Source of the DNA: Proteromonas lacertae
Lineage: Eukaryota
NCBI GenBank assembly: GCA_002245135.1
Contig: NGBS01001160.1
Span: forward strand, 434,001-498,000
Direction: 5' to 3'
Length of the DNA stretch: 64,000 nucleotides
Both the position numbers and the translations under genes were made by a program. The notes beneath the pieces were generated by a model. It was not told the DNA's origin. It worked only from the letters and a program-made list of their open reading frames with translations, and searched no databases. Positions 1-64,000 of this stretch are shown here, piece after piece. Position 1 is the stretch's first letter, and each line of letters starts with the position of its first letter.

Positions 1-23
1 CGTATAAAAAATGTTTTCAGCTA

Positions 24-1107
24 ATGAGAAAGAAAGAAATTCCAAAAGCTGAACAGTCAGAAGATGAAAAACCAACAAATGTAATATCTGCAAGTTATCT
101 GAAAGTATAATATTATTCAATTTAGCATAGAAATTGTTTGGAACTAAAGGGGTGCCAGAGAAGATCAATCAAACTATTAATCAGAATAAAAAAATAAAAT
201 CAACCACTACAAATCGAAATATTAAGAATAACATTCCTCCACCTCCATCTTCTCCTACTAAATCTCCTCAACCGATTGTAAATACTGCAGAACAACCAAC
301 TGCAACTCCAATAAAGAAAGAATCACATACACTACCAAAGCAGCTAAGAGAAAGCATATTAGAGTATTATAAAATTGAAATAATTATGTAGATACTCTAA
401 TTTATTACAAAAATGCAATAATTTGGATAATAAAGAAGGAAATGAATCAAGATTATTATTTCAAAAAGTATGTCAATATAGTATACATTTTTGAATAATA
501 ATCTATTCCATAGAAGATTCTGCTTTTCCTGAATCAGATTTTAACAGTATCTATACATTATTAATATATATATATTATAGAAATAAATGAACTATGTAAC
601 ATGGCAAATGATTTACTCACAGTTAAACAATACACACCAGAAATATCATTCATAAATTCATACAAACTATCACTCATCAAAATGTCATTAATCAATCTTC
701 TAAATCAATCATATCCTACCACTCATATACTATCAGAAATACCAACAAAAAGAGAAACTGAGTCTTTTATGATTCCTTATCATTTAATAAATCATCCAAT
801 TCTTTCAATAATAAATGAAATAAAACAACCTTCCAATCATTTACTCTCCACACTTTCTGATATTTTATATGGTTATGAGATTGAGAAGAATACAGAAAAT
901 CAACTGAAATTATTGCAGAATAGAATATATCAACTAGTAAAGGATGAATTTGTTTTTCTTTCACAAAGTATAGAAATGATTATTTTGTTTATTGTTATAG
1001 ATTGGCCAAAGAATGAAAGTTTAAGAAAGCTGTATTTCAGAATATCTTGTTTTTTATTTTCAGTTTTAGAGAATAGAATCACATCTGTTATTTTAAGAAA
1101 CAAATAA
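24..1107 (+). CDS. Hypothetical protein, multi-exon, Pro-rich N-terminal part
   Basis: ATG at 24 joins ORF 134-391 through a 26-nt GT-AG intron (105-130). Further short introns appear to link it to ORF 601-1107. No recognisable domain. Confidence 0.5.
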
Positions 1108-1162
1108 AAACACAATATACTTATACATATATAGATAGATTAATAGTAAATGATTAAGTAAT

Positions 1163-1920
1163 TTAAAGTATAATACAACATTTGCGATGATGTCTTGTTC
1201 TGTGAGATTCATTTTCTCTATAATATATGTAATAAAATATTTATACTTTTTACCATATAGAGCTTCCTTTATAGCAGCTTCAAATAATTCATTCAATCCT
1301 TCTTGAGTTAAGGCAGAGCATTCATAATATGAGTTTAGTTTCATTTCTTGGCATACTCTTTCACCTTCCGCTGTTTCTACTACATCATCCAAACCACGTG
1401 CCTTTATCTGTTGTACTTGATCTTCATCGTCTCTAAGATCTTTTTTTGTGCCAACTAGCACTCTAATGGCATTGGGTGAGTAATTTTTGATTTCTGTCAC
1501 CCATTTATTCTGAACATTCTCTAAAGATGTTTTGCTGACTAATGAAAAGGCTACTAAGAATATGTTTACATTGGAATAGCTTAATGATCTTACACTATCA
1601 TAATCTTCTTGTCCTGCTGTATCCCAAAGGTTAAGATTGACAATTTCACCATTATCTAATCTAACTGAGAAAGTATAGTTCTCAAAAACTAAACGAGTAT
1701 ATTGATTAGATGAAATAATACCTGTAGGCACATGATCTCTAGGACATTCGCCTTTCGCAAACGAGATTAACAAGGATGTTTTTCCAATTGCGCCATCACT
1801 ATCAAATGTAAACATATGACATACCCAACTATAACGCATTTCAATGATTTGGTGTTTACATCAGCATTTATACTATCCTAAACAATATGCATACATTTAT
1901 ACTGATTCAACTACTTGCAT
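1163..1920 (-). CDS. Rho/Rac-family small GTPase
   Basis: Spliced LKCVIVGDGAIGKT P-loop, VPTVFENY, LWDTAGQEDY, VGTKKDLR, YECSALTQ; C-terminal CaaX (KCCIIL*) after the last intron. Confidence 0.95.
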
Positions 1921-2120
1921 TCGTTTAAACTTTTATGAAGAAAAAAGTGTGATTTTTGTGTGTTTTAAATGAAACGAATATAATTATTAGAACAGGTTTT
2001 TTAAATCATTGATATCTCCCAACAACAACAATAAAATAAAAAATAAAAATAAAATTGTACTTTAAAATCGAAAGAGTATAAAATCAAAGATTAAAAATAA
2101 ACAATATTAGACTGTTTAAG

Positions 2121-2696
2121 TTATTCAGAAGATTCTGAAGATGTAGGAGAGGGAGATGATGATGAAGAGTTAGAAGAGGAGGAAGAGGATGATGATGACG
2201 AGGAGGAGTATGGAGATTTCAAGATAGACCACTTATAATAATTACCTTGATGTAATTTGTCGATAACATCATGTCTAAACCTGAAATCGTGAAGCCAACC
2301 AGGACTAACTCTGAAGTCTTTTACTTTACGTCTTGCAGATATATCTTGGAAGACACTCATCGCTGTATCCTTTATGAGCTTATCTTCAACAGGTCCAGAT
2401 CCTTGATTTCCTATATAAGTGTTCAAAATATTCATGATGATGAGTATTTCCTCTTCATTTGAGAAAATTCTGTTCCACTTACCTCGAACTTCAGTACCAG
2501 CTTGTAGTATCCCACTTTGTTTCCATTGGTGATATTTTTTAGCTAACGTTTGCCGTCTTATACTATACTTTCGAGAAACTGACGACAAATTAGTCTCTTC
2601 TATCTCTTGAAATAGCTGAAGCCACTCGGTGGATGATATCAAATAAGAATCAGTTGATTTTCTGGTCCTTTTTGAATTGGAAAGGCATTTATTCAT
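2121..2696 (-). CDS. CENP-B/Tc5(pogo)-type tandem HTH DNA-binding protein with Ser-rich tail, no DDE domain
   Basis: Intronless ORF. LSSVSRKYSIRRQTL is psq-like HTH; FRVSPGWLHDFRFRH matches the F-x-x-S-x-GWL-x-x-F-x-x-RH CENP-B HTH motif. Confidence 0.75.
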   Translation of the reverse strand: MNKCLSNSKRTRKSTDSYLISSTEWLQLFQEIEETNLSSVSRKYSIRRQTLAKKYHQWKQSGILQAGTEVRGKWNRIFSNEEEILIIMNILNTYIGNQGSGPVEDKLIKDTAMSVFQDISARRKVKDFRVSPGWLHDFRFRHDVIDKLHQGNYYKWSILKSPYSSSSSSSSSSSSNSSSSSPSPTSSESSE

Positions 2697-3195
2697 AAGT
2701 TTTTAATAAATAATTTTGTTGGATTTTGATTGGTTGTATGACGTAACTAAAAAAATAGATGCGTTTCATATCTCATCCAAAATTTCATTCATCTTATTTA
2801 AGTTGATTATTAGTGTCTAGTAGTTGTATAATTTATACTCAACTGCAGATGCGTAGCTGTTCATTTTTATTTAACAGAATAAACGAGAAACAGCATTTTT
2901 AAACATTTTTATTAAAATAATATCCGTTTCGTTCAGAAAAATGTTTCAGTTATTTTTTGCATCAGGATTTTATTATATCAGATTAGCTTATCATTCAGAA
3001 ATATATTAGACCTACTATAATATTAGTTGGTAATAAAGTGGGCTTATGAAATAGAATGATTAGAAATATTGGTACTTCTACAAATATACAGGAATGAATT
3101 ACCTAAGAATCAGTACAATGTTTTATTTGTCAAATTTTAGCCCATGAATATCATACAAAGAAAAGAAATTATACAAAATTATCATTTAAAAAAGA

Positions 3196-3712
3196 CTATA
3201 CTTCACTTCTACATCTACACAAGCAATAAGGATTCCTATTTAGAATGATAAATCAAACGAATTACAAATATATTTATATTCAACCAAATATTATAAACAT
3301 ACCTGCAATTTGGCTTATCAATTTCTCGGTAGTGTTCAGCCTCAAAATCGAAAGTGCTTGGGATTAATGTATCATAAATAATGTCATGGATATATACCTC
3401 ACTCTCTAGTTTCTTGTCAACTTCAGCCAATATTTTATCTTCTTCACTTGATCTATTGATATCTGCTTCATTTTCTGCAATACGAATTCTCTTTCGCTTT
3501 GGTTCATCTGATTTCACTTGTTCAGCCTATTTTATAACTGTATTGTAGTACTTTTATGTAATTCGATATGATTCCCTTTATGTAAGGTGTTTTAGATTCC
3601 TTTACCATCTTCAATTCCTCATCAACCCCATATTCAGGTATCTAAATATTGATCTATCAGAAAATAAGTCTACTAATCGTTTTCTTTGAAACAGTCCTTG
3701 AATCCAGTTCAT
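3196..3712 (-). CDS. Small hypothetical protein with Cys-rich C-terminus
   Basis: MNWIQGLF start; three GT-AG introns give a continuous frame ending NCRNPYCLCRCRSEV*. Confidence 0.55.
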
Positions 3713-3786
3713 CTGATTGTGAAAATTAAAGAAGAAATAAAGTGATTTGAATATCAAATTTAAGCTTGTTCAAAATAGAATATAAA

Positions 3787-6756
3787 ATGGATTTAAATTC
3801 ATATAGATTGCCTAATTCTGTTGTTCCATATCAGTATTTTCATTCATTACATTCAACTAGCTATAAAATTGATTATAAAGAAATAGATTTAGATAATTTT
3901 GTTTTTTCAGGAGTGATACAGATTTCCGTAAATGTACTTAGCAATACTAATACAGTGATTATAAATGGTTATAAATTATCAGTTTCCGTATATTTATAGT
4001 GTAATAAATGTTCATTTAGGATGTAAAAGTTATTCAAAATAATAGAACAATTGAATTGAAATGTATTAATGTCAATTTAGAAAAAGAAACAATCGAGTTT
4101 TATTTAGAGGAGGATTTACTAGAAGGAAAGTGTGAAATATGTATGAGTTTCAAAGGAGAAATATCAAAATCACTTAGTGGATTATACCGAAGCAAATATC
4201 AAGTGAATGGTAAAGATAAATTCATGTGTGTTAGTCATTTTGAATCTTGTGATGCCAGAGCTGCATTTCCATGTTTCGATGAACCATCCATGAAAGCAGT
4301 GTTTGAAATATCTGTAATAACAACCAATGATAAATGTGTAATCTCAAATATGGAAATTATAGAAAGAAGAAGAATAGACAATGATAAAGTATTTCTTCAG
4401 TTTGATAAAAGTCCAATTATGTCAAGCTATTTAGTAGCCTTATTAATAGGTGAATTTGATAGTGTAAGTAAATATACAAATAATGGTATTAAAGTTACTG
4501 TGTATATATATTATATAATTATTATATTATCAGTTATACTCCATTGAATCAAAGTAAGAATGGTTTATTCGCTTTAGAATGTGCAATTAAATCAATCGAA
4601 TTCTATTCTGATTTCTTTGGAATAAAATATCCACTACCAAAATGTGATTTAGTTGCTATAAGTGATTTTGCAGCAGGTGCAATGGAGAATTGGGGATGTT
4701 TGACATTCAGAGAGACAATGTTATTATTTGATAGTGAAAATAGTAGTATGGTTGTAAGGAAAAGAGTAGCTTTGTGTGTAGGACATGAATTAGCACATCA
4801 AGTATATATATATATATTATTGTGTATTGATAGTGGTTTGGTAATTTAGTAACAATGAAATGGTGGAATGATTTATGGCTAAATGAAGGATTTGCTAAAT
4901 ATATGGAATATATATGTGTTGATAGTTATATGAAAGAATGGAATATTTGGGAATTTTTTGAGGAGTATATATATAATATACTAATAAATAGATTTATTCA
5001 TAATCCTGCTTATAAATTAGATAGTTTAATATCATCTCATCCTATTGAAGTTTCTGTAAATGATCCTCGTGAAATTAGTCAACTATTTGATATTATCTCC
5101 TATCGAAAAGGTGCTTCTATATTATTAATGTTGAATAATTACTTAGGAATTGATGATTTTAGAAAAGTATTTGTTTAATGCTATATTCTTATTATTCAAT
5201 TAAATAGGGTTTGAATTTGTATTTAACTAGATTTAGTTATAAGAATGCTTGCACTGAAGATCTGTGGAGTTCACTCGAAGAAATATCCCACAAACCAGTA
5301 TCAAAGATAATGAACAATTATATAACAAAAGAAGGTTATCCGCTAATCAGTTTAAGTGAAAAAGATGGAAAAATTGAATTGAAACAAGAAAGATATTTAA
5401 AAAGTACTAAATCAGTAAATAATGATAAGTGGAATATTCCATTAACAGCTTTATTAATCAAAGAGAATGGTGAAAATGAAATATTTGAATTACCTTTGAT
5501 CAATGAAGATGATAATAAGAATAATGAAATATTGGAAGAATTAATGATATTAAGAAAAAGAGGTATTGTAAAGTTAAATGTTAATCAAGTATATATTCAT
5601 TATATTTATTCATTATTTATAGTCAACATTTTGTAGAATCAATTATGATATAAAATGGCGAAAAGAATTATTTAGTGTTTGTAATACTGATAGAATAAGT
5701 TCAGTTGATAAAATTGGCTGTATATATATTATCTCTATATTATTGATTATTGTTATAGTGATAAGTGATTTATTTGCCTTGTCAATCTGTGGTAAAATAC
5801 CAATTAGTGAATGTTTGGATTTATTGAAAATGTATTTATAATAATAGTAATATATATTTGTATAGATTTAAGGATGAAAAGAATATGGGTGTTTGGAGTG
5901 AAATATTCTCTCATTTATGTGTATTATTGAATTTATATAGTGAAGAAAGTTTCTATCCAAAATTACAGAAATATGTTATTGATTTATATATAAATAAATA
6001 CAATGAAATTGGTTGGGAAAAGAAAGACAATGAAATAGAAACTGTTAATTTATTCAGATGTCAAATATTAAAGTATAAAAATATTTTATTATTATTATTA
6101 CTATATGTATATAGAATAATGATAAAATGTGGTTATAAAGATGCAATAGACACCTCCAAATCACTTTATTATACCAAAATAAAAGAAGGAGAGTATGTAA
6201 GTCCAGATATTAGAAGTACATGTTATAAATCAATTTTAAACGAAGATGATTATGAAACTGCAGAAAGTAACTATAATGAACTAATAATGAAGTTAAGTAG
6301 TATAAATTTAACAGAAGAGAAGAAGAGAATAATGGGTGCTTTAGGCCAATCAAAACATGAGAAATTAATCAAAAGAACTTTAGAATTAACTGTTGATTCA
6401 AATACAAGAAGTCAAGATATTAATTTCATAATAACATCCTGTACTGGTAATCCTAAAGGTAAATATATCAGTTGGTTATTCTTTAAAAATCATTATGATT
6501 ATTATTGTAAAACACTTGATACTGGAACGATGTTGACAAATTGTGTATCTAATTTTATTGTTGGTTTAAGAAGTGAAGATGATTTGAAAGATATTAAAGA
6601 GTTCTTTAAAGATAAAGATGCAAGAAGATATATTAGAAAGTTGAATAATGCTATTGAAACAGTATATACTTTTTTTTTATATAATTATAATAGATTGAGA
6701 ATAGAATAGAAAGAATGAAAAGAGATATTGATTGCCTGAATAAATATTCATTTTAA
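3787..6756 (+). CDS. Puromycin-sensitive aminopeptidase-like M1 metallopeptidase
   Basis: YRLP N-terminus, [26 protein letters not shown]...LWLNEGFA zinc motif, YRKGAS, ERAP1-like C-terminal region; multi-exon. Confidence 0.95.
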
Positions 6757-7254
6757 AATTATTATTATCTATGTTTTGTTTGTTTTAATAGAAATACATA
6801 ATAATACAGTATTTAAAAAATGAGAGTATTTAAAAATAAACCATTTCATTAATCGGAAAGTATAAGTACTATTTATGCGAAGATAGGATTATTGTGTTAA
6901 TTTAAATAGATTAAAATAGATTTAAAGTATTTACTAAATAGAGAATAGTATATATCTATATTTATTAATAGGATTAGAGATGAATGTATACTTGAATAGA
7001 TCTTGGAATAAATTAGAAAGGATTGAAGATATTAATAGAAAGATTAAAAGGTCATAAACGTAGAGAATATTTGTTTGGAAGGAAATGAATTGAATGAAAA
7101 AGAATTAAGATATATGAAAGAAAATGAGAATGTATTTTGTAGATTAGATGAATTATCCATAACAGTAAAAGAAAATATAATCAGAAATAAAATCATTTCT
7201 AAAAACATTTTCATTTTTTGAATATATATTCTTTATTTGTTTTATTTTAGATAT

Positions 7255-8445
7255 TTAAACAATCTTTAAAGCAGTGTATAATCCATTTTCCAATTCTAAT
7301 TCTTTCCTTACACACAATTCATTCAATATATTGTAGAGTTCATCAATTGTTTTCTCATCTATACATTATAGAATATATATATTATACATTTATTTTGTCC
7401 AACAATAAACACTTGTAACATTTTGTGTATTTTTTCGATTGGACTTTTTCCAATATTATTTAATATCATCTTTATATATGTTTCTAATACTCTTTTATTT
7501 GTCTTTTCAACATCTTCTTCATCATCTTCTTCTACTTCATCAACTTCATTCTCTTCAAAATTTGAATTTAATCTAATTACATATATTAATACAATGAATA
7601 TACTCTTTCACAACAGAATATTGTGAAGTTTTACTGTTTAATTCTATTATTCCATAAGATATTAACTTTGACAAACAATTCTTCATTGCTTCAACGTCTA
7701 AATGTATGATTTCACTTAATTCATTCAATTCCCATTCATCTTTATCTCCAAAATATAATAGAATATTAAACAGAATTGGAGATAATTCAAATTCTTTTGT
7801 TGTATCACCTATCGTTAAGTCGAACTATATATATATAAATATATATGATAGGATTATTAATATACAGTAACTTTCCCTTCAAAAATATACCATTGAAATA
7901 TAGATGGACTAAATTTGTCATTGTAATTAATCATAAATTTCTGTATATAAGGTTTAACAGACTTATGCCATTTTATATTGTAAGATTTCATATCAGGCCA
8001 ATAATAATGTGAAAGTATCAAACTGTTAATAGGAAAAGGATCATTCATAGTAATTTCTTTATTAATTTTTTTGCTTTCAATAATATCATTCAACATAACA
8101 TCAAATGACTTTAATAAGCTGTGATTGAATAATCTGTGAAGTTCTTTTACTATTTCAATCTCTCTATTTATATAAATATTAATATATATATATATATATA
8201 ATATACTGTTGGATATTACTATGATGAAGTAAAAGTCTTTTACATAACAACATATGGTATTCATTCATAAAATCATTCTCATTACCAAAAATATTAACAA
8301 ATATCCTCAACAAGTCATTTGTATTCATTTTCATGTGGTTATTGTTAAGTTCTCTTAATTCAGGATTCCATTCATTATCATTAGAAAAACCTTTGCTATC
8401 ATCATCATAATTATCCATTATAAAAATCTAATAAGAAAGAAATAA

Positions 8446-8480
<35 letters not shown>

Positions 8481-9414
8481 TTGACATATTTGGATCAGTG
8501 ATATTTTCAATAATACATTGAATTGTATCTTTTCTATTCCTTAAATATTTCTTTATAAGGTCATTAATAGACTTATTTATAATAATATCATTCTTATCTA
8601 TTATATGAAGACTTTTTATTATATTCACATATATTTGTAGTATAAACATTGTTGTATTATCTTTTCTTAATAATTTGGTGGTTATATTATTTGATAATTC
8701 GTTCGATATTCTATTGTAGACATCTTCTTCTCTTTTTATTGTCTTATATATATCATGTAGATAGCATATTGTATCTGGATAGTGAATTATTACAAGATAT
8801 ATGTTTTTAACCAATAGATTGTTAATATACTATTTAAAAGATTAATATGAAATATTTATTAAATAAAATTATACTGATTTTATTTCATTTTCTAGTATCA
8901 TCCTCATATCTATTATATCTGCAATTAATATAAAATGTTTTAGATATTGCTTCTCTACTTTCAATGTTATTTGCTTTAATAAAGATTCACAATTCTTGAA
9001 GTTTATTTGTGAATATTGGTTTGATATATCAAACAAAATGTAATCTTTAACTAATTCTCGAAGTAATGACACTTGATTTAATGTTTTTAATGAATTTAAT
9101 AAGGTATTTGGCTGATCAATAAACGTATTTCTGAGATACTGGAATAAATCGTTATAAAATAATTGATTTTCACTGAATTGTATTTGAATATATATTTCTA
9201 TGTGTTGAATAAATTTCTTTTGAGTTTCCTTTGGATGTGATGATATTTTTGATTGGAAAGAAGAATATATAAACAATAATTTCTTTAATATTACATCAAT
9301 ATAACTATTTGACTTAGATGAATAGGGTTTTTCTTTCCTAATTTCTAATACTTTCGAAAAGACTGAACTAATTTGCTCTTTTACTTCCAGTTCATAATAT
9401 TTTAATGGATTCAT
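7255..9414 (-). CDS. APC2: Anaphase-promoting complex subunit 2 (cullin-like)
   Basis: IKKYLRNRKDTIQCII, EWNPE, DLLRIFVNIFGNENDFMNEYHMLLCKRLL, ILSHYYWP; C-terminal winged-helix region ending ELENGLY. Confidence 0.85.
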
Positions 9415-9510
9415 TTTACAAAGTAAAGTTTAAATTTTGATTTGATCTTTAAATGAGATGAAAAACAAATTTTAAATTTGAATTTTATAAAAAAATATTC
9501 GTTTCACAAA

Positions 9511-10700
9511 ATGAAAATTCTTCTTTTTCTGTTTATAGTAGCATTATTAGAGGCAGCAAATTGTCCACATATGTGTAGTGGTCATGGAACATGTGATGAG
9601 AAAGGTTTTTGTAATTGTTTTATTGGCTGGACCATGGGTGATTGTTCTTTGAGTATTGTAAATAAGATAATTTGTAGGATCATGCCCTTATGGATATAGT
9701 TATGTAGATCCTACCGGAAATATGACTCCAGAGAATAGAAAAAAATTAGAGTGTAGCTCACAGGGTAAGTGTGATAGGTCTACAGGAGAATGTTCATGTG
9801 CAGATGGGTTTGAAGGTGCAGCATGTGATAGATTATCATGTCCAAATAATTGTAATAGTCATGGAGTTTGTGTGCCAGTCAGTATGTTAAATAAACATTC
9901 AGACGATATGAATCAAATTGAAATAGAAGAAAAGAATTCTAGACATAGATATAGGAATTGGGATAATTTGTTGAGTTTCAAATGTGTGTGTGATTTAGAG
10001 TATAGAGGATCAGATTGTAGTGAAAGTATATATGATTTATTATTATAATTTAGAAAAATGTCCAAGTGGTTTTTATATATCCTCTGAAAAAGATTTTACA
10101 CAGACAATAACTATATCTACTACATCTTATCAATCAAATATTGATTCTAAATCATGTTTAGCATATTTAGAATATACAGATTATTATGGTAATAAATGGT
10201 ATAGTAATAGTTATTGCGTATTCTGTGAAGATAGTAATTCATCAATATGTAAAAATACGAAAATAAAAGGCTGGAAAGAAGCATTAAGCAAATTTCCTGC
10301 AGATATAATAGACTTAGATAAAAATAAACCAATTGATATAAATGAAAATAGAATAATTATAAAGTTTGGTAAGAATAATCCAAATTATAGACAATCTTGT
10401 TTTAGAATTATCATGGAAGAAGATTTAGCGTTATTATTAGATAAAGAAAGGAAAGATATTCATGGTATGACTATTGAAGGATTGTCTTTAGATGTGAATG
10501 GTGAATATCATGTAGAAGATTATGATAATAGTAGTTTTAAAGCATTAAGAAATGTTAGTTCTATTCAATATACAAATTCTGAAGGTGGAGAAGCGATAGA
10601 ATGTAGTAACCATGGTGTTTGTGACAGAGAAGAAGGATTATGTAAATGCTTTGACGGATATTATGGTATTTCCTGCTCTGAACAAGCAGCTATGATATAA
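9511..10700 (+). CDS. Secreted EGF/tenascin-repeat protein, Sig1/Ocm1 mastigoneme-like family
   Basis: Signal peptide; CSGHGTC, ECSSQGKCDRSTGECSCADGFEGAACDRLSCPNNCNSHGVC, YRNWD, and terminal ECSNHGVCDREEGLCKCFDGYYGISC. Confidence 0.7.
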
Positions 10701-10896
10701 TATTAGTAATATTTATGTGGTGTTCTTTATGAGGAGATACATTTTAATAATTCTATCAAAATCTTTATATATACACTAGAATCACATTATTATCTTGCAT
10801 ACTCTACGTATTCTACTGATTTGGGATTTTACAGTGCTGCACAAAAGTTGAGTGAATAAAAAAACTGAAAAAAGAAATTTTGTTTCTCAAAAATCT

Positions 10897-13006
10897 ATGA
10901 GTAAAAACTTGGATTCCTTGTCTCTGCTCATATCAGAATTTTGTTACTGTATGAGAAACTTGTTATATCAGCATAGTAAATCTTAATGAAGTTAACAATT
11001 TAATAAATTCATATGAAAGCTTAGAAGAAGTGTATGTACCATAAATATATAGCTTGTAGATCAACTCAAAGAAATAGTGATGTCCTACCTTCATTTTTTG
11101 TTGATTTTTTCGCATTACCCACTTGTCCTTTAGTAGATTCAATATTATCATGTTACAGTATATTTCATTTTATTTATTTAATTTAGAAACATTTTTATTT
11201 AATGATTTTTATCAGCTTATTACTTTATTTAGTGGAACTCCATCTGTGTTTGTGTTAAAGTGTATGTACATTTAATATATTATGTAGTATTGTTGATATC
11301 TATAACTGAGTGTGAAGATTTAGAAAGAATAAAGATTGTATATATATAATTAATATAATAATAAATAGAATCATGTAGAAGATTTACTATCAAAAATAAG
11401 TAAAAGACCAGCATCCTTTATTATTGCAAATGAAGATTTTCATCCAGCAGCTGATGGTTATATATCAATAAATTCTATATTTAATATATTAAAAGATCAT
11501 GCATCTTATATTGGGCAACTTACCGAAGTTCAAAACTGTTTTGAAAGAATGACATTAGGAAATACTCAATGGCAAAAAATAAGACATAGACGTAAATATA
11601 TTAGAAAAGCTCATGAATATGCTGAAAAACACAATGGTAAAGTATTAAAAGAATCCATAACTAGTAAAATAAGAAGATTATTCTCAAGAGAACCACCTTT
11701 GTTTAAATATGATTATAGTTTACCTTTTGAAAAACTCCATAAAGCAGAAGATGAAATAATTAAAATATATAAACAAAGATATCATCCATTTGTACCAATA
11801 GAAAAAGCAGAAGATAGAAGATTAGAAGCGCTTAAAAGAATAGGAAGTATTCATTCAGTTGAGAAACCTGGTACAAGAATGGATTTTGTAGTGAATGATG
11901 ATGTATATCCTATTAACTATCAAAATGATGATGTGCATAATAGTGGAGAAAATAATAATACAAATATTGATAAATTTGGTGAAGAAGAAGAAGAAGAAAA
12001 TAGAGGAGAAGAAATAGATAATTACAATGAAGAGAGCAATAATCGTTTTTCAAAAAGAAATCCTGTAAAAAGTTGTACATTTTATGATTATAATAATATA
12101 CCACCTCCTTATCAAACATTTCAAAGATCTGGTACATCTAATGGTGTATTTAGAAATACATTGTTATCTCCACCAGGATGTGTAGTTATGCCAAATGAAG
12201 TGGAATTTCATTCACCCATTGGATCACCACATGGAATATCTCCTTTAGTTCCAAGAAAAAGTCCAATAATTTCATTAAGAAAGAATCCTTTTTGTAGTGA
12301 TAATGAATTATGTTTCACTATTAATCCTGTACCATCATCATCATCATCACTCATATTACCACAACAACAGATATTTCAGCAATCATCCCAATTTGGTTCA
12401 TTATCCAATAAGAGATATCTTTCACCAACTACATCAACATCATCATCAAATGTAAAAGGCAGAAGCTATTCTGCTGCTAATGCCTATCAACAATATCCTC
12501 CTTATGAGAACAGTCCAATTCGTATTCCAATATCTCCACCAAGATCGCCCACTAATTCAGATTCAACCTCTCATTTTATTGCTAGTGGATCAACAGCAAC
12601 TACTATTACTACAGATGAATATGATTTAGGTGACAATATTCAATCCTTACCACGTAATTTAAGATTATCAGAAGATGGTGAATATATATTACAGCAACCA
12701 CAACTTGTTAAAGTTATTCAAATCAGTCCAATCAAGCCAAGATGTATGAGTTATAGTAATGGAGAACAAATTGCTTCTGTTTGTTCAACAATGAGAGGAA
12801 GAAAAATCACATTACCAAGACAAACATTAGAAGAAGATAAGAATATGCAAAAATTACATTATCAGACTGTTTTAGAGAATGAAAGCAATGAAATGAATCA
12901 GGAAGATGATGAATATAACGAGGATGACGAGGATGTTGACTACGACAAGTATATTAACTCTGACAAACCTAAATATAAATTGACCAAAAATAAAGATCAA
13001 CAATAG
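10897..13006 (+). CDS. Hypothetical protein; several small 5' exons (weak calcineurin-B/EF-hand-like resemblance) and a long Ser/Pro-rich last exon
   Basis: Six short GT-AG introns join ATG 10897 in frame to ORF 11549-13006. Confidence 0.55.
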
Positions 13007-13161
13007 GTTGTATTTATAGTTTTTTATAGTAATTTATGAAGAGTTTTAACTTAAGATTCAATTATTTCAATAATTATGTGTTTATTAGCATTTTATATCA
13101 TATAAACACTTATATTATCGATAGAAAGAGTATTAATAGTATAATTTGATAAATGTATTCT

Positions 13162-14595
13162 CTAAGCAGTATACAATTCAGATACTTTTGATTCTAAAGT
13201 ATTTCCCTTAATATTGTACACATATTGTTCAGGTATTGGTTGAACAGAATCCTCACCATTATACGGATAGTGTACATTACCTTCAGTTGAGTGGCTTACT
13301 ACAATATTACATGCCAAACTATCTTCATTAAGATGTAAATCATATTTATCAGTCTTATCAACAGAAATAGAAGGAACATAAGATAAAACTTTGAGTGTAA
13401 TTTTTCTATTTATTAAAATAATAAATATATATAGAGTAATATACTTGCAATGGACAATTTCTACACCACTGATTACTTTATCAAATATTACATGAATATT
13501 TTCACAATTCTCAGTGATTATGTCTTTACATTTACCTTCAATATGAATGGTAGAGTTTTTACAACAATATAAATATACTTCTTCCTTCATTGATCCAATC
13601 TTTATACTTTGATCAGTTGTTTGATATTCTACATTCCATCTATTACGATGAGTATCTAACTCACATTTAGGACTATTGAATTAATAGATATAGTTATAAC
13701 AACATAATAATAATACCTTCCACTTGATGGTACTGTTGGTTTTGGTTCTTGTTTCACTTGTGGTGCTGCTGGTGCTGGTGTTGTTTGCTTTGATGTTGGA
13801 GGTGAAGATGATTTTTCTTGTTTTACTTCTACTGATTTAGTTGACTGATGATGATGATAATCTGGATTGGATAAATACTCTGATACAGTAATACCATTCT
13901 CATTCCATTCAATACCAGTCTTGAAATTACTTTTCACAAATTGAATTAATTCTTCAAAGAATGTCTTTAAGGAATCACACCAATCTTTTAATAAAGAATT
14001 GTTTGTATTTTTGGCTTCTTTTCTGATTTTATCCATCCAAAATACTCCTGCTTCATACATTGCTTGTACTGTTTCATGGGGATTAATTGGCTATTTATTA
14101 TTATTACTATATATATATCTATACAACACAAGGCCAAGATGCTCCTCTAATTACTTCAACTGCTACATTCATATAATTGATATAAGGACTTGCTCTATCT
14201 TTGTAAGCGTCTGTATCATTGAATATCTTGATAGCTTTTTGAGTGACTGGTTGTACATCACTATTTTCTGCTGGACGTTTACAATGAGCTGCCATCATTA
14301 AAAATTCATCAACCCAATCTTGATACACTGATTTAATAAAGTCAGCCTAACAATATATATATTCTTTTCAAATATATACACATTTCTCAACTTCTGGAGC
14401 TATTTTTTTAGATAAATCGATAACTTTGGACAAATTCTTTTCAACAAGTTGCTTATGTTCAGTATACCATCCTGGAATCTCAAAAGAAGGCGATCCTTCT
14501 CCTGCCGTTGATTTACTCTCTCCAATATGTAAATGTTTTTCAATATTTTCAACTCTCTTCTTCAATTGTTCGAAATCTTCTTTTGAAACACTCAT
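13162..14595 (-). CDS. Adenylyl cyclase-associated protein (CAP/Srv2)
   Basis: N-terminal LKKRVENIE, helical domain ending FKTGIEWN, C-terminal CARP domain (WNVEYQ, VYLYCCKNSTIHIEGKCK, VPSISVDKTD, PIPEQY). Confidence 0.9.
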
Positions 14596-14740
14596 TTCTA
14601 CGAAGGTAAAAATATAGCCGTTTTATGAATCTTTTCTTCTTTTTTTGTTTAATATTAATATCTTCTTCGATAATAGTTATTATTGTTTGTTTTATATCAT
14701 TTTAAAATAAAATACTGGAACAAATGACATACATCAAAAT

Positions 14741-16373
14741 TTAATTATTTATGTATGGTTTCTCACATTTAGTTAGCTCATCACAATAACAATCATTTGG
14801 ACAAGTTATAATTCCATAGTTTCTTAATTTTGTATTCATTTCTTGATAATAATTCTTTAAAACTTCACTCCTTTTATCAATATTCTCTCTATAATTCCAG
14901 AATGAACCAGCACCAATAATACTTCTTGGAAATACCATACTCATAATACTCTCATGAAATATATCATCCATTTCAGGTGGATACAACACAGCTCCAGGTG
15001 GAACTTCGCCAGGTATTTCACCACATGCATATGCCCAACAATAATTATCACCCCACATTGATACTTCACCACCAAACAAACTTCCAGTTTTATTTTTCCT
15101 ATCTTCAATTGTAACATTATTTATATCAATCCATAATTCATAATATGGTTGATCAGCTTGCCATATGTAAAATGCATTTTGTTGATTTTCAATTGCATCA
15201 AATCCATCTTTTCTTACTTCATTATTTGTATGATAATTCCATGCATTAAGGATTAATTCTGGTATTTCACTATGTTCTGTATATTTTGCTTCTTCCCATG
15301 CTATTGGTCTTTTTCCTAACTTATTATATACAAATTTGAATAATTTATTTTCAAAATTTCTTGTATTTTCTAACGTACAATTACCAACTACTTGTGTTTC
15401 ATCACAACCTAAATGCACATATTTTGAAGGAAATAATGAGAATATTTCTTCCATTAGATTTGTTATAATTGTATAAGTACGATTCTAATCATAAAACATA
15501 AATAATGATATTATATAAATATACTTGAGGATCATCAAATAATTGATATTGTCTTTCATTGCAAAACTGAATTCCATCTTCTATTAATCCTCTAAAACAT
15601 GAACTATGACCTGGAATATCAATCTCTGGAATAATTCTTATTCCTCTATATTTAGCATATTTAACTATTTCTTTAATTTCAGACTGTTTATAAAAGCCAC
15701 CGTGTTGTCCTACTAAATTCTTTGTTAATCCTGGATAGATCTTTGATTCTACTGCAACTCTGGCTTGTTCACTTAAATGCATGTGTAATACATTCATTTT
15801 TAAATGACTCATACCATCAATTAACATTTTTACTGATTTTACAGGCCAAAATCTTCTTCCAGTATCCATTAATATTCCTCGATGGTTGAAGTTTGGTTCA
15901 TCAACAATTAACACCTCACTATAAGACACTTTGCCATTTGTTGTAAGTTGGGTAAATGATTCTAATCCGTACAGTGCACCATAAATTGTAGGACTTGTTA
16001 TTATTCCTCCTTTCACAGTAATATTAAGTTGGTAATTTACTTTTGTTTCAACTTCTAATTCTTCAGAATATGATTCGCATTTTATATCTAATATTTTAAG
16101 ACAATTTTCAGCTTCATCACTTCTTTTTATGAACAAGAAGTATCTACGAACAGCTTCTTCTAATATTTCTGAGCCAGTTCCTCTTATTTCGAAGTTACTC
16201 TAAATATAATAAGTCTTCTATAAAAAAATACACAAATCTGTAAATGTGTTCCAGAATAATTATACTTCTTTGGAATTGGCCATACCTTCATATCATCACA
16301 TAGTGATCTAGTGTTTTATATATATGCTATACAATGTGAAAATAACCAGAATAAGCACAATACACACTTTCAT
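14741..16373 (-). CDS. Beta-N-acetylhexosaminidase (GH20), secreted
   Basis: Signal peptide, VWPIP, DEPNFNHRGILMDTGRRF, KMNVLHMHLSE, RGIRIIPEIDIPGHS, HLGCDE catalytic pair, GGEVSMWG. Confidence 0.93.
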
Positions 16374-16488
16374 TTAAAACAATACAATACACTGTATTTA
16401 TGTATTAAAACAAAACATCATTCAAACTATTTATTTTATCTCTTTATAATTTCCTTGTTATTCAACAATTTATTCTCTTAAATTAAAA

Positions 16489-16904
16489 ATGGAAGTAACT
16501 TTGGACGATATACCAAATGTAGAAATAGATGAAGGAATTTTTAAATATATTCAAATTGAAGTAGGATTTAGTATGTTATGACTATAGATATCGAATGAAA
16601 AATCAAAAAAAGTAATAGTGAGAGGTTATGACTTTGCTGAATATCATGGTATAGTTTTTGAATTTACTGATTTTTGTTTTGAACAGATGAAATCTTTGAA
16701 AAAGTAAGCAATGGCCTAGAAGCGTTTGGAATAGAATGTAAATGTATTGGTGGTGGAAGAATTGTCCACGATTTAGAATCAAAGACATTAGAGATATATG
16801 GATATTCTCAAGCATATGGAAAAGCAGATCATGCATTAACGCAAAGACTGCTATTAGAATCCTATCCAGACTATTATGTTTTTATCTCTGATAAACCTTA
16901 TTAA
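16489..16904 (+). CDS. PHPT1: 14-kDa phosphohistidine phosphatase (Janus/Ocnus family)
   Basis: Missing from the ORF track. Spliced over two introns: VEIDEGIFKYIQI...IVRGYDFAEYH...CIGGGRI...IYGYSQAYGKADH. Confidence 0.92.
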
Positions 16905-17139
16905 TGAGTTATTTTGTTATAATATTGGGTATTAAGCTATGTTTAAATCAACTTTATATTTCTGAAGACAAATATAAATAATCTTGCCGAACCGAATCAA
17001 ATAATTTAATTTTCACATATCACTATTCTAATTCTTTGTGAAGTCGATACTATATAGAGTGTAACAGATGTAAAAACTTGAAGAGACAATTAATGACGGT
17101 TACAAAAATTGAAAAGACGTGAAATTTCATTTTCATTTT

Positions 17140-17787
17140 ATGAGTGATAGCATTCATAGACTCCCTGTATTCTTAACCAAGATGTTACAAATGGTCGAGA
17201 ATGGAAATCAATCAATAGTAAGATGGAATCTATCTGGCCGTTCAGTAATAATCAAAGATGTGACAAAATTTGCTGATGAGGTGTTGCCAAAATATTTTAA
17301 GATGAAAAAATTTACAAGTTTTGTGAGACAACTCAATTTGTATGGCTTTCGAAAAATTTCTTCAGAGATTGATCCAAATGAGTGCGAATTCTTCCATTCA
17401 TTTTTTAGACAAGGTAAAACTGATTTATTAAACCGTATTGTTCGAAGAACCAAAGTAAGAGATCCAACAAACTCTTGCAAAGCTGTGAATGAAAATATTA
17501 AAGAGTTGAACAGTACAATTAATTCTTTAAAATCAGAACTTGAAGAACAGAAGAAAAAGTATGAAGAGTTGTTATCTGAGTATAATATGTTACAACAACA
17601 ACAAAATACCAATTCTTCATCTCCTCCAAGCCAATTTGTTCCTCGTCCACTTATTTCTCCTACATCATTACCTCCATGTCTTTCTAATAGAATAGCTACT
17701 AGGGATGATAATAGTTTTTTTGATAGTTTGTCACCATTAATTAGTGATAAAATCAATTACTCGATTAATTTAAATCAGACAGTATAG
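17140..17787 (+). CDS. HSF-type DNA-binding transcription factor
   Basis: PVFLTKMLQMV, IVRW, VLPKYFK, FTSFVRQLNLYGFRK, EFFHSFF, followed by a coiled coil. Confidence 0.93.
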   Translation: MSDSIHRLPVFLTKMLQMVENGNQSIVRWNLSGRSVIIKDVTKFADEVLPKYFKMKKFTSFVRQLNLYGFRKISSEIDPNECEFFHSFFRQGKTDLLNRIVRRTKVRDPTNSCKAVNENIKELNSTINSLKSELEEQKKKYEELLSEYNMLQQQQNTNSSSPPSQFVPRPLISPTSLPPCLSNRIATRDDNSFFDSLSPLISDKINYSINLNQTV

Positions 17788-17909
17788 TTCAATGTGTTCG
17801 TAACATGTCAATTTCTGTTTTATGCTTTGTTTTTTCACTATATGTTTGAGGGATTATTTAATTTAAAAAAGAAAAAAAATGTAAATGTAACAATAATATA
17901 TAATATTAT

Positions 17910-20893
17910 TTATTGTGAAAAGAAATATTTCTTTGAAAGCATCAAAATATATTTAAATCCCTTCATCCAATCTTTATGTTTTTCCCATTCATTACTAACC
18001 TTCAAATCAGCATATATATTCATTGCTTTCTCAACATCTCCTTCTTCTAAAGATGCAATGATATTAGCTAAATGATTTACTACTACATCATCTAACAATC
18101 CATTATTACTTTTCTCATATAGAACATTAATAGCTTTACATCCTTCAGTATAAGGTCCTTTATCAATTGGATTTTGTCCACAGGTTTTAAGACTTTCAAT
18201 AGTTTCATTTAACATCTCAACTGTATGATTTTCTAATGGAGGACCAGATGGTGTTTCAACTACTGGTTGTTGCTGTGGTTGTGGTATTGGTTGTTGTTGT
18301 TGCTGAATTTGTTGATATTGATTCATATTAGATTGTGGTGGTATAATTGGTTGAGGTGGTGTTAATGTAGGCATCATTGGTGTAGTTGGTGTTAAACTAG
18401 GTGATGGTAATATTGGTGAAATTACTGGTGGTCTTACTAAATGTGTTTTGTTTGGTTTTTCTGGTCGATATGTTGTTGTTGTTGATGTATTGTAACCAAC
18501 ATTAGTTGGCATTGGTTGTGGTTGTGGTTGTGGTGGAATATACTGTGGTATTGGTACTGCTGGAGCTCTTGCATTTGGATTAGGATAAGTAGTTTGTGGC
18601 ATCATTGCTTTAGGTTGATATTGTTGTTGTCTTACCATTTGTCTTGGTTGTTGTTGTTGTTGTTGTCTTGGTTGTTGTACTTGTTGTTGTTGTTGTTGTA
18701 CTTGTTGTTGTTGTTGTTGTGGATTAAATATATCATACATTGGATTAGATCTAATAAACTCAGGGAAAAAGCTTGATAATACCAAACCACAGAATGTCAA
18801 ACCTTCACCAGCTAATAACATAGCTAAGCTAAAGCATGATTCTATTACATCAGTATCTACTACAGTAGCTCTTGGATTTTGACATCTTACACCATATAAT
18901 GCAATTATTATCTTCTCTAATAAATCTTGAACAGCTGATAATTCATTTCCATTACTATCATTTAACCATACTTTAATAGTATTCTCAACATCTAAAGCAC
19001 TTAAATAACATAATAATGCATTATGATAGTCATTATTCATCTCTAATTTAGAACCAAGTCTACTACATAATGGAGAGAACTGATCTGGTTGTCCATAAGC
19101 ACATATTAATGAGAATGCTTCCTTCCAATCATCTAATGGACATACTTCAATAAATCTATCATAATCTTGTGATGCTAATGAATATAATGATTGTAATAAT
19201 GGACTTTGACGATATTCTAAATACTTCTTTTGAACTTCACTGAATAAATCTTTATCAAATGAAGCTAGGAATAATGCATCTGCATAATATTGCATTTCCA
19301 TTAAATATTTTGTACTTTCAGTGATATTGGAAGTTACTAATGCTTTTCTAGCTAATATTGGTATAGTTTTATCATAGCTATTATCATTATTATTTGGCAT
19401 TTCATCAATTGCTAGACTATTACTATCATCTGTGATATTAGTATTACCACTTAAATCAATACCTAAATATTGTAATAATATATTTCTATCTAAACCTGAT
19501 TCATATAAACTGCATAAGAAATTCCAAACATCTTTTTCATTATTATCATTAGTATTCTCTCTTAGTTCATCACAATATCCTTTAAGATTATTTCTCTCAT
19601 AATATTCTTGGAATTTCATATCTTTTTCTTTCAATGAACTATCAGCAGCAGTCTTTCTTACTTTCACAATTCTTGAATTGTCTTTATTATTGAAATAAAC
19701 TAATTTTCCACCAAATCCAAACTTTACATTATTATTACATTTCAACCAATTAGGTGCTTGTTTGAATCCATTAGCAGTTGTACCATTTACACTATGAACA
19801 GCAATTGTACTATCCATTGAACATGATGATAATAATGATGGAATACAAGGTGACCAACTTACTTGATATCTTCTACCACTTAATGCACTTGAAAATGGAT
19901 CAATAGAGTTGCTATTAACAGTCGATTGATTCACTGGTATTTCATATATAGGTGAAGTACTTCGAGTATTCCATAAGAATGTCTTATTATCTTTACCACA
20001 ACTCACTATGAATGAAGTATCGAATGGACACCAAGATAAGGATAAAACTCCTTTACTATGACCTTGAAACTCTAATATTGGAGTGGATGGACTAGATCTG
20101 AGATCGTAGAACTTTATTACTGGATTATTATCATCATCACTGGCTGTAACTAATCTCAAACCTTCTTCAGGATTCCAAGCGATTTGTGAGATTGGAGATG
20201 ATTTAACATCCTTTAATTCACACCATGGTGCTTTGCTTCTTAGATCCCATACAGTTACTACACCATTGGCGGTGGAATTACCTAAGATGTGGCTGACTTT
20301 ACTATTCCAAGCAACACATGTAATTTCTGAAGGTGTAGTGGTTGTGAGTTTTTCACCTGGTGAATAGATAGTTGGTTCTGCTGGTTTGTTAAGATCTATT
20401 ACAAACACATTCTTATCAGCACCTCCTGAAGCAAGTAACGCTTCACTTTTTTCGTTTGGATTGAAGTCCTAATGCGTTTACTGGACCTTGGTGAGTTTTT
20501 ACTTCGGCAAGCTATTGAATAATATAGATGATATTTTATTCATACACATGATGAAGTTGGATCTTCGAGAATACTTGATGGATTGTATATTTTAATATCA
20601 CCATTCATAGAACCAGTTGCAATAAGTCCTAATTCATTTCCACAAACACTCTCAGGTATCTTTCCCCAAGCAATTGACTTAATCACCTGCGAATCCTTAA
20701 CTATACCAATATTTGTGGGTGTTGAATCAATTTTAGATATTTCCAAATCCATTAAATGCAATTCTCCTCCAACTGCATCAAATCCTCCACCATCACCAGC
20801 TTTTACACCACAAGCCATGTAAGATGCATGAGATTCAAAAGGGGACCAAGCACATACCGTTCCAAATGATTTTATTTGCTTTATTAATGACAT
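17910..20893 (-). CDS. SEC31: COPII coat protein Sec31 (one apparent 1-nt insertion near 20469)
   Basis: WD40 repeats (VAWNSKVSHIL, HSKGVLSLSWC, SCGKDNKT), APNWLK...FGFGGKL, helical domain, Pro/Gln-rich region, C-terminal WMKGFK. Confidence 0.95.
18619..18720 (-). repeat. Imperfect (CAA)n poly-Gln coding repeat in Sec31
   Basis: Long runs of TTG/TGT on the + strand encode QQQQQQVQQQQQQVQQPRQQQQQQ. Confidence 0.9.
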
Positions 20894-21112
20894 AATGAAT
20901 CAAAATTCACAAGATGAAAAAAAGCGGGATTGACCTATAAAAATTCAAAACTAAAATGCAAATAGACAAAAGTATACTTGACTCAGATCATGCATTTATT
21001 GTTTTTCGATTTTTTCTTTTGATTAAAAGACCCAACAGCAACAAATTAATAAATAATAAATAAGCACAAAAATTGTATACCATACTAAATACCGAAAAGA
21101 AAGAAACATATT

Positions 21113-22880
21113 TTAATCTTCAGGTAAAGGAACTTGCACAGGAGGCGCAACAACGATTGGAATAATTGCACTATTATCTTCATTTACCAAAGAATCTTTC
21201 TGTGGTTCTTCATCTCTTGATCCTGAATTTCTTTGTTGTTGACTTTGCTCAACATGCAACCCACTACAAGGTTTTACTAATATTGTAGGAGGACATACTC
21301 TTACACACTGTTTGTGGGTAGGAGAAGATTTATCAGAAACACCAGAAGCTCTCATACTTGAATTCCTACTCACATCAATGAATTTATCAGATATATGACT
21401 CTTAGAATTTACAGTTCCGACATCACTTCTATTTCTTGATCTTGTTTCATAATCAGCTAAAGAATTACTCTCACTCATCAGTCTTCCTGTTGACATTGTA
21501 TCATAATTAGACTCTAATTCACATCCATAATCAGGTTCTGCACCTTCTTCCTGATCTTCTTCCTCTTCACCACCATCACCTGCACCACTTTCTTTGCCAC
21601 TTTCACCTTCACTTTCAACTTCTTTCTTCTTTGAGATTGGTGGTAATATTGTCTTAGCAGCAGGTCCTATTAGTTTCACATTAGATGGATTCTTCTTTGG
21701 ATTATTATAAATATTGTATTCATATCCATCAAATACGTGGGAAGACATTAACAGATTTCTCTTCATCGGATCCATTTCCTTTTCTTTACCAGTATCCATA
21801 TCATATTTAGAATCACAATTTGCATGGGAAACTTCTGGTACAAATGGAACTAATGGGAATTTACGTTCTTCTAATGCTTTCCAGTTAAATCCAATATTCT
21901 TAAACCATTTATGATTCTTTATATCATCCACACTTCTATAACCTAAACGATGTTTTGGTGTTATATGTAATAAAGAATAAACGAAATCTCTTGCATCTTC
22001 TGATACTTTATCTAATGCTTGAGCTACAGGACCATGATGTTTAGATATCTATATATATTTATATATATATATATTAATATATATACTCTTAAATGTTTAA
22101 ATGCATTTTTACCATCCATATTTACAAGTGTTTTATATTTATAAGGTACTAATCTTGTCAAGAATTCTAAAGTCACTATTCCTACACTCCACCAGTCTGA
22201 TGTATAGGAATGATAATGTGTTGATGTGAAATAGATTTCTGGAGCCATATATACCAATGTTCCACCTGTTTCATCACATATATGGTTAGGAACTTGACGA
22301 GATAAACCAAAATCTGATAATTTACAATAACCATCGGCTTCTAGTAGAAGATTCTCCGGTTTTATATCACGATGTAAGATTCTATTGGAGTGTAGACATT
22401 CCAAAGCTAATATTAGTTGTGCTATATAGAACCTTGCTCGATTTTCATCAAATCCATTTTTTGTTTGTTTTAGTTGATACCTTAGGTCACCTCCTAAGGC
22501 AATATCCATTACTAAGTAAATATTTTTTTCATCTTGAAAAGCATCTAAAAATTAAAACAGAAAGAAATACGGTGAAGATTACATAGGTAAGGATGATGTA
22601 CCATTGTTAATATATTTCTCTCAGCAAAAATACAACTAAGTGTAGATTCACCTTGATTGCTCTGTAATAACTGAAGTTTATTCATTGTTTTCAGAGCATA
22701 CCATTTCCCTTTGTGAGGGTGTGATCTTTTAATAACCGCATTAACTGTGCCAAAACCACCTTTACCTAAAACTCTTTGAATGTCGAAGTGTTCTAAACTA
22801 ATATGGTCCATATCCTTAATTGGGGTATTTCTAAAATGTAAGAAAAAAATATACTTTTGAGTACTAGTAGTACTTCCCAT
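21113..22880 (-). CDS. AGC-group Ser/Thr kinase (STK32/YANK-like), possible N-myristoylation
   Basis: MGSTTS start, LGKGGFG, YALK, GGDLRYQL, HRDIKPEN, DFG, GTLVYMAPE, DWWSVG, AGC C-terminal PFVP; three introns. Confidence 0.9.
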
Positions 22881-23033
22881 CTCGAGAATTTTAAAAAACA
22901 ATCTCAAAAAACAAAAAACGACACTGTAACGACTATATTTTTATTCTACACATAAACACCCTGAAACAGAAGTAATGAACATGAATAAATAAATAAATAA
23001 ATAGTCCACTTACAGAAAAAAGAGAAATCAACT

Positions 23034-25658
23034 CTACTCAATACTTTCAATGCCTATAGCTTCAAATCCTTTTATAGGAAACTTGAAAGGACCTGCAAAG
23101 TTCATTCTTATACTACATGGGTATCCAGGGTTAGCACAATACATGCAAACAGCTGGAATCAAATCATAACCACTAGCAAGAGTAATTCCGTTACCAACCA
23201 CTTCTCTTTCTATAAGATTATTCTTATCCAACCTAGGAACTGCTTGCTTTCCATTCAATGTAAAATAAACCATAGGAGGGTCATGATTCTGATCTATCAA
23301 ACAACCAATCACATCACCTCCTTTATATGACTTATAACCAGTACTAGCTTGTCCATTCACATATAATAATCCATGATCATCTAATACACTACCAATCCCT
23401 TTACCTTCACTATGCCAACCAATACCATATTCATTCCCAGTTTTACCTGATGTCATTCCTAATATGGAGATTCCTCTATCTCCTAGCTTACCAGGCACTT
23501 CCATATATCCACAGGGACCTATTGGAATTTCATCATCATCATCATAATCATCATTATTGTTATTACTTTTATGTACTTTTATTTTACCATTTATTAAGTT
23601 ATAATTATTATTCTCTTTTAGTGATGGTTTATTCCAAGTTACTGATTCTCTTAGCACATCCCAACCTACAGTAATACTACCACCATAAGTATCCATTGAT
23701 CTAATAATCACTTCAAACTGCCATCTACCAAATTGACCATCATGTCGACTGTGATTAGCTAATGTAATTCCATATCTATAAGGTGATGATAATTTAACAG
23801 CTAGTTTATCTCTTTCTATCATTACATTGTTTGTACTGAGGTTAATATCTAAGAAATAATGATTATATTCTAATCTTTTATGTATTTCATCTTCTAGTAC
23901 ATCTACGAATACACCATATTCAGATTCTTGACCAATTTCAACTTTCATCTTTTTATCTAAAAACATTTGTCTGTTATGTATAACATCTCTTAATTCTTCA
24001 TTTCCCATTTTATTATAAACATCTCTACATATCATTCTACGAGAAATAATCTCTCTTTCTGCATATTCTATCTGTGGAAATGATCCTTTTTTCTTTATCA
24101 CTTTAAATGATCCATTTTTAGGGTTTATTTCATATGGACAAATTTTCAATAAATCAGTTGGTGGTAATTGTTCCATTATCCGATGTAGAGTTGCATCTGA
24201 TAAGAACGGATTAGTCCATTCTGGATCCTGTAATAATGGATCAATATTATTACATATCCTACTGATACAGTGTTTTCTCAAAGCTTCTACATCTAATTCA
24301 TCACATAAAATCAATAAAGACACAACTGTATCAGGTGATAATATATTATTAGATTCATCTAAACTATGTTGATAAAATGATTTATATTGATTCTCTAATT
24401 CACTCTTCACTGATTCTATAATATCATCTAAACTAGCGATTTCTTGATCATAATAATTATTAACAGTTGTCTTTTTATCTTTGAAATAGTTATCAATTCT
24501 TTGATGTTCTGTTCTCTTTAAATCAGTATAATATTTTGTTATTCTATCAATTTCATCCTGTAAGTCTTTATCTAATTTATTATCAATATCATTATAATTC
24601 TTTGATATATCATTCTCTATGATAGTATTATACGTTTTCTGTTCAGTTACCATTTCTTTTCTAAGTGTTGAATAGTTTTCTAATGTTGTTTCATTCTTAC
24701 TGGTATATTCTTTTTCCAATTGTTCAAATCTTTCAATTATGGAATTATCAGCAACATATGATAGAAATTGGGTCATTATTTTCGGTGAATAACATTTCAT
24801 TGCTGGTTGACCACGATAATGAGCATGCTATTTAATAATAAACAACAAATAAAAAATACATTTTCATCTATTCTCAATATATCTAAATTAGTATTGTAAT
24901 AAATATATCCTGTTTCACTCTGATCCAGATGTCTAAATATCTCATCCACTATTTTACTCTCTCTTATCATATTAGTTTTGGATATTTTATATATTTGTTT
25001 TGGATAATCTTTACTCACTACTTCAAATCGAATATTATCTCCTTCTAATGTTATATTACTTCCTTTATTAGCACAAGCAAATGGACAGATTCCTCTACCT
25101 AAGTCTATATTTGTTAATAACAAGTCTTTTCTTGATCTATTACTTTCTTCGTTTAAATCTGTTAATCTATTAGTAACTTCTCTTTCAGTCAATGGATTTT
25201 TTGGAAATAACTGTGGCGCTTCTTCATGACATTCTTTGTATTTTGTTGTTATTGCCTTTATGTTTAAATGATCTTTCTCAAACCAGTTTAATAGTTTTCT
25301 ATCTTCGATTAATGTCCATTTTGGAACTTTTATATCTTTTACTTGTTCAAGTGATACTAACTTAGTCTAAATTAAAATCACTACTTTAATCAATATACAT
25401 TTCTTTTCTTTTCATTGAGAATGGCTGGAGCACTTTCAACATTCTCTAGTTGTGCATTCAATTTAGGAGCACTTGACGCTCTATTAATTAGTGATGGTTG
25501 AGATCTTTTCGATGGCTTTAATTTCTTCTTAGACTATGAATTATAGAAAGAACTCTGTATACCTTTGGGTCTCCTGCTCCAATTGGCAGACGTGCAGATC
25601 TAGAGACAAAATAGAATAGAACTGCGATTATATTATACGCATAACTCATTTTACTCAT
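23034..25658 (-). CDS. BTB/BACK-like + coiled-coil + SPRY domain protein
   Basis: VVSLLILCDELDVEALRKHCISRI (BTB C-terminal helices); GRWQFEV, ITVGW, GDVIGCLID, VYFTLNGK, LIPAV, MNFAGPFKFP (SPRY). Confidence 0.7.
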
Positions 25659-25746
25659 TTTAAATTTCAAAAAACGTAAAATATATTCGTTTTGTCAAAT
25701 CAAGCTGTTATTTGAAAACTAACTGTCATTTATTATATTTTTCTTG

Positions 25747-28700
25747 ATGTCTCAACAGAGTCAACAGAATCAAGAGTATAGATAATTTATATCAACTGTG
25801 CTATTATTAATTTAGAGGATCAGTTCCATCTTCAGATCAAAACATCAATTTTATAAGTATTGTAACTCTTATTAATTGTAGATATACCACAAAGAAAAGA
25901 ACCAACATATGTGTATCAATCTCCACCTAAAGTTGGTAAAAGTATTGTTTGTTATTAGTAATACTCTATATAGAACAAATATACTCTAAGAATAATGAAG
26001 ATCATATAGAAATTGAGATGGATGACTTAGATCCAGAACCAAAAATAAGTACTTATAAACGAGATTATAAACCCTTTAAAGTAGTAGTTCTAGATCCAGA
26101 AACAATGGGTATAAAATATTCATATCTATGTTATCTTATAGAGCCAGTGCCATTACCACAAGGCTATCATACAAATATCAGTAGTAGAGATGAAAATGTG
26201 AATATAGTTTATTTTGTTCCATCTCCTACTACAAAAGAAGCAAGACCAAAATATCGTAGTAACTACTCACAATCACAATCACCAAATCATAGACCAATAA
26301 ATTCACCTACAAAGCAACCTTATAAACCAATACTTAGACAAAATAATAATAATAATGATTCATATTATCAATCATCTCCATATTATAATAATAATCCACC
26401 TCTACCACCTCCTCAGCCTTATTATCCTAATGATTATAGATATTCGGAGAATACTAATAGATATCCACCTCCACCACCTCCTGAACTTAGAGATAATTAT
26501 AATAAAAGTCCATATAGAACACCATCAACAAACCAACCAAATGTTACATTAAACACAACTCAATATCCTTCATCAACAAGATCACAATATCATGGATATA
26601 ATAATTATAGTGATAGAAATAGCAACTATAATCCTAATAATAGCAATTATTCAATGCATATTAATAGAATAGATAGTAATCAAAGATCTTTCAGCACTCC
26701 TTCCAATGTTCGTCACCCATTGAATTATGAAGCGAATTATCCAGTTGATAGAAATTACAGACCATCGTATGAATCTAGTCAGAAATATGGAGTAACTTAT
26801 TTCCATCCCAAATCAAAACCACATCCAGAAAGATGGGAAGATTCTTTAAGAAGTAATAATAAAGGATATGAAGATATGGCTGAAATAGACAAAAGAAGAA
26901 GAATGAAAAAGCAAAAAGAACAAATGGAACAGCAGAGAAGATTATATTATGTATATATATTATGTTATTTATTTATTATTTTAAATAGCCTCGAACTCCA
27001 TTCACAGAAGAAGATTTGGAGATGAGAAGAAGGCAAAGATTAATAGCTCAAAATGAGTTTAGAAATCATCTATTGGTTGATAGAAGTAATTCAAAAGGTA
27101 AAACAGTAGAACCAGAGTTTTATTTCCCTGAAGATAGAACGAACAATGATAATTATCATCATCACCATCACAATCATTATAACAGCAGTAGAAGTCAAAG
27201 TGTTCCACCTTCAAGATCATCATCATCATATTACTTAAACAATACTCCATACAATAACAACAACAGCAATACTCATCAATATTCATATAGTAATTATAAT
27301 AATAACTCATATTCATCAACATCTTCTTCTGATGAAGATTCATATGTTACTCCACATTCTATTAGTTCATATTCAGATGATAGTATTTCAATTACAGATG
27401 AACCACAAATACAAAGATCTCCATTACCACATCAAAGAAATCCATCTTTTATTCCAATTAAAAGCAATAACAACAATAATAATAGTAATAGAAGTCAAAC
27501 AAACCATCAACATAAAAAGAAGAAAAGTAAACATCATAATCATCATAATAAGAAAACTGCAATTAATGAAAATCGTGTAAGAAGTCCATTCAAACCTTCA
27601 TTTAATCTATCCAAAACTACTTACATTAATAGAATGGAAGATGATGATGAAGAACCACAGCCACAACCAAAACCATTACCAACACCAAAAACAGAAAAAG
27701 AAAATGAACTACGAATTAATTCTGATGAAGAACCAGAAGTTGAAAGAAGAAATATTGATTTTAGTGATAATGAAGAATATAATGAAAATGATGATGATGA
27801 TGATGATGAAAGTGGAGGAAATACTTATGATATTCCAATTATTAATGCATATAAAAAGAAATCTGACAGACCTACAATTAATGAATTAAAAGACAAAAGA
27901 AAGGAAGTAGAAAAATTAAAGAAAGAGAATGAATTGATGAGAAAATATGAAGAAGAAAGAACAAATGATTTGTTGTTAAATGCTTATAATCCAAGAATAA
28001 ATGCAAATACTTTTAATACTAACCCATCATCAACAAATCCATTAGCCTTTCAATCAAATTATACTAACTATGTTCAAGGAGTTTCAAACTATGATCTAAA
28101 TGAAATTCAAAATATATCACTATCTTCATATTCAAATAACAAAAGAAATAATAGTAGAAGTAAAAAAGATACACCCAGAAAACCATTACTCGCTGATGCA
28201 CTTGATGAAAAACATGACCATCATGGAAATCACTCAACTCACCATCATCATCATCATCATCATGAAAATGATAGAGAATCTCCCATTAAGAATCAGAATG
28301 AGCAATCAATACATTCACATCATCATTATAGAAAAGGTAATAATAATAATAATAATAGTCGTCAAACCAATAGAGATTCAAAAGGAAATACTTTGAATGA
28401 TATTTCAAGTATTGAACCTGTTAATGAATCAAATGTTGCTTCAAATTTTGCAGAAGTTATTAGTCATATTAATAGAAATATTGATCCAAAGAATAAAGAC
28501 AGAAGTCATAAACATAATAGTGGAATGAATAATGATGTTGAGGGAGATGAAAGTTATGAAGAAGGAGAAAAACATGTTGATTATAAGAAGGTTATTAAAC
28601 ATAGTCCACAAATGCATTTCTGTAGTGAACATATTTGTTGTAATCCTCCAATTACATATTATCTAAATAATGATAATCTAGAAAATTTATCAGTATCAAA

Positions 28701-29323
28701 TTATTCAGAAAATGATAATAATAACAACAACAATAGTGATGATGATGAAATCATTAATGAGAATAATAATAAATCAAAAAAATCTACCAGAAAGAGTGAT
28801 AGAGATAGTGAACATTCTTCAAAACATTCAAATCATGATAATCACTTACTTTCTCAAATATCCCATTCGCATGTCAGTACAAATGGAGATGATGACAGTG
28901 ATGATGATATTTCAATTGATTCTATTACCATTGAAAAGAACAAAAATAAAAGTATAAAAGAACAAAAACCAATTGAAGTTGATGAAGAGTTAAAGAAGGA
29001 AACAAATTACATTTGTGAAGAATGATTCAGAAACTAAATTGAAATCTCCTCATTTAAAAACACATTCAACTAGTTCAGATCCTACTCCATCACCAGAAAG
29101 AAATCCATTAATAAATGATAATGATGGAGATAGTATTCATGATAAAATGCAGTTTGACGATATGGATAGTGTATTGAAAGAATTGAAAGATTTAAGAAAA
29201 GAAAAACACTTGTTGAAACATCACAATGAACAGTTAAATGCATTAAGTCATCAATTACATTTAGAGAATAAAACAATGAGAGAAATTCTCTCAAAAACAC
29301 AAACAAGTATTGAATCAAATTAA
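25747..29323 (+). CDS. Large low-complexity (Asn/His/Ser/Pro-rich) hypothetical protein with C-terminal coiled coil; apparent +1 frameshift near 29000-29025
   Basis: ORFs 25949-27025 and 27016-29025 are linked by a GT-AG intron; ORF 29015-29323 overlaps in the +1 frame. Confidence 0.6.
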
Positions 29324-29416
29324 ATAGTAGAATATTTAATGAAATATTTATATATTTTTGTTTTTTTTATAAAACTAATTCAAAATGAAAATTTAACTCA
29401 TATATAATTATTATGT

Positions 29417-32400
29417 TTATCTTCCTTCTTTTTCTAATTGTTCATATAACTCGTCTATTACATCTTTATAACGATTATATATTTCTTTTCTTTTTAATTT
29501 AAAGGTTGGAGTAATTAATCCATTTTCTAAACTAAAACATTGACCTAAATTATTCAAATGACCATCCATTCTTAATGCATAAATAATTTCAAGTCCTTTT
29601 AAATTCTTTTCTCTTCCATAATTCTGTAAATCTTTCAATATCATCTTTGCCAATTCTTTATTATTACATAACTCAATAATCAAATCTTCACTCTCTTTTG
29701 ATTCTTTGTCATATTGTGTGTTTGAAACTTACAAATCCATGATTCTTAGCATAATCAATTCAATAATGGTGGATTTGGAGCAATAATTGCAACTAATGAT
29801 CTTCTACTAGAATCACCATAGACAAAACATTGTGCAACAATATCCATACTTTCATAAAATGATTCTAAATACTCTAAAGCAACATATTCACCTTGAGATA
29901 GTTTAGTAACATTATTCAACCTATCAATGATAGTAAATGAACCATTTGGATTCATTCTAGCTATATCATGTGTATGTAGCCATCCATCTTTATCTAATAT
30001 TTTATTGGTTAATTCTTCATCTTTATAATAACCTTTAAATGTATTCAATCCTCTTATACATAATTCACCTCTTGGATATGGTTGATCTGTTGTTTTATAA
30101 TTCAATTCTTCAACATCTACTAATTTTACTTCACAACTACACATTGGAAATCCTGTATTGTTATAATTATATATTAATGGATTATTCTTATTGACTAATG
30201 CAATTGCATGACATTCTGTCAAACCATAACCTTCAATCATTGGACAATTCAAACAAATTGACAAGAACTCTTTAGTATAGGTAGTTAAACTTGCTCCACC
30301 AACACATCTATAAGTAATAAACATATTATTATATATATACATAATTCTCATATTTCCACCTAATGCTTTTCTTACTTTATTAAACACTAATTTATCCCAC
30401 AATTTGATTCTATAACCATGTCTACAAGCATAAGCTTGATCTCTTAATGCTTTACATATTAGAGGACGAACTATTTTAATTTATAAATACACAAAATATA
30501 CGAAAGACTGGTTTACTTTCTAATTCAGACATAATTTGATTATAGATAATATGATAAACACGAGGAACACCACAGAAAATAGAAGGCTTTAAAGCAACAA
30601 TATCATCTCTTAATTCAGAGAATTGACCATGATAATAACCAACACAACCACCTACAGATAATCCAGCCAACTATAAGACAATAATGACAACAACAACAAT
30701 AATAATAATATATTATATATACATGAACTGCAGTTTCAAATCCATGAGCTAATGGTAAAAACGATAAATAAACATCACCTTCCACTATTGGACCAGCACT
30801 ATCTAATAATCCAACAGCTATTGATAATAATCCTTCGTGTGTTAACATTGCACCTTTGGGTGAACCTGTAGTACCACTTGTATACATTATATAGGCAATA
30901 TCTTTAGGTAAAACTTTCCATCTTTCAATTTGATAATTTGAACCTTCATCTATGATAGTTTGATAGTCATAAACAGTGACTGTATCTCTTGGAATTTCTA
31001 ATGTTGGCACATCTGTCATTATTATTGCTTTTAAATACTTTAAATTAGCTATTCGATAATAGAATGTTGAGATAAATACGTAAACATTGAAGTATTACTG
31101 GTAATTTTTCATTTGTTACAACTAATACTGATATTTCTGCATGATTTAAGATGTATGTGACTGATTCAATACCAAGCGAATCATATAATGGAACAATTAT
31201 AAGCGACTATAAATATATAAGTAAAAATATGAAAAATTAGAATGAATTTAGAATTTAGTGTACGTCAAGTAGAAACAAGGTAGAATGCATTTAGTATTAG
31301 ATTGATAGATATAACTGGATTATTTAAATGTTATATTTTCTTGAATTGAACAGATGTACAATGGATATCACAAATTCACTTTCGGTTACACATTCATAAC
31401 ACTGATGATTTGTTCATAATTTCATAATTCTTCAGAATATATCTTCTCCATTGTTTTCTTCACCAAATAATTCTCAAGAATATCTTTTCTATTTCTTTTC
31501 ATCCTATAATGAATACCACAGGCAATCATTTCCCTGATTTCTGCCTTCCAGCAGTTGTCAACATGAAAATAGAGAAAATAAAACTCTCTGACTTCAAGAA
31601 AAAATACATTGGTATTAAATTCATTTATTCTATTCTTTCGATAGTTTTCTTGTTTTATCCTAATGATTTTTCATTTGTATGTCCAACCGAAATATTGGCA
31701 TTTGATGAAAGATATGAAGACTTTAAATCTCGAGATACAGAATTGATTGTTATATCAGGTGATAGTGTTTATTCACACTTAAAATGGCAGCAATTGAAAC
31801 GTGCTGATGGTGGTATTGGCACACTAAAATGCATTCATGCTGCTGATTTCACTCACGATTTAATCAAGACATTAGGTATCTATTATATGAGTGAAGAAGA
31901 AGCTGATAATACCAATGGAGGATGTTATCGTGCATTATTCATAGTAGATCCTGATGGTAAAATATGTCAATCTGTAATCAACGACACTACTATTGGTAGA
32001 AGCGTAGATGAATGTATCAGAACATTAGATGCGTTACAATACGTCAAAAAGACTGGAAATGTTTGTCAAGCCAATTGGAAGAAAGGAGATGAAGGAATTA
32101 AAAATGATTAGATTAATTATCTTTCATTATTATATTATGAGCGTGTTTTTATAATAAGTTATATATAATAATAATAATATACTTGATCAAATGCTCCAAA
32201 TAACGCTAATTCAATTTCTTTACAGTTTTTACCGAATAATCCAATTTTTGATTGTCTTTCTAAGAATGGGAATGTTTTTCTTAATCCCCTACCAAATGCA
32301 TGTAATATAACACCAACTTCGTGATAATTCAACCATTGATATTTACCATATTTACCATTAGGTAGTTTATCTCTCCAACCTACACATCTCAAATCTGAAA

Positions 32401-32844
32401 AACGACTTACAGCTTCATCTACTTGATCTCTATTAAAAATATAATACATTTAGTAATACGGTACAGTTTGAATATCTGGACGTTCTGGATATATACATGA
32501 AAAAAACTCTGGATGATCTCTTCTTCTATAAAAGGTTTCACCAGGTTTATTTGATAAAGACAGAGTTTGTGGCTCATTATACTATTATTTTTATAATATT
32601 TTATAATACAGTATCCAACACAGCTTGATAATCAATTGGTGGTATTTCAAATTTCATTAATCTCCACTTATCATAGTTAATACCGATATAATAGTATATT
32701 CCAAAAACAAATAATGTGTAAAAAAATCCTAAAGCTGGTTTAGTTAACTAATTAATATAGGTATAATAATATTATTTATACCCATGCCAAAGTAATAGTT
32801 AAAATTAATATTATTTTGAGTAATTTGATGTTGAATTCTTTCAT
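29417..32844 (-). CDS. Long-chain acyl-CoA synthetase (ACSL/LACS)
   Basis: [69 protein letters not shown]. Has a 976-nt intron (31207-32182) and two apparent insertions near 29720-29760. Confidence 0.93.
31509..32111 (+). CDS. Typical 2-Cys peroxiredoxin (AhpC/Prx1), nested in the ACSL intron
   Basis: [31 protein letters not shown], resolving VCQANW; one in-frame 33-nt intron. Confidence 0.95.
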   Translation: MNTTGNHFPDFCLPAVVNMKIEKIKLSDFKKKYIGIKFIYSILSIVFLFYPNDFSFVCPTEILAFDERYEDFKSRDTELIVISGDSVYSHLKWQQLKRADGGIGTLKCIHAADFTHDLIKTLGIYYMSEEEADNTNGGCYRALFIVDPDGKICQSVINDTTIGRSVDECIRTLDALQYVKKTGNVCQANWKKGDEGIKND

Positions 32845-32909
32845 TTGATTAGAAAAATAAAAATTACAGAATTACGGTCAAATAGGTAATATTTCTTCAT
32901 CCAAAAACG

Positions 32910-34331
32910 ATGCATTCTGCTTCTATAATGTTGTTGTTATCGATACCATCGATAATAACGTTACCTTTTTTGAGAGATTTAAAAGTATATAATGTTTAGT
33001 ATTATGTATTTATAGATCTTGAGAGATATAGGAATAAATGCATTGTTATCATTCGTAACATATTATATTGTGTGTTGGATGATACCTGTGATGAAACAGA
33101 AATTCATTGATGCAAATCTCTATGGATTTGACCTTTGCAAGGGTAGTTCAGGAAAAGACAAGAAAATGTATTGATATATACATATAAATAATATAAATTT
33201 ACAAATGTATAGACCAGAATCTATGGGTTTAATATCTGGAGTAGGATTTGTAGGTTGTTTAATCATTTGTACAATAATCTATGCAACAACTGCCCAAAGA
33301 GTATATATATAATTCTATTGAATAATAGGAAATCGAATATTTTTCAGGATGTTTATCAATAGTTTTTATTATGTTATTGGGATTTGTAGATGATGTATTA
33401 AATCTAAGATGGTTAATTAAATTAATATTACCACCCTTTGCATCAATACCAATACTATTATCTTATTGGACAGAACATGGAGAAACTACAATAATTATAC
33501 CAAAGTATATAATAATGATTATTATATTATTATATTTTTAAAAAATAGATTTTTAAGATGGTTAGTATGTAGTGATAATTCTAAGCCAAATGCCTTTGGA
33601 ATAATTATCAATTACTTCTTTCCTATTGATACTGATAATGACTGCATGTTTATTGATTTAAACTGGTTTTATTATATGTATATGTTATTGCTATCTGTAT
33701 TCTGTACAAATGCAATTAACATATATGCAGGAATCAATGGATTAGAAGTTGGTCAATCTTTAGTGATTGGATTCTCTATATTATTTATGAACATAATAGA
33801 AATCTACAATGGTGGTACAGCTGAACATATCGATGATCATTTATATAGTGCGATGGTGGTTATTCCATTCCTTACTACTTCATTTGCATTGTATAAGAAT
33901 AATTGTTATCCTGCTAAAGTATTTGTTGGTGATACATTTTGTTATTATGCTGGAATGACATTTGCAGTTGTATAATTTTTTTATATTTTATGATTTATTA
34001 GTGTGGAATTGAAGGTCATTATTCTAAAACAATATTATTTTTCTTCTTACCACAGATTATCAATTTTTTAATGTCTTGTCCTCAGTTGTTTGGTTTTATG
34101 TATTGTCCTAGACACCGATTACCTCATATTAATGAAGAAACAGGGTTACTTGAACCATCTACCGCTTCAGTGAAATATGATCCAAGTAAACCAATTAATA
34201 GAACATTGATTAATTTAGTGTTGTATATTTTAGGTCCAATGAAAGAAAAAACATTAGAAACAATTTTGGTTATTATACAAGTAGTTAATTCTATTGGTGT
34301 TCTTGTAGTAAGATATTTTTTAATTAAATAA
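32910..34331 (+). CDS. ALG7: UDP-GlcNAc:dolichyl-phosphate GlcNAc-1-phosphotransferase
   Basis: [69 protein letters not shown]. Confidence 0.95.
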
Positions 34332-34425
34332 ATTCAAATATTATCTGTTTTTCTTAATTGATCAACAACAAAATGTAATAATGAAAAATAAATAAATAAA
34401 ACGCAAAAAATGGTGGTTGTGGATT

Positions 34426-35313
34426 TTATTCCTTTTTAGTTTTTCTTTTCATTCTTCTTCTTCCAGCTGATACTTTCTCAATTGATTGTTTTGTTTCTTC
34501 TTCTGTTATAATACTATCAGCATCATCTCCCTTATATGCTTTATTTGTTTTAGCTTTAGCTTTCACTTGTACTTTCTGTTTTTGTTGAGGTTCAGACATT
34601 AATAAATTGAATTTGTCAATATTTGCTCTTATTCTTTCTTTATCTCTGTATAAAAGATTTCTCATTGTTTCTACTATATATTCCTTTTGTAACTTGCTAT
34701 AGTGAGGATTTCTGTTGATTGTGTGTAACATTAAGCTTAAACCATGCAAATCACCATCTTTTAAGTTTCTCTTATCTTCATCACTTAATTCATACAACAT
34801 CGGTTTTTTAACTCTACGAGCTGTGTCAAAATCGAAATATAAATGATTTTTTTCATATTTATATATTTCTTCTGCATGTTGTCCAAATGCCCAAAATTTA
34901 GCTGCTGAATACATCTCTATCCAATTGGGAGCTTCATATCCTTTAGTAAAAGTGTTTGGGAAGAAATCAAACTCTGCTACTCTTTTACCGTATATAGCAT
35001 CTTCCTTCTTATCATAAAATACTTTTTCATTACCTTGCAATGGTTCTGGTGGTATGCTTCTCTTCTTAACGATTTTTGAAGGTATGTTCTCTTTTTTTGC
35101 TTCTGAGATAAGTCTGTCGATATCTTCTTTGGTATATTTAGATAATGGTTTTGATTTAGCTTTCATATCTATCAAATCATCATCTGACTCTTCTCCGTAA
35201 TTACGATGAGTAGCTATATTTGAGGAAAATAAAGATCTATTTGCATGAAGGTTTGTAAAAATTGGATTGTGAGTTAAACACCTTTGAAATAAATGAAATT
35301 TATTTAAATACAT
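34426..35313 (-). CDS. Hypothetical protein with probable mitochondrial-type presequence
   Basis: Intronless ~295-codon ORF; N-terminus rich in R/S/L/H with no acidic residues (RSLFSS). Confidence 0.6.
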   Translation of the reverse strand: MYLNKFHLFQRCLTHNPIFTNLHANRSLFSSNIATHRNYGEESDDDLIDMKAKSKPLSKYTKEDIDRLISEAKKENIPSKIVKKRSIPPEPLQGNEKVFYDKKEDAIYGKRVAEFDFFPNTFTKGYEAPNWIEMYSAAKFWAFGQHAEEIYKYEKNHLYFDFDTARRVKKPMLYELSDEDKRNLKDGDLHGLSLMLHTINRNPHYSKLQKEYIVETMRNLLYRDKERIRANIDKFNLLMSEPQQKQKVQVKAKAKTNKAYKGDDADSIITEEETKQSIEKVSAGRRRMKRKTKKE

Positions 35314-35436
35314 AATAGAATGTAATACAGTGTATTTCAAGTAATTATTGCGCTTAACAATTTTAAATAATACATTCCTTATTTAAAACTGTTGTTATCC
35401 ACAATATTTGTTGGTTAATTATAATCTTTTCAAAAA

Positions 35437-36028
35437 ATGAGTTTTACCCTCAGATTAGTTAGAAACCAAGCTTTAAGAAGAGCTACATTAGGAGCTGTTG
35501 GATTCAAACCACTTCCAATTTTAGCTCGTTCAGCATCTAGTTTCACTTATCACTCTCCCGAAAAGCCAACCAATGTCTATCAAGCTTGGGTAGATTGTAT
35601 AATTTTTATTGTATTATTTAAAAGGTGATTCAACCAACTTACATGAAAAAATCTACCATTACTCTCAATACGTAATGGCTTGCTTAATTCCAATCTCAAT
35701 ATTTGTACCATCAGGTGCTCTTACAGTATGAGTGTTAAGATTTATTAAATAGACTTGCTGTGATGTTGTTTTAGCTTGTACATTTCCAGTGCATGGTCAA
35801 ATTGGTATGTGTCACGTATGGAGTGATTATATTCCAAAGGTATTATTATATTCAACTTAATTGTTATTTATTATGAAATAGGGATTCCAATCTACTATTA
35901 GAACTTTAACTTTAATATTCATTGGATTAGGAACTCTTGGCTTATTTAAATATTGCATTACTGGCGCTGGTTTAATCGACACAACAAAAGAAATGTGGCG
36001 TCCAAAAATTACAGATGGTAAGAATTAA
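35437..36028 (+). CDS. SDH4: Succinate dehydrogenase membrane anchor, small subunit (CybS/SDH4)
   Basis: Arg-rich presequence; spliced DVVLACTFPVHGQIGMCHVWSDYIPK (heme His and DY quinone motif); three hydrophobic helices; ends KEMW. Confidence 0.85.
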
Positions 36029-36127
36029 AAATTCTTAGTAATAACTAACTTTTTATTAAAATGCTGTTTTTTGGTTTTAAAACACACAATTCAATCTATA
36101 TCACTTATTTGGCGCGAAAATTCAAAA

Positions 36128-38030
36128 ATGGAAGATAAAATCGAAAAATTCAAAAAACTCGTTGTAGAAGGAGACTTTACCACTATTAAGGAGAAATATC
36201 CATCCAAGTTGATGGATAAAGCATATGCATATATAGGCAAGAAGTAGCTAAACGAATCATTATTATCTTAGGTGTGAAGATTGGGAGAAAGTGGTTAAAG
36301 AGAAATATCAAGTCAAAAAGACCAAGGAAAAGAAAGAGAAGAAGCCAAAAGTCAAAGTAGTAGAAGCATTCTCTAGAAAAAGAGTCAGGGTAAGTAGTAG
36401 TGATGGGGAGGAGAACAGCGAGGATAATGATGTAATTAATATCAAGAAGAGCATTAATCTGGAGAATGTATTGAAGAAAAACAAAGATCATATTAAAGTC
36501 ATCGAAGGAGGAAGGAAAAGAGCAAAAAAAGAAGTAAAAGAGGCAATACTCAAAGCAACACCCAAGACAGAAGAGTTTCATCTCCACAGTAGTGTTAATA
36601 TCAACGATCCAGTATATTTACAAGTTATATTTATTATTAATCCATAGACTACACCTGATATAATCATTCCGAGAAAAATAGTACCGCTTACGAATAGATA
36701 TGAAGTAAAAGAAAACAAGAATTACTTTTTAATTCCACAAGGTTTTATATTTTCTTAACTCATTTTTAACTAGCTTACAATATCTTCTTATCAAGTTATG
36801 AGACAGTATTTCCAGTATTTCAAACTATCAAAGAATCATCAGAAGAAATATTGAAAGATGAAAAACCAGTTCATTTAGTATATAAATAACGATGTTTTAT
36901 TATTATTTAGAAAGTTTCCAAAATAGAAAACATGATAGATATTCACAAAGACTTATACAAGATCACTTGTGAAGGTAATAATGTTGAAATCTATTATATT
37001 GATTATCTAAGTGCAGATCTAACTGTAGCACCTCATTTAATACCTGAACAATTATATAATCAATCTATGCAATATATTACCAAGTTATTCCCACATTTTT
37101 ATGGTGATTTAGTAGTATGTGTTATTAATATATAATTATTATTATATAGAGTAAGCCATGTGAAATATCCACCAATATAAGAGGTTATTTTCCTGTTTCT
37201 AATACAGAATGTGAAATATATGAAGGTAGAATATATCATTTAGAAGGAAACAGTTTAGAACAACCATTTGAATCAATAAGAGTAGTATGGTATGATCAAC
37301 ATCGAATTACTGGTAAATGGATTATTTCATTCTTTCAATTAGATAATATGTATTTATATTATTATTATTATTATTATTTAGTTTATCTCCTTGGGATATT
37401 GAAATTAGTGAAGAAGCTGATAGATTTAAGAGTTTAATATCCATTGAACATTTACCTCACAATCCAACTACAATATTAACCATTACTCAAACATTAATGA
37501 ATCAGAAGTATGGTCCAGAAGGTAATATTATATTCAAATCACTAATTAATAGTGAAGAATGTCCTAGATATTATGAAGTGATTAAACAACCATTAAGTTT
37601 TAGTGAAGTAATGAGAAAAGCTGAAGGTGGTTTATATGGTAATATTGAGGAATATTGGAAGGATTTAGAATTGATTATTAGCAATGCAAAAACATTTAAT
37701 CAGAAAGAAAGATTTGAATGGAGATGTGCTGATATATTGGAATGTTGTGTGGAGAGATTCAAATGGGAATATACTGCTGTTGAAGCTTCATTAAAGAATG
37801 AGAATAAGAAAGAAGATGATAATTGTGTTGATAATGAAGAGGAAGCTACTCAGAGAGATATTTGTCCATTAATTGCTATTGCCAATGACAAAGAGGATGA
37901 AGAGAGTGATACAGACCAAGAAACACAGAGATATGAGATTGATGATGATAATAAGAGTGAGTGTGATGAAATATCTGGTAAGAATGATGTAAACTATGAA
38001 GAAGAAGATACTAGCGATGAAAGTCAATGA
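36128..38030 (+). CDS. Bromodomain protein with BRWD/PHIP-like ancillary region
   Basis: PFESIRVVWY...LSPWDIE; bromodomain CPRYYEVIKQPLSF...DLELIISNAKTFN; acidic tail; multi-exon. Confidence 0.8.
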
Positions 38031-38059
38031 GATTATAAATAAATATAAAATTATTATTA

Positions 38060-38884
38060 TTATTTCTTTGTTTCTTCTTTTTTCTCTTCTTTTTTCTCTT
38101 CGTTATTAGTCTTTGAATCTTCTTTTCCATCTGTTGCTTCTGATATATTTGTTGTTTTATGTAATTCAATTTCATTTGATACAGGCACTGGAGTTATTTT
38201 TAAATACGGTTTAATTATAGTATGTCCTAAAGGAAACAATTTATTGTATTTCTCAATTGGAATATCATTAGAAATCATTAAATCTTCACCAACACACCAA
38301 TTGGCTGGAGCTAATAATCCTTTATTATAACAACTCTGTAATGCTTCTACTGATCTTAATAATTCATGAAAATTTCTCCCTGTTTGAAGTGGATATTGAA
38401 CAACTTGTTGAATTACGAAATCTGGATCAACTATATAAGCCATTCGATATGAAGGTGATGGAACTTCTTTTTTCATATCTTCATCTGAAATAAATCCTAA
38501 TTCATGCATTATTGAACCTTTTCCATCAGTTACAACAGGATAATCAATATTCACTGCCATTATTCGATTTATTTCTGTTATAAATTTCTTATGATCTTCA
38601 GCTATTCATGAAATATATTATTATTGATAACAATACGCTTTCCTATTCCAATTGCAATTAAAACAATATTCTTTTCTATAAATAACTTTTGTAACTTAGC
38701 ACATTCAGCTAATTCCTATCTATATTAAACATTTTAAATATACAGTTGCGCATATTGGTGAGAAATCAGCGATATATGAAAAAACTAAACTAAATTTATC
38801 TTTACCATCAGTTTCAAACTCTACTCTTCCTTTCTGTGAATGGCCTTTGAAAAGTGGAATCTTACTACCTACTGTTAAAGACAT
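38060..38884 (-). CDS. 1-Cys peroxiredoxin (Prx6-like)
   Basis: Spliced ADFSPICATEL, RMAYIVDPD, YPLQTGRNFHELLR, PANWCVGED, PYLKITP. Confidence 0.9.
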
Positions 38885-38944
38885 AAAAACGATATTTTAA
38901 ATTATCTCTGCTTTATAAAACCAAATAAAATAAAAAATTTATTA

Positions 38945-39026
38945 GCATGTTTGCCCGAGAGGTCCAAGGGGTCACGTTTAGGTCGTGATGTGTTCGCACT
39001 CGAGGGTTCGAACCCCTCAGCATGCA
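38945..39026 (+). tRNA. tRNA-Leu(TAG)
   Basis: Acceptor stem GCATGTT/AGCATGC; anticodon arm TCACG-TTTAGGT-CGTGA; long variable arm; T-arm GAGGG-TTCGAAC-CCCTC; downstream oligo-T Pol III terminator. Confidence 0.95.
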
Positions 39027-39165
39027 AATTCTTTTTTTCTTTTTTCCTTTTCATCTTTTTTTTTCTTCCCTACAAAACAACAGTTAATAAAACTAGTGAT
39101 AAAATAGTAAAATATGAAACATAGCAAAACATATGAACAATAATTAACTAATATTCACACATCCA

Positions 39166-39682
39166 CTAATCACCTACATCAAAAACATCATCTCCTCCTG
39201 CATCATCTGAATCTTCATCATCTTCTGACTCTTCATCATCAGGATGGGGTGTTGTTTCTTGAGATATATTCTCAGCTACATCAATACAATCTTCTAATAA
39301 TGACATTACTGTTAAAGAACCTATTTCTTCTCTCTTTTGTGGGATTTTATAGTGTAAAGGAGCTGGACAAGACGCTGAATATTCTCTTTGTGGTGGAATT
39401 TCATCTGCAGATATGGTATCCAAATCTCTTTTAGAACAGGATCTATGCATTAGTGATCTTTTCACATTCTGTGTTTCAGTCTCTTCTGGCAATGATTCAG
39501 GTAATGAAAAATCGGTTAAATAAAGTTAATGATAACAATATTATAGTGTAGTAAACTAGAAAAAAAGATATGCAAATCGATCATAGGCCCAGGGTGAGAA
39601 CAAAGTCTTGGACGCGGTGGATAATCATGAACTAACAAATATAACATCATAATATACATTCCGCTGGTAATGATTGTGACAT
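39166..39682 (-). CDS. Small acidic hypothetical protein containing a U12-type intron
   Basis: MSQSLP start; a 26-nt GT-AG intron, then an ATATCTTT intron, lead into ORF 39166-39492. Confidence 0.6.
39516..39571 (-). other. Minor-spliceosome (U12-type) intron, AT-AA (or AT-AC) termini
   Basis: 5' ATATCTTT, branch-point-like TCATTAAC 9 nt before the 3' end; removal gives IDLP-DFSLPESL in frame. Confidence 0.7.
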
Positions 39683-39833
39683 TCTATATACTTCTTTTGA
39701 ATATTTTAGATTTTATTAAAGGAGCTTAAATTATGTAATGACAATAACAAATGGAATTAATTAACTTGTCTTTAGATGAATAAAGAAATATCAGATGATT
39801 AAAATTATACTTGAGTTTGACAAGCTTTTTAAA

Positions 39834-40690
39834 ATGCTTCAATTGCTTTTTTTGGCCTTGCTACTTCTAAATTGTGCTAGTTCTTATGCAGACAATAATA
39901 TGTTCTATTTTGTATACATGACCAGATGTTATGCATTAGGTCCCGAAGAAAACTACACAATGTTCTTATGCAAACATCAATGAAGGAAATTATATGTATG
40001 TAGAAGTTATGGTGAAGAAAGGCAATAATTATACTACCCATTTTTATGTATTTATTTTTAAATTATAAAAATAGGTTGAAGCACCAAATACAGATAATCC
40101 AAAACCAATTGACCAAGTTATTAATTCACTTAAAGGACAATACGATGAAGAAATTCAATCTGAACCACAAACTTATGTATTATATTTATATTCATAATTG
40201 TTTGATTATATAGTATCTTGATTTCAGTGCAGATATAAAAGGAACCTATGCTCTTTGTTTTGAAAATACCGCAGATGAAGATTTATACACCGTTTTGTCA
40301 TTATCAACAAATGGAGGATATGATGATGATTATTATTATGAAAGAGAAAGATATGGTCGTTATGGTTATAACGGATACAATGCAGATGATGATGCATTCT
40401 ATGATGATGATGTTAATATGAAAAGAAATGAATATTCTCATTTAGATGCTTATAATATTGAGAATTTAGAATATTCTGTTAATTCCTTAGAAACTGATGT
40501 TGATGATATGGTTGGAGATATTAATACATATTGGAATTTAACAATGGAACATTCTACTACTTTTGAATCAAGAAAATCTGAGATTAAGAAACTAGCTTTG
40601 ATCGCTATGGTTACTTATGTGATTGCTGCTGGAGTCAATATATTAGTAATAACAAGATGGTTATCTAAAACAAATCTACCAATTAATTAA
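39834..40690 (+). CDS. p24/emp24 GOLD-domain cargo receptor family protein
   Basis: Signal peptide, FYFVPKKTTQCSY, GTYALCFEN, coiled coil, C-terminal TM helix and short tail. Confidence 0.75.
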
Positions 40691-40878
40691 AAACATAATT
40701 TTTTTCTACATTTATCTTAATTTTTATTAAAGAATTAGTTTATTTCATTTTTTTTAAATATTTTTATTATAAATTGGGTTAATAAATACAATTAAACAAA
40801 TTATATATATATATTATTTATTTATTAAATATTATTATTAAATCATATTTACTATTTCAATACTATACAATTTCATTT

Positions 40879-41944
40879 TTATTTTCTACAAATATCACTC
40901 AATGAAGCAACACCAGCTGTATTCTGAGTTCTGCCTTCAATTCCTTTATGCTCAAATCGAGCAACATGAGCTCCAGTATATAGTGATTCATCTGTTAATT
41001 TATCAAATATATCTTTCTTATTCTTCTGTTCTTCCATTTGTCTTATCTTCTTCGCCACTAATGGTCCAAGTATGTTTATTATATCATTCTGTATAGAAAC
41101 ATATCCTTCTTCTACAGTCATATCTGGATATTTCTTCTCTGCTAGTAGATATAACGATTGATCAAATTCTTTGAATGATATTTTCTTTATTCCTTGTGGT
41201 TTTACTCTTGTATATATTAATTCTAATGATGTTGTATTAGTACTTCCTTTTTCATTGGTAAATTTACCATCTCTGCATAATTTAATAAACTGCTGACAAT
41301 CCATTAAGAATTGTTCATTTGGTAATGGAACTGTACAATAACTTTCAAATATTTTTTGAACTGACAAGTTACTATTAAGATTTCTGCAGGAACCACTGAG
41401 TGTTGATCGATTTAATATACTTGTACGCCTTATACTGGATCTTCTACCCATTGGAGAATCTGTATTGATCATTGAATTTCTTTTTGAAGAAGGAGACTGA
41501 GAGAAACTATGTCTTCCACTTATAGGAGTTAATTGATTTGTTTGGAATAATCCATCTGCTTCTTCTACTGTACAAATTGTCAGTGGACCTTGGGAAACAC
41601 ATATTGTTTCTGTTAATGTCCTTACAGCATCTTCTGCGTCACGATCTGGATATTTTTTTACTGCTAGCATTGGAATAGTACGTTTAAGAAAATCATTTAA
41701 AGTAAGTTTTCTTAAACCTTTTGTTTTAGATTTCATAAATATTATATCAACATCTGTTCTACTGAGATGTTTGTCTAAAATCTTTGTTTCTCGAACAAGC
41801 TATATGTTTATATAAAATGATAATTATTCTTACTTTGGCAAATTTGGCATTATCTAATTCTCTTTCAGTAGTTGCACCACCACCGAATGCACAATATTTA
41901 TAAAAAATACCAGCAAGCTGTTCTAATGTCTCTGAATTGGTCAT
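40879..41944 (-). CDS. Multidomain p25-alpha/TPPP tubulin polymerisation-promoting protein
   Basis: Two p25-alpha repeats (LDNAKFAKLVRE...DVDIIF; MDCQQFIKLCRD...LELIYTRVK) plus C-terminal FDKLTDESLYTGAHVARF. Confidence 0.88.
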
Positions 41945-42052
41945 TTTCAATAAAAATTGAAAATAACGAATTGAAACGGTTTGATTTTTTATTACATCCA
42001 ACAAAAAATTCACCCAAAATTTTGAATAACTCTTTTTAAAAATTGAATTTTA

Positions 42053-43826
42053 ATGAAAATAATCGATTTGATAAATGATTCAAAGAAAAGAAATATCCCA
42101 TTCTTTTCTTTTGAATTTTATCCACCACATACTGAAACGGGATTGGAAAATTTGCTTTTAAGAATTGATAGAATGGCTAAAATGGTTCCTTTATTTATAG
42201 ATATTACTTCTTGGGCTGGAATTGAAGAAAAGCAAAGATCTTTGAAATTAGCTACAACTATACAAAAAGTATAAGAGATTTTTTCTTATTTTATAATAGT
42301 TTGCAGGTGTGGAAGTTATGATCCATGTAACATGCACTACTATGACAATAGATGATATTCGACAAACTCTAAATGATGCTAAAGCGGCAGGAATTCAAAA
42401 TGTAATGGCTTTAAGAGGTGATCTACCAAATGGCGAAAAAGATTTCCAAGAAAAGAGTGCTTTTCCACATGCAGTTGATTTAGTTAAGTTTATAAGACAA
42501 GAATATGGAGATACTTTTGGAATTGCTGTAGGAGGATATCCTGACGGTCATATTGAAGCAACAAGTTATGAAGATGATATAAAACACTTAAAAGAAAAAG
42601 TAGATGCAGGAGCTGACTTTATAATTACCCAATTATTTTACGATTATAATCAATTCAAGAAATTTGAGAATGATTGTAGGAATTTAGGTATAAAATGTCC
42701 AATACTACCAGCCTTTATGACATTACAAAGTTACAATACATTTACAAAGATGATTTCCTTTTGTAAAATCAGAGTTCCTAACGAAGAAAGACAGAGAATC
42801 GAAAAATATAAATCCAATGAAACTGAATTAAAAGAATATGGAATAATCATCAATGAAAATTTAATAAAACAATGCCTAAACAGTGGAAGTCCTGGAATAC
42901 ATTTTTACACATTAAATCTAGAGAAATCAGTGAGGAGAATAATATTAGATTTAGATTTATTGAATAACAGTCGTAGATTATTACCATGGCGATCATCACC
43001 ATTATTAATAAGAGAAGGAGAAGAAGTAAGACCAATATTCTGGGCAAATCGACCACAGAGTTATATCAATAGAACTACACAAACAATCAATAATAATAAT
43101 AATAGTAATAATAATGAAATGAATGAGAAATTAGAAGTATCACATGCTACAGCTTTAGCTACATTTGAATTACAACATTCTAATGATAATTATAAACCAT
43201 GGGTTGTTGATATACCCAATATTGATTATGTTAATAATATATTTATATCATTTATTGATGGTAAATTGTCATGTTTACCTTGGTGTGAAAATATTGATAT
43301 TGAAACGGATATAATTGTTGAAAAATTGAGGATGATTAACTCATTGGGATTTCTTACAATTAATAGTCAACCTCAGATTAATGGTGTTGAAAGTAGTGAT
43401 AAGAAATTTGGATGGGGAGGAAGTGGTGGTTTAATCTATCAAAAAGCATATTTAGAATTCTTTTGTAGTCCAGAGAAACTTAGTATTTTATTAAAGAACA
43501 TTGAGAAGTATCCTTCTATTGTATACAGTGCTGTTGATATGAATAATAACTTTTATACTAATTTAAAAGATACAAGTAAACCATTAACTGTTACTTGGGG
43601 TGTTTTTCCAGATAGACCAATTATACAACCAACAATTGTCGATTGTAATAGTTTTTTGATATGGAAAGATGAAGCTTTTGGATTGTGGCAATCTCAATGG
43701 AAGAATTGTTATCCTGCTGAATCAAAATCTGCTGAAATTATTGACTATATTACAAAGAATTATTATTTGGTATTTATAGTAGAGAATGATTATATATATG
43801 GTGATTTATATCGTATTTTTTCATAA
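42053..43826 (+). CDS. MTHFR: Methylenetetrahydrofolate reductase, eukaryotic two-domain type
   Basis: FSFEFYPP, HVTCT, ALRGD, HLKEKVDAGADFIITQLFYD, HFYTLNLE, EEVRPIFWANRP, TINSQP, YQKAYLEFF, VTWGVFP. Confidence 0.96.
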
Positions 43827-43957
43827 TTAATGATAGAATTTAAATCATTTGTTTATTAATATAGTTTTTGTGTTTTTAAAACTCTCCAAATAACAAATAA
43901 ATACATAAAAAAAGTATATTAGTTTATGTAAATATATAAATAAATTAAAAACATAAT

Positions 43958-45179
43958 CTAATTTATTTCTGGTATTTTTTTCATTCTATTGCTCGGAGTA
44001 GTTGTTTGTGAATTTGTTTCATTATTAAGAGCTGGTGTAGCTGTACCACTCGAACCAGAACTACTTTTAGTAATAGTATAATCAATTTTTGGAAATGTCA
44101 CCATTATCACATTATCACTGATTTGCAGATGTTTTACTACCTCTTCACATAATATCGTTACAAGTTCTATATCTTCATTGAAATTCAAATATTCAGATAT
44201 AGATTTATATAAATCTGGTGATCTTATAGCTGGTATATTACACATCATTTTATATATTTTAGAATTAGCAGAACATATATTCTTCAATTCATTAACAGTA
44301 ATTAATTTAGAAAACGGTAAAATTTTATTTTTTATTTCAACCAATAATCCATCAGCACATTTTTTACCATCATAACTTGCTACACTTTCCCATATGTAAA
44401 TATCCACTGGAGCATTATAGCCTTCTACTTTCTTATTAGTGCCATATAAATATATATTTTTATTAATTTGTTTCTTTTCAAAGAAATTCTGAGGCATATA
44501 ACCATTTGGAGATGATTTGGTTGAAGTTGGAGAAGAAGTGGAAGAAGTTGGTGAAATTGATGACTTTAACTGTTTCTTTGAACTTCCTGTTGATAATGGA
44601 CTGGATATATTTGCGACAGTAAGATCAGGTATTTCTTTACAGGGTGGATTTCCAAAGGGACTGTATTTATAAGGTGAATTAATTGGAGATGTTGAAAGTG
44701 GTGATAATTTCTTTGGTTTTGATGGAGCTTTTGCTGGTCTTATGAATTTTGTAGCATTTGGATCATTGAATGATGCACTTACTACTGATTTGGTGGAGGA
44801 TAATCTTCCTAACATACTTTTATTCTGTTCATCGATCTTTTTCATTTCTTCCATTCTTGAACCAATATTCATTGATTTGTAATTTGGATTGTCATGTCTA
44901 TTTTTACGAGTTTTTACTTTAACTATGTTGTTTACGAGAAGGGCATTCTCATAATTGACTTTCTCGTTTCTTTGTTGTTTAAGATAGTCTTCTTTTGTCA
45001 TTCCGTTTGATCTATCTTTTACTTTGTACGACTATGATAAAATAAAATGCAAATAATACATAGGGAAGAGTATCGTCAATCATGGGTTTCATAGCCCAAA
45101 TTCTATACTTGTGACGATTATATTCATGATCATGAAATTTTCTACTTACTGGATCATCATTTAAAGCTGATGTTTGCAT
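43958..45179 (-). CDS. CFAP97/KIAA1430 (Hemingway)-like domain protein
   Basis: HKYRIWAMKPMIDDTLP, VNYENALLVNNI, SMNIGSRMEEMKKIDEQNKSMLGRL resemble the family pattern. Confidence 0.65.
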
Positions 45180-45302
45180 GGATTATTTCAATTTAAAAAA
45201 TCAAAAACGATATTATTCAAAATAAATTTGAAAATATTTTGTCCTTTCATAATGAATATCAAAATCAAACAGATTATTCAAAAGTAAGTATTTAATCAAG
45301 TT

Positions 45303-47013
45303 TTAATAATCAGCATTCTTAGGCCATCTTGGATATGGAATAACATCTCTAATATTCTCAATACCAGTAACATACATCACTAATCTTTCAAAGCCAAGTC
45401 CAAATCCACTGTGTACACAAGTACCATATCTTCTTAAATCTAAATACCATTGTAATCCCTTCTTATCCATCTTCAATTCATCCATTCTTTGTTCTAACAC
45501 TTCCAAATTCTCTTCTCTTTGAGATCCTCCAATCAATTCACCAATAGTTGGGAATAAGATATCCATTGCAGCAACTGTCTTTCCATCTGGGTTTAATTTC
45601 ATATAAAATGCTTTAATTTCTTTGGGATATCCTGTAACAATAACTGGTTTCTTATATATTTTCTCTGTTAAGAATCTTTCATGTTCACTTCCTAAATCCA
45701 TACCCCAATAAGGTTTAACTTCGAATTTACCTAATTCTAAGTTTTCTGGCTTGGATATAATATCTATAGCTTCAGTATAAGTAATTCTTGCAAATGGTGA
45801 TTCTAGACAATTCTTTAATCTGTCTTTCAAGCCTTTCTCAAACATTTTCTCGAAGAAATCTAAATCTTCTGAACAATGCTCTAACACATAAGCAGTACAG
45901 AATTTGACATAATCTTCAGCAACATCCATATCATCATATATATCAGCAAATGCCATTTCTGGTTCAATCATCCAAAATTCACTTAAATGTCTAGCAGTAT
46001 GTGAATTTTCAGCTCTGAATGTTGGTCCAAATGTATAAACATCACCTAAAGCACAAGCGAATGGTTCTACATTTAATTGACCAGAGACTGTTAATTTAGC
46101 GTGTCTCTTGAAGAAATCTCTATTGTAATCTACACCTCCTTCTTTTGTTAATGGTACACCTCTCTATATTACATATATTACACTAGATTATATATACATT
46201 AGCAACATCAGACATTAATGTGGTTACTGTAAACATTTCACCAGCACCTTCACAATCAGCAGATGTAATGATTGGTGTATGGATATATTTAAAACCTCTT
46301 TCATTGAAGAATAAATGTGTAGCAAATGCACAAGCATTACGGACTCTCATAACAGCACCAATCTATTTAATAAATATAAATAATATATAAATATACTGTA
46401 TTGGTTCTTGGACGTAAATGAGCAATATCTCTCAAGAATTCTAATGAATGCTTCTTCTTTGCCAATGGATAGCCAGCTGGATCTGCTAAACCTAATACTC
46501 TGATCTTGGAGGCTTTTACTTCAATAGCTTGACCTTTGGCAGGACTTTCTACAACTAAACCTTCAACATGAAGTGAACTACCAACACCACATTTAGAAGC
46601 TTCATCAAATCCTTCACATTCTCCTTTTTTAGCTAAAGAAGTACAATAATTTGTATAAAATATACCAACAATTTGAATATTTCCCATACAAGATCCATCA
46701 TTTAATGCAATGAATGCTAATGTATCAGCTTCTTGTAAACGCTTTGTTCTTGACCAACCACATACAGTGACATCTTTTCCAATAAACTTTTTACCTTGAT
46801 CTTCTAACAAACAATTAAACAAATGCAATAAATACCAGCATCAATAATTGAGTTAATGTAAATACGCTTTCTGGTGTAATTTAATGGGTATTTCATCTTC
46901 ATTACTGCAACATCTGGATTAATACCTTTTTTATTGGTGATATCAGATGGATCATATTCACTTGGTGTAGGAAGAGGAATACTAGTTTCTGGAACTGATG
47001 GGCACTCTGCCAT
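45303..47013 (-). CDS. Asparaginyl-tRNA synthetase
   Basis: [84 protein letters not shown]. Confidence 0.97.
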
Positions 47014-47402
47014 TTAGAAATGAATGAAATGAATGTCAAAATTACAGAATTACAGGTAATTCTTAAAAATTCCTAAAAAATGACGGAAAAAGAGAATTTA
47101 TGTTTAAAAACTAGATAAATGGTATTTTACTGATATATTTTATTACAATACGATATAATTATGTGTTTTCAAAACATTATTATGAAATGGTACTTTTATT
47201 AAAGCATAATAAATTCATTACACTGTGGGTATTGGAAATATATTTGAATTAAAGCATTTTAAGAGTGAATTATCAATAGAATCGAATATAAATCAAGAAA
47301 AAAAGAAAAACTTCTCAAACACAATCAAGTTTTCTCGAACTTTCTCTTTTTTTACTTTTCAATTTTTAAACAGAATATAACATTTTGAATTGATTTAAAA
47401 CT

Positions 47403-48179
47403 ATGAAACGTAAAATTGATGATTATGAGAGTAATATGGATACCAATACCATTTACAATGAAGCAGATCTGATGAATCTTCCGAAAAGGTATTATTTTTA
47501 TTTGAATTTTACTTTAGAACAAAGTACAGAGCATTGGAGGATGTTGGGGATTTAAAACTGTCGATAAATAACATAGAAGCAAAAGAATTGAAAAGGTATA
47601 TTTTAATGATTGTATTTTTATATTTATTTAGACGTAGAAATGATGATGATGATGATTATAAGGAAAGGCAAGTGAGAAGAAAAATAGGTGTTTGTAATAC
47701 AGGTGATTTCACTTCAGTAGTTGATCCATCTATATCTAAACCACAATCATTAGATATAATTATACATCCCGAAGCTATGAAACAGGAATTGATTAATAGC
47801 TATATGGATGTAGTTCAAAATATGGTTTTTAATAATTTAACAAGGCGTAACACATTAAGATCTATGCCAATTATCCCATGCAAGGAACATATAGATGAAA
47901 ATGATGAAAATGAACAAGTATGTTATGAAATCTTTTTGTTTTTTTGTTCTTTCATCTACAATTATGTTTTATTATTTGTATTTTATAATAATTATAATAT
48001 GATAGAATGGTTGGAATAACACAGAATCTCCGTTTCCTCCTACTTATTGGCCATTAATACCTGGTTCTCCTCCTAATGCAAGAATATTATGTCCAAGATG
48101 TCAGAAAGAGAAATATTATTGTAAATGTCCAAAAGAAGATATAAATATTTCTTTTCCAGATGATCTTGAAGTTGATTAA
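47403..48179 (+). CDS. Hypothetical protein with C-terminal CxxC...CxC motif
   Basis: MKRKIDDY start; three GT-AG introns; last exon has CPRCQKEKYYCKCP. Confidence 0.55.
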
Positions 48180-48307
48180 GTGTTGTTTTGTAATAGTCGT
48201 GTAGATATCATATTTATAATCTATTTTTCTTTTATTTGTTATTTATTATGGTATAATACAAACCCAACAACAAAAATGTTAAAGCATAAGAGATAACCCT
48301 AAATATC

Positions 48308-48703
48308 TTAAACTGTTTGAGCATTGGATTGACCTCCACTTCCACCAATAGCATTTGGGCAGAATGCTTTAATACCGTAGTAGATAACCATGATTACAAC
48401 ACAAATACCACATAAGAGACCAGCTGGGAAACCTCCAAATGTAAAGCATAATACTACATATAATATAAATCTGAAAAGTGGTGGTTCGAAGATCTTGATA
48501 CATGGATCAAGGCAAGATAAGAATGACATTGGTCCTACAACTTCTGGAGCTTCTAATGTGCATACAACAATACCACAAATGATATCTAAGATACCAAAGA
48601 CTATATTTGTAGCACCTCCAGATGCAAAGCACCAGATACCTGAGATAACTAAGCATAATGCAGTAATTAAACCGCAAATGTGAGCAATGCAATCAAAATC
48701 CAT
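48308..48703 (-). CDS. Small multi-pass membrane protein (TVP18/COPI-associated-like)
   Basis: Four hydrophobic segments; LEAP and RFILYV pattern resembles these Golgi membrane families. Confidence 0.55.
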   Translation of the reverse strand: MDFDCIAHICGLITALCLVISGIWCFASGGATNIVFGILDIICGIVVCTLEAPEVVGPMSFLSCLDPCIKIFEPPLFRFILYVVLCFTFGGFPAGLLCGICVVIMVIYYGIKAFCPNAIGGSGGQSNAQTV

Positions 48704-48823
48704 AGTATGATTTAGAAAATCAAAGATTTATTAACTATTGAAAATCAACGAATCAGATTGTATTTTTGCATCTAAAAATTAGGAACGACCCAAATACTGG
48801 ACAGCGATTAAAATGAGCAGATC

Positions 48824-50423
48824 ATGAGCGAGTATTAATTTTATTTATTTCTCTTTATCTAGGCAACAAGAAGAGAGTATTTTTATTTCAAAGTAAGTGT
48901 ATTTCTATAGGTTCACAACCTAAAGAAGAAAATATTCATATAGGTATAGCTATTACTCCATTTTTTCAATATTTATTTTTTTTATATAGAAAATACTTCT
49001 GACACAAATATTCCAAGTATATAATAACTTTACATATTTTTAGAGATATGTAATAACTGTGGAATTGAAGGTCATTTTTCTAGAGATTGTCCCAAAGAGA
49101 GAATGTCATTACTGTCATGAATATGGACATATTGCGAAAAATTGCCCAAAAATACAACACAAATACAAATTATTAACCTGTTTCAACTGTGGCAAATATG
49201 GTCACTTATCACGTGATTGTAGAGAACCAGTATTAATACTTTTAAGATAATTTATAGCTTCAGATTCACAAGGTTGACATAAAACCAACATTTCGAGGAG
49301 GTAGAAGAGATGTACCTCCACCATCGCGTTATAGTGATAGTAACAGTAATTATAAAAGGCCAATTTATAGTAGCAGTTATAACAATAGAAGAAGAAATAG
49401 TAGAAGTAGAAGCAGAAGTACAAGTTATAATAATAATAAGAACAATACTCGTCATTATAGTAAAAGTCGATCAAATAGTATAGACAAAAGAAGGAGAAGT
49501 ACTGTAAGAAGTAGAAGCAGAAGTGCTAGTTATTATAACAATAGAAGGAATACTTATGATAATAGAGACAATTATCAATATAATAATAATCGAAGAAGTA
49601 GAAGTAGAAGTGATAGAAGATATATTCCTGATAATATTGATTATAAAGGAAGAGATGATAGAGATAGTGATAGAAGAAGAGGAAGAAGAAGTGAAGGTAA
49701 TTATTATGAACAAAGAGAAAGTTATAATAAATATAATGATTATGAAAGAAATAATGATTATAGACGAAGAGAAAGTAGTCGAAGTAGAAAAAGAAGTTAT
49801 AGTAGAGATAGAGATACATCAATAGAAAGAAGAGGAAGAGATAATAGTTATTATAAACGAGATGATAGTAGCTATAATAATGATAGAAGAAGAAATGGAA
49901 GAAGTAAAAGTCAGTAGTATGAGTGATAGTCGAAGTAACAGTAGAAATAGAAGAGATAAAGGAGGAAGACGAAGTTATAGTCGAGAAATTGATAGAAGAA
50001 AGAGTATAAGACGAAGTAATAGTCGAGAAAGAGAAAGAGAAAGTGGTGGTGGTTATAGAAGAAATAGAAGTGATAGTCGAGATAGAAGAAGTAGTTATGA
50101 TTATAATAATAGTGGATATATTAGTAGAAGAAATAGTTCAATACCTCCACCACCACCTTCATCTTATATACCTCCTCCTAATTCACTACAACATTCACCA
50201 CCATCATCATATCTATAAACGAGATAGATCTTATAGTAGAAGTAAAAGCAGAAGTTTGAGTAGAAGTATATCATCTAAAAGATCAGTTTCACGTTCAATT
50301 TCACCATCACCATCTAATCCAATGGGAGGAGTTCCTGCTAATAGTGATAGATATATACCACCTGGTTATGTTGATGATAGAAAATATTATGCTCAGAATA
50401 AGAGTAGTGATGCAAGATATTAG
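48824..50423 (+). CDS. CCHC zinc-knuckle + RS-domain (SR-like) RNA-binding protein; two apparent +1 frameshifts
   Basis: Three CX2CX4HX4C knuckles ([42 protein letters not shown]), then long RS/RD repeats. The 5' micro-exons are uncertain. Confidence 0.8.
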
Positions 50424-50634
50424 ATATTTTCAATTTGTGAGTGACATTGTTGGATGATGGAATTGAAATTACTAAAATTTGTTTTTTTTGTATTGAAATT
50501 TTTGAGAATGTTGTGAATATAGGATTAATTGTGAAAATTATATAGAATATAGCGTTTAGAAAAATAAAAATAATAGGATAATAGTAGATAGTTTTGATTT
50601 AATCCAGTAATTTAATATGTAGGCTTGAATTCCT

Positions 50635-52461
50635 ATGTTTGATTTGCTGAATATCTTTTCAAATGAATCATTTGCAGGGTATGTAAGAGTTATTATGATA
50701 ATAGAGACAAGACCAGATCTGGAAACAACCTATTTTCTGAAAAAAGTATTTGGCATGTCCAAAAAACTGACAGATTATGGAATTACCATATTGTTATACC
50801 TAGAAAAATATGTATAATAGTAAAGTTTTATTTCGTTTGTAGTTTCAACGGGATTCTGCTCAAATAACATATCATTTACTAAAACATCAAAAAATAGATG
50901 TATTAGAAAATGCAATTAAAGAAGATAAAATACTGGAACTAGTTGAAAAAGAATTAAATGTAGATATTTCAGAATCAGTATTATTCTTTTTCTTATTATG
51001 TTGTAGATTTTACCATATACAGATCCTCTTCAATCCACATTAATAGGAAGGAGAGCATTATCATATCTAGATGCAGCTAGTTTAGCTAGATGTGGTTGTG
51101 TTTGTACAAAATGGAATAAATGGGTTTATGGTAAAAGAAATTATAAAATCGAAAAAGATGATGATGATAGCAATAATAGCAATAACAGAACAATAAATAG
51201 AAATAGAGGTACATCAGTATCATACGTATCCAATGATGTATTCTTACCGAAATCAACAAGTGAATCAGAAATTGGAAATATTACAATACCAAGAGATATT
51301 GTAAGAAATACAACTCAAAAACATGTAAGAATCGATACAGATCCTTATATCTCTGTATTACCACCAGTGAAGAAAGCTTTATTCAAATGGAGAATTCAAT
51401 TATCAGGTATACCAGCGGAATATAGATATAAATATTGGAGATATGTGACAGAATTGGAAATGAAACAAGATTCGGATATAATGCATAGACAACCAGGAAT
51501 ATTTGAATTATTTGTAGATCAATTACCACCGCCATCACTATATAAAACTATAAATGATGATATATCTTTTTTTTAAGACTATTATTATTATTATTTGTTT
51601 TTCTTAATGAATAAAAGTTCATAGAACATTCGTGTATGATAGTAGATATGGTGAATCAATGAATGATCGTATATTTAAAATAATAATTATTTATAATTAG
51701 ATGATTTCGATGAAAAAGGTGAGTTATTAACATTAGAAGAGAAAAATAGAAGATTAATTCGACTATTGCATGCAATATCATTTTTACATGATACTTTATT
51801 ATATTGTCAAGGAATGAATCATATTGGAGCTGAATTACTACGAATCTCAAAATGGAATGAAGTAGATGCATTTTGGCTATTTAGTAGTTTCGTAATGAGT
51901 AAACAGACAAGATTATACGAGTTATATATGCCTGGATTACCACGTCTTCATGTTTGTCAATATATATTAGGAAGGTTAATAAGGCAATTTTTACCAAAAT
52001 TAGCTTTACATTTTGAAACAATAGGATTAAATACTGAAATGTTTTCTACTGAATGGTTTATTACTTTATTCTCTTCTCATTGTTTATTACCTCCTTCTGT
52101 TGTTTCACGATTGTTAGATACATTTTTATATCAAGGATGGAAAGTGATTTATAGAATTGCACTTTCTATTTTATCATTTTTTGAAGAAACTATGTTGGTA
52201 TTTGATCTAGAAAAATGTCTTGTCTATCTTCAAAGATTGCCTAATTCAGGAGTAAAAGATCTTACTCAGGAAGAAGCTAATCAAATTGTCAGTAATTCAC
52301 TTACTTTTAAATTTAGTACTGCATACTTGGATGATTTAGAAAGAGTATATGATAGTGACAATTTAACACCTTCACCATCCGATAGAACAACAGGAACTTC
52401 AGAAAGATCGTCTTTTGAGAAAGTTACATCATTTTTCAAGAAACGACCAACCTCTGCTTAA
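50635..52461 (+). CDS. F-box + TBC (Rab-GAP) domain protein
   Basis: LSYLDAASLARCGCVCTKW (F-box), GIPAEYRYKYW, INDDVHRTF (Arg finger, after splicing), YCQGMNHIG (Gln finger), EWFITLFS. Confidence 0.88.
51562..51616 (+). other. Minor-spliceosome (U12-type) intron, AT-AA termini
   Basis: 5' ATATCTTT, branch-point-like TTCTTAAT 8 nt before the 3' end; removal yields the TBC motif INDD-VHRTF. Confidence 0.8.
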
Positions 52462-52583
52462 ATATAATGTATGTTATACTTTTGTTTATAAAAATAATAC
52501 TTAAATTATATTCTGTTGTTGATAAAATGAAAAAAATACACTCAAACGTGTTTGTGACAAAATATTTAATTTTTGCTCTTTTC

Positions 52584-53320
52584 ATGTTATATAAAGTATT
52601 TAATTTGTTGATTATATATGCAACTATTGTATCATGTCAAAATCTTTGTAATTCAGGTGATTATTTATCTAAAGATCATAAACCAGTGAAATGTCTATTT
52701 ATTCCAAATTGTGCAATAAAAAGTGCAATTTTCACAGATTTGGAATTAGTAGTTGGGAATGATAAATCTATTCATACATCAATTATTTCAATATGCCACA
52801 ACGACAACTACCTATATTTTGAGTTCGAAAATTTCAATGATTCATTAGCCTTATCAAAGAATGCAAATAAAGATAAATTTTTAGATAGTTCTTCTCAGAT
52901 TTTCATTTCATTTGGAAAAGAAGATCCATCAGAGTATTATAATATTTTCATCACTCCATTCAACAATCTTTTTATAAACAAAATTGAAAATTCAAAAGCA
53001 GTTAAACCAATTCTAGACTTAAATCCAAATATATTCCATGGTTCAACTCCCAATCAACATAATCAGAAATGGAGAGCAACAATAGATGTACCTTTATCAT
53101 TTTTGACCAATATAAATGAAATAACACAACCAATTATACTCAGAACGAATATTCTACGAATTGTGAGGTCAAATGTATTTTTTATAATTATATTTTACAT
53201 TAGAATAATGATAAGAAATGTGATAAGAGTAGTTGTCAGTATTATCTGTGGAATGGTCAGTTGAATGACAAATCTATACCAGATAGTAGTGATATGGGTA
53301 TTTTAGTATTATCTTATTAG
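52584..53320 (+). CDS. Secreted CBM9/DOMON-like carbohydrate-binding-fold protein
   Basis: Signal peptide; HNDNYLYFEF, DSSSQIFI, YYNIFITPFN, WRATIDVPLSFL, LRTNILR follow the CBM9-like strand pattern. Confidence 0.55.
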
Positions 53321-53413
53321 TTAAATGTATTAATTAAATATATTTATGTATATGAATAAAGTGTTATTTGGGTTTATTCTTCATAAATACAAATATCAAT
53401 ATTTGAATATAAT

Positions 53414-56400
53414 CTATAGTTTTGGAAATAAAAATTCAGTTACTTTTTTATCTTTATACAACTTGAAATATATCTTTTGTGCTGCATTTGCATATGCTCT
53501 TTTCCTTGAAGTTTCATCATCACTTAGCGTAGAAAAACAATCTTTTCTTCCATCATTATGAATCTTTTTAATTTCTAACCATACAACATATAATTTTCCT
53601 TCTTCACTATCTTTATCTATTTTCTCATGATATTTTACTTCAATTCTATAATAATAATAACAAAAATAACATATACTTATAACCTTTTCTATTAACAAAT
53701 TCATGTAAAAAACTAACGGCATTATGATAACCTAGCAATGCTCCACTTTCTTCAATCAAAATGTATTTAGAATCAAATAAATCAGAATCTTCATCATCTT
53801 CATCTTCACCATCTGAACCTTTTAAATATTCTACTGATATTTGCTCAGCCATACTATAGAAATAAAATAACCAATGAAAATACTGGAATGATGAAATAGA
53901 ACCACCTCCTTCATCATTATTAGGTACAAAATAATAGAATGAACTATTCATTGCACGAGCTCTTCCTTGACTTTGTATAAGAGATTTTGGAGTAGCAATT
54001 TTATCATATCTAATTACATGATTACACTCTGGAATATCTAAACCTTCTTCACCAATTTGTGTTGATATTAGTATATTGCAATTCTATTTTGATATAAATG
54101 GAAATATATTATACCCTTTCAAACTGTCTTATTGCTGTTTCTTGTTGAGCTCTTGTCATAGTTATCAATGAACCTGATTTTCCATGTCCACATAACCAAA
54201 CTGGTTTTAAAGTTGGTATAAATATCTTTAAAGTATTTGATAATACAGTTGTTTCTACTCTAGTTTCAACAAACAGAATGATTTTTGATTGACTATCATA
54301 TTTACCGATTCTATATGGATTACAAAAACTTATGATTATTATACGCAGTGATTAAACGCACCAGCTTCTGTAACTTTTCTGAACATCTATGAAAATCATC
54401 ACTATTATCATCGCAATAACATCTCAGTTCTCCATCAATTGTATCATATAATGTTCTATCAGTAATATTAAAATCTTTGATGGCTTTCAATGTCCAAAAT
54501 GGGCCAATTGAATAAATACAATGTATTATATCATTCAATCTCATATTATTCTTCTCATCTCCATCTATTTTTAAACCTTCTAATGTCTCTATTAATGGAT
54601 CTAATGATAGATTTTTATTATAAGTGATAATCTATTAAATAATAAAATAAACAACTATACTTGCTCTTGTGGTCTATTTGTATGTTCATTCAATTCATTT
54701 TCAGCTTCTTTTGACAACTTTGCTACATCTGAATCCATAACTTTAGTCAAATCAATAACCATCTTTTTAATTTCATCTTCTTTTATTACATTAGCTTTTA
54801 ATGGAGTGGCAGTTAAACCAACTATTCTAGGAAGTGTTTTATGAATCTGTTCTTCAGAATATCCTTTCCTCCTTAATCTATAGAATAAAATAAAATTAAA
54901 AAATACTCTTCATATTTACGATAATAATGAGCTTCTTGAATTACTTTATATCTATGCCCTTTTGTTCCATGATGACATTCATCATATATTAATAATGCAA
55001 CTCTATCAATAGTTAATGCAGCATGAGATAATGCTTGTTCAAATACATCTGGAACACAAATTACAATTTCATTACTATAGCTTTCCCATATATATGAATC
55101 ATAACTTTTTTTACCAGTCAATTGATTTACTTTTACTGCAATATTCTTTGCTCTTAGATATTTCTCAATACTTCTTCCTTGTTGAGTAATTAAGTTAGTT
55201 GTTGGTACTAACATAACAATTAATTTGCCTTTATTCCAACTACAATTAATGAAATGTTCAATAACTAAAGTTGCTACTAGAGTCTTACCTGATCCTGTTG
55301 GAGCAACAACTATTGTGTTTCTCTAATAAATAAATAAATAAATATATATATATATAATACTTCAACACATTGTCTATAAAACTCATATTGATATGATCTG
55401 GGTTTTACTACACTTACACCATCATTATTTGTATCTGAAATTGAATGTAGAATTGACTGTTGAGCAGATTGTTGCATTGTCTGTTGTTGTATTTGGGATT
55501 GAATTGGTGATATAGGTACTGGTTGATATGGTTGCTGGATTGGTTGCTGATATGTTTGATATGGTTGTTGTACTGGAATTGAATCAGATGGTCTGAATCC
55601 TGTAGTTGTAAATTGTGGATGTTGATTCATCATTGAACTATTATTACTGCTATTATATGATTGTTGTTGTTGTATTGGTAAAGGTAAATTATTTGACATT
55701 GGCATTGGCATTGTAGAATTAAACTGCGGAACTGCTGCTGATGGACTGTTATATCTTAGTGGAGATGGTTGATTACTAATCGATTGTGATATATTAATAA
55801 ATCGATTATCAGCAAGACATTGACTTTGCGGTTGGCTTAGTGGTAGTGGTATATCATAAGATGTATTTGAAACACCTAATGAATTAGTTGGTAATGATGA
55901 TGATATTGTTCTTGATGATGATGATGATGATGATGAAGAAGAAGAAGAAGAAGAAGAACTATCACTATTCATTAATACTTTAAATCCCTATTATTCATAA
56001 ATCAATTAATATCTATATACATATCTACTCAAATCAGATGGAGAAATCTCTTTAAAATTAGATGGAGGCAATACTGTTCTTTCACTATCACTAATTAAGC
56101 TACTATCTATTACATAAATATAACAATTATAATAATACTAAATATAACTGGTCCATCATCACTTTTATATTTGTGATGATTAGTATATATGTATAATATT
56201 CTCTTTGCAGCTTCACCTTCTGCTTCTTCGTATGTATTATACTCTTTTTCACATCCTTCTGGTCTATCAGGTGGAGTAATATCATATTTAAATTTCCCAC
56301 TTGTTGTTCTACTTATACTATAGGTGTAATCTCTTCTGTGGTTTGTAGATTCATAGTCCTTTAATTTTTTAAGAAATTTGTACCATTTAAATCTTCCAAA

Positions 56401-57098
56401 TTGACTAAAGGTTTATTTGGTGTTGTATATTGACTATCACCTGTATAATGATAAAGAACCAATCTAGCCAATTCCTAATACAAAATAAAAATAAATTATA
56501 TAATATAATCTATACATCTTTACTTTCTTTTTGTTAGGGTAAAATCCTCCATTTTCTATTTTACTACCATCTTTAAATAACGCATATGATCTAAATATCT
56601 TTCTACCATTATAATCTCTTTCTTCACACTCTTCAGTGTAATTAAAATCAAGTCTTCCACAACTGTTTTGTTTTAAAGTATTTAAATCTGCTCTGTACTT
56701 TCCTGCAATACTTGCGCTTAGGTTCAATTGTGATGATGTAGAGGATCTTGAAGATGCAGAAGAACCTATACAACCAAAATAATATTTTCAGTGATACCAA
56801 TGCTAGAAGGTAGCGAATCAGCAATTTCTTCTTTATAATCACATCGGTAATCTGGATGTTTTAACAAAATATATAGCAAAATGTGAGATGCTTCCTATAA
56901 AATACAATAAATTATGCTTACCTGCTCAGCTGCCTTTTTTGATTTGTTTATCTGTATGGTAGAATATTTCTTACCATTATACACAAAATATCCAGTAAAA
57001 CGTTGATCATGTGGAGGTCCTGTACTACTAGTATATATTTTCACTGGATCTAACCCAAGTCTTTGCCTCTCTGTGTTATAAATGCTTTTATAATCCAT
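53414..57098 (-). CDS. Dicer-like helicase protein: 3x dsRBD + DExD/H helicase + DUF283, lacking PAZ and RNase III
   Basis: dsRBD1 GPPHDQRF...SKKAAEQ; PRSYQ, APTGSGKT, DECHH, GLTAT, GEEGLDIPEC, IQSQGRAR; DUF283-like GALL...AVSFL...KRAYANAA...LFP*. Confidence 0.88.
55903..55960 (-). repeat. (TCT)n(TCA)n poly-Ser coding microsatellite
   Basis: GAT/GAA triplet runs on the + strand, in the linker of the Dicer-like gene. Confidence 0.9.
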
Positions 57099-57311
57099 CA
57101 AGCCTCAAAATCAAGCTCGTCTCACTTAATGTCTCATTCATCATTCATTACATTGCATGTCTTATTAACGTAAAATAACACGTCATTAATTCATTTAAAT
57201 GGAAATTTGTCATAAAGACAACAATATTATGTTGAATATCACTAGTAACAGTAACAATAATAAATAATAACACTATAAACTATTATAGCTATTAATATCA
57301 GAATAAATAAT

Positions 57312-58628
57312 TTATTTAAAAATTGGATCTTGCGGTTCTTTTATACCTAAAATACTTCTTACTTCACCTAACAAATAAATACTTCCACATATAATACAAC
57401 AATCATTTTTATCCATTTTATTTAATACATCAATTATTGTATCTTTAACAGATTTATTATTTTCCTTTATATTATTATTTGGAACTACAGATTTTAGTAT
57501 TTTATATAAATCATGTTGCGAAACAGATCTATAATTATTGGATTTTACAAAATGAATATTTTCATGTTTTATATTCTTTACTGTTGTTTCTAAACATGAT
57601 TTTATATCTTTATCATTTGAAAATCCTAATATAATGTGATTATTTATTTTATTTCCCTTTTTTACATCATCTGACAATGAGTTAAATAATGTTTTAAACG
57701 CTTGTGGATTATGACTACAATCTAACATGACATTTCTTGGTTTATTATCATTCAAAATATTGGTTTTAATTATTTCCATTCTGTTTGATAATTGTTGATT
57801 TATCCCATAATTTATACTATCATCATTTATCTTCGAATAATAATTTGGATTTGATGATTTCAATATATTCAAACATTTTTTTGCTAATTCAATGTTTATT
57901 TCATTATAATTCTTATATTCTTTATTTATGTCAATTTGATAGAATGGACTATTCTGTTTCATTGCGATTTCCTTCAACACATTCACAGGTAAATCTTTTC
58001 CTACAACAACTGGTACATTTGGTTTAATAATTCCACCCTTTTCTTCAGCTATTTCTTCAACAGTATTTCCTAATATTTTAGTATGTTCTAATCCAATTGA
58101 AGTAATACAACTTATATCAGGTGTTATTATATTTGTTGCATCTAATCTTCCTCCTAAACCTACTTCTATTACTCCTACATCTATATTCTGTTCCATAAAG
58201 TATTTGTAAGATAATATTGTTGTATATTCGAAAAAAGATGTGTTAATATTGTGTGTTTTTGATAAATTAAATAACAATTCTAAATTCTCTTTTATATAAT
58301 CTTCTGGAATGTAATTATCATTGATTCTTATTCTCTCTCTATAGCATATAACATGAGGAGAAGTAAATAAACCTGTTTTATATCCACTCTTAATCAGCGC
58401 TTTATAAATCTTCCAACAAACAGAACCTTTGCCATTTGTTCCTGTAACATGTACAGTATGAAATTTATTTGCAGGATCACCAACTAATTTCGCTAACTGC
58501 CTAACATTATCTATATTTAACTTAACTACACTAAATCTGTGATAATTGTAGAGTTCATTCAATATTTCTATTAACATAAATATATAGATCTAATACCAGC
58601 ATAAGATCTTACTTTATTAATTCCTCAT
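57312..58628 (-). CDS. Folylpolyglutamate synthase / dihydrofolate synthase (FolC family)
   Basis: HVTGTNGKGSV, GLFTSPH, RERIRIN, FFEYTT, EVGLGGRLDATN, IAEEKGGIIK, LDCSHNP, CGSIYL. The start is uncertain because of an apparent 1-nt insertion. Confidence 0.93.
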
Positions 58629-58790
58629 TCTTGCAATAAATGGAATTATAATACATTACATGTAATTTACATCAATTATGTAAAATTATAATTTGATGAA
58701 ATAACCATGCAATTCTAAATATTTATTATTTATTATTACTTATATACAACAAATATATATATTTTTAAATAAAAGCATAAAATATTGTAT

Positions 58791-59921
58791 TTACAAATCA
58801 AATAATTCATTAATCATTCTGTTAGTAACACTATCTTCATCATTTTGAACTGCTCTATTATCATTCAATACTACTTCTTTCTTATTATCACAAGCTGGAC
58901 CTGAAAACCCTTGAAAACATTCACACAATCCAGTTTTACGATTACATAATCCATTATTACCACATTCATACTGTTCTGGAGTTTCTGAAGCAGGGGCAGA
59001 GAGTCTTATACATTCTCCAGTTATTTTAGATTTTAAAAACTTATCAATATCTATATTATAACATTGTATTATAGTTTGTATTTCAACTGGTGAGTAATAG
59101 GCAATACAGCTACTTAATGGAGGTATTAATTGAATAATATCAGTTAGCCTATTGTTATAATCAATTTTTCTTTGTGGATGACTTGATACAATTCATATTG
59201 ATTCGGTGCATAGAGTTCTTCTGATATATAGGTAATACCATCGTATGTATAATTCAATCTAAACTTACCACATACATCATAATGTGATATAATATAAATT
59301 CATTTTCGGTGGTTCAGATGCAGCTGCATCAATTCCATATTGACATTCTCTTTCTGAACAATCTAAGCCTCTGTATCCTTTATCACATTTGCAACTGTAC
59401 ATTTTAGTTATTTCCCATCCTGTATATGGATTTGATGATGTAGCTAAATTATACTCGATATTTTCACATATTCCATGACCACTGCATATTAATTTCTCAT
59501 TATTAGATGGACAGGTTGTTCTTTGACATGCTGCTCCTTCATAGCCATTATAACATTTACATTCTCCTTTATTATTATCACAATTACCACTTCCACTACA
59601 TTCTGCATACGCATGTGCTTTAGTATCTTCTTCATTTATTCCATAATTAGGATACCATTCAGTTTTCACTTCAACATCTGTTATTTTTCCATCATGATTC
59701 AAATCTCCATTCGAAGTGCCAAACCATGCAGCACTATATGGACAACCTCCTATTATTAATTTATGTTACTTTAACGATATTATACTTAATGAACAATCGG
59801 CTCCTCCAAATCCTGGATAACACTCACATTTATCTCGTTTTCCACATTCACCATGACCGTTGCACATGTTATTACAACAAATAATCATCCCAAATAGTAA
59901 CATAATTCCTAACACTCTCAT
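58791..59921 (-). CDS. Sig1/Ocm1-like mastigoneme protein (EGF-like repeats); apparent frameshifts at 59160-59285
   Basis: Signal peptide, CNGHGEC, CPYSAAW...GDLNHDG...AHAYAECSGSGNCD, GYEGAACQRTTCP, YTGWE, terminal ECGNNGLCNRKTGLCECFQGFSGPAC. Confidence 0.8.
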
Positions 59922-60091
59922 TTTTAATCTTTTTTCAATCTCATAAAAATTGGTTATTGAAAATATTTTGGATAACCGCATTATCAAAAAACTCAAAAAA
60001 CCAAGCAACCAAAAGTATATATCATCACATTATTATAATATATTCTTTTTTTAACTTTAATTACATTTAACTAATATACAATTCACACGAT

Positions 60092-61096
60092 TTATCCAAC
60101 ATGTAAGTTATCCCAAGTTCTTAGTGGATGTAACTGTTCCTGCATACTTCTGCAATCAGCTTTAGATATTTTATCAGGTCCCATCATAAACATAGTTACA
60201 TTGTTCATTTTCTTCAATTGATTAACGATTGGCCAACCGTCAAGCACAGCAAATGTATTATCTATTCAAATTAATAATTAACAATCAATGGAGTAATACG
60301 TTGGATATATAACATTCTTAAATGCTTTAATGAAGGTAATATCTTCACTAACGCAGCTGCACTGGTATATGTTAGTTTATTATATGATAAATCAAGCTCT
60401 TCTAACTCTTTAAATTTCTGAAGCATTTCAAATAAACCAACTGGATTTGTTAATACATTATCTACAATACAAAAATAAAAACATCATTTTTATACTTGAA
60501 ACATTGAATGATTTAATATGTGGACACGATTTGTACAACTTATTATGAAGGAATTTGATATGAATATCTTCCAAATGAGTACTTTTCATTGACAATTTCT
60601 CTAAATAAGGATAGAGAAGGATATTTCTCAAACATAAATCCATTTCAACTTTAGTCAGATCAGTTATGTCTATATATTATTATATTATCATTTTCATATT
60701 TATACTATCCAATATAATCTCTTTAGCAGTATGTGGATCATTGTTCTGAAAAACTGCATTAGCTTTTGCATTTGTACTAATTCTTGATGGCACTATTAAC
60801 ATTATTGTGTTATATAATCTACAATACTTTTGATTTCAACTGGCTTATCTGGTTTAGCAGGTGAAGATTCACTACTACTTGGAATAGAAGGTGCTTCTTC
60901 TGTCTCTTCTGCTGCAGGGGCAGGTGGTTGAGATAATTTCTTTTCTAACACTTCTTGATATTCATCCAACAAGTGATGCTTCTCTAAAACTTCACGCATA
61001 GCTTCACTGCATACTTCAGCTTCTTTCAACTGATCTTGGAGTATTTTGCAGTTCTTACAACCTATCAAGGATAAATTTCATCTAATTCATACTCAT
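60092..61096 (-). CDS. Coiled-coil + leucine-rich-repeat protein
   Basis: MSCKNCK start after a 4-nt first exon; LRR-like LEKLSMKST, IKSFNVS, LEELDLSYN; ends WDNLHVG*. Confidence 0.6.
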
Positions 61097-61443
61097 ATCT
61101 TTTAACTGAAAGAAAAACGGCTTGATATAATCGAGCTTTTTATATTCAAATTAATTTTACATTACAACAAATGCTCATGCTATATTTTTAACGATAAAAT
61201 AATTAAATATGCTCGTATTGTTTTCGTTCTTTAATCATAAAATGAATGAATTAGACGATCAAAAATTGGATCTGTGTTCACTTCTCTAAATAATACTTTC
61301 TTTGTGGTATTCTTACTTATATATTATCACAATTTTTATTTATAACTATTAAAACATGAAAGATGCAGATTTTGCGATTTTTTGTAACTGAATTTTTTTA
61401 TATTTTTTATTAAACGTCATACCGACATCTCATCCAATAAGTG

Positions 61444-62536
61444 ATGGAAGATAAAAATAAAAATAAAAATAGTATAATTTCTAGTAAGCAGGACAAGATA
61501 AACGAAAGTGAAACTAAGACTAATCTTTATAAAACTGGTATTGTTTAGTGTCTATAATGCATCCATAGAGCTATGTAAAAAATTTCATCAATATGGTTTC
61601 TGTAAATATGGTGACAAGTGTCAATTTGCTCATGGACCAGCAGAATTGCGTCCTATTGTGAGACACCCTAAGTACAAGACAGAAAAATGTAAATCATTCT
61701 GGACAACAGGTAACTGTCGTTATGGGACTCGATGTAAATTTCTTCATAATGAAGCATCAAAAAATACATCAGAAAACGAAGAGAATCAATCTGTACAGCA
61801 ACATTCTTCTACAGTCCAATACTGCTTCCCACCTGCACCTCAACAGCAGACTCAGTGTGTACAAATAGTAAGTCCCTCTCCATACATTGAGCAAGTACCA
61901 TCTCCAAACATACCTATAGCTGTACAGTATGCTGACGGAACTATTTATTATCCTGAATCTGATTATGAATATAATCAACCAATTAATCCGTCAGTAATAC
62001 CAGTAATGAGAAAAATATCAGCTCCTGAAAGGACTATTAATGCTTATACATGGGATCAAGTAAGAAAAGTATCATCTCCAGCTATGTTGACTCAAAGTGA
62101 CACAAATACACCAATTCTTCCTGCAGTATCTGCACCAAGAGTGCCATTTATTCCAAAGAGAAAGAATAATATACCTACAGAGGAATTACAGAATTATATC
62201 CCGTATTCAGACAATGAGAAAGTAAATCAACAAATGTTAAGAAAATCAACATGGAACAATGAAATTGTTTATGATCTAAATGACAAAGAGAATAGAAAGA
62301 GTACTTGGCCTATTAGTAAAGCAGATGAAGATGAATTGAATGTGAAATTTTCAGGTATGAGTATACAAGGTTATAATAATGTAAATTATTATGAACCTGA
62401 TGATAACTCTAACAGATTACCAGTATTTACAAAATTATCGTATGAACATAGTATTATTTCTGATTCAATATCTTATTGTCAATCTAATATATCTGAAATT
62501 ACATGTGGATCAATTAATTCACCTCCTTATGAGTAA
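61444..62536 (+). CDS. Tandem CCCH zinc-finger protein (TIS11/ZFP36 family)
   Basis: Spliced [27 protein letters not shown]...[10 protein letters not shown]...[11 protein letters not shown]. Confidence 0.95.
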
Positions 62537-62706
62537 GTATTATCTTTTGTATGTTTACAATGTGAACATCTTATATAAGTGATGTTATAGATTGTTAATA
62601 GTAATTATTTTCTATTTTACAATTATTGTTTTATTAGTGTTATGTTTTTTTGGAGAGTTTTTGTATTCTGAAACGGATATATATTTTATCTTACAAATCT
62701 TTCAAA

Positions 62707-63607
62707 ATGTTGAGTGAAAAATTGTTAGAAGAAGAAAAAACATTTGTACCAGTCAAGAATGACGCTAAGGTGCCTATGGTATATGAATATAATAATTGTG
62801 TTAGTATTCTACTGAAGATTCTTCTCATGATTGTTGTCCTAACTGTTTATCAGGATTATTAGCTGCTGTTACATGTCCTTTTATGACATTTTTTGGTTAT
62901 CCTAAGGTTGTCAATGTAAATGAAGTATAAATAACGTCATTTATATTTTATAGAGTGTTGTTGTACAATATTGGGGAAAACTCTATCGTGAAATCAATAA
63001 GCCAGGTATTTATTGTTTAAATCCGATGGGAATTAAAGAAACAAGAGTGTCAACTAAATTAGAGAGTATAGATTTACCCAACGTTAAAGTGGCTGATGCC
63101 AAAGGAAATCCTGTTTTAGTTAGTGGAATTGTCAGATATCGAGTAACAAATGCAATATTAGCATCGTTAGAAGTTGAAAACTATGCGACATATATTCTTA
63201 ATCAATCACAAGCTGCAATGAAACAAATATGCTCTCAATATCCCTATATGGCTGATGAAAATAAACCATCATTAAAAGGTGAAACAAAAATGATTCAAGA
63301 TAGAATGGTTAAAACACTTCAAAACGCTGTATCTGATGCTGGAATTACTGTATTCGCATTTGAATTGACTGATTTATCATATGCTCCTGAAATTGCTTCT
63401 GCAATGTTGGTTAAACAACAAGCTGAAGCAAAAGTAGAAGCTAGATACCTGATTGTACAAGGTGCAGTTGATATTGCCTCTAAAGCCATAACTGATTTAG
63501 AAGGAAAAGGTTTGAATTTCAGTCAAGAAGAAAAAACAAGAATGGTCAGTAACTTGCTTTCTGTTATTTGTAGTGATAATAGTGTTCACCCAGTTATTGA
63601 TGTTTAA
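62707..63607 (+). CDS. SPFH/Band-7 domain protein
   Basis: KVADAKGNPVLVSGIV, LTDLSYAPEIASAMLVKQQAEA, IVQGAV, MVSNLLSVICSD. Confidence 0.9.
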
Positions 63608-63716
63608 ATATACATTATATTTCATTATATATCATTATATCTCTATGTTTTATTGTTTTTGTCATTTTAGATTTAAACAAGCCAAAACAAACATCTCATT
63701 CAATTTTATTTTGAAA

Positions 63717-64000
63717 ATGGAATCAGAAGAAGAGTATGATGGGATTTTAATTGATAAAACTACTGACCAACAATTAGTTGAAAAGAAAGCAAATAAAAAG
63801 AAGAGAAAAATAAAGAAAACAAAGAGTAATGAAGAAACAAACCCAAAGAAAGCTAAAATTGATAATAGTAACAAAGAAATTAATCAGAAAGAAAAACATA
63901 AAAGACCATTTAGAACTGTATCTCTAGCAATACCTTCAAGTATTCTTGATTCTTGTTTATCAATGGAGTTACAAACATTAGTCGTTGGACATATTGCAAG
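63717..64000 (+). CDS. SPOUT1/C9orf114-like methyltransferase, 5' part (runs off the window)
   Basis: Basic N-terminus, then TVSLAIPSSILD...ELQTLVVGHIA matches the family N-terminal motif. Confidence 0.8.
   Translation, partial: MESEEEYDGILIDKTTDQQLVEKKANKKKRKIKKTKSNEETNPKKAKIDNSNKEINQKEKHKRPFRTVSLAIPSSILDSCLSMELQTLVVGHIA

What the first reader, a model, noticed from the sequence alone, without database searches (positions are those of the whole stretch)
53414..57098. Half-Dicer: triple dsRBD fused to a Dicer helicase + DUF283, ending with no PAZ or RNase III
Seen in sequence: hand splicing gives three dsRBD-like units. dsRBD1 (~57098-56870) is canonical (MDYKS...GPPHDQRF...SKKAAEQEAS); two degenerate copies end ELARLVLY and EAEGEAAKRILY. 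A Ser/Gln/Pro linker follows, then a helicase with intact motifs (APTGSGKT, DECHH, TAT, GEEGLDIPEC, QSQGRAR) and a DUF283-like domain. The TAG stop at 53414-53416 comes just after its LFP end, and a convergent gene ends 94 bp away, so no PAZ or RNase III exons follow locally. The dsRBD3-to-helicase junction is in frame through ordinary introns. Established: canonical Dicers run helicase-DUF283-PAZ-RNaseIIIa/b-dsRBD, and separate tandem-dsRBD cofactors (plant DRB/HYL1, animal TRBP/Loqs/R2D2) bind the helicase or DUF283 region. Inference: this is a cofactor-helicase fusion acting as one half of a split Dicer with a nuclease encoded elsewhere, or a stand-alone RIG-I/DRH-like dsRNA sensor.
Basis: partly seen in the sequence, partly recalled or inferred. 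Interest (0 to 1): 0.87.

Follow-up and report, generated by a model that had tools for sequence, protein, structure and literature searches.

The report
Nuclease-free Dicer helicase with built-in cofactor
A compact, AT-rich protist gene is predicted to join two or three double-stranded-RNA-binding domains to the motor half of Dicer but has no cutting domain, so it likely grips and feeds double-stranded RNA to a nuclease encoded elsewhere; similar nuclease-free helicases are known in other protists, and this copy carries a one-base frame break.

Summary
The architecture is largely real. Twelve GTA..TAG introns of 27-49 nt give about 1,096 aa: dsRBD1 (Pfam above cut-off), a doubtful unit 2, unit 3 (an orthologue folds as a dsRBD and lacks the basic RNA-binding motif), a Ser/Gln/Pro linker, a Dicer-type helicase with intact motifs and a divergent DUF283. 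TAG at 53416-53414 ends it; a convergent gene stops at 53320; no RNase III, PAZ or RdRP lies in the window.

Orthologue P0163 reads through it, so it is an assembly error or a strain lesion.

The helicase falls on the Dicer side of the tree, as its deepest branch; AU tests reject no placement. Nuclease-free Dicer-type helicases with dsRBDs are already described (Dictyostelium HelF, Thalassiosira Tp3_20605) and turned up in other protists here. New is the TRBP/Loqs-like triple head together with a DUF283 end. No genome, reads or complex prediction were available, so the split-Dicer partner is untested. New variant of a known kind; interest 0.5.

The parts
56847..57098 (-). dsRBD1 (exon 1 57098-56922, 27-nt intron, start of exon 2); keeps a GPPH loop and a KKAA motif
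   Evidence: Pfam dsrm 30 bits, cut-off 23; sequence
56427..56703 (-). Unit 2, putative degenerate dsRBD, split by intron 56523-56475 (an alternative donor at 56515 would need a second missing base)
   Evidence: No Pfam hit; weak likeness to unit 1, 66 of 2000 shuffles as good; inferred from position and end motif
56361..56370 (-). One-base frame break: A6 run 56370-56365, then in-frame TAA 56363-56361
   Evidence: Orthologue P0163 is continuous across it; tblastn frames -3 then -2; upstream piece matches P0163, 0 of 5000 shuffles as good
56165..56385 (-). Unit 3: dsRBD fold with acidic EEAEGEAAK where RNA-binding dsRBDs are basic; likely type B (protein-binding)
   Evidence: Model of P0163; VIA-align Z 6.6, rmsd 2.5 over 64 residues to HYL1 dsRBD; Foldseek top rows are dsRBDs, none at E<=0.001; helix invariant in 3 of 3 sequences
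55406..56106 (-). Linker: 86-nt exon 56106-56021 and Ser/Gln/Pro low-complexity stretch from 55987
   Evidence: Open frame; GC by codon position 0.29/0.50/0.14 and 0.41/0.46/0.11, coding-like
53955..55405 (-). Dicer-type SF2 helicase (HEL1, insertion, HEL2), motifs I, II, III, V, VI intact
   Evidence: Pfam; PDB best hit AncD1D2 E 5e-17; relatives P0003 93% and P0005 53%; trees
53417..53765 (-). Divergent DUF283-like domain, the last domain of the protein
   Evidence: Extended DUF283 HMM 24.3 bits against shuffle maximum 7.6 of 2000; HHalign 95%; PDB alignment; below Pfam cut-off
53414..53416 (-). TAG stop; an alternative 30-nt intron 53443-53414 would only replace the last residues and stop five codons later
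52419..53320 (+). Convergent neighbour of unknown family, stop at 53318-53320; leaves 93 nt
57312..58589 (-). Upstream neighbour, folylpolyglutamate-synthase-like (name from recalled motifs); stop 213 nt before the ATG
   Evidence: Pfam Mur_ligase_M and Mur_ligase_C

Best explanation
This is likely one gene for a nuclease-free, Dicer-type helicase with its own cofactor-like dsRBD head, predicted to act in RNA silencing together with a helicase-less RNase III encoded elsewhere. Shown: dsRBD1, the dsRBD fold of unit 3 (in an orthologue), intact ATPase motifs, a DUF283-like end and no nuclease in the window. Inferred from Dicer and TRBP/Loqs structures: dsRBD1 (and perhaps unit 2) captures double-stranded RNA; the helicase and DUF283 close a ring round the duplex and move along it with ATP; unit 3, which lacks the basic motif, binds protein, either the protein's own helicase insertion (the long linker would allow it), a second copy, or the partner nuclease or RdRP. 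The frame break is read as an assembly error or strain lesion, not part of the mechanism.
For: Careful tree (26 rows, LG+C20): the window helicase lies on the Dicer side of a starred branch (96/93) that leaves out RLRs, Hef and the heterolobosean pair. Profiles of six Dicers score it 263-276 bits, of six RLRs 238-243. DUF283 sits where it does in Dicer. PMC10328071 (passages): helicase and DUF283 form an ATP-dependent threading ring in Dicer-2 and DCL1, and three-dsRBD cofactors bind HEL2i through a degenerate type B third dsRBD. Helicase-less Dicers coexist with nuclease-free Dicer-type helicases in Dictyostelium (PMC4894637, passages) and Thalassiosira (PMC2724275, passages). Relatives at 93% and 53% (helicase exon) and 74% (unit 3) show the parts are conserved. 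P0003 breaks at the same two intron positions. P0163 and P0164 lose similarity right after GPVIFS into unlike I/F/Y-rich tails, as expected if unit 3 splices onward.
Against: No partner RNase III, Argonaute or RdRP was seen; only the window could be searched. The helicase branches outside the group of complete Dicers (94/93) on a long branch, and an earlier quick tree put it with RLRs (SH-aLRT 95). AU tests reject neither window+RLR (p 0.21), window+Dicers (0.13) nor window+Hef (0.21). The best pairwise score is to the nuclease-free Willaertia protein P0077 (162 bits). HelF, the closest layout in print, is not needed for miRNA processing and its loss strengthens RNAi (PMC4894637, PMC2175303, passages). 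As assembled, the gene stops after 209 codons. No relative shows head and helicase on one chain; the relatives are single-exon fragments, and none was found for the last exon.
Confidence: 0.45

Rival explanations
1. HelF-like modulator: the protein binds and remodels or sequesters dsRNA or siRNA duplexes and dampens or tunes silencing, without forming a dicing complex.
For: Same order as HelF (837 aa; dsRBD 2-76, DEXDc 228-431, HELICc 608-687; PMC4894637 passages). helF deletion makes cells hypersensitive to RNAi (PMC2175303 passages). The helicase branches outside complete Dicers, near nuclease-free protist proteins.
Against: Orthology to HelF was not tested (its sequence was not among the hits identified). 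The retained DUF283-like domain and an invariant non-basic third dsRBD suggest a protein partner.
Confidence: 0.25
2. Two genes, or a broken allele: a dsRBD-only cofactor gene (stop at 56363 or at 56112) beside a separate helicase-DUF283 gene starting near 55970.
For: In-frame stop at 56363-56361 in this assembly; unspliced, unit 3 ends at a TAA near 56110 and an ATG lies near 55970. PMC12129017 (passages) warns that fusing neighbours and inventing introns are common annotation errors in compact Blastocystis genomes. No RNA evidence was obtained.
Against: P0163 reads through the first stop. Both linker introns have the same GTA..TAG, AT-rich form as the other ten; the 86-nt exon has coding-like GC3; orthologue tails after GPVIFS differ in length and sequence.
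Confidence: 0.17
3. Stand-alone RIG-I/DRH-like sensor of viral dsRNA that signals through its N-terminal part.
For: One quick tree joined it to RLRs; AU does not reject that (p 0.21); the only two hits of the word-index search were RLR-type proteins.
Against: No RIG-I CTD by local HMM or Pfam; the C-terminus aligns to Dicer DUF283; the N-terminus is dsRBD, not a signalling domain; the careful tree separates it from RLRs.
Confidence: 0.08
4. Full Dicer or helicase-RdRP whose 3' half is missing through misassembly or a very long intron.
For: Helicase-RdRP fusions exist (PMC4791657 passages; P0157). P0149, a triple-dsRBD helicase on a 4.2-kb contig, is sister to such a fusion (99/98) and may itself be cut short.
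Against: The stop follows the L..P end of DUF283 directly; a convergent gene ends 93 nt away and several plus-strand genes follow; the next minus-strand gene recognised is at 48727; all 12 introns are under 50 nt. The window helicase does not group with P0149/P0157.
Confidence: 0.05

Closest known systems
Dictyostelium discoideum HelF (PMC4894637, PMC2175303; passages seen; the original 2006 paper is not held)
   Same: N-terminal dsRBD, DExD/H and HELICc, no RNase III; host Dicers lack helicase, DUF283 and PAZ.
   Different: HelF has one annotated dsRBD and no annotated DUF283; here two or three dsRBDs, a roughly 230-aa low-complexity linker and a DUF283-like end. Orthology not tested.
Thalassiosira pseudonana Tp3_20605 (PMC2724275, PMC3145265; passages seen)
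   Same: Dicer-like DEAD/HELICc followed by a C-terminal dsRBD, no RNase III, in a genome whose Dicer candidate has only two RNase III domains.
   Different: No N-terminal dsRBD array described; function untested there too.
Dicer base module (helicase-DUF283) with TRBP, Loqs-PB, R2D2 or RDE-4 (PMC10328071 passages; PDB 9mw6 AncD1D2, 4wyq)
   Same: Helicase then DUF283 in the same spacing; a multi-dsRBD element whose third unit lacks the basic motif.
   Different: Here cofactor-like head and helicase are predicted to be one chain, and platform, PAZ, RNase IIIa/b and the C-terminal dsRBD are absent.
Heterolobosean nuclease-free helicases (P0077, Willaertia magna KAL9655220.1; P0060)
   Same: Dicer/RLR-type helicase with dsRBD-type domains and no RNase III; best pairwise score to the window helicase.
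   Different: Their dsRBD-type domains are C-terminal and score 13-14 bits on the extended DUF283 HMM; not sister to the window protein in any tree.
P0149 (unnamed record)
   Same: Three N-terminal dsRBDs, then a Dicer-type helicase.
   Different: Groups with an RdRP-fused helicase, not with the window protein; no DUF283 after the helicase; may be truncated. Suggests the triple head arose more than once.
RIG-I-like receptors and C. elegans DRH-1/DRH-3 (PMC3590228 passages)
   Same: Nuclease-free duplex-RNA-activated ATPase family; DRH-3 works in trans with Dicer and RdRP.
   Different: They end in a RIG-I CTD, absent here.

Membership tests
Dicer (class 3 RNase III) | Two RNase III domains in the protein | tested here: not met
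   Local RNase III HMM: no hit in the spliced model, best E 0.2 in six frames of the window
Dicer (class 3 RNase III) | PAZ/platform after DUF283 | tested here: not met
   Stop directly after DUF283; PAZ HMM best E 0.1 elsewhere in the window
Dicer (class 3 RNase III) | DExD/H helicase followed by DUF283 | tested here: met
   DUF283 is below Pfam's cut-off and rests on a custom HMM and HHalign
Dicer (class 3 RNase III) | Helicase nested among Dicer helicases | tested here: inconclusive
   Dicer side at 96/93 but outside the group at 94/93; AU p 0.13
Duplex RNA-activated ATPases | HEL1, insertion, HEL2 with intact SF2 motifs | tested here: met
Duplex RNA-activated ATPases | dsRNA-stimulated ATP hydrolysis | not testable with these tools
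   Needs biochemistry
RIG-I-like receptors / DRH | C-terminal RIG-I CTD | tested here: not met
   Local CTD HMM gives no hit; RLR alignments end at query residues 48-60
HelF-like nuclease-free helicases | N-terminal dsRBD plus Dicer-type helicase, no RNase III | tested here: met
   depends on the one-gene model
HelF-like nuclease-free helicases | Orthology to HelF | not tested
TRBP/Loqs/RDE-4/DRB cofactors | Three dsRBDs | tested here: inconclusive
   Unit 1 met, unit 3 met by fold of an orthologue, unit 2 unsupported
TRBP/Loqs/RDE-4/DRB cofactors | Type B third dsRBD binds the helicase insertion | not tested
Helicase-RdRP fusions | RdRP domain after the helicase | tested here: not met
   RdRP HMM best E 0.3 in the window
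FANCM/Hef | Helicase grouping with Hef/FANCM | tested here: inconclusive
   One Hef-type row only; never sister in trees, AU p 0.21; pairwise 103 bits, 43rd of 47 other rows; dsRBD and DUF283 context argues against

The most novel reading that the evidence does not exclude
A naturally split Dicer: the helicase-DUF283 base has absorbed its TRBP/Loqs-type three-dsRBD cofactor in one chain, lost the cutting half, and docks in trans on a helicase-less RNase III to thread dsRNA, in a gut-protist lineage for which my searches found no account of RNAi.
Probability: 0.3. Interest if true: 0.75.

Novelty: new variant of a known kind. Interest (0 to 1): 0.5.

Why it matters
Many protists have Dicers without a helicase, and some also carry free Dicer-type helicases; whether the two act together is open. 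This protein keeps both contact elements of a Dicer base, DUF283 and a type-B-like third dsRBD, so it is a good test case: express it with the organism's RNase III and ask whether dicing becomes ATP-dependent. It would also show how the cofactor-helicase contact of TRBP or Loqs can become one chain. If the host is Blastocystis-related, it points to RNA silencing in a lineage where my searches listed no paper on its RNAi machinery.

Tried and rejected
No genome is held, so no search for partner RNase III, Argonaute or RdRP. No sequencing run was listed; this is no evidence on expression or on the frame break. Both metagenome contig scans found no locus, so no relative's DNA was read. The word-index search with the helicase exon gave only two RLR-type proteins. 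The two-ORF profile found unit 3 relatives but none for the last exon among 7 candidates, so conservation of the stop is untested. The Atlas gave no usable hit for the last exon and no useful taxon for the Asn-tRNA synthetase ORF. The last exon folded alone gave pLDDT 52 (beta-beta-alpha) and no Foldseek match; it lacks helix 1 and is uninformative; the VIA search on it did not run. Complex prediction of unit 3 with the helicase insertion was not available. A local dsRBD HMM of 7 seeds was too weak: 4 bits even on unit 1. A/T run lengths show no clear loss of long runs, so I cannot estimate the assembly's indel rate. The 47-nt intron 56405-56359 is rejected as the fix for the break: GTC donor, AAG acceptor, A-rich, and it removes sequence conserved in P0163. 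Programmed -1 frameshifting at A AAA AAT before the stop is formally possible but not conserved in P0163. Trees used subsets: 71 rows (no Hef row; pattern filter dropped some hits), 48, 32, 26 (fragments, near-duplicates and long branches, including P0059, were left out); only one search is a finished careful search. Literature searches for the same layout or a split Dicer; none listed a triple-dsRBD-helicase-DUF283 protein, but the library lacks most subscription journals and I read no supplements, where protist domain tables could list it.
Full report
Setting. The window is eukaryotic, 23-35% GC in 2-kb bins, gene-dense, with short introns. This recalls Blastocystis-related gut stramenopiles, but the lineage is not established: PMC12129017 (passages) gives 39-55% GC with introns of exactly 30 nt for human subtypes and 21-23% GC with longer introns for tortoise isolates, and the window fits neither exactly. 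No genome and no runs were available.

Gene model. From ATG 57098 on the minus strand, introns 56921-56895, 56797-56766, 56523-56475, 56138-56107, 56020-55988, 55360-55323, 54906-54878, 54660-54632, 54344-54311, 54114-54084, 53883-53854 and 53676-53646 all begin GTA and end TAG and are 27-49 nt long. The part from unit 3 to TAG 53416-53414 is one open frame of 893 codons; the head reads 209 codons and stops at TAA 56363-56361. Relative P0003 (93% over the helicase exon) carries intron-like inserts at the same two positions, which supports the splice model there.

The frame break. Relative P0163 is one reading frame that matches the window's ELARLVLY exon (0 of 5000 shuffles as good) and then unit 3 (74%); tblastn puts the two parts in different window frames. 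One more A in the A6 run at 56370-56365 gives the same length as P0163. The break is therefore peculiar to this assembly or strain. Bridged, the protein is about 1,096 aa.

The head. Unit 1 is a Pfam dsRBD (30 bits, cut-off 23). Unit 3 has no Pfam hit, but a model of P0163 built on three sequences (mean pLDDT 60, higher in the core) has dsRBD topology. Foldseek's listed top rows are nearly all dsRBDs, though none reaches E 0.001; VIA-align's best is HYL1 dsRBD (Z 6.6, rmsd 2.5, 64 residues) and the first 25 rows are all dsRNA-binding proteins. Z under 8 alone is weak; the uniformity of the list is the evidence. Where RNA-binding dsRBDs have a basic motif (recalled consensus KKxAK), unit 3 has EEAEGEAAK, invariant with the following helix in 3 of 3 sequences. 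That fits a type B, protein-binding dsRBD, like the third domain of TRBP or Loqs that binds Dicer's HEL2i (PMC10328071 passages). Unit 2 is unsupported by any test beyond position and a similar end motif.

Is the head fused to the helicase? After GPVIFS the window, P0163 and P0164 run into short, unlike, I/F/Y-rich tails, as translated AT-rich introns do, and the CNR end of P0164 matches the window's acceptor read in another frame. The 86-nt exon that follows has coding-like codon-position GC. I put the one-gene model at about 80%; only cDNA can settle it.

Helicase and C-terminus. Motifs I, II, III, V and VI are intact. The best PDB match of both helicase pieces is the reconstructed ancestral Dicer construct AncD1D2 (E 5e-17 and 6e-13). 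In one search the matches to AncD1D2 and Dicer-2 extend through the acidic linker into the first DUF283 helix; RLR matches do not. The last 125 residues score 24.3 bits over nearly the whole of an extended DUF283 HMM from 41 Dicers (best of 2000 shuffles 7.6; HHalign 95%). Against this, Pfam's own model stays below cut-off, a Pfam-bounded local HMM gives 3.2 bits and generic dsRBDs reach 13-15 bits. I call it a divergent DUF283. No RNase III, PAZ, RdRP or RIG-I CTD is found in the model or in six frames of the window. A convergent gene stops at 53318-53320.

Phylogeny. Four trees place the helicase between RLRs and Dicers on a long branch. The first quick tree, without a Hef row, joined it to RLRs and heterolobosean proteins (SH-aLRT 95). 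Trees rooted on one Hef-type protein put it at the base of the Dicer side; the finished careful tree supports that at 96/93 but keeps it outside the group holding complete Dicers, RdRP-fused helicases and a protist clade (94/93). AU tests reject none of three placements (p 0.13-0.21). Group profiles favour Dicer over RLR by about 25 bits. So loss of the nuclease half from a full Dicer is plausible but not shown; an old nuclease-free branch is as possible.

What is known. Dictyostelium HelF has an N-terminal dsRBD, DExD and HELICc and no RNase III, in a species whose Dicers lack helicase, DUF283 and PAZ; its loss leaves miRNAs normal and makes cells hypersensitive to RNAi (PMC4894637, PMC2175303; passages; the original paper is not held). 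Thalassiosira Tp3_20605 has a Dicer-like helicase with a C-terminal dsRBD beside an RNase III-only Dicer candidate (PMC2724275, PMC3145265; passages). Helicase-RdRP fusions occur in oomycetes, Dictyostelium and cnidarians (PMC4791657 passages). Of the 150 best hits I scanned 30 with Pfam and 8 more, and labelled all stored proteins of 550 aa or more with local HMMs. Six hits have dsRBD-type domains and no RNase III: P0014, P0060, P0061, P0077 (Willaertia), P0115 (a dinoflagellate) and P0149; whether they are complete was not checked. P0149 has three N-terminal dsRBDs before its helicase but groups with an RdRP-fused helicase. I also read passages of PMC3590228 (DRA family) and PMC13547706 (triple-dsRBD proteins that did not bind the Drosha-like enzyme of Plasmodiophora), the latter a caution against assuming a partner.

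Mechanism. Most likely (0.45) the protein is a dsRNA clamp and ATP-driven translocase for a nuclease or RdRP encoded elsewhere, with dsRBD1 catching substrate and unit 3 making a protein contact. Domain content is shown; RNA binding, ATPase activity, the docking site and the partner are inferred. Rivals are a HelF-like modulator (0.25), two genes or a broken allele (0.17), an RLR-like sensor (0.08) and a truncated larger gene (0.05).

Verdict. Not a Dicer and not an RLR by their defining domains; it works like a Dicer base with a built-in cofactor. The class is known; the triple head with a DUF283 end was not found in my searches. New variant of a known kind, interest 0.5.

Noticed in passing
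window 2121-2702 (-): ORF with a Tc5/pogo transposase DNA-binding domain (Pfam HTH_Tnp_Tc5, 29 bits); a transposon or CENP-B-like gene, a possible RNA-silencing target in this genome.
   Followed up: partly
window 56548-56475 (-): If the A5 run near 56533 also lacks one A, the donor at 56515 (41-nt intron) would give unit 2 three more residues before ELARL, with the intron at the same place and phase as in unit 1. Alignment did not favour it (128 against 66 of 2000 shuffles).
   Followed up: partly
window 56370-56361 (-): The break site reads A AAA AAT directly before the in-frame TAA, formally a -1 slippery heptamer; not conserved in P0163.
   Followed up: partly
P0149, P0157, P0161: A triple-dsRBD helicase (P0149) is sister to helicase-RdRP fusions; P0157 also has a weak RIG-I-CTD/Yippee-like N-terminal domain before its helicase and RdRP. 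A dsRBD x3-helicase-RdRP protein may exist.
   Followed up: partly
P0014, P0056, P0058, P0061, P0115, P0045: A well-supported clade (99-100) of nuclease-free Dicer-type helicases that includes Chromera, Rhabdomonas and Biecheleria proteins, with varied C-termini (dsRBDs, RanBP zinc fingers).
   Followed up: partly
window 52419-53320 (+): Convergent neighbour of about 300 aa with a hydrophobic end and no convincing Pfam family.
   Followed up: no
window 58791-60029 (-) and 9999-10700 (+): Cysteine-rich teneurin/tenascin-like EGF-repeat proteins (Pfam EGF_2 and EGF_Teneurin for 59280-59765; the 9999-10700 ORF judged by eye), likely surface proteins.
   Followed up: no
window 53883-53854 (-): This 30-nt intron is in frame and stop-free; retained, it would restore the pincer-helix length seen in the AncD1D2 alignment.
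   Followed up: no
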